From Candidatus Latescibacterota bacterium (lineage in GTDB: Bacteria > Latescibacterota > UBA2968), in contig OZ240241.1 in NCBI GenBank assembly GCA_965198115.1, positions 6,656,001-6,720,000 of the forward strand: a stretch of 64,000 bases of DNA, in the 5' to 3' direction. The position numbers and the translations under genes were made by a program. Position 1 is the first letter of the stretch. The number at the start of each line of letters is the position of its first letter. The notes beneath the pieces were generated by a model. It did not search any database and had not been told where the DNA came from. It was given only the letters and a program-made list of their open reading frames with translations. Shown here one piece after another: positions 1 through 64,000 of the stretch.

Positions 1-453
1 TACCAAGGACGAATCGCGTCCTCGTTCAACCAGCGCCAGACAGTGGCGCCGCTGATCTTGGCAACGAAGCCCCTTTGCACTGCCTCGGCGGCAATCTCGG
101 AACAGCTGAACCGCGAGAGCGGTATCCCGCTCTCGCTCGGTAGTTCACACGCCAGCGCCTTGATCTGAACGACCACCTGAGGGGGGAAAACCGGGCGGGC
201 GCCCGGGACGAGATCTATCTTCGAGTCCCGAAAGACGCTCTTCGAAAAAGCGCTTACGCCATTTGCTTACGATCGGACGCGGGACATCCAACCGTTGGGC
301 GATAATCTTGTTGGATAATCCCTCGGCGGCGAGAAGCACGATTTTCGATCGGATCACTTGATAATACGGTAACGTATATTGTCCAGCCATTCGCTCGAGG
401 TCGACCTGTTCCTTCTCAGACAGTAGCACCACATAAGGCGAACGTCTTGGCAT
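1..453 (-). CDS. IS630-family transposase, N-terminal part, frameshifted at T4C6 run (181-190)
   Basis: MPRRSPYVVLL..RSKIVLLAAEGLSNKIIAQRL..VSKWRKRF..GLEDRSRPGRP, continuing in the +1 frame as PQVVVQIKALACELP..SGATVWRWLNEDAIRPW; AGGAG RBS before ATG 453. Confidence 0.8.
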
Positions 454-534
454 TGTTCTCCTCCTTTTGAAGGAGAACATAAGCTACAAATAATGTTCAG
501 GACATACGTAATAATATTTATGAAACCATGTACT
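1..534 (-). mobile_element. IS630-family insertion sequence, left part (runs off window start)
   Basis: HTH transposase N-terminus; AT-rich end ...TGAAACCATGTACT followed by TA at 535-536, the IS630/Tc1-type target dinucleotide. Confidence 0.75.
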
Positions 535-641
535 TAGTGTTCCGATGAGCGGGTCCTTTGGCCTCTTTCGGTCGATCGTCAGCGGCGGGGGCCCCGGACG
601 GAGAGGGTTCCATATTCTATGATGATTCTGTGCTACGGGGA

Positions 642-2230
642 ATGAGAACGATGATCCGTCGACTTGCATCGATGCTGATCGTGTTGATTCTGGCGGCCGA
701 GTCTTCGCCCGCGGCCGATGAGTTGGTTGTGGTTCGGGCCTACGCCGACGCGCTGATTACGCACGCGAAGGATACCTACGGCCGTCAGACTTCGCCCTTG
801 TTCGCGACCACGCTGGATCGAGAGACGATGCAGATGATCGAGCCTGAGCGTGCTCCTCCCGTCTACGGGCTGACCGAACGCGAACGGGTCGTCGCGGGTG
901 CCAATCCGATGCACGACCAGAACCTGTATCAGATCCTGTATGCACTGACCACGTTGACCGGTGAGTCCCGTTACGCGAAGGAAGCGGATGCCTCCCTTCG
1001 GTGGTTCTTCTCGAACTGCCCGAGCCGCGAGACCTGGTTGTTGCCGTGGGGTGAGCATATGGGCTGGGACTTGAAGGCGGAGCGGCGCATCTGGAAGCTG
1101 GGTGGCACGCTTCACGCGTTCTCGCGGCCGTGGGTCCTGTGGCCGACGATCTATATGCTCGAGCCAGGTGCGTCGCTCAAGTTCTCGAAGGGTCTTTGGG
1201 AGCATCAGATCGGGAACCAGGATACGGGAAATTTCGCGCGCCGGGCCTACTACGACACACACGGTCCGGGTGTCAATCGAGACGATCCACGACACGCGGG
1301 GTTTTACATCGCGACGTGGGGACACGCCCTTCGTGAACTGCGGGACGATCGGTATCTGTCCGATCTGTCGCTGGGTACGTGGTCGCTCGCGCTCGAGAAC
1401 AGGCGGAATGAATGGCTCGAGAGGTCGATCCGGAAGCTCGTCACGTATATGGCCGGTCGGCGAAGTGGCGAGTCCGGTGCGATTGCAGAAGATTCGGGGA
1501 CACCGACCACGGCAGAGTGGTGGCACGGCCGGTTGGTTCGACCGGTGGGCACCCTTTCGTTGGCGGTCGACCTGTGGGATGCGTCGGACACGGTTTCCGA
1601 TGAGGTTGCGGAAGAGATGCGTAGCCTCGCGACGCATATCGACACGACATTTCTGGCGTTGCCCCACGATCCAGATGGAAAAGGGTTCGTCACGGGGGTC
1701 GATAAGTATAAGCTGGCGCCCTTCGGTCCAGAGGGAACCCTCGTGTCGACCGACTGGTTCGCCGAGGGTGAGCGACGGACGCACGCCGAGGTCGCCAACC
1801 TCTGTGCGATGCGTTTCGGGCAGACGAAAGAGCGCCGATTCCGGTCGCTCGTGATGCGGACCGCCAGACTCTATATGACGCTCGAGCCGGATCTCGAGAA
1901 TCCGGGGGATCCAGGGCTCTTACGATACATCGAAAAAGTGGTCGGTGGGGAGACCCCCTTGTACCCCGTCGCGATCGGGCAGGCGATCAAGCTGATGATC
2001 AACGCCTATGCATTGAGTGAGGACCGTCGATACCTGGCTCGAGCCGAGCATTTTGGAAAGTTGCGATCGAAACGTTCATCGGGGACGCAGAGCTGCCGCG
2101 AGCGACGCACCGAAACGATCATTACGAAGCCGTGACGGGGGGAGATGCGATGATGATGGCGCTGCTCGAGCTGTGGGCGGTGAAGAATGGGAGGGGGGAT
2201 GACGTGAGGTTGGTTTGGTGTGATCGATGA
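642..2230 (+). CDS. Secreted alpha/alpha-toroid protein, periplasmic pectate-lyase (PL2)-like; frameshift near 2062
   Basis: Signal-peptide-like MRTMIRRLASMLIVLILAAES; motifs DTYG..PLF, ANPMHDQNLYQILY, WGEH; after ~2062 a shifted frame gives a plausible C-terminus AIETFIGDAELPRATHRNDHYEAVTGGDAMMMALL..DR* ending 2230. Confidence 0.55.
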
Positions 2231-2290
2231 GCGACTGTTCCTCCTCCGCTGATGGTGGAGCTTCTGGGACTGTGGGCGGTTGACGGTGGA

Positions 2291-2318
2291 CCCCTCGCTC
2301 CGCCTCGGGGCAAGGCTC
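2291..2318. repeat. REP-like palindromic element (CCCTCGxCTCCGCTCGGGGCAGGC family)
   Basis: CCCCTCGCTCCGCCTCGGGGCAAGGCTC, similar to copies at 29264 and 11632. Confidence 0.55.
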
Positions 2319-2439
2319 GAACGACGGCTTCGCCCCAATGACAGAGAGACGGCGGCACCGCTGGTTACAAATCAATCCCCGCCTCTGAGTTGGAAAGAGT
2401 TTAAATAATTGATATTTGTTGATTTATGGTTTTAGACTG

Positions 2440-2464
2440 AAAAGTGGCCTCGGGGCCACTTTTT
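2440..2464. terminator. Bidirectional intrinsic terminator
   Basis: AAAAGTGGCC-TCGG-GGCCACTTTT hairpin between convergent genes. Confidence 0.7.
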
Positions 2465-2489
2465 CGACCCTGCAACGATCGTCTCTCGG

Positions 2490-3857
2490 TCAAAGCGATC
2501 GGATGGCGTCGACGGCATCGATGAGGCTGAGACCGGTGTGGTAGCCGGGGTCGGCGTCGGATGTGGCGGGAATGACGGCCACCGGCTGCCCGTCGGCATC
2601 CCGAGTCTGGTAGGCCATCAGATGAAGATCAGGTCGCGTGAATTCGCTGAAGGCGTTGTGACAGTCACGAATGATGGTGAGACACGACGACTTCTCCGTT
2701 TTGTCGAGAGATGACGCGAGACAGAGGGCGGTGGAGCGAATGGTTTCAGGCAGATTCCACCAGGGCATTTCGGTATTCAGGTGCCGGCGCGAAGCCAGGT
2801 CGAACGCTTTGGATATCCCCTTAGGGCCCTCGATGTAGCCGTTGTCGAAATTGCGTTTGAGGATCGTGAACATCCGGTTTTTCGCGGATGACAGTCGTTC
2901 GCGTCGATCGGGTGAGATACCGGTTTCGGCCTCGACCTTTCGAATGAATTTCATCGCGAGTCCGACAAACTCAAGCGAGTGACCCGGATCGGAAAGAATG
3001 ACGCCGTCGGGCTCGACATAGGGTCGTCTGGCGTCATCGACGGCTTCCCAGAAGTCGCCTTCCTGCAGGTGGTCCCAACGCCCATCGAGATTCGCGTGCG
3101 TTGCGAGTTCATATTCGATGTGACGCAGTCCCCGCTCGATCGCGATGGGATGGTGTTCGGCCGCGAGCAAACTCCACGCTCCGATCTGGATCATCGTGGG
3201 GCCGTGAGGATGGTAGCCCGATCGGGGTTCCGTGCGGTTCTTGGGATCGAGAGATATCTGGTCGGAGCGAAATGTCCGGTTACAGATGGCGTCATCGACA
3301 GCCACGATGTAGGCGGTCGCCTCATCTCGGCCCGACTGATCGTCGAGAAGGTCGGCGGCAGCGAACATTCCCTTGGCAGAGAACAGGTCGCTGAAGCCGA
3401 TGGTGTCGACTTCGAGCGGAGTGGGAAGCCCGTGCGCATCGAGCTCGAAAGGTGCTCCATCGGGGGACATAAAGAAGCTGAGGTGGCCCCCGTTTCGGTC
3501 GCGCATCCGCCGGAGTTGGTCGAGTATTTCTCGCAGGGCGGTGCGGATTCGTCGGACGAGTGCGTCGTGACCGCCCCGTCGGGTCAGCCATCGTGCGTGA
3601 CCCGCCAACGCCTCCAGTCCACGACCCTGGATCCATCCGTAGATGGCGTTCTGTCCGCGGATGGGATCTTCCGGAGGAAAGTCCTCCCCTGTGATGAGAT
3701 CGAGCTTCGTGTCGATGAAGGGGTAGTCCGGTGCGCGGTCGTAACGGTCCACGATCGCGGTCATCATCGAAAGCGCGATGGCCTCGTAGTCGTCGGCCGC
3801 TGATTGGAGGTCTGCGGGCGAGGAATTCCGTGGGAGCTGGACGTTGCGGTAAACCAT
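2490..3857 (-). CDS. AGE-family (N-acylglucosamine 2-epimerase-like) epimerase/isomerase
   Basis: Motifs WIQGR, SDLF, PGHSLEF, WWNLPET, DPGYHTG; start set at MVYRNV. Confidence 0.7.
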   Translation of the reverse strand: MVYRNVQLPRNSSPADLQSAADDYEAIALSMMTAIVDRYDRAPDYPFIDTKLDLITGEDFPPEDPIRGQNAIYGWIQGRGLEALAGHARWLTRRGGHDALVRRIRTALREILDQLRRMRDRNGGHLSFFMSPDGAPFELDAHGLPTPLEVDTIGFSDLFSAKGMFAAADLLDDQSGRDEATAYIVAVDDAICNRTFRSDQISLDPKNRTEPRSGYHPHGPTMIQIGAWSLLAAEHHPIAIERGLRHIEYELATHANLDGRWDHLQEGDFWEAVDDARRPYVEPDGVILSDPGHSLEFVGLAMKFIRKVEAETGISPDRRERLSSAKNRMFTILKRNFDNGYIEGPKGISKAFDLASRRHLNTEMPWWNLPETIRSTALCLASSLDKTEKSSCLTIIRDCHNAFSEFTRPDLHLMAYQTRDADGQPVAVIPATSDADPGYHTGLSLIDAVDAIRSL

Positions 3858-3887
3858 AGTTGTCAGTTGCCAGTCATCAGTCGTCAG
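3857..3887. repeat. Degenerate heptamer tandem repeat (CAGTYRY)
   Basis: TAGTTGT CAGTTGC CAGTCAT CAGTCGT CAG, abutting the AGE start codon. Confidence 0.6.
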
Positions 3888-3980
3888 GGTAAAACACGCT
3901 GGTGCTGATCGAGAAAAATGATCGACAGGATGTGCAGTCACGGTGCGCGAGCGGGCGACCGTGAGACCGCATCTTCTCCT

Positions 3981-6059
3981 TTATTGGAGATAACGGGTTT
4001 GTAATTCTCCGATGCCTGCTTCGTCGCCGATGAAGGTCAGGCTGTCCCCCGTGCGAATGACCGTTCTGCCGTCGGGGACGTATACCTGGTTGCCCCGGCG
4101 AATCATTGCGACGAGACAGCCTTCCGGCAGGGGCAGGTCACGCAGGGGACGGTCGACGAGTTCAGACGTTCGCACGTCGCGACCAGCGATGATGGAGGTG
4201 AACCGATCGCTGTGCAGGAGTGCTTCCTTGAGTTCCTGTTCATTCGTCGCTGCCTGCCACTCGCCATCGAACCCTTCTTCGTCGACGCGCTCCGCGATCT
4301 GCGCGAGGATACGCAGGTGCTGACTGGGGTCGGCGTCGGGACTGAAGAGAAAGAAGATGGCCTTCAGCTCGGCGTTCGTTTCCTCGTTCGAGAAGGGATG
4401 GGTGAACTGGATATGGACGCCAACCCTCGAGCGCACGAGCACCATCTCGGGGTGTTCCAGATTGCCGATCCAGAGATGCGGCAATCCGACACCGTGAGTG
4501 ACAGGCGTGGCGCCGATGTGCGTCCGGTCGAGGAGCTGCTGTTCAATGTCGCGAGCGTCGATGTTCGTTTGTTCGCCCATCCATTCAGCGGCGCGGGTTA
4601 CGATCTCCTCGAATTCACCGTGGCCCTCGACGTCGATGACGAGACTGCGAGCGACGATTTCTTCGAAGCGATCCTGGGCGCGAAGACCCTTTTCGCGGAG
4701 GATGCCGCGCAACTCGTGATCGAGCTCTTCGTAGCGGGATCGCCCGAGTCGCTCGAAGACGTGAAAAATGGCTCCCGTTCGGAGCACGCGTTTCCGGCCG
4801 TAGTAGACGAACCAGAGGATGCCGACGAGGGCAAGACCCACCGTGAAGCTGAGCGACCAAACACCCATTTCGAAGATAAGGATACCAGCGCTAACGATCC
4901 CGAAGATGTGCAGCCAGGGGTAGAGAGGAGAGCGATAACCCGGGTCGTAGGACGCCAGCTTGGCTTCGCGCATCACGATGACGGCGAGGCAGACGAGTGC
5001 GAACATAAAGAGCTGAAAGGAGCTGGCGAGTTTCGCGATTTTCGTCGGGTCGAAGAGGAGAATGATGGCGACGATGGCCCCAACGCTCGTGGCAATCGCG
5101 TAGACCGGCGTGCCCAGACGCCCGATGTGGCGGAAGAAGCGAGGCGTGAGATGATCGCGGCTCATTGCGAGGGGATAGCGAGAGGCGCTGAGCGTGCCTG
5201 CATTGGCGACGGATGTGAAGGCGAGGAGTGCCGCGATCGAAAGAAGCAGGGCGCCGACCTGGCCGAATCTCACGTGGGCGGCGGTTGCAACAGGCGTGAG
5301 GTCGCCTGCGAGGCGACCAGATGGAATGAGACCGACCATCGTGGTCGTCCCGAGGCCATAGATCAAAATCGCCGTGCCCAACGCAAGGAAAACACCGATT
5401 GGCAGATTGCGTTCGGGATTCTGGACTTCCTCAGAAAGACTGGCCACGTTGGTCACGCCGACGTAGCTGATGTAGACGAGACCCGCCGTCGCGAATAGCG
5501 ATGACGTTCCGACGTCGAAGATGCCGCGGAAGTTGGCCAGGTCGATCTCGGGCAACCCGCCCCCTATGAATACGGCAAGGAGGGCGAGAAGACCGAAGAC
5601 GAGGAAGATCTGAAACGAACCGCTCTTTCTCGCCCCGAGGGCGTTCAGGATTCCGAGCAGGATCGCAAGCGCCGCGGCGATGGGTCTGATCTCCAACTCG
5701 GGAAAGAAGAGCTTGAGGTAGGCGCCCATCCCTACCAGTGCGAATGCGACCTTCAACACCAGCGCAAGCCAGGTGCCAAAGCCGCCGATCGTGCCCGCCA
5801 GCGGACCGAGGGTCCTGTCGAGAAAGTAGTAAACTCCGCCTGCGCGTGGCATTGCCGTGGCAAGCTCGACGATGCTGAGCATCGCGGGAATCAGGGGGAC
5901 AGCTGCGATGAGGTAGGCGAACACGATCGCCGACCCGACTTCGGCCGCGGCAAGCCCCGGCAACAGGAAGAAGCCGGAACTGAGCGTTGCACCCGTGGCG
6001 ATTGCGTAAACGTCAAAGAGTCGGAGTTCTTTGGTGAGACGTGGTTTCGGTTCAGTCAT
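3981..6059 (-). CDS. APC-family amino acid permease fused to PTS EIIA(Ntr/Fru)-like and TrkA_C (RCK_C) domains
   Basis: About 12 TM helices with GATLSSGFF, ELATAMPRAGG, SEEVQNPERNLP; then GATPVTHGVGLPH..HLRILAQIA (EIIA); C-terminal LPLPEGCLVAMIRRG..VPDGRTVIRTGD (RCK_C). Confidence 0.85.
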   Translation of the reverse strand: MTEPKPRLTKELRLFDVYAIATGATLSSGFFLLPGLAAAEVGSAIVFAYLIAAVPLIPAMLSIVELATAMPRAGGVYYFLDRTLGPLAGTIGGFGTWLALVLKVAFALVGMGAYLKLFFPELEIRPIAAALAILLGILNALGARKSGSFQIFLVFGLLALLAVFIGGGLPEIDLANFRGIFDVGTSSLFATAGLVYISYVGVTNVASLSEEVQNPERNLPIGVFLALGTAILIYGLGTTTMVGLIPSGRLAGDLTPVATAAHVRFGQVGALLLSIAALLAFTSVANAGTLSASRYPLAMSRDHLTPRFFRHIGRLGTPVYAIATSVGAIVAIILLFDPTKIAKLASSFQLFMFALVCLAVIVMREAKLASYDPGYRSPLYPWLHIFGIVSAGILIFEMGVWSLSFTVGLALVGILWFVYYGRKRVLRTGAIFHVFERLGRSRYEELDHELRGILREKGLRAQDRFEEIVARSLVIDVEGHGEFEEIVTRAAEWMGEQTNIDARDIEQQLLDRTHIGATPVTHGVGLPHLWIGNLEHPEMVLVRSRVGVHIQFTHPFSNEETNAELKAIFFLFSPDADPSQHLRILAQIAERVDEEGFDGEWQAATNEQELKEALLHSDRFTSIIAGRDVRTSELVDRPLRDLPLPEGCLVAMIRRGNQVYVPDGRTVIRTGDSLTFIGDEAGIGELQTRYLQ

Positions 6060-6081
6060 TGTGAAGAGGATGGGGCAATGA

Positions 6082-6110
6082 GTTCAGTTGTTCAGTGTTC
6101 GGTGTTCAGA
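6082..6110. repeat. Degenerate heptamer tandem repeat (GTTCRGT), reverse complement of the 49103 unit
   Basis: GTTCAGTT GTTCAGT GTTCGGT GTTCAGA. Confidence 0.6.
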
Positions 6111-6194
6111 AGAGCTTGGCAATGTCCGGTTGCGCCTGTGGCGAGATGAGCAACCCACGAAGCGCGTGTTGATCGTCTAGAAGGAGATAGCTGG

Positions 6195-7436
6195 TCAGGT
6201 GACGAGTTCGATCTTGACAGACCGTTGATCAGGGGAGAAGGCGAGGAAGGTGGTGTCGCCCTCTCGGTAGAAGGTGTCGTCTTCGAAGGCTGCACGGCTT
6301 TGGGCTTGAAGGAGTGGTTTACCGTTGATTTCGATGTCGCGAAACCTGATGTCGTGCAAGCGAAGGGTCAACTCGGGGACCTGAACAGGAAGGTCCAGGC
6401 TGATGGTTCCGTTGCTGACGGTGAGATCCGCCATTTCGCGGGCGATGGCGTAGGTCGTGATCTCGCTACACTTGCGCCAGCGCGTTCGTTCGCCGTGTGG
6501 GTCACGTTCCTTCAATCGCCGGACCACGGTCTTAAAAGCTCTGAACCCCCGTCTGTCCTCGTCGTGTAAGCCGTAGAAGCCCTGCCAATGGCTGATGAGT
6601 ACAGCCGGGTCGTCTAGGTCGATGACGGCAGGGAGTCTTCCGCCCTGCAGGTCGGCCGTGATGTATTTGTCGGGGTTGACCTCACCGTAACCTGTCCAGG
6701 AGCCAGTCCAGTCGCCCGTGCAGGCGATCACCTCGCCCATCGCGGTGCCGGCTTCCCGATCCGGATACCATACAGGGGTCTCGACCGGTTCGTCCGAGGA
6801 GACGCGTTTGAAGAAGTAGGGCGTGGGGTTGCCCGTCACCGAGCGAACCGCCTGTTCCGCGCACTTCGCGTAGAAGTCGAGTGGGTTTCCGAACCCCCCT
6901 GGCGAGGTCACGCCGTCGGGCGAGAGGCCGACGTTGTCGAGAATACGGCAGGCGGTGGCGATGTAGTTGGTGACGAGCTCTTCCTGGTCGGTGGGCAGCT
7001 GGTTCCAGTTGTACTGTTCCCAGAGGTTGACGTCTATCGGCTGGAAGGTTTCGAGGTCGACGACGTAGGTGTGTGTGATCATTTCGGGTGTGATGTCATA
7101 ATTCGGGACGATCATTTCCCGACACATCTTGAGCCAGCTCTCCTGCTGGGCCTTGCTGAAGAGGGGTAAGCCCTCGTCGATCCTGCCGAGCGCGGCGGGG
7201 CACGGGACGACGCTGTATTTTCCTTTGACGCCTTCCGCCAGACAGAACTCGGCGAACTCGCGTGTGAATGACTCCGGGTGCACCATCGGAACGTCTTCCC
7301 ATCGGCGGTTCTGGCCGTCGACGAGGTTGCGGTCTCGCATAAAGAAGTAATTCAGGTTCACGAGCAGTGTCGAGTCGTCGAAGATGATCGACAGAGGGAC
7401 CCGATCGAGTGCGTGTCTGGCGATTTTTACTTTCAC
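6195..7436 (-). CDS. Conserved hypothetical protein, possible polysaccharide-deacetylase-like fold
   Basis: 413-aa ORF, GTG start; SIIFDDS, KGKYSVVP, PEMITHT, GVTSPGGFG, LISHW. Confidence 0.55.
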   Translation of the reverse strand: MKVKIARHALDRVPLSIIFDDSTLLVNLNYFFMRDRNLVDGQNRRWEDVPMVHPESFTREFAEFCLAEGVKGKYSVVPCPAALGRIDEGLPLFSKAQQESWLKMCREMIVPNYDITPEMITHTYVVDLETFQPIDVNLWEQYNWNQLPTDQEELVTNYIATACRILDNVGLSPDGVTSPGGFGNPLDFYAKCAEQAVRSVTGNPTPYFFKRVSSDEPVETPVWYPDREAGTAMGEVIACTGDWTGSWTGYGEVNPDKYITADLQGGRLPAVIDLDDPAVLISHWQGFYGLHDEDRRGFRAFKTVVRRLKERDPHGERTRWRKCSEITTYAIAREMADLTVSNGTISLDLPVQVPELTLRLHDIRFRDIEINGKPLLQAQSRAAFEDDTFYREGDTTFLAFSPDQRSVKIELVT

Positions 7437-7593
7437 AGGGCGACCTTGGGACAGGAAGTCGGTGAAGCAAGTTCAGGATGGACAACAAGATACGGGAATG
7501 AGCTGATCCCTGCCAGACCTCGGGGCGTTGACTCGAGGTCTGGTTGGATGTACTTTGAGAGGCCCCTCGAATCCGCAAGTGGAAGGATTGTCA

Positions 7594-7965
7594 TTGGCGA
7601 AGATTTTGATCATAGACGACGATGAACTGATGCGTGGATTCCTGCGCGAGCTTTTCTGCCGAGAAGGGTTCGAGGTCGTAGAGGCCGCGGACGGATTGGC
7701 GGGCATTCAGTCGTTTATCGATGATTCATCGGTCGATGCCGTGATTACGGACCTGTACATGCCCGAGGCAGACGGCATCGAAGTGCTGCGCGCCATTCGC
7801 AAGGAGAGTCAGGACGTCAAAATCGTGGCGATTTCGGGTGGAACGACCGGTGGTGGAAGGACGGATATTCTGCAGGTGATGCAGGACCTGGGGGTGGACA
7901 AGACTTTACAAAAGCCGTTCAAGCCGGAGGAGATGGTCACAGTTGTGAAGGAATTGCTCACGTAG
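7594..7965 (+). CDS. Single-domain response regulator (CheY-like)
   Basis: KILIIDDD, VITDLYMP, ISGG, KPF; GGAAGGA RBS before TTG. Confidence 0.85.
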   Translation: MAKILIIDDDELMRGFLRELFCREGFEVVEAADGLAGIQSFIDDSSVDAVITDLYMPEADGIEVLRAIRKESQDVKIVAISGGTTGGGRTDILQVMQDLGVDKTLQKPFKPEEMVTVVKELLT

Positions 7966-7990
7966 TTGCCGTAGATGACGATTCCCTGTC

Positions 7991-8018
7991 AGGCTCCACC
8001 GGAACGGTGGGGCCTTTT
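7991..8018 (+). terminator. Intrinsic terminator
   Basis: AGGCTCCACCG-GAA-CGGTGGGGCCT followed by TTT. Confidence 0.65.
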
Positions 8019-8029
8019 CGTTATTGAAA

Positions 8030-8069
8030 AACACAGAAGCAACCACTGAGAACACGGAGAACACGGAGG
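8030..8069. repeat. Degenerate nonamer tandem repeat (CACGGAGAA type)
   Basis: CACTGAGAA CACGGAGAA CACGGAGG. Confidence 0.55.
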
Positions 8070-8940
8070 GTTCCGGGCACCAGGACACCGGCGGCCCTAT
8101 TCGGGGAAAGGATCGGAACAAATCCCGAACCATTCGGGATTCTGCTACGGTCCGGATCAAAGAGAATGGCGATGCTCCAACATCCAACTGCTCGAGAGGC
8201 ATACAATGACTGTTGAGCGTGCACCTGTCATTAACGGGGCGGAGCACGCGTGGGTGATCAATGACCCGCGGTTTCCGATGGATGAGACGCTTTCGAGCTG
8301 TCCGGGCCGGCCGCCTGATGCGGATTACTCGGGTGAACACCTGATCTCGCAGATGAAGCTCTACGGGATCGACAAAACGTTGATCAGTCACGTCTGCTAC
8401 TACGGACGAAACAACGCTTATACGAGCTACTGTGTGAAGACGTGGCCAGATCGGTTCGCTGGAATCGGGTTGCTGGTGGGCAAGCGCCTGTTCGAGCCGG
8501 GGGATGAATGCAACGTGGAGCGTCTCGAACGACTGATGCGGGATGACGGTTTGGTGGGTCTCCGGCTGAGCCCGATCTACGACAAGGAGACGGTCTGGTT
8601 CAACGATCCTGTGATGTTTCCCTTCTGGGAGAAGGCGCAGGATATGCGCGCGGTCTTCAACATTTTCCTGGCGCCGCACCAGGTGAGTCAGGTCGCGGAA
8701 ATGGCCGAGCGCTACCCCGGTGTGAAGATTGTCATCGATCACCTTGCGATGATCGACATTATGGCGGACGACGAGGCCGGGTTCGGGCCCCTCGTTGCGA
8801 TGCACACGCTTCCGAATGTTTACGTGAGAACCTCTCTCCACAATCCTTCGCGAGAGCAGACGCCCTATCGCGATGTCTGGCCGTTTTTGGAGCGGGTCTA
8901 CGATGCGTACGGGCCCGAGCGTCTGTTATTCGCCAACTTT

Positions 8941-10330
8941 GGTGAGGTCCCTATCCTAGTTGAAACTTAAAGGGCTCCAAACTTACGTTGTGGGTAGACG
9001 TGTGAGAGCGTGTACCCGTAAGAAAGGAGCCCACGATGGAGAAGCTATTTGCAGGGGATGGCGAAGTCAAGGTTGGGTCAGACGTTATGGATTTGGAGAC
9101 GCGTTTATCGGTGATCCGGGCGCTGATTCCGCTGGGTCTGGAGGCCGTTGCCGACGTGCTCCAGCAGGAGGTGGAGCAGCTCGCAGGCGTTCGGTATGCG
9201 CGTAAGGGTTCAGAGCAGTCGCATCGTCGATGGGGAAGCCAGAAAGGGTCCGTGTATCTGATGGACCAGAAGCTGCCGGTGGCCGTTCCCCGTGTGCGCG
9301 ACGTCGAGTCCGATACGGAGGTTTCTCTGGCCGCATACCGGGGGATGCAGAGGCCCAGAGCGATGGATGAGAAGCTGTGCTGCTTCGTGTGCTCAAGGGA
9401 ATCTCCTGTCGCAACTACAGAGCCTGTGCAGAGTCGGTACCCGAAGCGTTCGGAATTTCGGCATCCTCCGTCTCGCGACGGTTCATCAAAGCCACCGCAA
9501 AGAAGCTGAAGCAGTTCCAGGAACGACCGCTCGACGACTACGACTTGGTCGCCCTGTTCATCGACGGAAAGAGCTTTGCCGACGAAGAGATCGTGATCGC
9601 TCTGGGCGTCACGACGGACGGCCAGAAGATCCCCCTGGGCTTCGTCTAATCGGCGACGGAGAACGAACGGATCTGCCGTCAGCTGATCCAGGATCTCATC
9701 CGGAGAGGCCTGTGCTACGACCAGGGCCTTCTCGTTGTGCTGGACGGCTCAAAGGGACTCCGCTGTGCCGTCACCAAAGCCCTCAAAGGGGATGTGTGCG
9801 TGCATCGCTGTCAGTGGCACAAGCGCGAGAACGTCGTCAGCTACCTCCCGGAGGCAGAACGTCCAAGAGTTCGACGGAAACTTCAGAAAGCCTATGACTG
9901 CGACACCTACGAGGAGGCAAAGGCCGCACTCGAATCACTCAAACCCGAACTCAAGCTGATGAATCAGTCTGCCGTGGCAAGCCTCGAGGAAGGACTGGAG
10001 GAAACCCTGACCCTCCACCGGCTGGGGATGCTCCCGTTCTTGAAGCGAAGCTTCCGAACCACCAATTGCATCGAGGCGCTCAACAGCATGACCGGCAACC
10101 TGATACGGAAGGTCAACCGCTGGAACAACTCTCCTCAGCGACACAGATGGGTCGCGGCCGCACTCCTCGACATCGAACCACGCCTGCGACGCGTGAGCGG
10201 ATACAAACACCTCCCGCTGCTCAGGCAAGCACTGAAAAACAACCTGAATCTCGGCGACAATCAAGATGCTCGGCAGAGAGCATGAATACCACGGAGCCCG
10301 ATGAGTTTCAACTGACTATGGGACTTGACC
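8941..10330 (+). mobile_element. IS256-family insertion sequence (1390 bp)
   Basis: IRL GGTGAGGTCCCTATCCTAGTTGAAACT vs IRR (reverse complement) GGTCAAGTCCCATAGTCAGTTGAAACT; 8-bp target duplication CCAACTTT at 8933-8940 and 10331-10338. Confidence 0.92.
9036..10285 (+). pseudogene. IS256-family DDE transposase, disrupted (frameshift ~9377, TAA at 9647-9649)
   Basis: Motifs VPRVR, LFIDGK, VLDGSKGL, HRCQWHK, RTTNCIE across three ORF pieces. Confidence 0.88.
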
Positions 10331-10491
10331 CCAACTTTTTCGAGTATGTGATTATGAAGGAATTGATCCCTTTCTTTTCTGAAGAGGATAAAGTGTGGAT
10401 TCTGGGAAAGACGGCTGAAGGCATTTACTTCAGTGAGAAGTAAGAAGGAGCATCGCTTGGCTGAAAAGAACCGAAACCTTGAGGAGTACTT

Positions 10492-10931
10492 ATGCAACCG
10501 GAGATTATGATCAACTTTGTTGCCGTCATCGTTTGTGTCATTGCGGCACAGCCAGTGGGGTATCTGTGGTTTGGGCCCCTGTTTGGAAAGGCCTGGGCGC
10601 GTCACATGGGGTTTGAGGATATGGAACCCCCGGGTGGTGGAGCGATGGCCAGGTCGATCGGGCTTCACTCACTTGGATCGTTGCTGATCGCCTTCGTTCT
10701 CGCACACAGCATTTTGGTCTGGCAGCCGGCGACGTGGGGCGTGGGTGAGAATCAGGCGGCGTGGGTCTACGGACTGAACGGAGCGGTCTGGACGTGGGTC
10801 GGTTTCTTTCTGCCGCTTCAGATCGGACGCGTGGCCTGGGAAATGAAGGGTTGGGACTCGTTGCGATCAACGCAGGGTTCGATCTGGTTCGGCTGTTGAT
10901 CTTTGGGATGATTCTGGCTTACTGGCCGTGA
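10492..10931 (+). CDS. DUF1761-family membrane protein (frameshift in G run ~10855)
   Basis: GYLWFGPLFGKAW, AWE; shifted frame gives last helix GLVAINAGFDLVRLLIFGMILAYWP*. Confidence 0.75.
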
Positions 10932-10938
10932 TTGTGCC

Positions 10939-11610
10939 CTACGCTACGGCATACTCGTTCAGGTAGTCCTCGATCTTTCTGGCGAGTTCAGCCGTGAGAG
11001 GGACTTCACCGTCAATCTCGCGTTTTGGCAAGTGTTCGAGAATGTCGTAGACAGTAACGATGGACCGCACTTCGATGCCAGTCCTTTCCGCGAGAGACTC
11101 GACAGAATTCCCGCCTTCCGCGTTCCTCTCCTTTCGATCGACGGCGATGACGAGACCTGTGACCTCGCCTGCCGTCGCCGATCGAAGACTTTCGATTGAC
11201 GCGACTTTCGTGGCACCATCGGTGACGACATCGTCGACGAGGACGATTCTGTCGCCTTCCCCGGGCACGTGGCCGACGATCCACCCCCCCTCGCCGTGGT
11301 CCTTTTCCTCCTTGCGATCGAAACTGTAGGCAACGTCCTGCTCAAAATGGTGGTTGAAGGCGATGGCTGCCGAGATGCTGAGCGGGATGCCCTTGTAGGC
11401 TGGGCCAAAGATGACTGTCGGCTGCGTCTCGAGCTCGCGTATTGCTGAGGCGTAATAATAGCCCAGCCGCTCGATTTGCTCTCCTCGACTGAATTCACCC
11501 GAGTTGAAAAAGTAGGGTGACGTGCGTCCACTCTTGAGCGTAAAAGCGCCAAAGTTCAGGGCGCCGGAACGAACGAGAAACTCGATGAATTCACGCTGAT
11601 AGTCTTGCAT
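10939..11610 (-). CDS. pyrE: Orotate phosphoribosyltransferase
   Basis: FTLKSGRTSPYFFN, FGPAYKGIP, DRKEEKDHGEGG, VLVDDVVTDG. Confidence 0.95.
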   Translation of the reverse strand: MQDYQREFIEFLVRSGALNFGAFTLKSGRTSPYFFNSGEFSRGEQIERLGYYYASAIRELETQPTVIFGPAYKGIPLSISAAIAFNHHFEQDVAYSFDRKEEKDHGEGGWIVGHVPGEGDRIVLVDDVVTDGATKVASIESLRSATAGEVTGLVIAVDRKERNAEGGNSVESLAERTGIEVRSIVTVYDILEHLPKREIDGEVPLTAELARKIEDYLNEYAVA

Positions 11611-11631
11611 TGGCTTCTCCAGGAGAAGGCG

Positions 11632-11699
11632 CCCCTTCGATACGGCTGCTCCGCAGCCTACTCAGGGCAGGCACTGAGGCCACTGAGCACACTGAGAAA
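11632..11699. repeat. REP-like hairpin abutting a nonamer tandem repeat
   Basis: CCCTTCGATAC-GGCTGC TCC GCAGCC-TACTCAGGGCAGGC followed by CACTGAGGC CACTGAGCA CACTGAGAA. Confidence 0.6.
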
Positions 11700-11859
11700 G
11701 ACCTGTGGAAGTGGATACGCTTGCGAGTTCGACCTGAGGTTTAGAGGAAGGGTTTCAGTAGACCACGGTGACCTATCGCTCTTCAGCTTCGTGGCTTCGT
11801 GGTGGTTCTTCCTTGACGGTTGTGTTAGCAACGCGATCTTAGTCGGGGAGGCGAAATCA

Positions 11860-12309
11860 ATGTGGCGCTGGCGTGTGGCGCTGGCGGTCTGGATGGGGAT
11901 GATTTTTGTGCTGTCCAGTTCGCTGTTTGCGTCGGAAATGTCCTACGACAACACGGTCAACTGGTTCGGGATGTTCAACTACGTAGTACGGAAGTGCGTG
12001 CACATTTTCGAGTATGGCGTTCTGACGTGGCTCTGGTTTCGATCGATCCGAAACCCCGTTGATTCCGTGGGTCGATCGATTCCCGTGTCGTCTGTGCTAA
12101 CTCTAATCTACGCAATGAGCGATGAGTGGCACCAGAGTTTCGTTTTCGAACGATCGGGAGAGTGGTCGGACGTCGGGTACGATACGGTAGGGATCGTGGT
12201 GATGGCGGTGACCCTGCAACGATCGCTGATGTGGGAGCCTTCGAAGCTACGAGAATGGCTCCTGGGTGAGGATGAACAAAGCGGATCTGGTCTGGAGACG
12301 TCTGCATAA
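11860..12309 (+). CDS. VanZ-family membrane protein
   Basis: WMGMIFVLSS, RKCVHIFEYGVL, YAMSDEWHQSFV..R..SDVGYD. Confidence 0.85.
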   Translation: MWRWRVALAVWMGMIFVLSSSLFASEMSYDNTVNWFGMFNYVVRKCVHIFEYGVLTWLWFRSIRNPVDSVGRSIPVSSVLTLIYAMSDEWHQSFVFERSGEWSDVGYDTVGIVVMAVTLQRSLMWEPSKLREWLLGEDEQSGSGLETSA

Positions 12310-12319
12310 AGGGAAATCG

Positions 12320-13639
12320 ATGGCCTACAAGAACGTCCTGCTGCTGATCGCCGACGACTGGAGCCCACTAGCCGGATGCTACGGCGATTCGGTGATCAAA
12401 ACACCGAATGTCGACGCGCTCGCGAAGCGCGCTACCCGCTTCCGCCACGCATTCTGTACGACACCCTCGTGTGCGGCAAGCCGTGCGAATATCCTGACAG
12501 GACACTACAGCCATACACACGGACAGTATGGTCACTCGCACGGCATCCATAATTTCCACACCGGTCTTCATATGCCGTCGATCCCGAAGACGTTGTCGGA
12601 TGCAGGATTTGCGACTGGAGTCATCGGGAAGATGCACGTGCAACCGGAGTCGGTCTATCCGTGGACGCACGACTTTCAGCGGGTCGACGGAGGCAGTCGT
12701 GATGTGGGGAGGATGGCAGGTCGCGTTCGCGAGTTCTTTGCAGACATCGGCGACCTTCCTTTCTATCTCCATATGGGATTCTCCGACCCGCATCGAGACT
12801 TCGGAAACCGGCACGCGCCGTATACGGACCACGACGAGGTGACCTACGACCCGGGCGAGGTGCCGGTGCCCAAGTTTCTGCTGGATCATCCTGACGTGAG
12901 GAAGGAGATCGCCGAATACTACCAGTCGATTTCGCGGCTCGATGCCGGCTACGGGATGGCGATCCGGGCGCTCGAAGAGGCCGGACGCGCCGACGATACG
13001 ATGATCATCGTGATGTCGGATCACGGGATGCCGTTCCCCGGGGCGAAGGGGTCTTCGTTCGATTCGGGCCACCACTGCCCGCTGTTGATCGCAAAGCCCG
13101 GTGCGAGCGAGGTGGAAAGCGACGCGCTCGTGAACTGGTCGAACATCGCACCGACCGTTTACGACTGGTGCGGGGCAGAGACCCCGGAGGGTTTACCCGA
13201 ACGGTCTCTGCTCCCGACGCTCGACAAGGCCCACACGGAAGGATGGGATGAAACGTTCTTCTCTCACACCTTCCACGAGGTGACGAACTACTATCCCTAT
13301 CGCGTGCTGCGAGGGCGCAAGTACAAGTATGTGAAGAATCTCTACCCGGAGTTGACGACACCGCTGCCGAGCGATCTTTGGGCTTCACCGACGTGGCAGG
13401 CAGTGTTGAACGAAGGAATCGACAGGATGGGGGACCGGCCGACCAACGGGTTTCTCCATCAGGCGGGGGAAGCTCTGTTCGACGTCGAGAGCGACCCGGT
13501 CGAGTCGAAGAATCTGATCGACGATCCGGATCTGCAGGATGTGGCGGAAGCGATGCGGCAGAAGGTGCGGCGATTCCGGGTGGAGACGAAAGACCCTTGG
13601 GTTCTGGCGTCGAAGCACGCGGGGGAGAGTTTCGATTAG
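12320..13639 (+). CDS. Sulfatase, N-sulfoglucosamine sulfohydrolase-like, no signal peptide
   Basis: LLIADD, SCAASRANILTG, GKMH, DPHR, SDHGMPFPGAK. Confidence 0.9.
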   Translation: MAYKNVLLLIADDWSPLAGCYGDSVIKTPNVDALAKRATRFRHAFCTTPSCAASRANILTGHYSHTHGQYGHSHGIHNFHTGLHMPSIPKTLSDAGFATGVIGKMHVQPESVYPWTHDFQRVDGGSRDVGRMAGRVREFFADIGDLPFYLHMGFSDPHRDFGNRHAPYTDHDEVTYDPGEVPVPKFLLDHPDVRKEIAEYYQSISRLDAGYGMAIRALEEAGRADDTMIIVMSDHGMPFPGAKGSSFDSGHHCPLLIAKPGASEVESDALVNWSNIAPTVYDWCGAETPEGLPERSLLPTLDKAHTEGWDETFFSHTFHEVTNYYPYRVLRGRKYKYVKNLYPELTTPLPSDLWASPTWQAVLNEGIDRMGDRPTNGFLHQAGEALFDVESDPVESKNLIDDPDLQDVAEAMRQKVRRFRVETKDPWVLASKHAGESFD

Positions 13640-13705
13640 GAAATTGGGGAATTAGGGAATATGAAGATGTGGCGCGACGGCATCGGAGGATCCTTGGTGT
13701 CGCAG

Positions 13706-13741
13706 TGACCTAATGACAGGTGACCAATGACCAGTGACCAA
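13706..13741. repeat. Degenerate heptamer tandem repeat (TGACCAR)
   Basis: TGACCTAA TGACAGG TGACCAA TGACCAG TGACCAA. Confidence 0.65.
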
Positions 13742-13761
13742 CTGAGAGTCGGGATCGAACA

Positions 13762-14721
13762 ATGAACGAACCGATTGCGAGTCGTGTGGCGGATCTGATC
13801 GGTGGTACGCCGATGGTTCGGCTTGAGAGTCTGTCACCAGCAGGTGGCGCGGCGATTCTGGCGAAGATGGAGTATCTCAACCCGGGCGGCAGCGTGAAGG
13901 ATCGAATCGCGCTGAATATGCTCGTGGCGGCGGAGGCGGCAGGGGAGCTGAAACCCGGAATGACGATCGTCGAGGCGACGAGTGGAAACACGGGAATCGG
14001 CCTGGCGATGCTGTGCGCCAAGCTGGGTTACCGGCTCGTTCTGACGATGCCGGAGACGATGAGTTTCGAACGGCGCGCCCTGGTGACGCGCTACGGTGCC
14101 GAGGTGATCATCACGCCTGGTTCCGGAGATATGGACGGGTCACGCGCACGGGCTCGTGAGATTGTTGAGAAGAACCCGGATTGCCTGGAGCTGAAGCAGT
14201 TCGACAACCCGGCGAACCCCGATGTGCACCGGACAACGACCGGACCGGAGATTGTGGAGGCGACGGAGGGGAACATCACGGCCTTCGTGGCGGGCATCGG
14301 TACGGGGGGCACGATTACGGGGGTGGGTGAGGTTCTGAAGGGGGAGTCGGCGGACGTGCGTGTCATCGGTGTGGAGCCGGCGGGCTCGGCCGTCCTGAAC
14401 GGCAAGCCAGCGGGCCCACACGCGATCGAGGGTATCGGAGCGGGCTTCATTCCATCGATTCTGAACCGCGCGATCCTCGATGATGTGATGACGGTCGAAG
14501 ATCGCGAGGCGTTCGATATGGCGGAGGCCCTCGCACGAGAAGAAGCCCTTCTGGTGGGGATCTCGTCGGGTGCAGCGGTCCTGGCTGCCAGACGGGTGGC
14601 GGAGAAGATGTCTCCCGACGAAGTGGTGGTCACCGTTCTCTGTGACACGGGCACACGTTACTTCAGCATCGAAGAGTATTTCAAACGCGACGAGACGCAG
14701 AGCCAGAGCGTCCTTCTCTGA
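13762..14721 (+). CDS. cysK: Cysteine synthase A
   Basis: KMEYLNPGGSVKDR (PLP Lys), EATSGNTGIG, QFDNPAN, GIGTGGT, GISSGA. Confidence 0.93.
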   Translation: MNEPIASRVADLIGGTPMVRLESLSPAGGAAILAKMEYLNPGGSVKDRIALNMLVAAEAAGELKPGMTIVEATSGNTGIGLAMLCAKLGYRLVLTMPETMSFERRALVTRYGAEVIITPGSGDMDGSRARAREIVEKNPDCLELKQFDNPANPDVHRTTTGPEIVEATEGNITAFVAGIGTGGTITGVGEVLKGESADVRVIGVEPAGSAVLNGKPAGPHAIEGIGAGFIPSILNRAILDDVMTVEDREAFDMAEALAREEALLVGISSGAAVLAARRVAEKMSPDEVVVTVLCDTGTRYFSIEEYFKRDETQSQSVLL

Positions 14722-14732
14722 CGGGCCCGTGT

Positions 14733-15872
14733 GTGGATCTGAGTCGTAGGGAACGATCGTTCGAGTCCAGGTTTCGGAAGAAGATGGCGGTCTGGCCGCG
14801 CGAGAGTGCGTGGCCGGGGATCGTCGTGTGCGCCGGGCTGACGGTTCTCGCGGCCTATCTCTACGCGCTGCCCTACCCTCCGTTCACGCTGTCGAGCGGC
14901 CTGCATCCGATCAGCGCGGTCCTTCTCGCCATTCTGCTGGGTATGCTCGTCAGGAACGTGATTCCGGCTTCTGCCCGGCTGGCGCCGGGTGTGAATTCGA
15001 TGGTCAAGAAGGGGCTTCCGGTCGGGATCGTGCTTCTGGGTGCGCGGCTCGATTTCTACGATCTCGTGAGAGTCGCCCTTCACGTCCTCGTGGGCGCAAC
15101 GGTCCTCATTTTAATCGTGATCGTGCTGACCTCGCTGTTGTCTCGTTGGTTCAAAGTGGAAGAGAAAATGGGTCTGCTGATCGGTACGGGCACGGCGATT
15201 TGTGGGAGCTCGGCTATCGTCGCCGTGGCGCCTGTCCTGAACGCACAGGAGGAGGAGATGGCCTACTCCATCGGGGTCATCAATATCCTGGGTGTGATTG
15301 CGATGCTTCTGTTTCCGGTGATGGGGTCGATCCTGGATCTGGATGCGACCATCTACGGGGTGTGGTGCGGGCTGGGTATTCACGCGACACCGCAAGTGAT
15401 CGCCGCCGGTTTCGCGCACACGGGCGAAGGCCAGGTGGCCGGAGAAATGGCCACGATCGTGAAGCTCGTGCGTATCTCCCTGCTGGGACCGGCTGTTTTC
15501 GTCCTGGGTGCGTGGTATGCGCTTCGCCGTCGCTCCACGACCTACGTCGCCGAACCGATTCGTTATTCCAGGCTGGTGCCGGGGTTCGTGATCCTCTTTC
15601 TGGGTCTGGCGCTGCTTCGGACGTTGGGTTTCCTACCCGAGGTGACGCTCCACCTGACGGATCAGTTTCCTTTCGGCGGAGGTGACTTTCACATCGACCT
15701 GGCCGGGGTTCTGAGCCAATCGGGAAAGTGGGTGATCACGGGGGCGATGGCCGGCGTCGGTCTGGCGACGGAGTTGAGGACGATGAGGGCAGGCGGTTTC
15801 CGACCGTTGGTCCTGGGTATCTTGTCGGCAGTGGGTATCGCTCTACTCGCACTGGCGATCGCAAACGTTTGA
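14733..15872 (+). CDS. YeiH / putative sulfate exporter family membrane protein
   Basis: GIVLLGARL, GTAICGSSAIVAVAP, GIHATPQV, VKLVR, AMAGVGL; start could be ATG 14784. Confidence 0.88.
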   Translation: MDLSRRERSFESRFRKKMAVWPRESAWPGIVVCAGLTVLAAYLYALPYPPFTLSSGLHPISAVLLAILLGMLVRNVIPASARLAPGVNSMVKKGLPVGIVLLGARLDFYDLVRVALHVLVGATVLILIVIVLTSLLSRWFKVEEKMGLLIGTGTAICGSSAIVAVAPVLNAQEEEMAYSIGVINILGVIAMLLFPVMGSILDLDATIYGVWCGLGIHATPQVIAAGFAHTGEGQVAGEMATIVKLVRISLLGPAVFVLGAWYALRRRSTTYVAEPIRYSRLVPGFVILFLGLALLRTLGFLPEVTLHLTDQFPFGGGDFHIDLAGVLSQSGKWVITGAMAGVGLATELRTMRAGGFRPLVLGILSAVGIALLALAIANV

Positions 15873-15890
15873 GCAATCACGGGACAACCG

Positions 15891-18237
15891 ATGGCTGACG
15901 ACCCTACGATCATCCGACTCTTGCTGAACGAGATCGATGTCGCGGGTGCCGCGAACGAGTTGGGCATCGACGCGCGTCGGGTGTCTGACCGGCGACGTCG
16001 CTACCTCCGTCGCAAGCTGCCCAAGATCGATGGAGAGGTGAGGGCCGCCGTCGATGGTCCGGTCGAAATCGCGCGGGATGCCTGGGGTGTCGCTCACATC
16101 AGCGCGAACGCCGTGGCCGATGGATTCTTCGGGTTGGGATATGCGATGGCGCAGGACCGGCTGTGGCAGCTCGACCATATGCGTCGTCTCGCCTCAGGTC
16201 GTCTGGCGGAGATCCTGGGTTCGGATGCGTTGCCGGAAGATCGTTTGCATCGAACGATCGGGCTGCGGCGCGCCGCCGAAGCGGCGGTCGAAACGGCTGG
16301 GGACGAAGTGCTGATGGTGCTGGAGGCGCTGTCGAGCGGTATCAACGCTGGAATGAGAGCCTCGGAAGGCCGGATGCCGGTCGAGTTCGACGTGCTGGAC
16401 TATGCCCCGGACCCGTGGTCCCCCCGTGGACACGGTGGCCGTGTGGAAATGGCGCTGGTGGATGCTGACGGGTCGTCTCGGCATTCTCGCTGTCGCTGAA
16501 GCCGGGAAGCGCCATCTGAGTCCCGATCAGTTCGATGCCTTTATGGTGGCAGAGGCGAATGAGGAGACGATCGTGCCGTCTGATGAGCCGGCACGAACGG
16601 GCGGTCACGACACGGGTGAAGGGAGCAACAATTGGGCAGTCGGTGGGTCCCGCACGGATTCCGGCGGTGCGATTCTGGCGACGGATCCGCACAACGGCGT
16701 CGATCTGTCACGGCAGTGGTATCAGGCACAGCTGACAGTGCCCGGTATCGATGCGATCGGTGCCTTTTTCCTGGGGACGCCCGGCATCTACCTGGGTCAT
16801 ACACGGTGTACGGCGTGGGGCGTGACGAACCATACGGCGTCGGCGAGAGATCTGTATGTGGAGACGATCTCGGCAGACAATCCGCGCCTCTACCTGGAGA
16901 GAGGCGAGTGGCAGTCGCTGACCGTGCGCGAGGAGGTCCTCGAGGTCAAGGCGCGACCGGACGAGACCTTCCAGGTGCGCGAAACGTCACGCGGCCCGCT
17001 GGTCGAAGCCTTCGTACCGAAGGTCGAAGCCAGAGATCTTCCGCCCGTTTCGCTTCGCTGGCTGGGCGCCGAGGCCACAACCGGGTTCGAGTCGATGCTG
17101 GCCCTGGAGCGATCTCAATCTCTGGACGATGTGGTTGGGGCGCTCGAGCAGTGGCCGTTTCCGCTTTTAAACTTCGTGTTTGCCGATGGTGAAGGTCGTG
17201 TCGGGTATTACGCCGCCGGCCAGGTCCCGCATCGTGAAGAGACCTTTCGAGGATTCCGCGACGCGCAACGGGAGGACCACGGATGGAATGGCGTCATCCC
17301 GTTCGATGCAATGCCGCGGCTGGTTCGTCCCGAACGGGACTGGGTTGCGTCGGCGAACAATCCTCCGTGGGGTGGTTCGGGATCCTACTTGTCGCTCGGG
17401 TCGTGGTCGGACGGCTACAGGTTCAGGCGGATTCGGACACGGATCGAGGAGAAAACGAATCACACGCTGGAAACAGTTGGAGCCATCCACGCCGACATCA
17501 CTCTGGCCAGGGCGGTCGATCTGGCACCTGTCGTGGCGAAGCTGGCCGCGAAGAGCCGACGGAAGGAAATCCGGGATTGGTCGACGATCCTGAATGGGTG
17601 GGATGGCACGTATGGCGTGGATGAAATTGCTCCTACGTTGTTTACGGCGTTCTGGGACACCTGGCTGAAACGTGTCGCGAGGGCGCGATTCCCGGGCGCG
17701 CTCGTTTCGATGGTCAAGGACCGATGCGGGAGCGTCGCGCGACGATTGTTGATGGGCGAACGATTGGACTGGTTCGACGAAGGGGTCGATGTCGAAGCCG
17801 AGGCGATCGGGGCGATTGAAGATGCGCTACGGTGGCTGAAACAGGACGTGGGCGGGCGCAAGTCCCAATGGAGATGGGGCCGGCTGCATACGGTGACGTT
17901 CGGTCATCCGGTGGCGAAGACGCCGGCATTGCGGAAGCTGTTGACGGTGGGGCCGGTCGAAACGTCGGGGGCTACGGGTACCGTTCGGGCAGCCGGTCAC
18001 AGCGTAGCCGAACCGTTCGTCGTGACGGGTCTGTCGACGTATCGGATGGTGGTCGATCTGTCGGATCCAGCACACGGGAAGGCGACGACGGCCGGTGGAC
18101 AATCGGGCCATCCCGCGAGCCCGCACTATCGCACTCAGACGGATCTGTGGCTGGCCGACGAGTACCACCCGATGTTGATGGACCCGGTTGATGTTGACCA
18201 GAACCTCAAGGGTAGGCTGGTCATAAACCCGGGCTAG
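15891..18237 (+). CDS. Penicillin acylase family (Ntn hydrolase, S45); frameshift in C6 run 16420-16425
   Basis: IARDAWGVAHI, AQDRLWQLD, GSNNWAV nucleophile, DPH, SANN, WRWGRLH, GGQSGHPASPHY. Confidence 0.85.
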
Positions 18238-18258
18238 TGACCATTGACCATTGACCAA
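18238..18258. repeat. Heptamer tandem repeat directly after stop codon
   Basis: TGACCAT TGACCAT TGACCAA. Confidence 0.6.
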
Positions 18259-18263
18259 AGTGG

Positions 18264-20666
18264 ATGAACATCGTGACTGCGCGTGAGACATTGGATGCGC
18301 TTCGCTCCAATCGGGCGAAGCGTTTTCTGTTTTACCTGGTGACGGTGACGGTGGGGCCCCTCGTGTTTCTGCTCCTGGTGGAAGGGGTTCTTCGGGCTGT
18401 GGCGCGCGGTCCGGAGACGGATTTTTTCATTCCCTTCCGATCGAATGGGGGAGAGACGGTCTATACGACGAACGATCGGTTTGCGCACCAGTACTTCCCT
18501 CCGGCGATGGCTCGGATTCCGCGGCCAGCCCGCATTGCCGTACCCAAGCCGCAGGACGTTTACCGGGTCCTCGTGTTGGGAGGATCGGCGGCGATGGGCG
18601 AGCCAGAGCCGACGTTCAGTATGGGGCGTGTGCTTCAGGCGATGCTGGAACAGCAATATCCAGGGTTGACGATCGAGGTCATCAACGGCGCCCTGGCGAC
18701 GATCAACTCGCACGTGGCTTATCAGATCGCCAAGGAGGTCGACCGCATCGAACCGGACGTCGTTCTCGTCTATCTGGGGAACAACGAAGTGGTGGGTCCC
18801 TACGGTGCCGGAACGGTATTCGGTGCGTTTTCGCCGAATCTTGCGATGATTCGGATCGGAATCGCGGCACGCAAGACGCGAGTCGGTCAACTGATCGATC
18901 ATCTGTCGTCGATCGCGTTGGGACAGGGGCAGTTCGTGACCGAGGGCCAGGGGATGGCGATGTTTCAGCGGCAGCGGGTTCGGGAGGATGACCCACGGCT
19001 GAGGCGCGTCTACGACCACTTTAGACAGAATCTCGAAGACCTGGTCGACGAGGTGAAGCGATCGGGCGCGAAGCTCGTCCTGAGCACGGTCGGCTCGAAC
19101 CTGGCCGATCTTCCACCGTTTGCGTCGGCACTGGGGGAAGGGACGATCGATCGACGGGGACTGCTCTACGAGGAGGGTCAGAGGCTCGAGGAGGTGGGCC
19201 GCCCGGACGAAGCAATCGCCATCTATTCGAAGGCGCTTGAAATCGATGCGGGGCACGCCGGGCTTCACTACCGGATCTCGCGTCTGTTCCGTATGCGAGG
19301 TCGCGATGTGGAAGCTGACAAACACGCGATCCGGGCGAGAGACCTCGATACGTTGAGGTTTCGTGCGGACAGCCGTCTCAATGCCATCATTCGGGAGATC
19401 TCTGCTCGTGAAGACGTGGATCTGGTGGACGCTGTGGCCGCTTTGCACGCCGCCTCGAATGGACTTCCGGGCAACGATCTCTTCTACGAGCACGTGCATC
19501 TGACTTTCGAGGGGAATCGGGTCGTTGCGAAGGCAGTGGTCGACGTTCTTCGGTCAACGGTCTCTGGTCGACCCACAGAGCCGGTTCCCGATGCCGTTGC
19601 GTGCGCGGATCGGCTGGCACTCACACCGTGGGATCGCTATCGAACGCTGGTCGGAATGGCCGGGTTGATGCGGCGAGCCCCGTTCACGCTTCAGGACGGG
19701 CATCGAGCGAGGCGCCGATCGATGAACCTGCGAGTGCTCGCCCTGCGGGCGATGGCGACGACCGGCCTGGCGCTGCAAGATGCGACCGACCACTACGAAC
19801 GACTTCTCGAATCCCACCCCGCGGACCTGGACATCCGTGAGAACTATGCTCGACTTCTTCAGGAAGTGGGCGATCTGAACGGAGCCGCCGCGGCGTGGCG
19901 CGTTCTGACCGACGCCGTTCCGGCGTCTTCGTGGACTCTGGGTCTGGCAACCGTCTTTACCGATCAGAGTGCACACCACGCGGCGACCCATCTGTATCGG
20001 GACGTTCAGCGGCGGCTTCCCGATCTGACGTTTCTCAACATTCAGATCGGGTATGACCTCGTGGCAGCCGGCCGGCTGGCGGAAGCAGTGGCAGAGCTCG
20101 AACGAGGTCTGGACAGGAATCCGGGATCGACGATCGCTCGCCTCAACCTGTCAGGTTTGCTGATGGATCTGGGTCGGAGCGCTGAAGCGTATGACGTCCT
20201 GGAAGTGGGTCTTTCGAAGGTTCGCGCTGATCTAAATGTTCAGGCGGAGGCGGACCTGCTCGTGGGGAAGGGGGAACGGCTGGTCGCCGAGAAGCGATTC
20301 GAAGAAGCGGTGCGAGCATTCGGTGGCGCCCGCGAGGCCTACACGTCGATCCGGGACTATGAAGGCGTGGTCACGTCCTGGGTGAAGACGGCGGAGGCGT
20401 ATCGCGGGAGTGGAGACCGGGATCGAGCACGCGAGGCCTACCACGAAGCCAGGATGGTCTGCGCCGACCTTGCGATGCGTGAGGAAGAGGCCGGGATTCT
20501 GGTCGGGATGGGGTTGAATTCGATGGAGACGGGGGATCACGCAGAGGCCTATCGGTTTTTTGGGGAGGCGAAGGCGCGCTACGCCGACGTGGTGATCGAT
20601 CACCCGTCGATCGAGTGGGTCGAGCGAATGCGTGAGGCCGTCGAGATTTCGGGCGATGAAAATTGA
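18264..20666 (+). CDS. Membrane-anchored SGNH-like domain plus TPR protein
   Basis: N-terminal TM helix; VLGGSAAMG, YLGNNEVVG, EHVHL SGNH-like blocks; multiple TPR helices. Confidence 0.75.
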   Translation: MNIVTARETLDALRSNRAKRFLFYLVTVTVGPLVFLLLVEGVLRAVARGPETDFFIPFRSNGGETVYTTNDRFAHQYFPPAMARIPRPARIAVPKPQDVYRVLVLGGSAAMGEPEPTFSMGRVLQAMLEQQYPGLTIEVINGALATINSHVAYQIAKEVDRIEPDVVLVYLGNNEVVGPYGAGTVFGAFSPNLAMIRIGIAARKTRVGQLIDHLSSIALGQGQFVTEGQGMAMFQRQRVREDDPRLRRVYDHFRQNLEDLVDEVKRSGAKLVLSTVGSNLADLPPFASALGEGTIDRRGLLYEEGQRLEEVGRPDEAIAIYSKALEIDAGHAGLHYRISRLFRMRGRDVEADKHAIRARDLDTLRFRADSRLNAIIREISAREDVDLVDAVAALHAASNGLPGNDLFYEHVHLTFEGNRVVAKAVVDVLRSTVSGRPTEPVPDAVACADRLALTPWDRYRTLVGMAGLMRRAPFTLQDGHRARRRSMNLRVLALRAMATTGLALQDATDHYERLLESHPADLDIRENYARLLQEVGDLNGAAAAWRVLTDAVPASSWTLGLATVFTDQSAHHAATHLYRDVQRRLPDLTFLNIQIGYDLVAAGRLAEAVAELERGLDRNPGSTIARLNLSGLLMDLGRSAEAYDVLEVGLSKVRADLNVQAEADLLVGKGERLVAEKRFEEAVRAFGGAREAYTSIRDYEGVVTSWVKTAEAYRGSGDRDRAREAYHEARMVCADLAMREEEAGILVGMGLNSMETGDHAEAYRFFGEAKARYADVVIDHPSIEWVERMREAVEISGDEN

Positions 20667-20691
20667 CACGGATCGTACGAAGGGATATATC
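20663..20691 (+). promoter_or_regulatory. Putative sigma70 promoter
   Basis: TTGACA-N17-TATATC upstream of the PmoA-like gene. Confidence 0.45.
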
Positions 20692-20697
20692 GAGGAA

Positions 20698-20732
20698 ATC
20701 GAGTATCGAATATCGAGAATCGAGTATCGAAA
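20698..20732. repeat. Heptamer tandem repeat (ATCGARW) x5
   Basis: ATCGAGT ATCGAAT ATCGAGA ATCGAGT ATCGAAA. Confidence 0.75.
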
Positions 20733-20760
20733 TGAGAAGCTGGAGGATCTGAGGAATCTG

Positions 20761-21835
20761 GTGTTGACGAATCCGCGGTCGCGTCCTGGCCATCTTGCGT
20801 CGTTCGAGGCGCCCGGAGGGGTTACTGCAAAGTGTCTGAAGCTGTCGGGCGGCGGGAGCGATTTGATTGCCGAACGGGATCCGAGTCAGGCTGTCTACCA
20901 CGTGCAGCTTCCGGCCGTCGAAGCGGGACAGACGCTGTCTTTCGATGTGGAGGAGAAGCCCAGTGTCGATGCCCGGTGGCATCACCGCGACCGAGGGGAA
21001 CGGCGAGGTCGAGATCGGTCTGGGGGGGTCTCCGCTGATGACGTTTCGCTACGGCGCTGACTATCCGAAGCCGGTGATCAATCCGATTTTGACACCGGGC
21101 GGCACGAATATGCTGCGCGAGCCGATGGCGGCCTGGTCCGAGGGTGAGCATCCCTGGCAGCGGGGTCTGACGCTGATGCAGGGAGCGATCAACGGGATCG
21201 ATTGCTGGAATGAGAAAACACCCGAAGAATTCGGGCGTACTGAACAGGATGCGATGTCGGTCGATCACGGGCCCCTTTCCTTGACGATCGCGTCCGAGAA
21301 TTCGTGGTATGTGGACGATCGAAAATTAATGACGGATTCCCGCTCCTATCGGCTGTTCGACACGGATCGGAATGCGGCGATCCTGGATATCGCGCTGACC
21401 CTCAAGGCGTCTGAAGGGGATGTGACGATCGGAGACACGAAGGAGGGCGGGTTTCTGTGTATTCGCGTGAACCCGACGATGAACGCGAACGACGGCGGGA
21501 CGATGCGCAACGCCTACGGCGCGTCCGACGAAACGGGGTGCTGGTCGCTCCCCTCACACTGGATGGACTACTTCGGACCCGTGGGCGGCGAGACGGCCGG
21601 TTTTGCGATTTTCGATCACCCGGGCAACTTCCGGTATCCGACGACGTGGCACGTCCGGGGTTACGGTCTGTTCGCACCGAACTGCTGGATGTTCAAACCC
21701 GACCATCATCTGACAACGGGCGAGGAGCTGACGTTCCGGTGGCGGGTGACGATACACTCGGGTGATACTGATCAGGCGGATATTGCGCCCCGCTTTCTCG
21801 ACTACGTCGATGGGTTGAGAGTGGAGAACGGGTAA
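20761..21835 (+). CDS. PmoA-like / DUF6807 family protein; frameshift ~20972; start uncertain
   Basis: KPVINP..TPGG, EHPWQRGL, GDTKEGG..IRV, WMDYFG, IFDHPGN, WHVRGYGLFAPN. Confidence 0.7.
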
Positions 21836-21860
21836 ACTCCATGATGTGCTGGACCGATTG

Positions 21861-21892
21861 AGGGGCGACCGGCCGGTCGCCCCTTTCTCTTT
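21861..21892 (+). terminator. Perfect 24-bp palindrome with T-rich tail (REP-like / terminator)
   Basis: AGGGGCGACCGGCCGGTCGCCCCT followed by TTCTCTTT. Confidence 0.7.
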
Positions 21893-22054
21893 TGTGTGCG
21901 AAATGGGCACCGACGGTGTCCGGCCTGTGGGGCACGAACTCAAGGTGTCTCGACTCGACCGGACGCGCGAGATCGGCCGATCGGTCCTTTGCTCGTCATT
22001 CGGCTCATTTGGAGGTAAATTACATTAGACAGTTGCTTTATGAAACTCAGGAGG

Positions 22055-22500
22055 ATGCCTGTGGATCATACAGTTCTTCTTGTGGATGACGAAGAAGGCG
22101 TGATCAACTCGCTTCGGAGGGTTTCCGCCAGGAGCCTTTACGACTGATCACGGCCACCGGGGGGCAAAAGCCGCTCTGGAGATGATCAACGAGGGTGAGC
22201 GTCCCTAGTGATCTCGGATCAGCAGTTGCCCGGTATGTCGGGTGCTGAATTCTCAGCACAGGTCCAACAGCTTCTGCCGATTCGATTCGCATCATCCTGA
22301 CCGGGCGTGGGGATCTGGATTCGGCCATTCGCGCAATCAATGAAGGGGAGATTTTACCGCTATCTCATCAAACCGTGGGATAACGACGAACCTACAAGGG
22401 TGTCGAGGTGACGATCGGGTCGAATGAACGCGAAATCCAGCGACTTCGGTCCGTCGAAGATTTTGGTGACGGACGGACAAATCGTGATCGAGTCGCCGTC
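22055..22500 (+). pseudogene. Degraded response-regulator receiver gene
   Basis: Fragments across frames: MPVDHTVLLVDDEEGVINSLRR / ISDQQLPGMSGAEF / IRIILTGRGDLDSAIRAINEGEI / RYLIKPWDNDE; several frameshifts. Confidence 0.8.
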
Positions 22501-22538
22501 GAACGAAGGGCCGGCCGAATGACCAGAGGAGACTTACC

Positions 22539-23768
22539 TTGGAAACCAAACCTGCAACCCTGCTGTTCGTAGATGACGAGCGCAACATCCTTCGATCGAT
22601 CCAACGAGCTCTGAGGCGGGAGCCCTACGAACTGCTGTTTGCGTCGAACGGATCGGCCGGTCTGGAGGTTCTGAAAAAGCAAAAAGTGGATCTCGTGGTG
22701 ACGGACATCCTGATGCCGGTGATGGACGGGATGGCATTCCTCAAACGCGTGCAGTCCGACTACCCGAAGACCATTCGATTAATTCTAACGGGCTATGCCG
22801 ATCGTGAATTCGTCCAGGAAGCACTCGCGAAGGAGTACGCACGCGAAGTCATTTCCAAGCCCTGGAACGAGGATGAGCTCAAGGAAACGATTCGGAGCGC
22901 GCTCGAGCAATCGGCAACGCAGATGGCGGTCACGCCGGGTTTGCAGACGCTCATCAACTCGATCACCAACCTTCCGGGCCTTCCCCAGGTCTACCTCGAG
23001 ATTCGCGACATTCTCGCCGAAGAAGAAGTGTCGGTCGACGACCTCGCTGCTGCGATCGAAAAGGGACCATCCATATCGGCGCGTTTGCTGCGATGGGCTA
23101 ACTCCTCGATTTTCGGCCAGAAGACAGAAGTGGAAACGGTGCACCGGGCAACCCTCGTGATGGGCCTGGATATGGTGAGCGGACTGGCCCTGTCTCAATC
23201 CGTGATGAACTCCCTTTCCTGTGACGAGCCGGAACTGGATAACTTCAACCGCGGGGAGTTCTGGCGACACGCGAACGCCTGCGGCGCTTGCGCACGCCTG
23301 TTGATGGAACGCCTGACCAGCGAGCGCGAACTGCTTGCGAACGCGCTGACGGCCGGGCTCCTTCACGATCTCGGAAAGCTCGTCGAAGATCGCTACCTGC
23401 GGGATTCCTTCGTCGCCGCCCTCGAGAACGCCATTCGGGAGGAGTCCTGCCTGATCGATGTCGAGAAGGACACGATCGGTGCGACACACGTCGAGATCGG
23501 GCATTACCTGGCAGAGTGGTGGTCTCTTCCCACCTATCTGGCCGAGGTCGTGCGCTGTCACCACCGACCGAAGGCGGTTCTTCAACACAGCGAGGATCTG
23601 ACCGCTGCGGTCCACGTTGCCAATGTCCTCGTTCAAGCCTTTGAGATTGGTCATAGCGGGAACGCAACCCTTCCCGAGCTCGAAACAGATTGCTGGGAGA
23701 GATTCGGTGTCGAAGAGGAAGAGCTGGACGGTCTCAAGCAAACTATCGAAGACGGACTCGTGAGCTGA
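22539..23768 (+). CDS. Response regulator with HDOD output domain
   Basis: LFVDDE..VTDILMP..KPW receiver; LPGLPQV, LLRWANS, FWRHA, AGLLHDLGK, THVEIG..WWSLP..HH. Confidence 0.92.
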   Translation: METKPATLLFVDDERNILRSIQRALRREPYELLFASNGSAGLEVLKKQKVDLVVTDILMPVMDGMAFLKRVQSDYPKTIRLILTGYADREFVQEALAKEYAREVISKPWNEDELKETIRSALEQSATQMAVTPGLQTLINSITNLPGLPQVYLEIRDILAEEEVSVDDLAAAIEKGPSISARLLRWANSSIFGQKTEVETVHRATLVMGLDMVSGLALSQSVMNSLSCDEPELDNFNRGEFWRHANACGACARLLMERLTSERELLANALTAGLLHDLGKLVEDRYLRDSFVAALENAIREESCLIDVEKDTIGATHVEIGHYLAEWWSLPTYLAEVVRCHHRPKAVLQHSEDLTAAVHVANVLVQAFEIGHSGNATLPELETDCWERFGVEEEELDGLKQTIEDGLVS

Positions 23769-23771
23769 ATT

Positions 23772-24788
23772 ATGAGCAGCGATCACAAGGAAAAGGACAT
23801 AGCTCAGCAGGTGGCCACCCTCACTGCCCGTGTTGAAGAACTCGAAGCAGAACGCGAGAAGCTGGCCCACGAGTTCATCCGAGGGACGGACGACGAGGGT
23901 CGCGTTCAGCGTATGCTCGTGTCTCAGTCCGATGAACTTCTTCAGGCCCACGAGCAGCTCAAGCAGAATCAGGCCCAGATCGTGCACAGCGAGAAGATGG
24001 CGGGGCTCGGGCAGCTCGCCGCCGGGATCGCCCACGAGATCAACAATCCGATCGGGTTCCTGACGAGCAATCTCAATACGCTCAACGACTACTGTGGCGT
24101 ATTCGAGCGCGTCCTGCGGGCCTACGGAGAAATGGCCACGGCAATCGAGGGCTCGAACCTCGAAGAGCTGAAGCGGCTACAAGGGGAGGTTCAAGCGCTG
24201 AAAGAGAGCGAGGAGCTCGATTACATCATCGATGACGTGAAGGATCTGCTTTCAGAGTCACTCGATGGGGCATCTCGCGTACGCGACATCGTGGTCAACC
24301 TTCGCAATTTTGCTCGGCTTGACGAATCGGATCTGAAAGAGACGAATATCAACGAATGCATCGAGCAGACGCTCCGCGTGGTGTGGAATGAGCTGAAATA
24401 CAAGTGCGAAATCGTACAAGAGCTGAGAGATCTGCCACCGATAGCGTGCTACCCCGGCCAGCTTAACCAGGTCTTCATGAACCTGCTCATCAATGCCGCG
24501 CAGGCAATAACCGAGAGAGGTGTCATCCACATCCAGACGCAAGTCGAGGGCGCGCTGATCGTGATCCGTGTTTCCGACACCGGAGAAGGGATCGAGCGGG
24601 AAAACTTATCGAAACTCTTCGATCCGTTCTTCACGACGAAATCGGTTGGGCAGGGCACGGGATTGGGTCTGTCGATCGTCCACGGAATCGTCGAGAACCA
24701 CCACGGAACCATCAATGTAGAAAGCGAGGTAGGCAAGGGCACGACGTTCACGATCCGCATCCCCGTCGAGGGACTAAAGCATGCGTGA
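23772..24788 (+). CDS. Cytoplasmic histidine kinase (NtrB-like)
   Basis: SEKMAGLGQLAAGIAHEINNP H-box; NLLINAAQA, DTGEGI, FDPFFTTK, GTGLGL; no TM. Confidence 0.93.
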   Translation: MSSDHKEKDIAQQVATLTARVEELEAEREKLAHEFIRGTDDEGRVQRMLVSQSDELLQAHEQLKQNQAQIVHSEKMAGLGQLAAGIAHEINNPIGFLTSNLNTLNDYCGVFERVLRAYGEMATAIEGSNLEELKRLQGEVQALKESEELDYIIDDVKDLLSESLDGASRVRDIVVNLRNFARLDESDLKETNINECIEQTLRVVWNELKYKCEIVQELRDLPPIACYPGQLNQVFMNLLINAAQAITERGVIHIQTQVEGALIVIRVSDTGEGIERENLSKLFDPFFTTKSVGQGTGLGLSIVHGIVENHHGTINVESEVGKGTTFTIRIPVEGLKHA

Positions 24789-25950
24789 CGACGCCGTTCT
24801 CTTCATCGACGACGAGGTTAATATTCAGCGAGCCTTCAAACGGGAGCTCCACGGAGAATCCTACGAGATCTTGACCGCCGACAGTGGGGAAGAAGGATTA
24901 CTCGTCCAGGCGGAGGCCGAGGTAGGGGTCGTCGTGTCGGACCACAAGATGCCGGGCATGACGGGGGTGGAATTCCTAGAAAAAGTTCGTCAGCAGTGGC
25001 CCAAGACCTTCCGCATTATGCTGACCGGGTATGGCGACATTGATACGATTTCATCGGCGATCAATGTGGGTGAAATCCATCGATTCCTTACGAAACCGTG
25101 GGATAGGAACACACTCAAGGCCGCGATCGACCAGGGTATCTCGCACGCCGCGCTGATCAAGGAGAACGATTTCCTGACGAGCGCCTTCGAGGAGCAGAAC
25201 TACAAGCTGACCAGCCTGACAGAGGATCTGGAGAAGCAAGTCGAGGAAAGAACGCGACAACTCCAGGACACGTATGCGCGTCTGGTGCGAAGCGAAAGAT
25301 CCCAGGCGATCGCGGATCTCGTGGAGGGTGTCTCGAGACAGGCCATGAATCCATTGACCGTGATCGGTGGACGAATCGATATGATTCGGATGAACACGAC
25401 GCTGTCAGTGGAGACGGTGCAAATGCTCGATGAAGCGCGTGAGAGCGTCGACCAGGTGATCAGTCTGCTCACGAGACTTCGTGACGTCACGACCGAACAA
25501 GAGTCCAATCGAACGGATCTCGACTTCAGCGCGTTGGTGAACGAGGTCTACCAACTCGAGTCCTCTTCACTCCGTGCCAAAAGTATAGATATGATGCTGG
25601 AACTGGAAGAGGGACTTCGCATTCGAGCCGATGAGAACCAGATAAGACAAGTTTTGCTCAGTATGATCAACAACGCGGTTGACGCGATGCCGGGGGGAGG
25701 CCGTGTCATTGTCGAAACACGGTCCATCGATCAGGATGGACACGCCTTCGCCGAAGTTCGGGTCACGGATACGGGTGTCGGCATACCGGAAGAAGATCGG
25801 CCCAAGATCTTCTCGCCGCTGTTCACGACGAAAGCCGAAGGAAGCGGCATGGGTCTGCCCATCTGCGTGGGTATCATCAAGAATCACGGCGGGACGATGG
25901 ATTTCACGTCTCGCGTAGGAGAAGGAACCACGTTCGTATTGCCGGCCTAA
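24781..25950 (+). CDS. Hybrid receiver plus kinase-like protein lacking the H-box His
   Basis: Intact receiver (IDDE, VSDHKMP, KPW); H-box reads GVSRQAMNPL; N/G1/F/G2 boxes present. Confidence 0.85.
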   Translation: MRDDAVLFIDDEVNIQRAFKRELHGESYEILTADSGEEGLLVQAEAEVGVVVSDHKMPGMTGVEFLEKVRQQWPKTFRIMLTGYGDIDTISSAINVGEIHRFLTKPWDRNTLKAAIDQGISHAALIKENDFLTSAFEEQNYKLTSLTEDLEKQVEERTRQLQDTYARLVRSERSQAIADLVEGVSRQAMNPLTVIGGRIDMIRMNTTLSVETVQMLDEARESVDQVISLLTRLRDVTTEQESNRTDLDFSALVNEVYQLESSSLRAKSIDMMLELEEGLRIRADENQIRQVLLSMINNAVDAMPGGGRVIVETRSIDQDGHAFAEVRVTDTGVGIPEEDRPKIFSPLFTTKAEGSGMGLPICVGIIKNHGGTMDFTSRVGEGTTFVLPA

Positions 25951-25998
25951 CCTCAACCGGTGGAGTGCGCAAAGCCGGTCGTTAAAATCAGGATCAAT

Positions 25999-26050
25999 CG
26001 GAAAGCGAAAGAGCGAAGCCTCCCTGCGGGCTTCGCTCTTTCGCTTTCCG
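25999..26050. terminator. Long bidirectional terminator hairpin
   Basis: 22-bp perfect inverted repeat CGGAAAGCGAAAGAGCGAAGCC / GGCTTCGCTCTTTCGCTTTCCG between convergent operons. Confidence 0.8.
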
Positions 26051-26068
26051 TGCCGACCTTATGTGGCC

Positions 26069-27055
26069 TTACGCGAGCGATTCCTTTACGGCGCCGATGA
26101 CATCGGCTTCGTTCGGGATGGTGGCGTCTTCCAGCGGTTTACTGAAGGGGACGGGCACATCCATCGCGCCGAGTCGGACGATGGGTGCGTCGAGATAGTC
26201 GAAGGCGCCTTCGTAGACGGCGCTCGCGAGTTCCGCGCCGACGCCGAAGCTCTTGCATCCCTCGTCGATGATGACGGCGTGACCCGTTTTGGACACGGAT
26301 TCGACGAGGCAGTCGCGGTCGAGCGGCACCATCGTTCGTGGATCGACGACTTCGCAGCTGATGCCCTCGTCCGCGAGCGTTTCCGCGGCGGCCAGAGCGA
26401 CGAGCACCATACTGGAAGTGGCGATCAGTGTAACGTCGCTGCCTTCGCGTTTGACGTCGGCGACGCCGAAGGGAATCGGATCGACGCTCTCGGGCGCCGA
26501 GCCCTTGACGGCGTACATCATTTTGTCCTCGAAGAAGAGGACGGGGTTGTCGTCGCGCACCGCCGTGGGGAGGAGGCCGAGAACGTCCTGAGGCGTCGAG
26601 GGTAGAGCGACCTTGAGTCCCGGAATGTGCGACGCCCACGCGTGCAGGCTCTGGGAGTGTTGGGCGGCCGATGAACGTCCGGCGCCCATCGTGGTCCGGA
26701 TCGTGAGCGGCACGGAAGCCTGCCCGCCCGACATATACCGGAGCTTCGCGGCCTGGTTGACGATCTGGTCCATTGCCAGAGCCATGAAGTCGCCGAACAT
26801 AATGTCGACGATGGGCCTCATCCCGGTCAGGGCCGCGCCGACACCGAGTCCGACGTAACCGGCCTCAGCGATCGGCGTGTCGATGACGCGTTCCGATCCG
26901 AATTCCTCGTGCAGGCCGAGAAGGATCTTGAAGACGCTGCCCGCGGCGCCGACGTCCTCGCCCATCAGGATGACGCGCTCGTCCCGCCGCATTTCCACGG
27001 CGATCGCCTCCTTGACCGCCTCTCCGTATGTGATCTCCCGTTCAGGCGTAGACAT
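26069..27055 (-). CDS. 2-oxoacid/acetoin dehydrogenase E1 beta subunit
   Basis: MGEDV, DTPIAEAG, DQIVNQAAK, AQHSQSL, EVVDPRT, AFDYLDAPI. Confidence 0.92.
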   Translation of the reverse strand: MSTPEREITYGEAVKEAIAVEMRRDERVILMGEDVGAAGSVFKILLGLHEEFGSERVIDTPIAEAGYVGLGVGAALTGMRPIVDIMFGDFMALAMDQIVNQAAKLRYMSGGQASVPLTIRTTMGAGRSSAAQHSQSLHAWASHIPGLKVALPSTPQDVLGLLPTAVRDDNPVLFFEDKMMYAVKGSAPESVDPIPFGVADVKREGSDVTLIATSSMVLVALAAAETLADEGISCEVVDPRTMVPLDRDCLVESVSKTGHAVIIDEGCKSFGVGAELASAVYEGAFDYLDAPIVRLGAMDVPVPFSKPLEDATIPNEADVIGAVKESLA

Positions 27056-27995
27056 GATGAGTCGCCTCCTCAGCATCGGGGTAGAGCGCGCCGGCGGCCG
27101 CTTCGACGGCGTCGGCGACTTCCTCCTGGACGGCCTCGTCGATCTCGTCCAGCGTGGTCTCAGCCAGCCCCTGGTCGATGAGGGCGCGGTGGAAGCGGGT
27201 GATGGGATCCTTTTCCTGCCAGGCCTGCCGCTCTTCCTCGGTGCGGTAGCCGTCGCCGGGGTCACCGACGTGGTGACCCCGATGGCGGTAGGTCGTGCAC
27301 TCCAGGAGCGACGGTCCCTTGCCTTCGCGGGCACGGCTGACGGCGGCCGCGGCGGCTTCGTAGACGGCGAGGACGTCGTTGCCGTCGATGACGCTGCTTG
27401 GGATGCCAAACGGCTTTGCCCGATCGGCGATGGTGTCGCCGGCTGTGACGGCATCCGTCGCCGTGTACTCGCCGTACTGGTTGTTTTCGCAGACGTAGAC
27501 GACGGGGAGGTCCCAGATAGCGGCGGTGTTCATGACCTCGAAGAAGATGCCCTGATTGGACGCGCCGTCGCCGAAGAAACAGACGGCGACCTGGTCCGTC
27601 TTCCGTAGCTTGGCGGACAGGGCCGCGCCGGTGGCTATGCCGAAGCCTCCGCCGACGATGCCGTTCGCGCCGAGGATGCCGAGCGACATATCGGCGATGT
27701 GCATCGAGCCGCCTTTGCCGCGGCAGTATCCGGTGACGCGTCCGAGCACTTCGGCCATCATCTGGTCGAGGTGACCTCCCTTCGCGACGCAGTGACCGTG
27801 GCCTCGGTGGGTGCTGGTGATGTAGTCGTCGTCGCGAAGCGCGGAGCAAACACCGACAGCGACGGCTTCCTCACCGATGTAGAGATGGGCGAGTCCGTGC
27901 ATCAACCCGCCGGTGTAGACTTCCCAGATCTGCTCTTCGAATCGTCGGATCCGGAGCATGTTTCGGTAGATGGTTTTTCTGGTTTCGTCATTCAT
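27042..27995 (-). CDS. 2-oxoacid/acetoin dehydrogenase E1 alpha subunit
   Basis: HLYIGEEA, STHRGHGH, GKGGSMH, FGDGASNQG..ENNQY TPP motif, TYRHRGH. Confidence 0.93.
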   Translation of the reverse strand: MNDETRKTIYRNMLRIRRFEEQIWEVYTGGLMHGLAHLYIGEEAVAVGVCSALRDDDYITSTHRGHGHCVAKGGHLDQMMAEVLGRVTGYCRGKGGSMHIADMSLGILGANGIVGGGFGIATGAALSAKLRKTDQVAVCFFGDGASNQGIFFEVMNTAAIWDLPVVYVCENNQYGEYTATDAVTAGDTIADRAKPFGIPSSVIDGNDVLAVYEAAAAAVSRAREGKGPSLLECTTYRHRGHHVGDPGDGYRTEEERQAWQEKDPITRFHRALIDQGLAETTLDEIDEAVQEEVADAVEAAAGALYPDAEEATHHVYA

Positions 27996-28030
27996 GAGCG
28001 CGCTTCTCCACGGTAACGGAAGCTCAGAGG

Positions 28031-28066
28031 TTGGGAACCACAAATGAACACAGATGAACACGAATG
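28031..28066. repeat. Nonamer repeat unit, left direct-repeat copy flanking ADH gene
   Basis: TTGGGAACCAC-AAA-TGAACACAGATGAACACGAATG. Confidence 0.65.
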
Positions 28067-28182
28067 GAGCAGCACGACGGACATCCAGACCTTATTCGGG
28101 GAAGACGCCGAGGTGACCCTTTGGGGTGTCGGCCTATGTTCGATGACGATGGTTTGATCAAGCGTCTTTGAGTCAGCCACAG

Positions 28183-29211
28183 TTAAGGTTTCAGGATCTG
28201 TTTGAGGCCGATTTTGGCCTCGGCGTGCTCGAAGGCGGTTTCCCAGGCGTCGAGCGTATGGGTGTGGCTGATGAACCGGGTCAGATCGACCTGTCCGCGC
28301 CGGACAGTGTCGATCGCGCTGTCCCACGAGGGCCAGTCGGCGCCGATCGAGCCCTGCACGCGAAGCTGTTTGTAGACGATTCTCCCCCAGTCGATCTCGA
28401 AAGGATGGTCGATGAGGGCAACCTGCGTGAAGTGACCGCAGTTGGCGACGGCCTGAAGACACTGGTCGACCGACCCTCGAGTGCCGCCACAATCGAACAC
28501 GACGTCCGCACCGTGTCCGTCGCTCATCTCGTTCACGAGATCGACGACGTCGGCTTTCTCGATGTTGACGGCTTCGTCTACGCCAAGGGCTCGTGCGCTG
28601 GCGAGACGGTCGCCATCGGCGCTCGTGCCGGCGACGACGACGCGGCTTCCCGCCTGGAGCGCCAACCACGCGCACATCAGTCCGATGGGTCCGGGACCGC
28701 AGATGAGCACGATGTGATCGGGCTTCAGATCTGTGTATCGACAGACAGCTTTGACGCAACAAGCGAACGGCTCGACGAGGGCGGCGGCTTCGAAGCTGAC
28801 GGTGGCCGGCAGCGTGAAGGTGAGGTGCCCGGGTACGACGAGATATTCTGCGAAGCCGCCGTCGAGACCGCTGCCGATCGATCGCCGCTCGGAACAAAAA
28901 AAGTAAGTGCCCTGGTGACAGAAACGACATCGTCCGCAGATGCCGTTCACGGTGGGGTTGATGGTTACGCGGTCGCCCCGGACGATGTGGGTGACGCCCG
29001 CTCCGAGGTCGACGATTTCCCCACCGATCTCGTGACCGAGGGTGACTGGCGGATGGAAACCGTAGCCCCCATCCCGTATGTGCATGTCGGTCCCGCACAG
29101 ACCGCCGGCGTGAACGCGGATGAGGACTTCACCTTCATCGGGAGTAGGTTCGGGAATGTCGCAGAGGGTGAGTTCACCCGGTGTCTCCGTCGTTTTGCGA
29201 AGGGCCTTCAT
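28183..29211 (-). CDS. Zinc-dependent alcohol/polyol dehydrogenase (MDR family)
   Basis: GLCGTD, LGHE, CGRCRFC..C, VEP, GPGPIG. Confidence 0.92.
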   Translation of the reverse strand: MKALRKTTETPGELTLCDIPEPTPDEGEVLIRVHAGGLCGTDMHIRDGGYGFHPPVTLGHEIGGEIVDLGAGVTHIVRGDRVTINPTVNGICGRCRFCHQGTYFFCSERRSIGSGLDGGFAEYLVVPGHLTFTLPATVSFEAAALVEPFACCVKAVCRYTDLKPDHIVLICGPGPIGLMCAWLALQAGSRVVVAGTSADGDRLASARALGVDEAVNIEKADVVDLVNEMSDGHGADVVFDCGGTRGSVDQCLQAVANCGHFTQVALIDHPFEIDWGRIVYKQLRVQGSIGADWPSWDSAIDTVRRGQVDLTRFISHTHTLDAWETAFEHAEAKIGLKQILKP

Positions 29212-29252
29212 TGGGTCAATGGCTCCTCGCTCGAGCTTGACTGTTGGAGAGA

Positions 29253-29312
29253 TTGGGAACCACCCCTCGACTCCGCTCGGGGCAGGCTCCTGAACACAGA
29301 TGGACACAGATG
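29253..29312. repeat. Right direct-repeat copy with nested REP-like element
   Basis: TTGGGAACCAC-[CCCTCGACTCCGCTCGGGGCAGGCTCC]-TGAACACAGATGGACACAGATG. Confidence 0.65.
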
Positions 29313-29424
29313 GGAAGTACCTCGAAGAGCGAGGTCCTAGTCGGGGACGTGCTCTGGAGTGGTGTCAGTATCCGCGGTGAGTTCACGTCGATAGTGATGC
29401 CCATTTCAATCCTGCACCGATCAC

Positions 29425-30588
29425 TTACTCGAAGGTGGTTGGGTCCTCGAGAGCGGTTTTGAGTGTCTGCAGATAGCGAGCGCCGATGAGGCCGTCGACG
29501 GCGCGGTGGTCGGCGGACAGGGTGAGGGTCATGATTCTCCGCAGCAGGAACCCCGTCGCATCTTCCGCGGATCGGACTTCGTTTCGTATGGCGCCGACGG
29601 CGAGGGCCGCTGTCTCGGGGGGATTGATGATGGCCGAGAATTCGCGAACCCCGAACATCCCGAGGTTCGATATCGTGAAGGTCGATCTGGCGCTGCCGGA
29701 CATTCTGCCCTGACGGGCCTCGGCGACGATTCGAGACCGGATGCTACGAATCTCGTCGAGTGTGAGGTCGTTTGCCAGTTCGATCACGGGTACCAGGAGC
29801 CCGCCATCGATGCCCACAGCCAGACCGATGTTGACCGAGCCGTGGTAGACGATTTCGTCTCCTTCCACGCTGGCGTTGAGGCCTTCGTATTGGGTCAGCG
29901 ACCGTGCGACGGCCTGGATGATCAGATCCGTGAGGGTCAAATCCGGACGGGTTTCGAGTTGGCCATTCCACCAGACCTCTGTTTCGGTGACGTCTATGTC
30001 GACGGTCAGGTAGAAGTGAGGGACGGTCTGCTTGGCCGCAACCATCGCCGCCCCGATGGCTTTCCTCGCGCGTGACAAGGATTCCCGACGTCCTTCTTTT
30101 ACATCGGGGGACGATGCGGCCACCTCGACGTCTTCCGCTTTGATGCGCCCACTAGGGCCCGTTCCAGTGACTGTCGCGAGGTCGACGCCCAGCTCCCGCG
30201 CACGTCTTCGGGCAGATGGGGAGGTTCTGACACCTGCTCCCGGAGCCGGTGACTGCGATGGCGCAGCCTGCTCTGCGTTCGTCTTCGTCGACGAGGGTAT
30301 CGTAGGCTGAGTTGGAACCGGCGAAGCGTCGATTTCGAACGGCTCGTCAGCCGTGTCGCTCACGATGGCGATGGTGGAGAGGACGGGTACGGTCTGACCG
30401 TCGTCGCACAGAATCTTTCGGAGATAACCGTCGGTGGGGGCTTCGAAGTCGAAGAGGGCCTTGTCGGTTTCGAGTTCGCACAGGATCTCGCCCTTTTCGA
30501 TGCGATCTCCTTCCTGCTTCCGCCACTGGACGAGGGTCCCTTCATCCTGCTGGAGCCCGTATTTGGGCATTTTGAGTTCTGTTACCAC
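29425..30588 (-). CDS. Dihydrolipoamide acyltransferase (E2)
   Basis: Lipoyl ETDKA, PSBD SPSARRRARELGVDL..GTGPSGRI, TISNLG, DHRAVDG. Confidence 0.93.
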   Translation of the reverse strand: MVTELKMPKYGLQQDEGTLVQWRKQEGDRIEKGEILCELETDKALFDFEAPTDGYLRKILCDDGQTVPVLSTIAIVSDTADEPFEIDASPVPTQPTIPSSTKTNAEQAAPSQSPAPGAGVRTSPSARRRARELGVDLATVTGTGPSGRIKAEDVEVAASSPDVKEGRRESLSRARKAIGAAMVAAKQTVPHFYLTVDIDVTETEVWWNGQLETRPDLTLTDLIIQAVARSLTQYEGLNASVEGDEIVYHGSVNIGLAVGIDGGLLVPVIELANDLTLDEIRSIRSRIVAEARQGRMSGSARSTFTISNLGMFGVREFSAIINPPETAALAVGAIRNEVRSAEDATGFLLRRIMTLTLSADHRAVDGLIGARYLQTLKTALEDPTTFE

Positions 30589-30737
30589 GTCGTCTCCCGG
30601 ATGAACTGCGATCAAAGCGGGTGGTAAGATAAGAAAATGGCCGTGCCTCGCCAGACGTGTTCGGTCTTGCGGGGCGTGACTTTGTTATATTGGACCCTTG
30701 CACAGAGCAGAAACGGAACCTTTATGGAGGGCTTCCC

Positions 30738-32885
30738 GTGCGGTTTCATAGCCGGGTTTGGCCAATCCTGTCGGCCTGTCTGCTAGCGGCACCCGATGTC
30801 GCACAAGGCGAGACGATACGGCTGATCCACGGAAACGATACCTTCGGGCATCTGAGTCTGGACGATGGGAGTCCATCGTTTCGACTCGCTCGACGCGTCT
30901 CCGCGATCAGGGCGCACTCTGCGGTTCATCCTGCCGTCGTCGTGAGCGCAGGCAACGAGCTGGGGCCGGGGACGCTTTCTGCGTGGGACAAGGGAGCGAC
31001 GATGGTTGGCACGCTGCGACGGGTCGGCACTTCCGCGCTCGTGCCCGGACCCAGGGAGTTCGACTACGGGCTGGACATCCTGACAACCCGCGTGACCGAG
31101 GGAGGCTTCAGCCTGCTCGCCGCCAACCTGGAAGGCGTCGACGCTCAGGCTTACTTGTCGGTGGAGATGAGCGGTGTGCAGGTCGGCCTGATCGGGGTCG
31201 TTTCATCCGGGCTGCTCGACAGGCTGGGATCGGATGTCGCGAACGCTCTGACGGTGACTGATCCATCCGAAGCCATCGCGTCGACCGTGCCGATTCTGCA
31301 AGGCTTCGGTGTGGATGTGATCGTCGTGATCGCCCAGGCGACCGAATCGGAGGCCATCGCCCTTGCGCACGCCCATACCGGAGTGGACCTGGTTGCTTAC
31401 GGCGGCCAGTCGGAACGGGAGGACGACGAGGCAAAACCGACGCTGATCCAGCTGGCCAATGGTGTCCGTCTGGTGACAACACCTCCTGGTGGCCGTCACG
31501 TGGGCGTGGTTGACGTGAGCGTGGAGGCGAGGGGCGACCGCTACGCGATGATCGATGTGGACGCGTCTCTTGCGGAGACGACGATTCACGCACCCGATCC
31601 CGAGACGGAGGCCCAGATCAAAGGCCTGGCGAGACGCTACCTGACCGAGAGCGGATCACTTTTGGGTCAGATCGAGGGAAACTCACGCGACGAGCACGCT
31701 CGAGCGATCGCCAATCTGATGCGGCTCCACACCGAGACGGAGGTCGGCATCGTCTCGCGAGGTTCTTTCACGTCGGTGGCGGCTCCGGCAGGGTTCTACC
31801 GAAGCGATCTCGACTGGCTGATCCGATACGACGACGGGCTGACGAAACTGGAGTTGACCGGCGGTCAGCTGAGACGCGTGGTCGACATCAGTCAGGGACG
31901 GCGAGACTCCGATACGGGTCTAATCTTCGCCGGGCTCGATCCGCACGATCGCACGATCAATGGACGTCCGATTCAGGGGAAGGAGCGTTACCGGGTCGTC
32001 ACGGTCCGTCGTCTCGCAGAGGGTCGGGACGGTTACCCGGTTCTCAGCCAGGGCGCATCGATTCAGAACACGAATATCTCCCTGCGCTCGCTCACGGCAG
32101 CGGGCCTCCAGGCGTGGGGCAAGTTGTCTTCGACGACGTTCAACGAGCTGGAGGTCAAATCGGTCTGGCGGTCGACGCTTTCGATCGAGGGGAGCTTCAA
32201 CCGGAATTATGTGGACTCGACGACGGCTGTCTATCGCGATGCGGGCGAAAGTGTATCGTTTTTGCGTGGAGAGACCAGCTTTGCGTGGAAGGAGACGATG
32301 CGGCATCAGCTGGCTTACGAGACGTCTGGGTCCGTCACGACGCTCGATACGAGGAGCGATTTTGGTCGTGTCGGCGGCGAAACGTCGTCGGATCAGCTGG
32401 ATACGGAGCTGAGCCACCGGTGGCGGCTTCAGAGGATACAGGCCGATCCATTCGTTTCGACCGGATTCCGAACGGGGTTCACAGAGGGACGGCCGTATCA
32501 GGTCAGAGGATTGGCGGGCTTCCAACGAAGGTTCCTAAAGCGGTGGGTGGCCGAGTTCGCCGCACGCGGCCAACGCGACTTCAACGAGGATCAGAGCGAC
32601 TACGGTGCGGAGATTACATTGAACTATCAGTTGCGACTGAAACAGGGCGGACGTTTTCGGTCGAAGGTGGAGAGCTTCTTCGGTTTTTCGGACCGAAAAG
32701 TCATCGCGATCGAGAACTACAACACATTGGCGTTCCCGCTGGCCGGAGAGCTCAGCCTGACGGTTCGACAGAACAACTTCATTTATCGGGTCGATAAGAT
32801 TCGGGGCGTTTCGGTCGACGGCGTCGCCGTGCGGAGCGAGCTGACGATCGGGCTTGCCTATGGATTGGATTGGAAGTGGATATAG
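30738..32885 (+). CDS. Exported 5'-nucleotidase-fold protein with degenerate active site and C-terminal outer-membrane beta-barrel
   Basis: Signal-like N-terminus; IHGNDTFG, SAGNE, PGPREFDYG, LAANL, GGQSE; 5'-nucleotidase C-domain; amphipathic strands from ~32160 ending GLAYGLDWKWI. Confidence 0.7.
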   Translation: MRFHSRVWPILSACLLAAPDVAQGETIRLIHGNDTFGHLSLDDGSPSFRLARRVSAIRAHSAVHPAVVVSAGNELGPGTLSAWDKGATMVGTLRRVGTSALVPGPREFDYGLDILTTRVTEGGFSLLAANLEGVDAQAYLSVEMSGVQVGLIGVVSSGLLDRLGSDVANALTVTDPSEAIASTVPILQGFGVDVIVVIAQATESEAIALAHAHTGVDLVAYGGQSEREDDEAKPTLIQLANGVRLVTTPPGGRHVGVVDVSVEARGDRYAMIDVDASLAETTIHAPDPETEAQIKGLARRYLTESGSLLGQIEGNSRDEHARAIANLMRLHTETEVGIVSRGSFTSVAAPAGFYRSDLDWLIRYDDGLTKLELTGGQLRRVVDISQGRRDSDTGLIFAGLDPHDRTINGRPIQGKERYRVVTVRRLAEGRDGYPVLSQGASIQNTNISLRSLTAAGLQAWGKLSSTTFNELEVKSVWRSTLSIEGSFNRNYVDSTTAVYRDAGESVSFLRGETSFAWKETMRHQLAYETSGSVTTLDTRSDFGRVGGETSSDQLDTELSHRWRLQRIQADPFVSTGFRTGFTEGRPYQVRGLAGFQRRFLKRWVAEFAARGQRDFNEDQSDYGAEITLNYQLRLKQGGRFRSKVESFFGFSDRKVIAIENYNTLAFPLAGELSLTVRQNNFIYRVDKIRGVSVDGVAVRSELTIGLAYGLDWKWI

Positions 32886-32949
32886 CGAAAGGATATTGCC
32901 ACATACTCGCTGCGGAGTAGGGTCCAAGTTTCTCGGAGGAATGAAGCTG

Positions 32950-33085
32950 AGCGGGGGAGGAGGGAGCGGGTGACGGGGTGACAAAGCCTGGCGATGAGAC
33001 TATTGAAAAGAGGCGGCTGGATTGGTAGGATCGAATCAGTCGCCTTTGTATGTCACCCGCTCTCCCGTTCACCCCGTCTCACGGT
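32950..33085. repeat. Octamer-like repeats in inverted orientation between convergent genes
   Basis: GAGCGGGTGAC (~32964) is the reverse complement of GTCACCCGCTC (~33052). Confidence 0.45.
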
Positions 33086-33103
33086 CTTTCTTCCGTCTCC
33101 CGC

Positions 33104-33616
33104 TCAGCTCTTCTGCCGCCATATCTCCCAAACGAGGTGGGAGAGTTCGGGGACGATGAGCTTTTCCATTGCGAGGCGGACGGCGCCCGACGATCCGGGC
33201 ATGCAGAAGATCATGGTATCCCTGTAGACACCGGCGACGGCTCTTGAGAGCATTGCGCCGGAACCGATGTCGTCCCAGCTGAGGAAGCGGAAGACTTCAC
33301 CGAATCCGTCGAGGCGTTTTTCGAGCAGGGAGGTGACGGCCTCGTAAGTCGTGTCTCTCGCCGCGATACCGGTGCCTCCGTTCGTCAGGATGACGTGGCA
33401 GTCGCCATCTTCTGCGATTTTCCGAATCAACGCCCGAATCTCGTCCGCCTCGTCCTTCACCACCGCATAGTGGCCGACGCTGTGGCCCCCATCTTCCAGC
33501 AACTCGTGGATGATTTTACCGCTTTTATCGTCGGCTTCGGTTCGCGTGTCGCTGATGGTCAGGATCGCACAGGTGACGGCATCCTTGGCCTGGGCGACGT
33601 GGTCTTCATACGGCAT
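33104..33616 (-). CDS. moaB: Molybdenum cofactor biosynthesis protein B (MoaB/MogA)
   Basis: LTISDTR..DKSG, TNGGTGIAARDTTYEA, GFGEVFR, AMLSRA, MPGSSGAV. Confidence 0.9.
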   Translation of the reverse strand: MPYEDHVAQAKDAVTCAILTISDTRTEADDKSGKIIHELLEDGGHSVGHYAVVKDEADEIRALIRKIAEDGDCHVILTNGGTGIAARDTTYEAVTSLLEKRLDGFGEVFRFLSWDDIGSGAMLSRAVAGVYRDTMIFCMPGSSGAVRLAMEKLIVPELSHLVWEIWRQKS

Positions 33617-33697
33617 GAATGCTCCTTCCGGGGTGATAGAGTTCGGCTGCAGAGGCGAAACTTACGCAAAGTGGCGGTGAGTGAAGAAAAAAAGTGC

Positions 33698-33725
33698 TCA
33701 AGTTTGGGGCGACCGAGGTCGATAA
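33698..33725 (+). promoter_or_regulatory. Putative sigma28 (FliA/SigD) promoter
   Basis: TCAAGTTT-N12-GTCGATAA versus consensus TAAAGTTT-N11-GCCGATAA. Confidence 0.55.
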
Positions 33726-33763
33726 ATCAGAATAGGAGGAATCCCTCGAACAGGAACGTTCCC

Positions 33764-34960
33764 TTGCAGATTATTCCCCTATCAACGTCCCCATCGCCGG
33801 TCGGTGTTAGTTCTACTGGAGATTCGCGTCCGACTGTTCCTCTGCTGAACGAGGAACGGGACACGGTCGAGCTATCGAGCGAGCGACCGCCCCCGTTGGG
33901 GCAGGCGGAAGCGCTTCCGGGACAGGGCGAATCACCAAAAGTCATCGGTCTCTGTCCTGACTGTGGGCGAATTCACGCGTTGAGCGTCGATGCAGGCGGG
34001 GGATCCGCCTCTCCAGTTCAGACCGCATCTCCCCTGGTGGAGAACGCGCCAAAGGGTGTGGATGCCGGGACACCGGGCGAGTCGCCGCTTCCGGCAGGGT
34101 CGATCGATCCTCACTCCGCCGCCGGCCAGAGTCACGACGAAGCGGTGGGTGAAGAAGAGACGGATTCGGAGGCTGGCGCAGCCGAGGCTTCGGAGAAGCG
34201 GAGTCTGACAGGAGAGGAGCTGACCGACGAACAACGTCAGGAAGTCGAGCGGCTGAAAGAGCGGGATCGCGAGGTCCGTGCCCACGAGCAGGCACACGTC
34301 GCCGCCGGCGGCCAATACGTGGGCGGAGGCGTGCAGTTCGAGTACGAAACGGGACCGAATGGTCGTCGCTATGCCGTGGGGGGCGAAGTGTCAATCGACT
34401 CTTCGCCGGTTTCGGGGGATCCGCAGAAGACGATCCAGAAGGCCCAACAGATTCGGCGAGCGGCGATGGCACCGGCCGAGCCGTCGGGTGCGGACCATCG
34501 CGCTGCTGCTTCGGCTTCGCAGATGGAAGCCAAGGCTCGGCAGGAAGTGATCGAGGAACGGATGGATGGAGGCGACAGTTCGGATGACGCCACAGAAGCG
34601 GCGATCGGAGACGTGCTGGATGAGGGGATGGACGTCGAGGCCGAAACGCCCTCATCGGGAACGGATTCGGATGCCAGCCTCCCGAACGGCGCGTTGGATG
34701 TGAACGATGTGACCGGGACTACGGCTGTGGTCGAGGGGTCGGATATGGATGAGGGGTCGGGTGTTGAAGGATCGATCAGCTCTCCGGCGTTCGATGTGGT
34801 TACGACGGGTGACGATGAGGCGTCCGAGCAGGCTCAGGCTCCTTCACCGATGGATGTTCCCGAGATCGACGGGGCGAGCATCGTTCCGAGTGTCGTGACG
34901 CTGTCTTACGCCGATCAGGCCGCGTCCCCGGCAGGTTCTTTCGTGGATCTTTATCGCTGA
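33764..34960 (+). CDS. SprA-related family protein
   Basis: LKERDREVRAHEQAHVAAGG..YETGPNGRRYAVGGEVSID..AAMAPAEPSGAD core; acidic low-complexity flanks; start uncertain. Confidence 0.85.
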   Translation: MQIIPLSTSPSPVGVSSTGDSRPTVPLLNEERDTVELSSERPPPLGQAEALPGQGESPKVIGLCPDCGRIHALSVDAGGGSASPVQTASPLVENAPKGVDAGTPGESPLPAGSIDPHSAAGQSHDEAVGEEETDSEAGAAEASEKRSLTGEELTDEQRQEVERLKERDREVRAHEQAHVAAGGQYVGGGVQFEYETGPNGRRYAVGGEVSIDSSPVSGDPQKTIQKAQQIRRAAMAPAEPSGADHRAAASASQMEAKARQEVIEERMDGGDSSDDATEAAIGDVLDEGMDVEAETPSSGTDSDASLPNGALDVNDVTGTTAVVEGSDMDEGSGVEGSISSPAFDVVTTGDDEASEQAQAPSPMDVPEIDGASIVPSVVTLSYADQAASPAGSFVDLYR

Positions 34961-34985
34961 AGCCGGATCAGAGGTCGAACCACGC

Positions 34986-35018
34986 AGGCCGACTGCCCTT
35001 GGGGCGGCCGGCCTTTTT
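34986..35018 (+). terminator. Intrinsic terminator
   Basis: AGGCCGACTGCCC-TTG-GGGCGGCCGGCC followed by TTTTT. Confidence 0.7.
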
Positions 35019-35050
35019 GTATGGCGGTGAGGTCAAGGTTGCGGAGACGA

Positions 35051-35821
35051 TCAGGACAGTCCCATCGCCTGTAGATTCTTCAGGCTGATTTCGAGGCTTT
35101 CGAAGGGATCGCGCTGACATCGGTCCTGCTCGACGATATACCATCGTGTGCCGGCCTCACGACAGGCTTCGAGGATGGCGGGCCAGTTGAGATTGCCCTC
35201 GCCGACTTCGGCGAACAGTTGCTCGCGACCCTGCATCGTCAGGTCTTTGACGTGAACGAGGTCGGCGCGTCCCCTGGCCTTGCGGATCCAGGCCGCGGGA
35301 TCCCCGCCTCCGTGCTGAATCCAGTAGACGTCGATTTCGAACTGAAAGACCTCGGGATCGGATTCTTCGAACAGGATCTGTAGTGCCGTGCGATCTCCGA
35401 AGCGTTCGAGTTCGAAGCTGTGGTTGTGATAGCCGAACGTCAGCCCTGCGTCGGACAATTTCCTCGCGACCTCCGTGGCTTCGCGAGCAAACCGTGTGAA
35501 GCCCGCTTCCCCATCCTCGCGGTAGGGTTGGGGTAAGCTTCCGATGGCCACGTATCGACAGTCCCAGAGTCGGTGCTCGTCGATGACGGCGTCGGTTTCG
35601 TCTCGCAGCCGATCGTAGGCGACGTGCGTGGCGCAGATGGTGAGGCCCTCGCCGTCGGTCACGGCCTTGAGTTCGGCCGGCTCGATCGGTCCGAACCCCG
35701 AGCACTGGACCGATCGGTAGCCCATCTGTCCGACCCGTCTGAGGGTCGTCGCGATTTCGGCCGGGGTGTTCGTAAAGTCGCGGACCGTGTAGAGTTGGGC
35801 CGCGATCGTGGTCTCTGGCAT
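35051..35821 (-). CDS. Sugar phosphate isomerase/epimerase (xylose isomerase-like TIM barrel)
   Basis: QLYTVRD, YHNHSFE, EIDVYW, HVKD, VEQD. Confidence 0.9.
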   Translation of the reverse strand: MPETTIAAQLYTVRDFTNTPAEIATTLRRVGQMGYRSVQCSGFGPIEPAELKAVTDGEGLTICATHVAYDRLRDETDAVIDEHRLWDCRYVAIGSLPQPYREDGEAGFTRFAREATEVARKLSDAGLTFGYHNHSFELERFGDRTALQILFEESDPEVFQFEIDVYWIQHGGGDPAAWIRKARGRADLVHVKDLTMQGREQLFAEVGEGNLNWPAILEACREAGTRWYIVEQDRCQRDPFESLEISLKNLQAMGLS

Positions 35822-35998
35822 CTGTCTCCTCCACGTTCTCGGGGGTCGCGACAACATACTACCCGCCCCCGACGGGGACCAGCGGATTGTGGTCGATTTT
35901 CGTCGCCTTTCATCTGGCCTTTTCCAGACCGCGCCTATATTTTAGGCTCACATTCGCCGGGCACTCAGAGAAGACACGAAGAGGGGCAGGAGGAACTG

Positions 35999-38245
35999 AT
36001 GCGGAACGCACAGCTGGTCATTTCTGGCCAGAGCCAGCGCAACGAGGATCTTGTGGCAAATTCACGCTACATGCGGGAGTCGGTCGAATCGCAGGTGTTG
36101 GGATTCTCGCTGGATCTGCGGAGGGACAGCGGGTTGACGAGCGACGAGGCTGCTGTGATGACGGCGCTCGAAAAATCGGCCGCACGCACCGCCCTGGCTT
36201 CGCTCGCGTCGCTGGCCGAGATCGGCGAGCTCGATCATCTCGGTGGCGGTCTGGAGCTGATTCCGACCCTCAATATGACGCTCGCCGTTGCCGACAACGA
36301 CGCCATCCACTACACGATCGAACACGCGCACACGAGCATCGGTTATTTCTCGACGCTGGCGAGCTGGGGCTTCATCGACCAGGACCTGGTCGTCGACGGG
36401 TTTCGACGGGGATTGGATATCACGGGCCACGTATCGTGGGTTCCCGGTGGCACACAGCTCAGCGGGGGACGCCTGGGTGTGATGGTCCCCGTAGCCGTCG
36501 GTCAAGCGCTGGGTCTGAGGGCCCATCGCGGGGACGACGCACTCGTCATTTGCCATCTCGGCGATGCGGGATGGCTGTCGGGTCAGGCGTTGAACGGCTT
36601 CCTGGGTGCAGGCGTACACGATGCACCGATCGTGTTCGTGATGAATCGGAACGGGATCCAGCTGTCGGGTCCGACGTCCAGTATCTTGGATCGCGACCCT
36701 CGCGAAATCGTGCAAGCGATGGGTGTCGAGGTGCTTGAAATTCCGTCGTTGCACGACGTGGGCGCCCTGTTCGATGCCTACAGGGAGGCTTCGAAACACG
36801 CCCGCGTGGGTCGTCCGACAATGATCTATCCAGTCGGGCTCCGTTCGACGGAGGAATCGACGGTCACGCTCGCGACGTTCGGTGAGATCTACGGCGTGAC
36901 GGACGAACTGTCGGCCTTCTCCGAACAACACAAGGTTTCGATGGGGACGGAGGTCTGGATCCCCGGCTCGTTGATGAGCTATCGCGATACGGGGCCGATG
37001 TTCGAGTGTCTGTTCTACGTGAATGGGCTCGAGGGGGGCGAAGGCCATCACGACGGGCATATGAAGGATCGTGACTTAGACACGGTGCTGGCGAACCCGA
37101 TGCTGTCCGAAAACGGCGAGGCGAAGGCGATCGCGAAGGTGGGCAACGGGAACCTTCGTGTGACGCAGGCGAGGCCGTCGCCAGGATCACCGAACTTGGT
37201 GCTGGACGGTCGGCTGAAATCGATCGAATTGCCGGCGGTGGGGGAACAGGTGTCCGCACGAAACGGGACGCAGCTGGCCTACGCGACGATCGCCGAAGCC
37301 TTTCCGGATCAGTTTTTCACGGTGTCGTGCGATTTGGACCCATCGACCAAGCTGGACAAGGCGAAAGCGGTCGTGGATGCCAACCACAAGTTCGAGATGG
37401 GGATTACGGAGCAGGCTTCGTCTTTGTTGGCAAACGGCATCGCTCTCAGTTCATCAGGACCGCAGCTCGTCGTTTTTGCGACGTTCGCCGCTTTCTTCGA
37501 GGGGATCGCACGGGAGGGGTTCGAGTTGTGGCGCTACCAACGGAACCTGACAGGTGCGAATGAAGGTGTGAACGTGGCGATGCACCTTTCGCACGTCGGT
37601 GCGTGTACGGGGCGCGATCACTTTTCGGGTTGGAGTCTGGATTGGATCACGTTGGCGATGGGCTACCTGCCTTATCTGCACCGGTTTTATGCACCGTCGG
37701 ACGCGCGGTCCGCATTTGTGGCCGCGTGCGATATGGCCGCTCACTATGGAGGTCACATCATCGGGATTCCACGCGACAACCTGCCCGTACTCGGCAAGCA
37801 GGATGGTTCAGGTCCGTTGTGGGGGGCTGATTCGGTCTGGGAAGCGGTTACGATGTTCAGAACCTACGAGGGCGCGAAGAAGGCGATTCTGGCGATGGGT
37901 GCGCCGACGTATCTGGCGGGCGAAGCGGCTGAGGCGTGCGAGGGAAAGGACCCGGTCGATGTTCACGTCGTGAACGGGTTGCCACTCGAGGATGGGGCGC
38001 TCAATGTTCTCGTCGAGCGCTATCCCGGTGGGCTGGTGACGATCGAAGACGGGCTGATCGGTCACCCGGGCGTGGGGCTCAGGGGGTTCGCCTCACTCGT
38101 GCAGTCTACGGCAGCAGGGCGTGTTCCGCTCGCGCACGTGGGCATCGTCGATCCGACAGTCGCGCCATCGGAAGGTCGTCTTCCGACGTGGGGGCATTTC
38201 GGCATCACGACGGATGCGTTGATCGAAGCTGTCGAGTCACTTTAG
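35999..38245 (+). CDS. Divergent transketolase-family TPP enzyme
   Basis: DHLGGGL, HLGDAG..NRN TPP motif, MGITEQ, ATFAAF, SHVG..GRDH, TIED. Confidence 0.75.
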   Translation: MRNAQLVISGQSQRNEDLVANSRYMRESVESQVLGFSLDLRRDSGLTSDEAAVMTALEKSAARTALASLASLAEIGELDHLGGGLELIPTLNMTLAVADNDAIHYTIEHAHTSIGYFSTLASWGFIDQDLVVDGFRRGLDITGHVSWVPGGTQLSGGRLGVMVPVAVGQALGLRAHRGDDALVICHLGDAGWLSGQALNGFLGAGVHDAPIVFVMNRNGIQLSGPTSSILDRDPREIVQAMGVEVLEIPSLHDVGALFDAYREASKHARVGRPTMIYPVGLRSTEESTVTLATFGEIYGVTDELSAFSEQHKVSMGTEVWIPGSLMSYRDTGPMFECLFYVNGLEGGEGHHDGHMKDRDLDTVLANPMLSENGEAKAIAKVGNGNLRVTQARPSPGSPNLVLDGRLKSIELPAVGEQVSARNGTQLAYATIAEAFPDQFFTVSCDLDPSTKLDKAKAVVDANHKFEMGITEQASSLLANGIALSSSGPQLVVFATFAAFFEGIAREGFELWRYQRNLTGANEGVNVAMHLSHVGACTGRDHFSGWSLDWITLAMGYLPYLHRFYAPSDARSAFVAACDMAAHYGGHIIGIPRDNLPVLGKQDGSGPLWGADSVWEAVTMFRTYEGAKKAILAMGAPTYLAGEAAEACEGKDPVDVHVVNGLPLEDGALNVLVERYPGGLVTIEDGLIGHPGVGLRGFASLVQSTAAGRVPLAHVGIVDPTVAPSEGRLPTWGHFGITTDALIEAVESL

Positions 38246-38354
38246 GCTAATCTCTCTCCGGGGACATCTTCAAGGGCTTCATGGGGACGCACGGTATCCA
38301 ATGCCGTGTGTTTCTCTTTTTTCGACAGCACTTCGAGAGCGGCCCGCCTAACGA

Positions 38355-39662
38355 TCAGAAGATTCGATACTCCAGGGCAGTGGAGAGCGACATCTCCCAC
38401 GGTTTGGATACTCCCCTCAGTACATTCGTTCCCGTTGTGACGTCCGTGTTAACTTCGTTCACTTTTGACTTGTCCAGGCTGAATGTCATTGTGAGTCCAA
38501 TCTTGTTCTCGACGAAGAAGCTGAAGCTGTTTGAAATGCTGTTGCTGTGAGTGGCCGGAATGTCCCGAAAGACCATCTCTTCCGGCTGCTGTGTATCCGG
38601 GTTGATCGAATCCAAGGTCACCGATTCGCTTTTCTCCGAGCTGAACAGGTAAACCAGCTTGTAACTGATTCTGTTGGTGATTTCATAGATGAAGTCCGTC
38701 TTCATCTGTATGTCGTATCGCTGCCCAAATGCTGATGACAGCGGCGTATTCACACCGAAGTCCGTGTTGATCTGTGTGCTCCAGCTGATCGGCCTGGAAT
38801 ACCGGACTCCGAATGAGAAGGCGGGGTCATCGCGATCCTGTCCACGCAGAGGAGTCAACGCCTCCATGCGAACACCGACGGAGATGTCCCACCCATAGAA
38901 GCGTTCGTTGATCCGCTCTATTTCGAGAACCTCTTGCATGCGCAGGACACCGATTGCACCGATGGTCCCAATGACCTCTCCAGATTTCTGAAGTTCGTTC
39001 TGCATATCTTCATACCAGTAGTTCTTGTAGCGATCACCATAGAGCTTCTCGTATTCGTCCTCCTTTTCGATGATGTGACCCAACTCGATTATCGTCTCCT
39101 TCGGAAGACGCTCTGCGACGATGCCTTCCCTCAGGAGGAAGTCTTCGATCCGAACAGCTTTACGAAGGGCCGTCGCGTTGATAAACCGCCCGAATCCCAG
39201 GCCTGAGGTGACGTCGACACCTGGGCGGTCGAAGTCCGTATCGAGATCGGCTTCCGTTTCCCCGAAGAAGAAGAAGCTTCCTTCGTCGCGGTGATACTTT
39301 TTAACTCTGCTTACCAAGTTGGCGTCCGCAGAGCCAACCAGCTGGTCCTGTGCAGTGTCTCTTCTGAATTTGCCCGACCCCCGAAGGTCGATGGAGTATG
39401 CAAAGGGGAGCGACTCGTAGAATTTCTTGTATACGATCGCCATCGTTCCCGTTTGAGAGACGATCGAATCGCCCTTCGATTGCATTTCGAGGGTCAGCGC
39501 GTCGATGCGCAGGTTGTCTGCACGACTGACCGGAACGCTGTAATCCTTGACAGAGACATTTTGAGCCACGGTCTCGCCGTTTGCGATGAGACCGACCAAG
39601 GCCACCGGAGGCCCCCACTTGCGGAGCGCCCCCCATAGCCGCTCGCTGATCCGGTGTCTCAT
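38355..39662 (-). CDS. Putative outer-membrane beta-barrel protein
   Basis: Signal-like N-terminus, alternating-strand pattern with central helical insertion, C-terminal LEYRIF. Confidence 0.6.
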   Translation of the reverse strand: MRHRISERLWGALRKWGPPVALVGLIANGETVAQNVSVKDYSVPVSRADNLRIDALTLEMQSKGDSIVSQTGTMAIVYKKFYESLPFAYSIDLRGSGKFRRDTAQDQLVGSADANLVSRVKKYHRDEGSFFFFGETEADLDTDFDRPGVDVTSGLGFGRFINATALRKAVRIEDFLLREGIVAERLPKETIIELGHIIEKEDEYEKLYGDRYKNYWYEDMQNELQKSGEVIGTIGAIGVLRMQEVLEIERINERFYGWDISVGVRMEALTPLRGQDRDDPAFSFGVRYSRPISWSTQINTDFGVNTPLSSAFGQRYDIQMKTDFIYEITNRISYKLVYLFSSEKSESVTLDSINPDTQQPEEMVFRDIPATHSNSISNSFSFFVENKIGLTMTFSLDKSKVNEVNTDVTTGTNVLRGVSKPWEMSLSTALEYRIF

Positions 39663-39717
39663 GGTTTCCCTCCTTTTTGCGGATCGGTGTTCTATCGAAC
39701 ACGCTTTGTGTGATCGT

Positions 39718-40551
39718 CTATTTTTGACCATCTGAGTCGTCCGTGGATGTGTTTCCGTCGATCTCCGATTCTGTTTCGGTCGAATCGGGCGGAATCATGA
39801 TGAAGGCGAAATCGTCGTAGTCCGCCTTGGCGGGACGCTTGGTGTTGTTCGCGTCGGAGATGACGCTGAGGAACCGTACCGGTCGGGGTTCACCACCGAA
39901 CAGGGCTTTGTAGTCTTCGTAGACGTTGACCTCTTCCCAGACCCACTCACCAGTTCGTTGTTCACCGCTTTGGAGCACGATGACTTTGATCTTGGAGTTA
40001 CCGGCGCTTTCGGTGCGGGTGCCTGCGGGCAGCGTCGCGCTCCACACATATTTGAGCATTCGGGGTCGGAGACCGCCGTAGAACACGAGTCTCACCGCGG
40101 CGCCGCTGTCGTTCAAGTCCTTTGCCTCCTCGTTCCCGCCTTCTGGCAACTTCCAGACACGCCATCGCCATCGCACTTTGTTGTAGATACGGAGGTTGAT
40201 GTCAGCCTTCGTGCCGGCATCGATGGCGGCATCGTCGGTGTCGGCCGCGAGATAGAGATTGCCGTCCTCTTCTACCTCGATGCTGTAGTAGACTTCCTCC
40301 CAGCGGGCGTTGCGCCACCCGCCTTTCTTGGCTTCCCAGGTTGCGGGGAAAGCCTTGATCTGGTCAGGGTAGTCGAACGATTCTAGGTAGTGGATGGAGT
40401 CAGGCAGAGGTGTGTGGAACGACGGTGGTGGCTGGGCGGGTTCACTTCGCGCGACCGTGGATGGCAGCGCGGTCAAGACCCATAAGAGTCCGATCAGGAC
40501 GAGCTGCATCCGGCGTGTCTGCGATCGGATATGGTCGGGGAGGCTATACAT
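39718..40551 (-). CDS. DUF3047-domain exported protein
   Basis: WRWRVWKLP..D.GAAV, KYVWS, VLQSG..WVWEEVNVYEDYKALFG, SDANNT. Confidence 0.8.
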   Translation of the reverse strand: MYSLPDHIRSQTRRMQLVLIGLLWVLTALPSTVARSEPAQPPPSFHTPLPDSIHYLESFDYPDQIKAFPATWEAKKGGWRNARWEEVYYSIEVEEDGNLYLAADTDDAAIDAGTKADINLRIYNKVRWRWRVWKLPEGGNEEAKDLNDSGAAVRLVFYGGLRPRMLKYVWSATLPAGTRTESAGNSKIKVIVLQSGEQRTGEWVWEEVNVYEDYKALFGGEPRPVRFLSVISDANNTKRPAKADYDDFAFIMIPPDSTETESEIDGNTSTDDSDGQK

Positions 40552-40584
40552 CGAGAATAGAAGATCGAGTATCGAACATTGAGG
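40550..40584. repeat. Heptamer tandem repeat (ATCGARW family) x5
   Basis: ATCGAGA ATAGAAG ATCGAGT ATCGAAC ATTGAGG at the DUF3047 start. Confidence 0.6.
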
Positions 40585-40688
40585 GGCGAGGCTCTTTACT
40601 CTGCGTGTCAGCGTCGTGCGACCCTCGGCGCCGAAAAGGAGCCGCTGGGTGAGACGATGGGGTAGACCTCTTCCCGCCCTGACGGGAT

Positions 40689-41972
40689 TCAGGCGGCTGC
40701 GATGGCGCTACGTGTGCCTTTCAGGTCGAAACAGTCGTACTGGTTGTCGTGCATGATCCGTGACGCTACGGAGATGGCCTGTTGTTCTGTGAGCAAGCCT
40801 TCCGCGACTTCGGTTTCCATCGCCCGAGTGAACCATTTTCGCATCTGGATGGCATATGCGGCGGCGCTCGTGGGCCAACGGGTGTCGCCTCCGAACCCGA
40901 AGAGTTTGTTGACGGGAACGGCGTGGATGAATCGGCGAACGAAGTCGCTGGAACTGAAAGGATCGATCGACCAAGCCCAGCAGAGGTCGATAAAGACGTT
41001 GGGATAATGCTTGGCCAGCGCGATCAGCTCCCGGTCGTAGGGGTAAGCGATGTGCATGAGTACGAATCGGCATTCGAGGTACTTTGCCAACAGGGGGCAC
41101 ATGTTACCAGCGGCGATGCGGCTGACGGGCATGCGATCGTTTCCCGCGTAGTAGCCCGTGTGAATCTTGAAGGGAAGGTTGTGCTCGATGGCCAGCTCGA
41201 CACCCCGGGCCCAGCACCAGTCCCCCAGACAGAGTTGAGTGGGAACGGAAGACACGCCACCCAGGATGTGGGAAAGGGCTCGGGCGGCGTCGCTGTCGGA
41301 GCGATCTTCCCACTGAAGTGTGCGTGAATACGCGTGTTGGGCTTTAACGGCGATGGCGGTCGGGCCGTGCTTGGCGAACAGCGCCGTCATGGCTTCGCGG
41401 AGCGTCGAGAGGTCTTTGACGTCAATGCCGGTTTCCTCGTGAATCGCGGCGGGGTCGATGGTGCCCCCGCAGAATCCTGCCCAGGAGAGGTCGTAGAGGA
41501 AGAAGTCGGGACCGGATTCGTCGGGTGTGCAGGGCCAGCAGAAGTCGTCCGTCTGGATATGGTCGAGTCCGGCCCGGTCGCGGAGGAGCTTGAGACGCTC
41601 CCCCGGCTGTCGAAGCTGCTTGAGCTCTTGCTGAGCGTCTGCGAGGGTCCGGGAAGTCAGTTCTTCGACGCCATAGATCTCGGACGCGATCAGACGCACG
41701 GCCTCTCCATAGCCCGTGAACTGGGTTGCTTCCCACGCATCGCGGATCCCGTCGAATCGGTCTTCGACCGCATCGGTCCGGCCATTCATGAGGCGATCCA
41801 TCGCGCTCGGCGAGGCGCCGGCCGTCCTGAGATCGGCGGTCACGTAGTTGCCGAACAGATCCTGAAGGATATCGGGGCCCTCTTCGAGCCACGGGGTCTC
41901 TCTGTTTAGATGTTCGTGGGTATCGCAGAGTGCGAGTGTCTCGATGTGCCGTGCAAGATCGGTCATGATCAC
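40689..41972 (-). CDS. Amidohydrolase superfamily protein (uronate-isomerase-like / Amidohydro_2)
   Basis: DTHEH, KIHTG, LMHIAYP, DLCW, FGGD. Confidence 0.8.
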   Translation of the reverse strand: MIMTDLARHIETLALCDTHEHLNRETPWLEEGPDILQDLFGNYVTADLRTAGASPSAMDRLMNGRTDAVEDRFDGIRDAWEATQFTGYGEAVRLIASEIYGVEELTSRTLADAQQELKQLRQPGERLKLLRDRAGLDHIQTDDFCWPCTPDESGPDFFLYDLSWAGFCGGTIDPAAIHEETGIDVKDLSTLREAMTALFAKHGPTAIAVKAQHAYSRTLQWEDRSDSDAARALSHILGGVSSVPTQLCLGDWCWARGVELAIEHNLPFKIHTGYYAGNDRMPVSRIAAGNMCPLLAKYLECRFVLMHIAYPYDRELIALAKHYPNVFIDLCWAWSIDPFSSSDFVRRFIHAVPVNKLFGFGGDTRWPTSAAAYAIQMRKWFTRAMETEVAEGLLTEQQAISVASRIMHDNQYDCFDLKGTRSAIAAA

Positions 41973-42085
41973 CTCCAGGTCGCGTTCAGGGCTTCGAGTT
42001 TCTCTTAGAAACTGTTGACGGATCCCTCAGGCAAAAGATGTAGGTAATCCGCTTAGAAGTCTTGCTGAAAGAGTCCAAAACACAA

Positions 42086-42113
42086 AGGGTCGAATCCAGA
42101 TGGATTCGACCCT
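42086..42113 (-). terminator. Intrinsic terminator after ferredoxin
   Basis: AGGGTCGAATCCA-GA-TGGATTCGACCCT. Confidence 0.7.
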
Positions 42114-42140
42114 AATTGCATTTTTGATTTGGGCTAAAGT

Positions 42141-42404
42141 TTAATCGAATGCCTTGTAGTTAACGTCGATCCACTCCTTCCACTCCTCGGGCGTGTCTTC
42201 TTCCGCGAAGATGGCTTCCACCGGGCATTCGGGCTCGCAGGCCCCACAGTCGATGCATTCTTCAGGATGGATGTAGAGCATCGGTTTACGATCTTCCTCT
42301 GCGAGGTTTGTGGCGTCGGCTTCGTAAATGCAGTCGACCGGGCAGACCTCCACGCAGGCTCTGTCCATCACATCGACGCAAGGTTCTGCAATGATATACG
42401 TCAT
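42141..42404 (-). CDS. fdxA: 7Fe (3Fe-4S/4Fe-4S) ferredoxin
   Basis: [31 protein letters not shown]. Confidence 0.92.
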
Positions 42405-42500
42405 TTGCTTTCACCCCTTTCCCCTGGATTCACGGGACAATTTTTCGATTTTCAGCAAAACGGTGCGGTAAATCAAGGGGAAACCCCCGATTCCTCGGGG

Positions 42501-42528
42501 AATATATAGATTCCGATCCTTTTGTCAA
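42501..42528 (-). promoter_or_regulatory. Putative sigma70 promoter for ferredoxin
   Basis: Minus strand TTGACA-N16-TATATT. Confidence 0.55.
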
Positions 42529-42546
42529 GGATCACGGAAAAAAGAT

Positions 42547-43116
42547 TCAACCACCAATATTTTCAAGCAGTTGCGACGGAGAGAAGGCTCCATCAGCCTC
42601 GATATCGAGCGTAAATCTCTGGCGAGCGTCCTCCAGGCGTTGGGTCTGGGTCGATTCACGTCCGTAGAGTCGAGAGAGGAGATCGTCGACGTCGTCCTGG
42701 ACGTTCTTCTGCGTGGTTTCGTCGTTACGCGCGTTCAGTCGATCGTTGAGGACGATCTGTGTCCGCTCGCCCGTGAAATGGATGCCACCATCCAGGGCTG
42801 GATCGTCCTCGAGCCGGGTAGCCGCTTTGAGCGCAGCACGAACGGTGGTTTCCAGGCGGTCGGCGAGCGATCCTTCGAGGTCGTGCTTGCGGGTGTAGAG
42901 GAAACCAAACCTTCCGCGCGTGTTGTCGAGCGCATAGTTGGCGTTGTGTCCGACGAGGATGGTGACGGGTCCGTTCTGAACGTGGCTGTAGTCAGCCACA
43001 TCGACGAGCACGTCGTCGTCGGGCCGGGGAATCCACGTGTTGAAGACCCGGAACCAGGTCTCCGGTTCGAGGTCTCCCCCCTTGTCCATGAAGATTTTGA
43101 AGCTGATGCTGTCCAT
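42547..43116 (-). CDS. Conserved hypothetical protein downstream of sulfite reductase
   Basis: 189-aa ORF, VFNTWI..LVDVADYSHVQNGP..LVGH, LNDRL; tightly spaced. Confidence 0.7.
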   Translation of the reverse strand: MDSISFKIFMDKGGDLEPETWFRVFNTWIPRPDDDVLVDVADYSHVQNGPVTILVGHNANYALDNTRGRFGFLYTRKHDLEGSLADRLETTVRAALKAATRLEDDPALDGGIHFTGERTQIVLNDRLNARNDETTQKNVQDDVDDLLSRLYGRESTQTQRLEDARQRFTLDIEADGAFSPSQLLENIGG

Positions 43117-43134
43117 GTTCCCGTTTAGACTATC

Positions 43135-45366
43135 TCAGGCTGTGACGACGTTCATGCGGCCGTAACAGGCGTGGGCGCTCTCTATGAAGAGCTGGGCCTC
43201 TTCGATGATCTGGTGAGCGGTGTCGCGATTGTGGGTCGTCGGCTTCTCTGCGTAGTGCCGGAAGAGATAGTTGGCGAACTTTCCGTGCGCGAAGTTGTCC
43301 CAAAACAGCTGCGTGTCGTAGAACCGGGTACGAAATTCGGCTACGATTTTGTCCGGATCTTCGGGAATGTCCAAATATTGGGTTTTGACGAGCGCTTTCG
43401 CGGCGTGGAGCATCGCGTCGAACGCCTTCTGATGAGCCTCCTCGAATTCCCCGCCGTCGAGATGGATCAGCGCTTCGAAGGCCTCCCGTTCGCTGCCCTG
43501 CAGTTCGACCTCGATGAGGGGAACGATTTCGCCGGCGCACTCACCCTTGCCCATATCACCGATCGTAAACTCTCGTGTGTCACCCCAATCGGTGTAGTAG
43601 GTGGCGTCATCTTCGTGGGCGGGGACGGAGGTCAGGTCTTCGAGCATTTCTTTGATTTTGACCTTGCCGACCCGGCTGATGAAGCTCTGGAAGGACTCAT
43701 CTCCCTCCCGCTGCGTGAGATACGCCTCGGTCATGGTCGTGACGACGTCCGGGATCCGCTTTGACGGCACAGCCCCGATAGCCAGACCATAGGCGCCAGC
43801 ATTTTCGGTCCATTGTCCACCGAGGATGACCTGAAAGTGCGGGACCTGATACTCGCCGGCCTTGCGACTGATGCCGTAGAACCCGAGGTCGGAGATATGG
43901 TGCTGACCGCACGAGTTGAAGCAGCCGCTGATCTTGATGCGAAAGTGCTTGATGGCGGCGTCGAGCGTCTGGCTCTGGGCGGCCAATCGGGTTCGCAGTT
44001 CGGCGGCCAGGCCACGGGATGAGGCGATGCCGAGTTTGCACGTGTCGGTGCCCGGGCACGCGGTGACGTCCACGATGGTGCCGGCACCGGGATCGCCGAG
44101 CCCGGCGCCCCTCAAGGCTTTGTAGACGTCTGGAAGGTCGGCCTCGCTGACCCAGCGGAGGACGATGTTCTGTTCGACGGTCGTGCGAATGGTGTCTTTG
44201 ACGTGCGCGCGAGCGATGTCGGCGATGGCCCTGAACTGGTCGGACGTCGCGTCGCCGAGGGGCAGCGTGACTGTGACGACGCCATACCCTTCCTGGCGCT
44301 GTTTGTAGACGTTGGTATCTGCCCATTCTGCGTAACCGTCTGGTTGGGCCACGCCGTTGAGGGCCACGGCGTCGACGAGAGGCTCCTCGTCGGTGACGGT
44401 GAGGTCTTTCAGGTAGGCCGTCCACGCGGGATCTTCGGGCATGATCTTTTGCTCTTCGACGATGAGGCGTTTGAATTCGTCGATGCCTAGTTTGGCGACG
44501 AGGAACTTCACCCGGGCCCGGGCGCGGTTGTTCTTTTCGCCGAGGCGCGCGAACACGCGGGCGATGGCCTGCGCCGTCGGTAGCAGGTCCTCTTCGGACA
44601 GGAATTCGTCGTAGAGCTTGGCCTGATGGGGAACGGCACCGAGGCCGCCACCCACGTAAGTTTCGAAACCGCGCTTCCCGTCTTTGACGACAGCGATGCA
44701 GCCGAAGTCGTGCATGGCGACGAGGCCGCAGGCTTCGTGACGGCAGCCGGAGAAGGCAATCTTGAATTTTCGCCCGAAGTCCTGGCAATCGGGGTGGCCG
44801 AGCAGGAATTGCGCAAGCGCGCGCGTATAGGGCGTGACGTCGAACGTTTCGGTCTGGCAGACGCCCGAGAGGGGGCAGGCGGTGACGTTTCGGATCGAGT
44901 TACCGCAGGCCTCGCGGGTGGTGATGCCGATGGCGGCGAGACGACGCATGAGGGAGGGTGTGTCGTCGATGTGGACGTAATGGAGCTGGATGTCCTGGCG
45001 CGTCGTGATGTGGAGGATGCTGTCGGAGTATTCTTCGGCGAGGTCCGCTAAGACTTCGAGCTGATCGGCCGTGACACCGCCGAACGGGATCTTGATGCGC
45101 TGCATGCCAGGTGCATCCCAGACGGTGTTGACGCCCTTTGTTTGCCCTTCCTGGTAGGCGAGCTGCTGGGTCGTCACGCCGTCGAAACGCTGGCCGTTAT
45201 CGTAGCGCTGGCCGTAGACACCCCGTCGCAGGCGAGTCTCGCCGAAGAGCTCGTCGGTCATCTTGTCCTGTTGTTTGAGCTCCATTTGCGTTTCGTAGAT
45301 GTTGATCTCTTCTGCGAGCACTGCAGGGATCCGATCGCCCAACGCTTCTTTCCAGGTCGTGCCCAT
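43135..45366 (-). CDS. Nitrite/sulfite reductase (siroheme, 4Fe-4S) with C-terminal HEPN-like domain
   Basis: RLRRGVYGQR, HITTRQDIQ, ACGNSIRN, RKFKIAFSGC, ACPGTDTC..SGCFNSCGQH; tail AFDAMLHAAKALV. Confidence 0.9.
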   Translation of the reverse strand: MGTTWKEALGDRIPAVLAEEINIYETQMELKQQDKMTDELFGETRLRRGVYGQRYDNGQRFDGVTTQQLAYQEGQTKGVNTVWDAPGMQRIKIPFGGVTADQLEVLADLAEEYSDSILHITTRQDIQLHYVHIDDTPSLMRRLAAIGITTREACGNSIRNVTACPLSGVCQTETFDVTPYTRALAQFLLGHPDCQDFGRKFKIAFSGCRHEACGLVAMHDFGCIAVVKDGKRGFETYVGGGLGAVPHQAKLYDEFLSEEDLLPTAQAIARVFARLGEKNNRARARVKFLVAKLGIDEFKRLIVEEQKIMPEDPAWTAYLKDLTVTDEEPLVDAVALNGVAQPDGYAEWADTNVYKQRQEGYGVVTVTLPLGDATSDQFRAIADIARAHVKDTIRTTVEQNIVLRWVSEADLPDVYKALRGAGLGDPGAGTIVDVTACPGTDTCKLGIASSRGLAAELRTRLAAQSQTLDAAIKHFRIKISGCFNSCGQHHISDLGFYGISRKAGEYQVPHFQVILGGQWTENAGAYGLAIGAVPSKRIPDVVTTMTEAYLTQREGDESFQSFISRVGKVKIKEMLEDLTSVPAHEDDATYYTDWGDTREFTIGDMGKGECAGEIVPLIEVELQGSEREAFEALIHLDGGEFEEAHQKAFDAMLHAAKALVKTQYLDIPEDPDKIVAEFRTRFYDTQLFWDNFAHGKFANYLFRHYAEKPTTHNRDTAHQIIEEAQLFIESAHACYGRMNVVTA

Positions 45367-45471
45367 GGTCTATCCGCCGTTTTAGGATGGGGATTGGAGG
45401 GTATGCGCGTTCGATAACATCAGATAAGTGAGCAATTTAGAGGAAATAGAGGGGTTGTCAACCGCGCGAGG

Positions 45472-46485
45472 TTAGCCCCCGATCTGATACATCTCTATGC
45501 GCTTGAAGTCCTCGCTCGACGTGGCTTCGGTTCGCGTCTCGGAGTACCGATCTGCCCGGTCTGTCCAGATGTCGTCGATGCGCTGTCGTAAGTCGTCGTC
45601 GCTCGCTCCCCCTCGAAGGAGGGGACGCAGGTCGATGCCATCGGATGCGAATAGACACGTGACCAGCTTTCCATCGGTCGACAGTCGGGCACGCGTGCAG
45701 TTTCCGCAAAAAGGCTGCGTCACCGAGGCAATGATCCCGATCTCTCCGCCCCCGTCGAGATACCGATATCGTTGAGCGACTTCGCCGCGATAGTTTGGTT
45801 CCACCGGCTCGAGAGGCAGGACATCGTGAATCCGTGCGACGATTTCCTCGGCGGGGACGACGTGATCGACCTGCCAGCCATTGCGGGTTCCCACGTCCAT
45901 GTACTCGATGAAGCGGAGGATGTGTGAAGTTCCGTGAAACTGTCGTGCGAGGGGGACGATTTCGTTGTCGTTGTCGCCCCGTTTGATGACGGCATTGATC
46001 TTGATCGGGCGGAACCCCGTTGCCTCTGCTGTCTGGATGGCGTTCAAAATGGTGTCAGGTGATTCGTCTCGGCCCGCCATCAGACGAAAGACGACGGGGT
46101 CGAGGGCATCCAGGCTGAAGGTGACCCGACGGAGGCCCGCCGTCTTGAGGGTCTCGGACAGGGCGGCGAAGCGAACGCCGTTCGTCGTGAGGGTCAGGTC
46201 GCGTAGACCGGGGATGGCGGAGAGATCGCCGATCAGGATTTCGATTTGGCGTCGCAGGAGCGGTTCGCCCCCGGTGATTCGAATCTTTTCAGCGCCGAGG
46301 CCGACGAAGATGCGCGCGAGCCGGGTGATTTCTTCGAAAGTGAGGATCTCTTCGCGCGGGAGGAATTCGTAACTCTCGCCGAAAATCTCGGCCGGCATAC
46401 AGTAGGGGCAGCGGAAGTTACAGCGATCAGTGACGGAGATACGCAGGTCCCTCAGCGGGCGGCCGAGGGTGTCGTGGGGAGGCAT
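45472..46485 (-). CDS. moaA: GTP 3',8-cyclase
   Basis: LRISVTDRCNFRCPYC, TGGEPLLR, FCGNCTRAR..TCLF, C-terminal IGG. Confidence 0.95.
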   Translation of the reverse strand: MPPHDTLGRPLRDLRISVTDRCNFRCPYCMPAEIFGESYEFLPREEILTFEEITRLARIFVGLGAEKIRITGGEPLLRRQIEILIGDLSAIPGLRDLTLTTNGVRFAALSETLKTAGLRRVTFSLDALDPVVFRLMAGRDESPDTILNAIQTAEATGFRPIKINAVIKRGDNDNEIVPLARQFHGTSHILRFIEYMDVGTRNGWQVDHVVPAEEIVARIHDVLPLEPVEPNYRGEVAQRYRYLDGGGEIGIIASVTQPFCGNCTRARLSTDGKLVTCLFASDGIDLRPLLRGGASDDDLRQRIDDIWTDRADRYSETRTEATSSEDFKRIEMYQIGG

Positions 46486-46491
46486 CAGACT

Positions 46492-47073
46492 CTAGTAGGT
46501 TTCGGCCATGGTGATGGCGTCGTCGAACTGCGATTTGTCGACGATGGCCCCACGGATGGAGGCCTCGTAGAGGTAGGTGCCCTTGAGGGTGGCGCCTCTC
46601 AGGTCGACCCCTTTGAAATCGGTGGCGTTGACGAGGGCGTCGGTGAGGTTCGCATCTTTGAAGGAGGTGGCGCGTCCTGACGCGTTTGGAAAGGCGGCCT
46701 GGAGAACGCCTAGACGGGCTTGCGTCAGGTTTGCCCGGCTGAAGTCGGCACCGCCGACGTTGGCTCCGGAAAGGAACGCCCAGACGAGACTGGCACCCTG
46801 CAGGTTTGCCGCAAGCAGGTTCGCCGCGACGAGATAGGCTTTGTCGAGGTTGGCTTTGCTCAGGTTCGCCTCGCTGAGGTTCGATTCGTGGAACTTGGCT
46901 TCGACCAGCGTCGCGCCCGAAAGGTTCGCCCCCGATAGATCGGCCTGGCTGAAGTCGGATCCCGATAGATTTTCCCCGGACAGATCGATGCCCGCGAGGT
47001 TGGCGCCGACGAGGCTCGACGTTTCCTGAAGCTGTTGGAGTACTTCTTCCTTCGAGAGCGATGGGCCTGCCAT
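46492..47073 (-). CDS. Pentapeptide repeat protein
   Basis: Tandem A(N/D)LxG units such as ANLAG, ADLSG, ANLSK. Confidence 0.9.
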   Translation of the reverse strand: MAGPSLSKEEVLQQLQETSSLVGANLAGIDLSGENLSGSDFSQADLSGANLSGATLVEAKFHESNLSEANLSKANLDKAYLVAANLLAANLQGASLVWAFLSGANVGGADFSRANLTQARLGVLQAAFPNASGRATSFKDANLTDALVNATDFKGVDLRGATLKGTYLYEASIRGAIVDKSQFDDAITMAETY

Positions 47074-47115
47074 CCTGCGATTCCTCCGAGCGGCTTCGCC
47101 GCACGTGTTGAGAGT

Positions 47116-47136
47116 TCAGAAGTCAGAGGTCAGGGA
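47116..47136. repeat. Heptamer tandem repeat (TCAGRRR)
   Basis: TCAGAAG TCAGAGG TCAGGGA. Confidence 0.5.
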
Positions 47137-47201
47137 GCAACCGTTCCATTGGTCACGTACCGTGAGCCGACCGGACCCTTTGAGCCGGTTACTTGAGTGA
47201 G

Positions 47202-47229
47202 AATATATGGGATGGGGCAGAGACGTCAA
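47202..47229 (-). promoter_or_regulatory. Putative sigma70 promoter for pentapeptide-moaA unit
   Basis: Minus strand TTGACG-N16-TATATT. Confidence 0.5.
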
Positions 47230-47301
47230 TGTATTAGTGGCCACTCGAGAGATTCTAAATGACCATGATACAATGAGTTATGCAGCCGAGGGCCGGCGTT
47301 T

Positions 47302-47347
47302 CCGCCTTCGCCAAGGCTTCGGCGGGCAGGAAGTGTTCGGTATTCAG
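47302..47347. repeat. REP-like hairpin abutting heptamer repeat
   Basis: CCGCCTTCGCCAAGGCTTCGGCGGGCAGG followed by GTGTTCG GTATTCAG. Confidence 0.55.
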
Positions 47348-47517
47348 CGGAAGGCGATCATCACGCACGAGACAATGTCACCCCGGTAGGCTTCTTAGGA
47401 GCCTGTCCCGACCGTATGGGAGGGAGGGTCCATTTTCCCGCGAGTACTGTTGCGAGGTGTCCTAGGAGACGCTTATTCTTGGCCTCTAGTCTATGACTCG
47501 AAAGGAAAGGACGACTC

Positions 47518-48909
47518 ATGACGAACCCCCATCTTGAAATCGATCGGCTGATGCTGGGCGATATACACACGTCTAACGACTCGATGGACAACCTGACGGT
47601 TCTGTGCGACGACTTCGGCTCTCGGTTCGGCGGCACGGAGGGTGAGCGCTCGGCTGCCCGGTTCTTCGTCGAGCTGTTCAAATCCTACGGGCTGAAGAAT
47701 GTGCGGAGAGAGCCGTATACCTACGCGTCCTGGTCTCGTGGCACGACGACGCTGGAACTCGTTACACCTCTGAAGAAGGACATTCCGTGCATCGCTCTGC
47801 CTTACTGTCCGAGTGCGACAATCGAGGCGGAGATGGTGGACGTCGGCGATGGAGCGCCCGCAGACTTCGAAGCGCTGGGGAGACGGATGCGGGGCAAGCT
47901 GGTGATGGCGACCAGCCGTCCGCCGATTGGCCTGGGGAGAAACGTGCACCGATCGGAGAAGTATGCGCGGAGCGCGCTCGGTGGCGCGGTGGGGTTCATA
48001 TTCATGAATCATTATGACGGTCTCGGGCCTGCGACGGGCAGTATCGCTGACAACAGAGAAGCATTGATGCCCGGGGTCTCGGTTTCGAAGGAGTGGGGGA
48101 GTTACCTTCAGCGGCTCCAGGCGAGGAAAGGTCCGATCAGGCTGAAGCTGAAGACGCGGAACCGAACACGTGCTCGCCAATCGTGGAACGTCATCGGAGA
48201 GTTGCCCGGTAATCGATACGACGATCAGTGGGTGATGACGGGCTGTCATTACGACGGTCACGACATCTCGCAGGGCGCCATGGATCCGATCTCTGGGATG
48301 GTGGCGATTCTCGAATCCGCCCGTGTGCTATCACGCCACGCGAAGGATCAAATCGCTTGCGGCATTCGCTTCACGGCCTTCGGGACGGAGGAGATCGGAC
48401 TGATCGGGGCGCGGGAGTACGTGGACGCGCACGAGGACGAGCTGGATCAGATTCGGCTGTTGATGAACATGGATTCAGCGGGTGGCGCGGGGCGAAAGGG
48501 GATCATCGCGCACCGACGTCCCGAACTGGATGTGTTTTTCGAGCGTGCGAAGGTCCAGATGGCCTATGACATGCCATATGGTCAGGGCATGTCCGCTTTC
48601 TCGGATCACTTCCCGTTCTTCAACGCGGGCGTTCCCACGTGTGGTATGGGAGATGTGGAGGCCGTTTTCACGGGCCGGGGATTCGGCCATACGGCATTCG
48701 ATACGATGGACAAGATCAAGCTGGCCGACCTGCGAGAGGCCGCTTCGGTCCTTTCCCGTCTGATTTTACGGGTGGCGTGCGAGGAGAAGTGGCCGGCCAA
48801 GCGCTGGTCGCCGCGTCAGGTCGAGCGCGTGTCGAAGAAGGACGCCAATCTGGAGATCGTGAAAGTGGAGGCGGAGCTCGGAAAACTGTATCGAAGGAAA
48901 AGGAAATAG
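47518..48909 (+). CDS. M28-family metallopeptidase with PA domain
   Basis: SRFGGTEGE, GCHYDG, GAMD, FGTEEIGLIG, NMDS, SDHFPF, HTAFD. Confidence 0.88.
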   Translation: MTNPHLEIDRLMLGDIHTSNDSMDNLTVLCDDFGSRFGGTEGERSAARFFVELFKSYGLKNVRREPYTYASWSRGTTTLELVTPLKKDIPCIALPYCPSATIEAEMVDVGDGAPADFEALGRRMRGKLVMATSRPPIGLGRNVHRSEKYARSALGGAVGFIFMNHYDGLGPATGSIADNREALMPGVSVSKEWGSYLQRLQARKGPIRLKLKTRNRTRARQSWNVIGELPGNRYDDQWVMTGCHYDGHDISQGAMDPISGMVAILESARVLSRHAKDQIACGIRFTAFGTEEIGLIGAREYVDAHEDELDQIRLLMNMDSAGGAGRKGIIAHRRPELDVFFERAKVQMAYDMPYGQGMSAFSDHFPFFNAGVPTCGMGDVEAVFTGRGFGHTAFDTMDKIKLADLREAASVLSRLILRVACEEKWPAKRWSPRQVERVSKKDANLEIVKVEAELGKLYRRKRK

Positions 48910-49102
48910 AGTTGTGCATCCGGCGCGCTGTGGATGTACAAATATCAAGGATGGGGAGGCTGATAGCGCGGGCTGATCGAGCGAATCAGGTTGCTCCCCA
49001 GTCGGTGGCGGAAAGGCGAGTGAGCCCGACAAGATGCCGTGTCAGGGCAAAACCAGCGCCATCATCCGTAAGCGTAAAGCCCGCATTGTGACTAGCTTTT
49101 AC

Positions 49103-49156
49103 CCGAACACCGAACACCGAACACCGAACACCGAACACCGAACACCGAACACCGAA
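49103..49156. repeat. Perfect heptamer tandem repeat (CCGAACA)x7 plus partial
   Basis: Seven exact copies 49103-49151, then CCGAA. Confidence 0.95.
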
Positions 49157-49170
49157 GTTTCACCCCATCG

Positions 49171-50001
49171 CTACCACATAACCCCACCACTGCAGTTGAT
49201 GTCCTGCCCCGTCATGCTGGCTGAATCGTCCGAGGCGAGGAACAACGCCAGCGACGCCGCGTCTTCCGTTCCCGCACCTCTATCCCCATAGCCCTCGTCA
49301 GCACACCATCGGCCAGCCAGCACACGGTTTGACCTTGGCTGTTTGAATCGGTCGCGAAAAGCCTCTTCGTCGAAGGACTCGTTCTTGTACTCAGCTCTGT
49401 CCCTGGCCAGCTCGAGACTTCTTTCCTCGTGTCCGCCCGGGCAAATGGCGTTGACGTTGATGTTGTAACGACCGACATCCGCTGCCAACGTTCGGGTAAA
49501 CCCGATCACGCCCATCTTGGAGGTCGCATAGGGTGCTCTGTGGGATAGCGGTTGTTTACCCGTGCCGGAGCTGAAGTTGATGATCTTCCCGTAGTTCTTT
49601 CGAATCATCTCGGGGAGTGCAGCCTTACAGCAGAGAAAGAGCGAGTCGAGGTTGACGGCGAGTGTTCGCTTCCATTCCGACAGTGTCATATCCCAGACAT
49701 CTTTCGTCGGTCCTGCGATGCCGACGACGTTCGCGAGAATGTCGATCGTGTTGAAGTGCCGAATCGTCTCCTCGACCATTCGGTTCACCTGGTCCTCCTC
49801 CGACACGTCTGTCTGGAAGCAGGTGACCTTCCCGCCTTCGGCTCTGATCTCAGAACCGATCTTCTCTTCGAGCACCTCCACAGGAACCACATCGCAAACG
49901 GAAACGGCCGCGCCTTCCTTCGCGAACCGTCGGGCTACCGCCTCGGCGTGACCTCTGCCGGCGCCTGTGATCAGCGCGACCTTACCATCCAGCTTTCCCA
50001 T
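49171..50001 (-). CDS. Short-chain dehydrogenase/reductase
   Basis: TGAGRG, NVVG, FSS, YATSK, NAICPG. Confidence 0.92.
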   Translation of the reverse strand: MGKLDGKVALITGAGRGHAEAVARRFAKEGAAVSVCDVVPVEVLEEKIGSEIRAEGGKVTCFQTDVSEEDQVNRMVEETIRHFNTIDILANVVGIAGPTKDVWDMTLSEWKRTLAVNLDSLFLCCKAALPEMIRKNYGKIINFSSGTGKQPLSHRAPYATSKMGVIGFTRTLAADVGRYNINVNAICPGGHEERSLELARDRAEYKNESFDEEAFRDRFKQPRSNRVLAGRWCADEGYGDRGAGTEDAASLALFLASDDSASMTGQDINCSGGVMW

Positions 50002-50098
50002 GAAAGCCTCTTTCCTGTTTCGATTCCTTGGTTCGACGTCGATCGGATGACGACGGGTGTTCTGGAGTCACTACCACGTTCGTGAGGGTTGTGCCGAT

Positions 50099-50400
50099 TT
50101 ACGAAGGTAGAAGTGCATTGATGTCCAGGCTTGCTTGTTCGAGCATGCCAGCGATTCGATGCCGAAAGGTTGGATGCTCTTCCGTTTTTCCGACCGCCCA
50201 GAGCGCGATATCGACTCGTCTCGAGGCCATGAACAGGTCGAGATAGGCGAGCTGGTTCTCAGGCAGAGCGTGTAGAGTTGTGACACCACCAGCCCGAATC
50301 TACTCGATGATATACAAACCGCCCTGCTTCTGTTTCGAAGGCTCGGCCTGTTCACTCGAGTGGTCCATCGTGAGGCAGCTGTTTCTGGTCATCTTCAGTT
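50099..50400 (-). pseudogene. Possible degraded gene fragment
   Basis: Protein-like frame ..QLAYLDLFMASRRVDIALWAV..LPS* with an upstream in-frame TAG; vaguely like a phosphotransferase C-terminus. Confidence 0.25.
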
Positions 50401-50430
50401 TCCAAACGACCCTCACCTTCATCGTTCTGT

Positions 50431-51060
50431 CTATTGCCCGTTCACGCCATCGAGGAAGACATCGGTGTTACGAGCGCGAAGTCGATCGAGTACGAAGGGT
50501 ATTCTCGTATCGTGCCCGGGCGACAGGGGTGGTAGTTCCTCGCGCGTGAAGAACCCGACCTCCGATGCTTCGTTCGATGTGACGGGGTCTGGATCGTCGG
50601 CTTTCATCAGAAAAAAGTAGTGGAGCAGGTGGACCTTGGAGCGTCCAGGCCAGATGCGCGAGTCGAAGACGCCCAACAACCGTTCGACATCCGCCTCGAC
50701 GCCGACTTCCTCTAGTAACTCTCTCTTAACTGCCTCGACAATGGTCTCTCCCGTTTCCGCGACGCCTCCGGGCACACACCAGAGTCCGTTGTCGGTTCTT
50801 TTCATGAGTAGGACGTTTCCGTCACGCAACACGAGCGATTCGACGCCGGCGACCGGGCTGACGTGGAGCAGATTGTCGTCGTAGATCTTTCGGACCTCTT
50901 CGGCGCTCCGGTTCTCGAGAAGGCTCACGATGCGGGCGCTGATGTCCAGAATCTTGTGGTAACGATCGACCGTGTAGACATCCCTGTCGAATCGCAATCC
51001 CATTGTGGCAATTGCCCTCAGTTCATCGGCCATCACATAGAGTTGGTCGGTTTTTGTCAT
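50431..51060 (-). CDS. NUDIX hydrolase with Nudix_N domain
   Basis: LRAIATMGL..DVY..DRY; Nudix box GGVAETGETIVEAVKRELLEEVG. Confidence 0.9.
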   Translation of the reverse strand: MTKTDQLYVMADELRAIATMGLRFDRDVYTVDRYHKILDISARIVSLLENRSAEEVRKIYDDNLLHVSPVAGVESLVLRDGNVLLMKRTDNGLWCVPGGVAETGETIVEAVKRELLEEVGVEADVERLLGVFDSRIWPGRSKVHLLHYFFLMKADDPDPVTSNEASEVGFFTREELPPLSPGHDTRIPFVLDRLRARNTDVFLDGVNGQ

Positions 51061-51188
51061 CCTCATGTCCATGTACGTGTCACGCAGGGAACACCCGCAG
51101 CATCGAGTAGCCCGCGACTGCGCTCGCAACGGGCTCCGTCACGGATGGAGACCCGATGAAAAGTAAGATGGAAGGGGGAGCTATCCTG

Positions 51189-52022
51189 TCAGTTCCGTTG
51201 ATCGTTATCGAGATCGAGCAGGTCCTGCGGTAAGTCCAAAGCCTCCAGAACACTCGCGATGACGGCTCGAATGGAGAGCGACAGGTCCAGCTCGCTTGCA
51301 GCCGTGTAGACGGGTTGGTGCGCGTCGATCAAGGCGACGCTCGGGGTGCCCAGACGGGTTTTCAGGTAATCGATACACGGTTGTACGTGTTCGACGTAGA
51401 AGTCGTAGCGACGGTCCAGGGCTTCATCCGTGTCGTCGGCCCTGCCTCGCACACGGGCGCGAGACTTCATTTCAGCCTTCGTGATGGAGAGGTGGAGGAC
51501 CTTGATCACGCCGATGTCGAGATCGGAGAAGAGGTCGAGGAGGCTTTCCGCCGCTTTTGTCGTACGAGGATATCCGTCGAGGATGAAGATGGTTTCGTGG
51601 AGTTCCTGTGCCTCTCGGAGACGGGCTTCGACAAGACTTTCGGCCCAATCGTCCGGCACGAGAAGCCCAGCACGAACGCAGTATCGGAGCCATTCGAACT
51701 GAGTGAGATCGTTTTCATCGAGTGACGGGTCGGAGGTGGCGTAGCGTCTGACTTTATCGATGAGATGGGAGTCGTTGTGACGTGGATCGATGACGGAGAC
51801 CGTATCGCTGATGCCGCTTCGATCTGCCAACAGCTTACGAGCACCCTCGTCGGCATCTGCCTCTCGAATGGACTCCCGTAACACGTCCCCCATGGAGATG
51901 TGATTCGACGCGGACAACGTGAGAAAGCCTCGAAGGGCCCTGGCGATCTCGCCTTTCCCGCAGCTGGACGGGCCCGTCAGCAGGATAGCGCCCTGTCTGA
52001 ACCCGCCTACTCTTCCTCCCAT
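51189..52022 (-). CDS. Adenylate-kinase-like nucleoside monophosphate kinase with insertion
   Basis: GPSSCGKG, HISMGDVLR, GLLVPD, ILDGYPRT, RGRADD. Confidence 0.8.
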   Translation of the reverse strand: MGGRVGGFRQGAILLTGPSSCGKGEIARALRGFLTLSASNHISMGDVLRESIREADADEGARKLLADRSGISDTVSVIDPRHNDSHLIDKVRRYATSDPSLDENDLTQFEWLRYCVRAGLLVPDDWAESLVEARLREAQELHETIFILDGYPRTTKAAESLLDLFSDLDIGVIKVLHLSITKAEMKSRARVRGRADDTDEALDRRYDFYVEHVQPCIDYLKTRLGTPSVALIDAHQPVYTAASELDLSLSIRAVIASVLEALDLPQDLLDLDNDQRN

Positions 52023-52732
52023 CAACCGAGGATCTCGGAGATGCTGCTGATCACGCGATCGGGTTTCACGGTGCTGGTGGAGGGCAGACCCCTGTCTGCT
52101 GCATCCACCCAGACGGCGAAGATCCCAAGGTTCTGAGGCACTTCGACCTCCCATTCCAGGTTGTCGCCCACCATCCAGCAATCTTCCGGTTCCACGCTCA
52201 GTTTCTTCATTGCTTGGCGATACACGCGTTCGTCCGGTTTTCCGATGCCGAATTCGCCCTCGATGAGGATGTAGTCGAAGAAATCCGCCAACCCGAACTG
52301 GTCGATCTTCTTCCGTTGTGCTTGCTCGCTGCCGTTCGTAATGAGGGCCATTCGGACGCCTTTCTCCTTGAGTTCGTGGAGCGTCTCGATGGCACCGGGG
52401 AAGGGATGGACACTTTCCCTCTCGATGCTGTAGGTATCGGCGATTTCGTGTGCAACCACAGGGTCGTCGATTTGCAGGTTCTGGAGTGCGGCCAGGACGA
52501 TGTCGCGTCTGGCCTTCGGTAGATCGAGTCGGCCCCGTCGGTGTCGTTCGGGGTCGTCCCAGAACCAGTTTCGGCTGGTATCGATGGCGTTGTACAGGTC
52601 TTCCGGCGTGGGCCCCTTGAGTCGGGGTGCAAAATTCTCGCAGATGCGACGCCAGGTAGGGTCAGCGCTCTGGGTGAAGGCGAGGATGGTGTCGTCGAGG
52701 TCGAACAGGATGGCTTTGGGAAGATGGATCAT
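52022..52732 (-). CDS. HAD-superfamily hydrolase (YjjG-like)
   Basis: FDLDDT, ITNG, GKPD, MVGDNLEWE. Confidence 0.9.
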   Translation of the reverse strand: MIHLPKAILFDLDDTILAFTQSADPTWRRICENFAPRLKGPTPEDLYNAIDTSRNWFWDDPERHRRGRLDLPKARRDIVLAALQNLQIDDPVVAHEIADTYSIERESVHPFPGAIETLHELKEKGVRMALITNGSEQAQRKKIDQFGLADFFDYILIEGEFGIGKPDERVYRQAMKKLSVEPEDCWMVGDNLEWEVEVPQNLGIFAVWVDAADRGLPSTSTVKPDRVISSISEILG

Positions 52733-52944
52733 TCTGCGCTGGCTGTGGTCGGGTCAACAATGCCTGACGAGTCAATTTGGATGTGGGTCCTCACTCGCGG
52801 GTGAAGGTTCTTGTTGCTCGTCCTTTCCTTCAGGAGGGGGGGATTGACGACGTCTCCGACGTCTCCGACGCCTGGCCTCCTCTTCACGACGAATCTGCAG
52901 GTAGGCAACGATACCGGCGGGCATAGTGTTTCCCTCCTGTGATC

Positions 52945-53672
52945 CTAGTCCCCTGCTGTCGTAGTCAGCTTTGACTGGAAGTATGGTAGTAGATCGGGCC
53001 TCGCGAGGACGCGGTTTGCCACGGTGTCCGGATCCTTCCCGGTCCTGACGACCTTGACTGTCGTAAGCCCGACTGCATTCCCACCTTCAATATCGGCTAC
53101 TTCGCTGTCTCCAACCATCAAGACGTGTTGGCTCGCTTTCACACCCAGGCCATCGAGTGCGATCTTGAAGATGTCCGGATCCGGTTTGCGGCATCCAACA
53201 GCGCTCGACCAGATTCTGAGGGGGAAGAAGCCGGCCAGACCTTTGCGTCGCAGATCGGATTCGAAGATTTCGACAGGGCCGGATACGTTGGACACCAACG
53301 CGAGGCGTATGTCGGACTCTTGAAGATAAGTCAGGAGCGGGATGCTGTAAGGTGCGATCCTACACTGGCTGACGAACCGTTGCAGATGTGCACGACAGAG
53401 ACGGTCGACGTCGGCCGGGTCGAGATCGAGTCTGTGTTGATCTGTCGCGCGCTGCCAGAGATCCAGTGATTGTGGCTGTTCCGTTGAGCGTTGCGCGTAG
53501 AGGCGAGCAATCGACCAGTCGATCTCTTCGCCCAGGCTCGTGAGGAGCCTGACATTCAGGCCCAGTTCGATCGAGAGAGCGTGTGGGCGAGGTCGATCAT
53601 CGAACTGACGAGTGACGCACTCTCTGTGAGCGTGTTTCCCAGATCGAACAGGATGGCGTCGATGTGTGACAT
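52945..53672 (-). CDS. HAD-superfamily hydrolase; frameshift ~53570
   Basis: MSHIDAILFDLGNTL in one frame; LVSN, RKPDP, MVGDSEVADIEG in another. Confidence 0.75.
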
Positions 53673-53686
53673 AGCATTCCGTAATG

Positions 53687-56161
53687 CTATTCGTCTCTCA
53701 AGTTCCTTGCCGGGTCGACGCGCAAGGCTCGAACCGTGTGGACGGATACGGTGACGAATGCAGTGATCAGACAGATCGCGATGGCCACCGCGAAGGGGAC
53801 GAGACCGAGGTCGATTCGATGGGTGTATGAATCGAGCCAGCTTCGGCTCAGGGAGAGCGCGATCGGGACCGAGACGGCTCCAGCGACGAGTACCAACACG
53901 ATGTACTCGCGGGTCAGGAGTTGCAAGAGCTGCCCCGGTTTTGCACCCAGCACCTTTCGAATGCTGACCTCCTTCGTGCGGCGACTGACGAGAAACGCTG
54001 CGAGTCCGAAGATGCCAATGATCGAGAGAAACACTGCCACAGAGGAGAACGTTCTGAGCATTTCCCTGTGTTCGATTTCACCGCGATACAATGCCTCGAT
54101 CTGCTGGTCGAGGAATACGTATTCGAAGGGACGTTTAGGCAGATAACTCTTCCAGACCTCCTCGAGCCCGGCCATCGTGCCGGAAAGGTCGTGAGCTTGG
54201 ATCTTGAGATACACGTTTTTGAGATTCCGCCACGCTGGGATCAGGACCAGTGGTTTCGTGTCTTCCTGTAGTGTTCCCAGGTGAAGATCTTCTACGACAC
54301 CGATTACCGGTCCATTCTTGACGATCCACGGCGTCCACTCGATCCGTTTCCCAACCGCTTCGTGTCCAGTCCATCCGAACTCTCGTGCGGCCGTTTCCGT
54401 CAGAATAAAATCCATCTCCCCATCCCTGCCCCACTGTTTGATAAGATTCCCGGAGAATCCGCGGCCGGCCACGAGCTCGATCTCCAGTGTGCGGAGAAAG
54501 TCCTCATCGATCCCGATGAAACGGAGGATCCGATCCTTCTTCATCTCGGCGTCGGGGGAACGAAAGGCATATGCACTGTAGCTGGACAGAGGGAATCGAG
54601 TAGCTGTCGCCGAGGTCACGCCCGGCACGGAAAGAAAGCGCTGCTTAACCGCGGCGTATTGAGCTTTGAGGTCCACGCCATAGCCACCCCAGGTTTTCGA
54701 TTCGATGGCTCGTAGAAAGAGTGGGAGGCCGACGACCTGGTCCCTGTTCAGCCCGATGTCGCGAGTCGTCAGGTGGTCGACTTGCCGCGTCACGATGAGG
54801 GTCAGTGCAATCAGCGTGGCGGAAACCATGAATTGAAACGCCGTTAGTACGCGCCGTAGACCGACTCCTCCTCCTCGTATCGTCTGAGTTCCCCGCATCG
54901 CTGTCACAGGCTCGATCCTCGAAAGGACGATGGCGGGAAAAAGCCCCGCCAGAAGTCCGATTGACACCGATCCGGAGAGGGCTGCAATGATGAATGTAGG
55001 CGTGACGACAGAGCGAAAGTCTGCGGGGGAAGGGGCGAGGACCTGCATCTGCCCGCGACCAATGACGATCAGACCCACGGCGATGACGAGCGCGATCAGG
55101 GAGAGGAGGACGGACTCTGACAGGAACTGGAAGATCAGACGGCTTCTCTCCGCACCAGATGCCTTGCGAACGCCGACTTCCTTCGTGCGCAACGAGGCGC
55201 GAGCTGTGGCAAGGTTCACGAAGTTTGCCACAGCGATCAGAAGGATGAGCACAGAGATCGTTACCGCGCCGGAGATTCGGTTCGCGTTACCATACTGGAA
55301 CGGGTCACCGGCGAGAAGACGTGGATGGGAAATGCCGAAGTCGCTCCTGGAGTAGAGATAGATGCGATCGATCGACTGCAGGTGATAGGCGCTGATCGAC
55401 GCGATCCTGGCTCCCATGTGCGTGCGGATGATTGGCTGGATGTTCGACACGAACGTGTCGAGATCGATTTCCGGCCGAAGACAGACGTACGTCTCGATGT
55501 ACCTGCTTGCGGATGGACCTATCCACGTTTCCCACCGGCGGAAAGGCCGTCCGAGAGTGGACTCTGTCGCCATTACGTCGAAGCCGAGACTCATGTTTCG
55601 CGGTATGCGGACTACTGCGGCAATGCGATAGACGCCCTCCAGCCCTTCGAACCCGATCTGAATCTCCTTCCCAATCGGATCTTCAGCCCCGAAAAGCCGC
55701 TCGGAGAAACGGTCGGATATGACGACGGCTGAGACCTCCTTCAGAAACGATTCCTTGTCGCCTTTGACGAGTTCGAACGCGAAAGTGTCGAACAGGTTGT
55801 CTTCGGCAAGGCAGAACAGTCCCTGGTCCCCGTGTTTGCCGGCCCCGAAGAACATTCTTCTCCTGAAAAACCGGGTAACGGAAACCACTTCGGGATGTTC
55901 CTCACGGAATACGTCCGTGAGCCCACCTGACGAGTGAACATCGTAGCGGTCTCCGCCGTCATGCTGTTTCATCGAGCGGATGATGCGGTAGACGTTGCTC
56001 GTGTCTCCGAGTTGGGTGTTGAAGCTCAACTCCCAGAGCGATTGAACGGCAACGAGCATAGAGATTGCGAATGCGATCGCCAGACCGGCCGTGCTGATGC
56101 CGGTTGCCGTCAGGTTACGGCTCATCGATCGAATCGCGATGGTCAGGTAATTACGCAGCAT
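53687..56161 (-). CDS. ABC transporter permease (duplicated MacB/FtsX)
   Basis: MLRNYLTIAIR, NFVNLATAR..KEVGVRK..GA, QFLSES, RRTKEVSIRKVLGA, DPARNLRDE. Confidence 0.92.
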   Translation of the reverse strand: MLRNYLTIAIRSMSRNLTATGISTAGLAIAFAISMLVAVQSLWELSFNTQLGDTSNVYRIIRSMKQHDGGDRYDVHSSGGLTDVFREEHPEVVSVTRFFRRRMFFGAGKHGDQGLFCLAEDNLFDTFAFELVKGDKESFLKEVSAVVISDRFSERLFGAEDPIGKEIQIGFEGLEGVYRIAAVVRIPRNMSLGFDVMATESTLGRPFRRWETWIGPSASRYIETYVCLRPEIDLDTFVSNIQPIIRTHMGARIASISAYHLQSIDRIYLYSRSDFGISHPRLLAGDPFQYGNANRISGAVTISVLILLIAVANFVNLATARASLRTKEVGVRKASGAERSRLIFQFLSESVLLSLIALVIAVGLIVIGRGQMQVLAPSPADFRSVVTPTFIIAALSGSVSIGLLAGLFPAIVLSRIEPVTAMRGTQTIRGGGVGLRRVLTAFQFMVSATLIALTLIVTRQVDHLTTRDIGLNRDQVVGLPLFLRAIESKTWGGYGVDLKAQYAAVKQRFLSVPGVTSATATRFPLSSYSAYAFRSPDAEMKKDRILRFIGIDEDFLRTLEIELVAGRGFSGNLIKQWGRDGEMDFILTETAAREFGWTGHEAVGKRIEWTPWIVKNGPVIGVVEDLHLGTLQEDTKPLVLIPAWRNLKNVYLKIQAHDLSGTMAGLEEVWKSYLPKRPFEYVFLDQQIEALYRGEIEHREMLRTFSSVAVFLSIIGIFGLAAFLVSRRTKEVSIRKVLGAKPGQLLQLLTREYIVLVLVAGAVSVPIALSLSRSWLDSYTHRIDLGLVPFAVAIAICLITAFVTVSVHTVRALRVDPARNLRDE

Positions 56162-56374
56162 GTTTTTCGCTCACAGGCTCGAGCAGGTCACCACTCCGAA
56201 GGGTCTGAACGGTTCGGCCGTCTTGACAGCATCAGGGATACGCTCTGCGAAGCCTTCCCAACGTGCTCTCCATCGTGCAGAGATGTTTCCCGGCGATCTG
56301 TACCGCAATCAGCCATAGCGGCGATAGGTCATTGGGAGAGAAGGGCAGACAGATGGGGTCGAGGCAAGATCGCG

Positions 56375-56479
56375 CTACTCGTCTCTCAGATTCCTAGCGG
56401 GATCGACGCGCAAGGCTCGAACCGTGTGCACGGACACGGTGGCGAATGCGGTGACCAGGCAGATGGCGATGGCCGCCGT
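56375..56479 (-). pseudogene. 3' remnant of a paralogous MacB/FtsX permease
   Basis: Encodes TAAIAICLVTAFATVSVHTVRALRVDPARNLRDE*, nearly identical to the C-terminus at 53687-53790. Confidence 0.85.
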
Positions 56480-56483
56480 GGAT

Positions 56484-56940
56484 TGGACGGGCTTGCGGTA
56501 CGTGTTCAGGAAGGATGCTGAACTGTTCCTACACACTGCGGATCAGGTGAATCAAATGTTCGCAGACGTTCGGGATGTAGCCCGTTTCGAGGATGATATC
56601 GGAACACATCGTGAGGTAGAGGGAGACCAGGAGGATCAGATAGCAATGTGCGGTCTGTCTTTCCCGACGTGTCCTGAACTGGAACATCACGCCACGTCTT
56701 CGGCTGCGGGTGCTATTTTGATTTGGTGTAGCAAGAGATAGTGCCCCTTGGCGTATTGGAGAAATCCCGATCAATATGAACGAAAAATCGACTCATTGCC
56801 ACTGGAGGAAAAAGACGAGATTGTGGGTCTTTTCAATCGCCGAGGGGGATCGGACTTCGTGCGCGCCACCGTTCGTCCCTCGATATGGAGATTCGAAGAC
56901 CTCGTGTGGGCAACGGCAAGGTCTGTCCCGATGCTCCTAC
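56484..56940 (+). pseudogene. Degraded hypothetical gene
   Basis: Protein-like frame (YVFRKDAELF..YWRNPDQYERKIDSLP..) interrupted by TAG at 56739-56741. Confidence 0.3.
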
Positions 56941-57204
56941 TCGGGATGAACGGTGACTATCCGATCTCAAAAGCGCCCCCTTCCCATCGGCGCGAGCTTC
57001 AGGAAAGGGGGCTACAAGTCCCGCCAATGGAGACTCGCTGCTACTTTGACAGCGCGGTCGTTGCTGAAGTTTCGCGAAGCCCTATGCTGTGGCTCCGTGG
57101 TCCCTCAGAATTTGGGCAATGTCGTCGTGGCCATCTTTCAGTCCAGGCGAGTGGGGTTGACCAAGACTCTTCGTCGGGGAGATTGACCGCGGCGCCTTCT
57201 TTTG

Positions 57205-57475
57205 AGGGAACGCGGAACCGGGCGGAGTCGTTGAACCCTCGTAGTGTTTTCGTCTATCGGCACGGAAGTCTGTTCGTTTCAGACTCGGAATTCCACAGCG
57301 TGCGAAAGGTCGATGCCCTGACGGGCATAAATCGAAACGGTAGCCGGAGACGGTTTCTTGGATGGGTTTCTGAACGGTCGTTACAATGGAGATGGAGGTT
57401 TCGCGACGGAGTCCAGTCTATCGACGCCTAATGGAATCTTTGTCGATCTGCAGGGGAATCTTTACATCGCGAGCA
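57205..57475 (+). pseudogene. NHL-repeat (beta-propeller) gene remnant
   Basis: LNPRSVFV..GSLFVSDSEFHSVRKVDALTG / IETVAGDG..NGDGGFATESSLSTPNGIFVDLQGNLYIA with frameshift ~57330. Confidence 0.7.
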
Positions 57476-57780
57476 GGGAAACTCGTAGTCACCGGGGCTG
57501 GTCCTGGGACCGATTTAGGTGAAGATGGAAAAGGTGTGTGTTCTGAAGGTGATCCAGAGATTTTGGCTAGCACGGGTAGACTCCAGCAAAGTGAGAGTTG
57601 AAGCAATACATTGTGTTAGACCCGTGGGACTCGAAGGGGGTTACAGCTCCCGCGCACGTTCCATTTCGATTTTTCGGGTTCAGGCCTTGACTCCGGTCCC
57701 AGAGGTCTGACCTTCCACCTCCTGGGGCAATAGCCTTCGCATAACTGAACCCGACCATGATTGGTGAAGAGGATACCTTA

Positions 57781-58761
57781 ATGCGAATCGCTGTTTTGGG
57801 TGCAGGGCGCATGGGCGTCAAGCACGCAGGTGCTTACCAGAAGATCGAGAGTGTCGATGTCGCGGGAATCGTGGGCAGGACGCCTAGCAAGGTTGAAACC
57901 GTATCGGCAGATCTCGGGATCCCGGGATGGACAGACCCCCTACGTGTTCTCGAAGACCCATCGATCGACGCGATCGACATCGCGGTGCCATCCGACCAGC
58001 ACAGGACATTTGCGGAGGCAGCGCTCTCTCAAGACAAGCACGTGTTTTGTGAAACGCCGATGGCGCTGTCGCTGGAAGATGCGGATGCCATCGTGGCCGC
58101 GGCCGATTCGAGCGACAAGGTTTTCGGCGTTGCCCTGTTGATGCGATTTGTCGCGGATATGGACTATGTCAGCCAGAGACTGGCGTCGGGCGATGCAGGT
58201 GCACCGATTTCCGCGGTCGGATGTCGTCTGTCGCCACCGTATTCTTCTGGAGGAGAGGACGAGCATTACGGGGATCCGATCATCGAGTTGATGCTGTTCG
58301 AGCTCGATGTTCTGGTTCGGCTGTTCGGGATGCCTTCCTCTTTGTCGGCAAGTTCTGCGCCGACAGGTTCGTTGGGGCACGTCTTTGCGACACTCGACTG
58401 GGGCGACTTTCACGTCCAGCTGGAAGCGACGAATCAGATGCCGGAGAGTCATCCATTCAGGACGTACTTCCGGCTGGTGTGCGAGAACGAAACGATCGAA
58501 TCGGAGTTCACGGTCAGGAACCAACGAGTTCGGTGGGGGACTCTACCGGTATCCGTCAACCGGTGAGCGGGAAAAGATCGAGATCGGGCACGATCCGTAT
58601 CAGGAAGAGTGCGAATACTCGTGCAGTGTGTTCGCGGCGAGGCGGATCCGGGGTTCATCAGTGCGGTCGAGGCGCGCAGGTCGATCGCTTTGACCTTCGC
58701 CGTTCGGGAATCCCTGGCGGATGGTGGTCGGCCTGTTTCCATCGACAAGACGCTTCAGTGA
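57781..58761 (+). CDS. Gfo/Idh/MocA oxidoreductase; two frameshifts (~58515, ~58618)
   Basis: MRIAVLGAGRMG, HVFCETPMA; shifted frames give HDPYQEECEY / VQCVRGEADPG..EARRSIALTFAVRES. Confidence 0.75.
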
Positions 58762-58771
58762 TCGCAAAACA

Positions 58772-59332
58772 TCATTCAGCCCTGGTCAGATACTGAACAA
58801 CCTCCGCGGCTGTTCGCGAGACGTCCAGGTCCACTTCGAAATAGGGCAGATCAAGCCGTTCGCATTCCGCCCTGAGGTCGACACTCCAGGAGATGAGACG
58901 TTCGACCTCCGCCATGGCGCGCTCATCATCGTATGTCTTGAGCCAGTCGTCGTGGTCCCCACCGAATTCTCGTATCTGATCGAACTTGGCTTGCGCATCT
59001 GATTCGGCGAATCCAAGAAAGCAGGCTTGGAAATCTCCTTGGTCAGCTTCGGCCAGCTCGACCACGAATTCGGGCAGAATCTGGGCGCCCTCGATCATGT
59101 AGTCCTTTTCATCCTGGAGCAGTGCGATGGCCATCGGCTTTACGGCAGGCCAAAGCTTCTCGCCCACGTCCCTCTCGTCTCCATCGGTGTCGACCCCGTG
59201 TTTGGGAAGCCCGATGGCGAATCCCATCATCAGATAGTCGAGGCAGAAGTAGGGGATACCCGTCCGCGCGAGGAACATACCGGCTGCCGTCGATTTGCCC
59301 GAACGCGCCGTTCCACCCAGTAGGTAGAGCAT
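58772..59332 (-). CDS. P-loop kinase (2-phosphoglycerate-kinase-like)
   Basis: MLYLLGGTARSGKST, LDYLMMG, IEGAQILP. Confidence 0.75.
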   Translation of the reverse strand: MLYLLGGTARSGKSTAAGMFLARTGIPYFCLDYLMMGFAIGLPKHGVDTDGDERDVGEKLWPAVKPMAIALLQDEKDYMIEGAQILPEFVVELAEADQGDFQACFLGFAESDAQAKFDQIREFGGDHDDWLKTYDDERAMAEVERLISWSVDLRAECERLDLPYFEVDLDVSRTAAEVVQYLTRAE

Positions 59333-59375
59333 GGATTCAGTCTCACGTGGTGAAGGGATCGAGGAGAAGGCGTGT

Positions 59376-60287
59376 TCAGCCCAGATCTTTGACGTAGGCG
59401 AATGATCGGTCCCCGACCCGATAGCCACTCTTCGTGTATAGGTCCACGGCCGCGTTGTTTTTCTTTCGAACGTTGAGGACCGCTTTCGTATAGCCTTCGG
59501 CCTTCATTTCCTGCAGGGCCGTGTGTAGTTGCTGTCGACCGTATCCACGTCTACGATACGGCTCTTTGACCCCAACCCACCGCGTGTAGCTGACCTGGCC
59601 GAGGGCCTCGATGTTCGCGTATCGAGAGCCCGACATGGACCGACACGTTCCGACCGGTTCGCCGTCGATGGACGCGACGACTCGAATGTTCGGTCGCCGA
59701 CCTTCGCCACGAGTTTTCTCGATGGCAATTTCGATTTCCGAATGATCCTCGGGTTCGGGCAGATCGTCGTCCAGGGTTCGTTCCATCGTAAACTGACAGT
59801 CGTGGGGCCGGTATCCTGATTCAATCAGCAGGTCGGAGATGTGCGCAAGGCATTCCGAGAGCATTCCGACCCGGTGGTTGTGGAACGCGTATCCGTGGAA
59901 GAGGGGAAAGGCATCGATCCGATCGCAACCGAGGTCTCCGAGGTCCCGCTCCGCAGTTTCGAGGAGTGCCTGACCTGCGGACGGCCGATCGGGCACGAAC
60001 GCGAGACATCGAACGATGCCGCACCGCATACCTTCTCCGTCGATCTCGACTCCGTCACCCACGCAGAGGTGCAGGAAGCCGACGAGTGAAGAATCGGCTA
60101 GGGCGACGAAGAGTTTCTGGCTCTCGCCGCTTGCATTGCACTCGTCATCCTCTTCATCGGGAGGGAGGCGACGAGCGAATTCATCGGGTTCGACCGCGTA
60201 GCAGAAAGGGGCCGCTGCGGTAGCCTCAGACCAGATCTCGCTCACGATGCCGGCTTCCGACAGCTCCCATTTCGTAATTTCGATCAC
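59376..60287 (-). CDS. Tandem GNAT acetyltransferase
   Basis: C-terminal VGVKEPYRRRGYG..NNAAVDLYTKSGY; N-terminal GNAT-like domain. Confidence 0.8.
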   Translation of the reverse strand: MIEITKWELSEAGIVSEIWSEATAAAPFCYAVEPDEFARRLPPDEEDDECNASGESQKLFVALADSSLVGFLHLCVGDGVEIDGEGMRCGIVRCLAFVPDRPSAGQALLETAERDLGDLGCDRIDAFPLFHGYAFHNHRVGMLSECLAHISDLLIESGYRPHDCQFTMERTLDDDLPEPEDHSEIEIAIEKTRGEGRRPNIRVVASIDGEPVGTCRSMSGSRYANIEALGQVSYTRWVGVKEPYRRRGYGRQQLHTALQEMKAEGYTKAVLNVRKKNNAAVDLYTKSGYRVGDRSFAYVKDLG

Positions 60288-60931
60288 GCGCTCGTTCCGT
60301 CGATCTGCAGAAGATGTGCAGTAATTTCGGCCCGACACGATTCCGAATCGCGCGAGACGGTTTCGAGGTCCAACCGCTCGTATGGCCAATCGGACAGAAT
60401 TGCGTCACTCACGTTTCTCAGTTTCTCAAAGTAGGCGATCAACGAGGCAGGGTTCTCGTCACCGCATCTCTCGGCTGCGAGGGACTCTGCCCATTTCACT
60501 CCGCGGTTCTCGATGGCACGATTCAATGCGATTCGCAGATCGCCGTGGAGAAAGATCAGGATCGGATTCAGCTCGCGCAGAAGGTGGGTCACACGATCGT
60601 TGAAAGTTCGGATGTCCTTAATCGAAGCGTTGGCGGAAGTAAGCCAATCCAAACACGGCAGGATCGAGTCTATCACGAACACGCTTTCAGATCGTGTGCA
60701 CTCATCGATGAATCGTTCACACGCGGTCAGGAGAACGATGTCGTTGTCCGCTCTACCGCTCTCGACCTCGCGTATGTAGGGGGCGAACGCATCGAGTTCG
60801 AGAGAGGCCTCTTCTCGAATCCACATCACAGGAACGTCGTTCTCTTTCAAGGTCTCGTGGACGAATGTCGCGATCGTCGATTTCCCGAGACCAGACCCCG
60901 CGCCGTAGATTAGGATCATCCTGTTGTTCAT
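60284..60931 (-). CDS. P-loop kinase (thymidylate-kinase-like)
   Basis: GAGSGLGKST, VIDS, LIFLHGD..ALNRA..RG. Confidence 0.7.
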   Translation of the reverse strand: MNNRMILIYGAGSGLGKSTIATFVHETLKENDVPVMWIREEASLELDAFAPYIREVESGRADNDIVLLTACERFIDECTRSESVFVIDSILPCLDWLTSANASIKDIRTFNDRVTHLLRELNPILIFLHGDLRIALNRAIENRGVKWAESLAAERCGDENPASLIAYFEKLRNVSDAILSDWPYERLDLETVSRDSESCRAEITAHLLQIDGTSA

Positions 60932-61467
60932 GGATTCACGTAACCTTTTACCGCCTTCCTTTCGATCAGGCGATACAAGGCGACCTGCTCGTCGTGATTG
61001 AACGGAAAGGCGCGTTCACCATATAGGGCCTCGATCTCCTTACAGGTTTCCTTGACACGATCTGACAGTTCGAGTGGATAGCCCATAACCTCTCTGTTCT
61101 GCTCGTACTCTTCCTCGTCCAGCCGCTCCAGGCGGCCATCTAGGTGAATGCGATAGTCGAGATCCAGGTCGACCCATTCAAGGCCGTTCTCTGTCATTCG
61201 TGTCGGCGTGGAGAGATGCGCATACGCTCGATTGATGTTCAGGTTCTGCTCACAGATGTGCCAGACGACATACCATCGTGCTTTGAAATAAAGACCGAGG
61301 ATGCCGTCACTCACCTCCGCGTGTGACCGATGGCGATGGTCGTAGTTGTCCGTCCCTGGTGGTGTGTAGACGACCCAACCCTCCTCGTCTTCGCGACAAA
61401 GGAAGCTCTCGCATCGGTCACGCAGGGTGCCGTCGTACTTTTTCGAGATGATCTGGACCTTCGTCAC
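60928..61467 (-). CDS. DUF402-family protein (nucleoside diphosphatase-like)
   Basis: KYDG, WY, STP, WVDLDLD..LDEEEY..MGYP. Confidence 0.85.
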   Translation of the reverse strand: MTKVQIISKKYDGTLRDRCESFLCREDEEGWVVYTPPGTDNYDHRHRSHAEVSDGILGLYFKARWYVVWHICEQNLNINRAYAHLSTPTRMTENGLEWVDLDLDYRIHLDGRLERLDEEEYEQNREVMGYPLELSDRVKETCKEIEALYGERAFPFNHDEQVALYRLIERKAVKGYVNP

Positions 61468-62168
61468 GTGCGTTCAGCCATTCTTACATTTTTCTTCCAG
61501 AAGTTGCCGACGAAAGTCCAGCGTTCACGACCGTCCGAATTGCTGCCGCCGTGGAGAATCTTCGCGTGGCGGAAGAGAACGTCACCGGGTTGAAGCGTGA
61601 TCCTGACCATCCCTGGCATGGGAGATTTCCTTTCCGATCTGATTCGCTCTTCGTGGTCTAGCAGGGGTCGATCGTGCGACGCGGGCAACAGCCTGTGGCA
61701 GTTGTCATGCGGTTTGAGCGGTGTCTGGAAACAGCAGCTCCGTCCGACATCGAGCGCCAGAGCTTCCACCGTATACGGACCTTTGGATCGGCCACCGCCA
61801 TCCCGATGCCAACCCCACCCGGGGCTCGGGTCGCTGTCCTGGCCGGCAAAGAGCATGCTGAGTTTCGTACAGGTTACCTTTCCATCCAATAGAAATTCGA
61901 CTCTGGGCACAATGTCCGTTTCCAGCCACTCCACAAAGTAAGGATCGTGGCTCTTGTATTTGGAATGGGGGTCCAGAAATCCGCGGACGTGTGACTTGGG
62001 AATCGTCTGCTCCGCGTCGGCCCACTTGATCCTGGTTTTTCCTCGACGGGCGTCCGAGATCATGGACCGGATGATCTCACTCAACTTCCTGACCGTTTCC
62101 GATGGCAGGATTTGACGAAGTACCAGATAACCCTGCTCGTGGAAAAGCTGCCTGTGTTCAGGTGTCAC
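61464..62168 (-). CDS. Phytanoyl-CoA dioxygenase (PhyH) family Fe/2OG enzyme
   Basis: FHEQGYLVL, WHRD, LPASH, LQPGDVLF..ILHGG..N..R. Confidence 0.85.
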   Translation of the reverse strand: MTPEHRQLFHEQGYLVLRQILPSETVRKLSEIIRSMISDARRGKTRIKWADAEQTIPKSHVRGFLDPHSKYKSHDPYFVEWLETDIVPRVEFLLDGKVTCTKLSMLFAGQDSDPSPGWGWHRDGGGRSKGPYTVEALALDVGRSCCFQTPLKPHDNCHRLLPASHDRPLLDHEERIRSERKSPMPGMVRITLQPGDVLFRHAKILHGGSNSDGRERWTFVGNFWKKNVRMAERT

Positions 62169-62243
62169 ATTACTGTCTCCGTTGCGAACCGTCGGGTGCT
62201 GGTTCTGGAGACTACCCCGGGTGGTTGGAGGTTTTAGACAACT

Positions 62244-62879
62244 GTGACTCACCTTGTCTCTACAACTCAAACGTGGGATCATTGCGAAGTAGCGACTGAC
62301 AGGCTACGCAAAGGGAGCTTAAATGGATTCGACGAAAGCGGATCAGCCCCTTCTCTTCAGGGCGGGAAAGAAACTGACGGCGACTGCCATTGCAGACCCG
62401 TCGATTACGATCGTCGAGGTGGGAAGAACGCTCGGATTCCTCATTGCCGAATCTATGAGACCGGGTCTGTTGTCGCGAAACTCCACCTGGAAAACGTGAG
62501 TTGGATCCGTCGCGATAGGAAGCGATCGTGGCTGGGCCGACAGCGCCGAAAACAGAGACTGCGATATCGAGCGTTCGGAGCCGTCTCTTTGTATCGTCAC
62601 GATTCGGGCGTCTTCGTGGCACAGGACGCTGCATCGGGAAAGGTCCTCCCGTTTCCGAGTTCCGAGCCCTATGCGGTGACTTTCATCAGCAAAGATGAAT
62701 ACGACGAGCTCTACGGAAAAATTCAACGTGAGGCCGTCGATGAACTCCTGCAATCCTTGAGACAAGCAGCCAACGAAATCTCCGCGTTCTCCTTCGTCGG
62801 GGATACGCTGACGGGTCCGCCCAATTATGCCTGCTTCACGCCGGAGGAATTGGAAGAGGCCATCCTGCACGTAGAATAA
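62244..62879 (+). CDS. Hypothetical protein (start uncertain)
   Basis: 211-aa ORF; only the C-terminal half looks protein-like. Confidence 0.3.
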   Translation: MTHLVSTTQTWDHCEVATDRLRKGSLNGFDESGSAPSLQGGKETDGDCHCRPVDYDRRGGKNARIPHCRIYETGSVVAKLHLENVSWIRRDRKRSWLGRQRRKQRLRYRAFGAVSLYRHDSGVFVAQDAASGKVLPFPSSEPYAVTFISKDEYDELYGKIQREAVDELLQSLRQAANEISAFSFVGDTLTGPPNYACFTPEELEEAILHVE

Positions 62880-62896
62880 CCTCCGCGAAACGCCGA

Positions 62897-63493
62897 TTAT
62901 CTCCTGGATAGGGGGGATGGTTGCGGATGTTGTCGTCCAATCTCAACCGGCGATCTGCACGGACTTTTCCTGAATCGCGCCGTGACAGCCTGATAGGCGA
63001 GAAGTGTGATCAAGTCCTTCGCCAGCTCGACCCGATCGCGGAGGTCGTCGAGTTCTTCGTGTGTGAAATCCAGTCGGGGCAAGAATTCGACGTAGTTGGC
63101 GATTTGCATTTCGATGAGATCGCGGATGAGTTCGGGTGTGACTTCGACTTGCAGGTTGCTGATTCGATTGTAGAGTGAGGGTCTAGGATCGCCGATAAGC
63201 TCGAAAAACGTCCTTCGCCTGGTTACGCAGAACAGGAACGCCAACTGCTCGGCTTCTTCCCCAATGACATGACGAATTTTCTCCCTGTCCTCGAACGACA
63301 CGGACTCCGTCCGATACGACTCTGTCCCGTAGATACTGTGGAATAGGCCTGCGAGGCAAACGTGACTCACGTTTCCCCAGGATTCGAGGAGATCGTGGGT
63401 CCCGCGAAGGTGATCAAGGAGAGCGGCGCCGCTATGTGGGTTCGTGTCCGTGTACAGATCGGCGAGGAGATCCAGATGTTCCTGTTTGATCAT
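62897..63493 (-). CDS. DUF6817-type HD-like domain protein
   Basis: HSG..LLDHLRGT..LL..WG, AGLFHSIYGT, IGEEAEQLAFLFC. Confidence 0.8.
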   Translation of the reverse strand: MIKQEHLDLLADLYTDTNPHSGAALLDHLRGTHDLLESWGNVSHVCLAGLFHSIYGTESYRTESVSFEDREKIRHVIGEEAEQLAFLFCVTRRRTFFELIGDPRPSLYNRISNLQVEVTPELIRDLIEMQIANYVEFLPRLDFTHEELDDLRDRVELAKDLITLLAYQAVTARFRKSPCRSPVEIGRQHPQPSPLSRR

Positions 63494-63517
63494 TGGTTCC
63501 TTGTGGTGTTCGACTCA

Positions 63518-63859
63518 TCAGTTAGGTTCACAGTTCTGCCGATCGTAATTTCTGACTGCCATACCTTGAATTTGTTTGAACCCGAGCTTTGCGTAGAATC
63601 CAGACACGTCGTCGTCACACACGAGATCGATCATATACAGATTCTCGAGCGTCGTGACCATCCGCCTGACAAGCTCCGAGCCGATGCCTTTTCCCTGCCA
63701 TTCTGGGAGTACTTCGAGGTGTGTGATGTAGGCACACGAGACACCATCGGTGATTGCGCTGATCCGACCGACAACACGATCGGTGGCTTGTAGTAATCTG
63801 CCCAGCATCGTCGTCCACTTCGAGAAGCCAGGTGGCAAGGGCAGGACCTCTTCGATCAT
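63518..63859 (-). CDS. GNAT acetyltransferase (start uncertain)
   Basis: AITDGVSCAYITHLEVLPEWQGKGIGSEL, YMIDLVCD, FYAKLGF. Confidence 0.8.
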   Translation of the reverse strand: MIEEVLPLPPGFSKWTTMLGRLLQATDRVVGRISAITDGVSCAYITHLEVLPEWQGKGIGSELVRRMVTTLENLYMIDLVCDDDVSGFYAKLGFKQIQGMAVRNYDRQNCEPN

Positions 63860-64000
63860 AGCCGACTTTTTTCCGATCGATCTAAAGAAAGAACTTGGGT
63901 AGCCTAAGTGCTTGCCGTGTGAAGGCCACCCAATAGACTTGCGTAGCCTGGGTCGAACTGTCGCTACAACGAGCATCTTGTACATACTAAGGAAGGGCGA

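Follow-up and report, generated by a model that had tools for sequence, protein, structure and literature searches.

Our results support a model in which one gene of a Latescibacterota bacterium encodes a catalytically dead 5′-nucleotidase clamshell joined to a predicted 12-strand outer-membrane β-barrel. We favor, at a probability of roughly 0.4, a reading in which the protein is a lid that binds anions in the periplasm without catalysis and sits on a small-solute pore. The gene lies in a 64,000-nucleotide stretch of genomic DNA, hereafter the window, and an initial annotation made from the letters alone had proposed a dead nucleotidase fold and a barrel in one intact frame; the open reading frame, the Pfam scan, the AlphaFold2 model and our reading of the motifs all agree with that proposal. 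The same annotation did not recognize the architecture as described, and we likewise found no published account of a nucleotidase-barrel fusion in the literature searched, which excludes most subscription papers. The architecture appears to be real, is widespread in Latescibacterota and can be tested directly.

The whole gene spans 30738..32885 (+) and forms an intact frame of 715 amino acids that begins with GTG, 7 nt downstream of a ribosome-binding-like GGAGG recognized by its sequence (30726..30730, +), and ends in AYGLDWKWI. The product opens with a signal-peptide-like stretch that was read by eye and is similar in homologues (residues ~1–23; 30738..30806, +), followed by a metallophosphoesterase-like domain whose metal site is gone (residues 24–300; 30807..31637, +), a 5′-nucleotidase C-terminal domain with linker and an altered cleft (residues 301–470; 31638..32147, +) and the predicted 12-stranded, DUF481/DUF3078-like outer-membrane barrel (strands at residues 476–714; 32148..32882, +). 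Comparison with two congeneric copies, for which dS is near saturation, gave dN/dS values for the three domains of about 0.16, 0.11 and 0.07 (L001) and of 0.10, 0.15 and 0.08 (L083), a range of ~0.07–0.16 that is lowest in the barrel and indicates that all three are under purifying selection; the earlier statement that the frame stays intact over 700 residues thus stands. Because a 2-oxoacid dehydrogenase-like operon diverges upstream and a MoaB-like gene converges downstream, the gene is probably monocistronic; a promoter and terminator scan gave no signal above chance for it. It is present once in the source genome. Further along the window lie a SprA-related acidic protein (33395–34960, +) and a diverged one-chain transketolase-like protein (35573–38245, +), both of which also accompany loci of this type in a number of related genomes.

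The fold assignment rests on several comparisons. A Pfam scan placed 5_nucleotid_C at residues 322–437 above its cut-off (E = 1.3e-8) and DUF481 at residues 605–678 below it (E = 0.014; 15.9 bits versus a cut-off of 21.1), the best DUF3078 score among relatives was 20.3 against a cut-off of 25, and NCBIfam models of UshA, CpdB and SoxB matched the N-terminal part at scores far below theirs. A full-length AlphaFold2 model built on a 58-sequence alignment (pLDDT 87.9, pTM 0.73) contains 12 consecutive strands at residues 476–714. Residues 22–469 of this model superpose on bacterial and human 5′-nucleotidases with Z-scores of 32–36, among them PDB 2z1a (Z 35.9, rmsd 4.3 over 434 residues). The model and structure searches thus recovered both parts of the proposed fusion, a 5′-nucleotidase clamshell and a 12-strand barrel matching outer-membrane barrels.

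Published 5′-nucleotidases are described as having a dimetal centre, a catalytic His-Asp dyad and a 96-degree domain rotation (PMC8475336). The initial annotation had read nearly every metal and catalytic residue of this copy as replaced, and each motif proved to be as it stated. Motif I retains D34 and has F36 for its His (D34-T-F36; 30837..30845, +), the bridging Asp of motif II is N73 (G-N73-E; 30954..30956, +), the Asn-His of motif III is P105-R106 (G-P105-R106-E; 31050..31055, +), the His of motif IV is Q200 (31335..31337, +) and the HxH of motif V is G223-Q-S225 (G222-G223-Q-S225; 31404..31412, +). Individual residues are assigned the roles known from E. coli UshA. D34 is the sole survivor of eight metal and catalytic residues, or one of seven metal ligands, and the dyad has lost its His to R106 while retaining D109. 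With seven of the eight replaced, the site is most simply read as dead.

How typical is this copy of its family? An initial set of 175 barrel matches was reduced by 23 that were partial or failed an N-domain filter, and the remaining 152, thinned at 90% identity, left 97 non-redundant full-length members for counting. Our controls were 46 relatives that lack a barrel, left from 49 once two family fragments and one cytochrome had been removed; 42 of them retain all eight residues. None of the 97 members has an intact site and the maximum is six of eight, so that a family of homologues with intact ligands, which would have spoken against the initial annotation, was not what we found. A His at its motif I position is found in 1/97 members, the first motif V His in 2/97 and any His within the motif V window in 9/97; the bridging Asp is Asn in 37/97. 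Nevertheless, five residues (Asp, Asp, Asn, His, His) persist as a half-site in 40/97, so the proposal that ligand loss is conserved among homologues holds for two His ligands lost across the family and fails for the rest of the site. Given these 40 relatives, this copy is an unusually eroded member. In 66 thinned sequences, the half-site columns D34, N105, H106 and H200 are 68–82% conserved, whereas polar columns as a whole have a median of 36%; the ancestral form therefore probably kept the half-site.

The loss appears to have been repeated. In a quick tree that left out the catalytic domain and has several long branches, an eroded state of at most two of eight residues occurs in 17 of 66 rows and needs seven changes, at least five of them forced by well-supported branches; the present copy falls inside a group of half-site members (100% support). 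Near-complete erosion has thus, on this tree, recurred five to seven times. The graded series from half-site to dead site, repeated in this way, offers a clean case for studying how pseudoenzymes arise.

The retained half-site could also mean that the family consists of slow or unusual one-metal phosphoesterases with a product channel, as in SpmT, with the present copy a side branch that lost activity and has been retained for the barrel. The 40/97 members with a five-residue half-site conserved well above background would fit such a view, as would the similar AGGG motif V of two barrel-less Latescibacterota proteins (L097 and L104) and the existence of SpmT as a hydrolase-channel fusion family in TCDB (PMC4827864). 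We nonetheless consider it improbable: no conserved substitute ligand occupies the motif I His position (27% conservation, rank 211 of 277), the bridging Asp is so often Asn, and purifying selection continues to act on the dead domain of this copy.

The substrate cleft has changed along with the metal site. We take the nucleobase sandwich of two aromatics and the phosphate-binding Arg to have the roles known from E. coli UshA. Of this set the protein keeps Y364 only: the second stacking aromatic is R425 and the Arg of NxGGIR is T345. Arg at the second aromatic position is shared with a sister clade (12/97 members), whereas both aromatics are common in the family as a whole (88/97 and 72/97). 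Beyond the hinge helix, the median segment length is 19 residues in the family versus 27 in controls, about eight fewer, and the loop so shortened carries further phosphate-binding Arg in canonical enzymes. Other changes are family-wide. The PFxN motif has become RFDD, with Arg363 in 78/97 members (Pro in 42/46 controls) and Asp366 in 76/97, and Arg341 is found in 61/97, so that R341, R363 and D366 of this protein are family-typical. Because R341, R363 and R425 replace parts of the nucleotide pocket, the cleft has been re-tooled with more positive charge and has not simply decayed, and UshA-style base binding by this copy is doubtful.

Modeled alone, the barrel reached a pLDDT of 86.5 and again matched outer-membrane barrels. 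Among 48,161 chains searched with VIA-align, the best match was Tsx (Z 15.5, rmsd 3.2, 202 residues aligned), followed by GalP (Z 14.4), KdgM (Z 14.4) and NanC (Z 14.3); 12-stranded barrels head the list, in keeping with the barrel claimed at the outset. Foldseek also returned outer-membrane barrels, with Tsx ranked 38th. We conclude that the modeled barrel is real and that its likeness to Tsx is not specific. Its first loop is long and conserved (residues 493–513; Y499 is invariant in 53 core sequences) and it bears many conserved polar residues. A crude in/out assignment gave six conserved basic against five acidic inward residues, and the net charge is +4 in this protein with a family median of +10. 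When the clamshell and the barrel were given to complex prediction as separate chains, their docking scored 0.01 (mark 0.32), which weighs neither for nor against contact.

The initial annotation had further suggested nucleotide capture and uptake. The clamshell would bind an uncut nucleotide, a Tsx-like barrel would admit it and, in some lineages, an ATP/ADP-type carrier would receive it. The leading rank of Tsx and the prevalence of both stacking aromatics among relatives lend this some substance, as does a PF03219 (TLC) nucleotide-carrier-like gene that lies downstream at 14/46 loci. The complete source genome, moreover, has only two PF02872 proteins, both degenerate. However, Tsx leads KdgM, GalP and NanC by only ~1 Z at 10% identity, and its Foldseek rank is low. 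The carrier is confined to two related genera, 12 of 30 genomes that have it are without the barrel gene and 37 of 55 barrel genomes, the source genome included, did not match this carrier query. What remains of the suggestion in this copy is Y364, set against R425, T345 and the shorter loop, and a carrier neighbor in two genera, set against its absence beside the gene in the source genome. Nucleotide uptake is therefore, in our judgment, an unlikely function. As an obligate partner, the TLC carrier was rejected on the same two counts of genera and carrier genomes.

The order of signal, passenger and 12-strand C-terminal barrel is also that of an autotransporter, and autotransporter barrels score Z 12–13.7 against this one, raising the idea that the barrel exports the clamshell as a surface adhesin or ligand trap. 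The linker between the clamshell and strand 1 is only ~15 residues long, containing a four-residue helix in the AlphaFold2 secondary structure, and there is no autotransporter Pfam match; surface display seems very improbable. An even-stranded outer-membrane barrel has its N-terminus in the periplasm, and this rule together with the short linker places the clamshell most plausibly on the periplasmic side.

These observations are the ground for the lid reading. The clamshell would hang in the periplasm at the exit of a probable small pore and bind a negatively charged solute, a phosphate ester or carboxylate and not specifically a nucleotide, without cutting it. The solute would pass through the barrel, closure of the clamshell might be coupled to the pore, and the whole could contribute to ion or osmotic balance of the envelope. 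The ancestral one-metal half-site probably helped to grip the ligand, and this lineage would have lost that as well. That the best four barrel matches are all small-solute channels favors the small-pore part of the model, and the ion and osmotic genes beside the gene at 24 of 46 loci, described below, agree with a role in envelope balance. Several observations count against the lid. With six basic against five acidic inward residues and a net charge of only +4, an anion preference of the modeled pore has thin support. Repeated erosion of both pockets would, on sequence grounds, fit a scaffold equally well, and in comparisons of distant members, conservation of the barrel barely exceeds that of the other two domains (0.53 versus 0.50 and 0.49). 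In addition, queries with the MscS, RimK, protease and CASTOR genes of the osmotic block described below gave no match in the source genome, 22 of 46 loci are without the block and the gene has been lost or broken in several g6 genomes.

The family itself is centered on one phylum. A first search returned 44 proteins, mostly full length, at 35–77% identity, and a profile search added members at 20–30%; most of the loci belong to Latescibacterota. Of 168 genomes of that phylum, 55 contain a match to the barrel profile, as do 20 of the 52 of high quality; the match is almost always single and lies in a frame of 700–800 amino acids. Diverged copies occur in the further family f10. Atlas look-alike clusters of 697–906 amino acids (scores 0.96–0.98) have Gemmatimonadota, Thermodesulfobacteriota, Myxococcota and Elusimicrobiota as their commonest taxa and, with their candidate barrels, offer a lead to a wider range. 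Two distant proteins, P0211 and P0227, match the barrel HMM and have eroded motifs. The link of P0227 is tentative: a broader barrel HMM matched it at E < 1e-4, but HHalign against the barrel alignment gave a probability of 0.8% (E = 0.065). A tblastn search with P0227 against plasmids returned no match. A search for longer barrel-bearing proteins found 43 among the matches listed, all also similar to this family, and their annotations named no further domain joined to the barrel. The gene is lost or broken in several g6 genomes; the copies L023:7977-9268 and L024:7890-8270 have large internal deletions, spanning residues ~337–628 (with a frame change) and ~22–631, and retain the downstream carrier gene.

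Other proteins with 5′-nucleotidase domains deserve mention. The second PF02872 protein of the source genome has 443 amino acids, looks secreted, has no barrel and is degenerate at the metal motifs (L114:7199-8527, −; G000:C1, about 1695698–1697041); its operon also contains creatininase, PAC2 and methyltransferase genes, and a syntenic relative in L113 is partly degenerate. No intact UshA-type enzyme was found in the complete source genome. The barrel-less 5′-nucleotidase-like proteins L097:5438-7840 and L104:5883-8549 have a secretion-tail-like C-terminus and a variant metal site resembling the family half-site, with Asp-Gly-Glu in motif I and AGGG in motif V. L100:6590-9256, L103 and L106 carry a lone 5′-nucleotidase C-terminal domain behind unrelated N-terminal parts, which suggests frequent reuse of the domain as a module within Latescibacterota.

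Gene neighborhoods point in more than one direction. Across 46 loci (the window, 25 and 20 others, some of them short), 24 loci in 5 of 17 genus groups have at least one gene of a block comprising MscS and CmpX-like channels, a cation-chloride-type permease, K+ and CASTOR-like channels, a Na/Pi carrier and the trio RimK, PF05618 protease and AstE; 22 loci are without it, and the source genome gave no match to MscS, RimK, PF05618 protease, CASTOR or close carrier queries. PF05618 is above cut-off in 22 genomes, 17 of which also have the barrel gene, at most 12 kb away on the same contig in ten. In four genera the protease and the barrel gene occur together 15 times versus 7.7 expected, a comparison among kin that are not independent. 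Two subfamilies only ~30% identical to each other are flanked by the block, which looks mobile within the phylum. A copy from one genus of family f2 is nested among f4 copies in a quick tree, which suggests transfer of the gene between these families. At L007, L063–L071, L079 and L080 the block also includes an Ion_trans-AAA fusion and an HTH-T2SSE ATPase. No paper on the block was found in the literature searched. A PorV/TonB operon upstream at 9/46 loci in three genera was considered as a partner and is best read as the synteny of one family; no partner gene is constant across the 46 loci. The osmotic association of the family, drawn from neighborhoods and analogy, is circumstantial.

The window also encodes a 434-amino-acid uncharacterized envelope protein with a very weak DUF481 match (38358–39659, −), single-copy here and matched by homologues in 68 of 168 genomes of the phylum. 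Copies ~40% identical to it lie within the ion/RimK block, close to the pseudo-nucleotidase gene, in G047, G051, G073, G075, G085, G122 and G128, and it is a possible partner of the pseudo-nucleotidase-barrel protein.

These neighborhoods bear on the strongest alternative to the lid, that the barrel is an anchor and the dead clamshell a tether or scaffold that holds a periplasmic polymer or partner and so aids osmotic resilience. Both pockets have been independently eroded in five to seven lineages with fold and length retained, the gene sits within the ion/osmotic block at 24/46 loci and a second uncharacterized envelope gene recurs near both locus types. There is also a precedent in RloB, an inactive enzyme domain whose osmotic-stress operon encodes a RimK-like ligase and a RimB-like protease as well (PMC12239564). 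Yet the conserved polar residues and first loop of the barrel exceed the obvious needs of an anchor, new Arg and Asp residues have arisen family-wide in the former substrate cleft and the family has no constant partner gene. We regard the scaffold as possible, with a chance of about one in four by our own reckoning, and the lid as the better account.

The lid reading, if extended, would have wider consequences. Coupling of clamshell motion to the pore would represent a new mode of control over outer-membrane permeability. A bolder and rather unlikely version is that these proteins are ligand-gated outer-membrane channels, a class spread over several phyla, with the dead 5′-nucleotidase as a built-in periplasmic binding protein; its large open-close domain rotation would capture an anionic solute and gate or feed a DUF481/DUF3078-type pore. 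If true, this would be the first functional handle on the DUF481/DUF3078 barrel families. The soluble clamshell is amenable to expression and screening, which offers a direct route to the ligand of a functionally uncharacterized barrel class. Databases name members of the family as ordinary 5′-nucleotidases, and phosphorus-scavenging capacity is therefore probably over-assigned in these genomes.

Finally, our results allow comparison with known systems. UshA, CD73, NadN and CpdB (PF00149 plus PF02872; 2z1a, 3ive, 1ho5) share the two-domain fold of residues 22–469. Like them, the protein appears to be secreted and keeps structural glycines and one stacking aromatic; unlike them, it has lost the dimetal centre, the catalytic His of the dyad and the full nucleobase sandwich, has a shorter Arg loop and an altered cleft, and is fused to a barrel. 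Lipoprotein, wall-anchored and soluble 5′-nucleotidases are described, a barrel-anchored form not being among them in the accessible part of that account (PMC8475336), and for M. xanthus the accessible part of another lists 5′-nucleotidases only among lipoproteins (PMC3222651). DUF481 (YdiY, TC 1.B.75) and DUF3078 proteins share the 12 strands and the ~250-residue size of this barrel; their Atlas clusters are neighbors of it (0.83–0.85) and weak Pfam matches recur in relatives, but those clusters, at 240–260 amino acids, are barrel only, and the present barrel scores under the Pfam cut-offs of these families. The function of YdiY is stated to be unknown in the available portion of one source (bioRxiv 2024.12.09.627556), and that of another gives only indirect genetic hints of transport for such barrels (bioRxiv 2024.12.11.627208). 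LptQ was dropped as a barrel relative, being 8-stranded (bioRxiv 10.64898/2026.10.03.756453). Tsx, KdgM, NanC and GalP are the best structural matches of the barrel (Z 14.3–15.5) but are 8–10% identical to it and have no periplasmic domain like this clamshell.

Further parallels come from proteins with other enzyme folds. In SpmT/Rv0888 (TC 1.B.79) and the EstA autotransporter, as here, a single chain contains both a hydrolase fold and an outer-membrane barrel, but in SpmT the channel comes first and has eight predicted strands, unlike this 12-strand C-terminal barrel. Their enzyme folds are unrelated to 5′-nucleotidase, active and surface-displayed, whereas the hydrolase domain of this copy, with one of eight residues left, is predicted to be inactive. 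RloB, from the Pseudomonas rlo operon, resembles the present protein in having an inactive, predicted periplasm-facing enzyme domain fused to a membrane part; its operon, which is linked to osmotic stress, also contains genes for an ATP-grasp ligase and a RimB-like protease. It differs in its seven-helix (7TM) inner-membrane part and transglutaminase fold, and the likeness is one of analogy, with no homology claimed (PMC12239564). The same work ties hypo-osmotic survival of Pseudomonas to RimB-like proteases that are secreted and to an inactive enzyme domain in the periplasm (PMC12239564). Hydrolase-channel fusions such as SpmT and dead-enzyme envelope proteins such as RloB are thus already known kinds; the nucleotidase-barrel fusion, which on present evidence works like neither UshA nor Tsx, is the undescribed addition to them.
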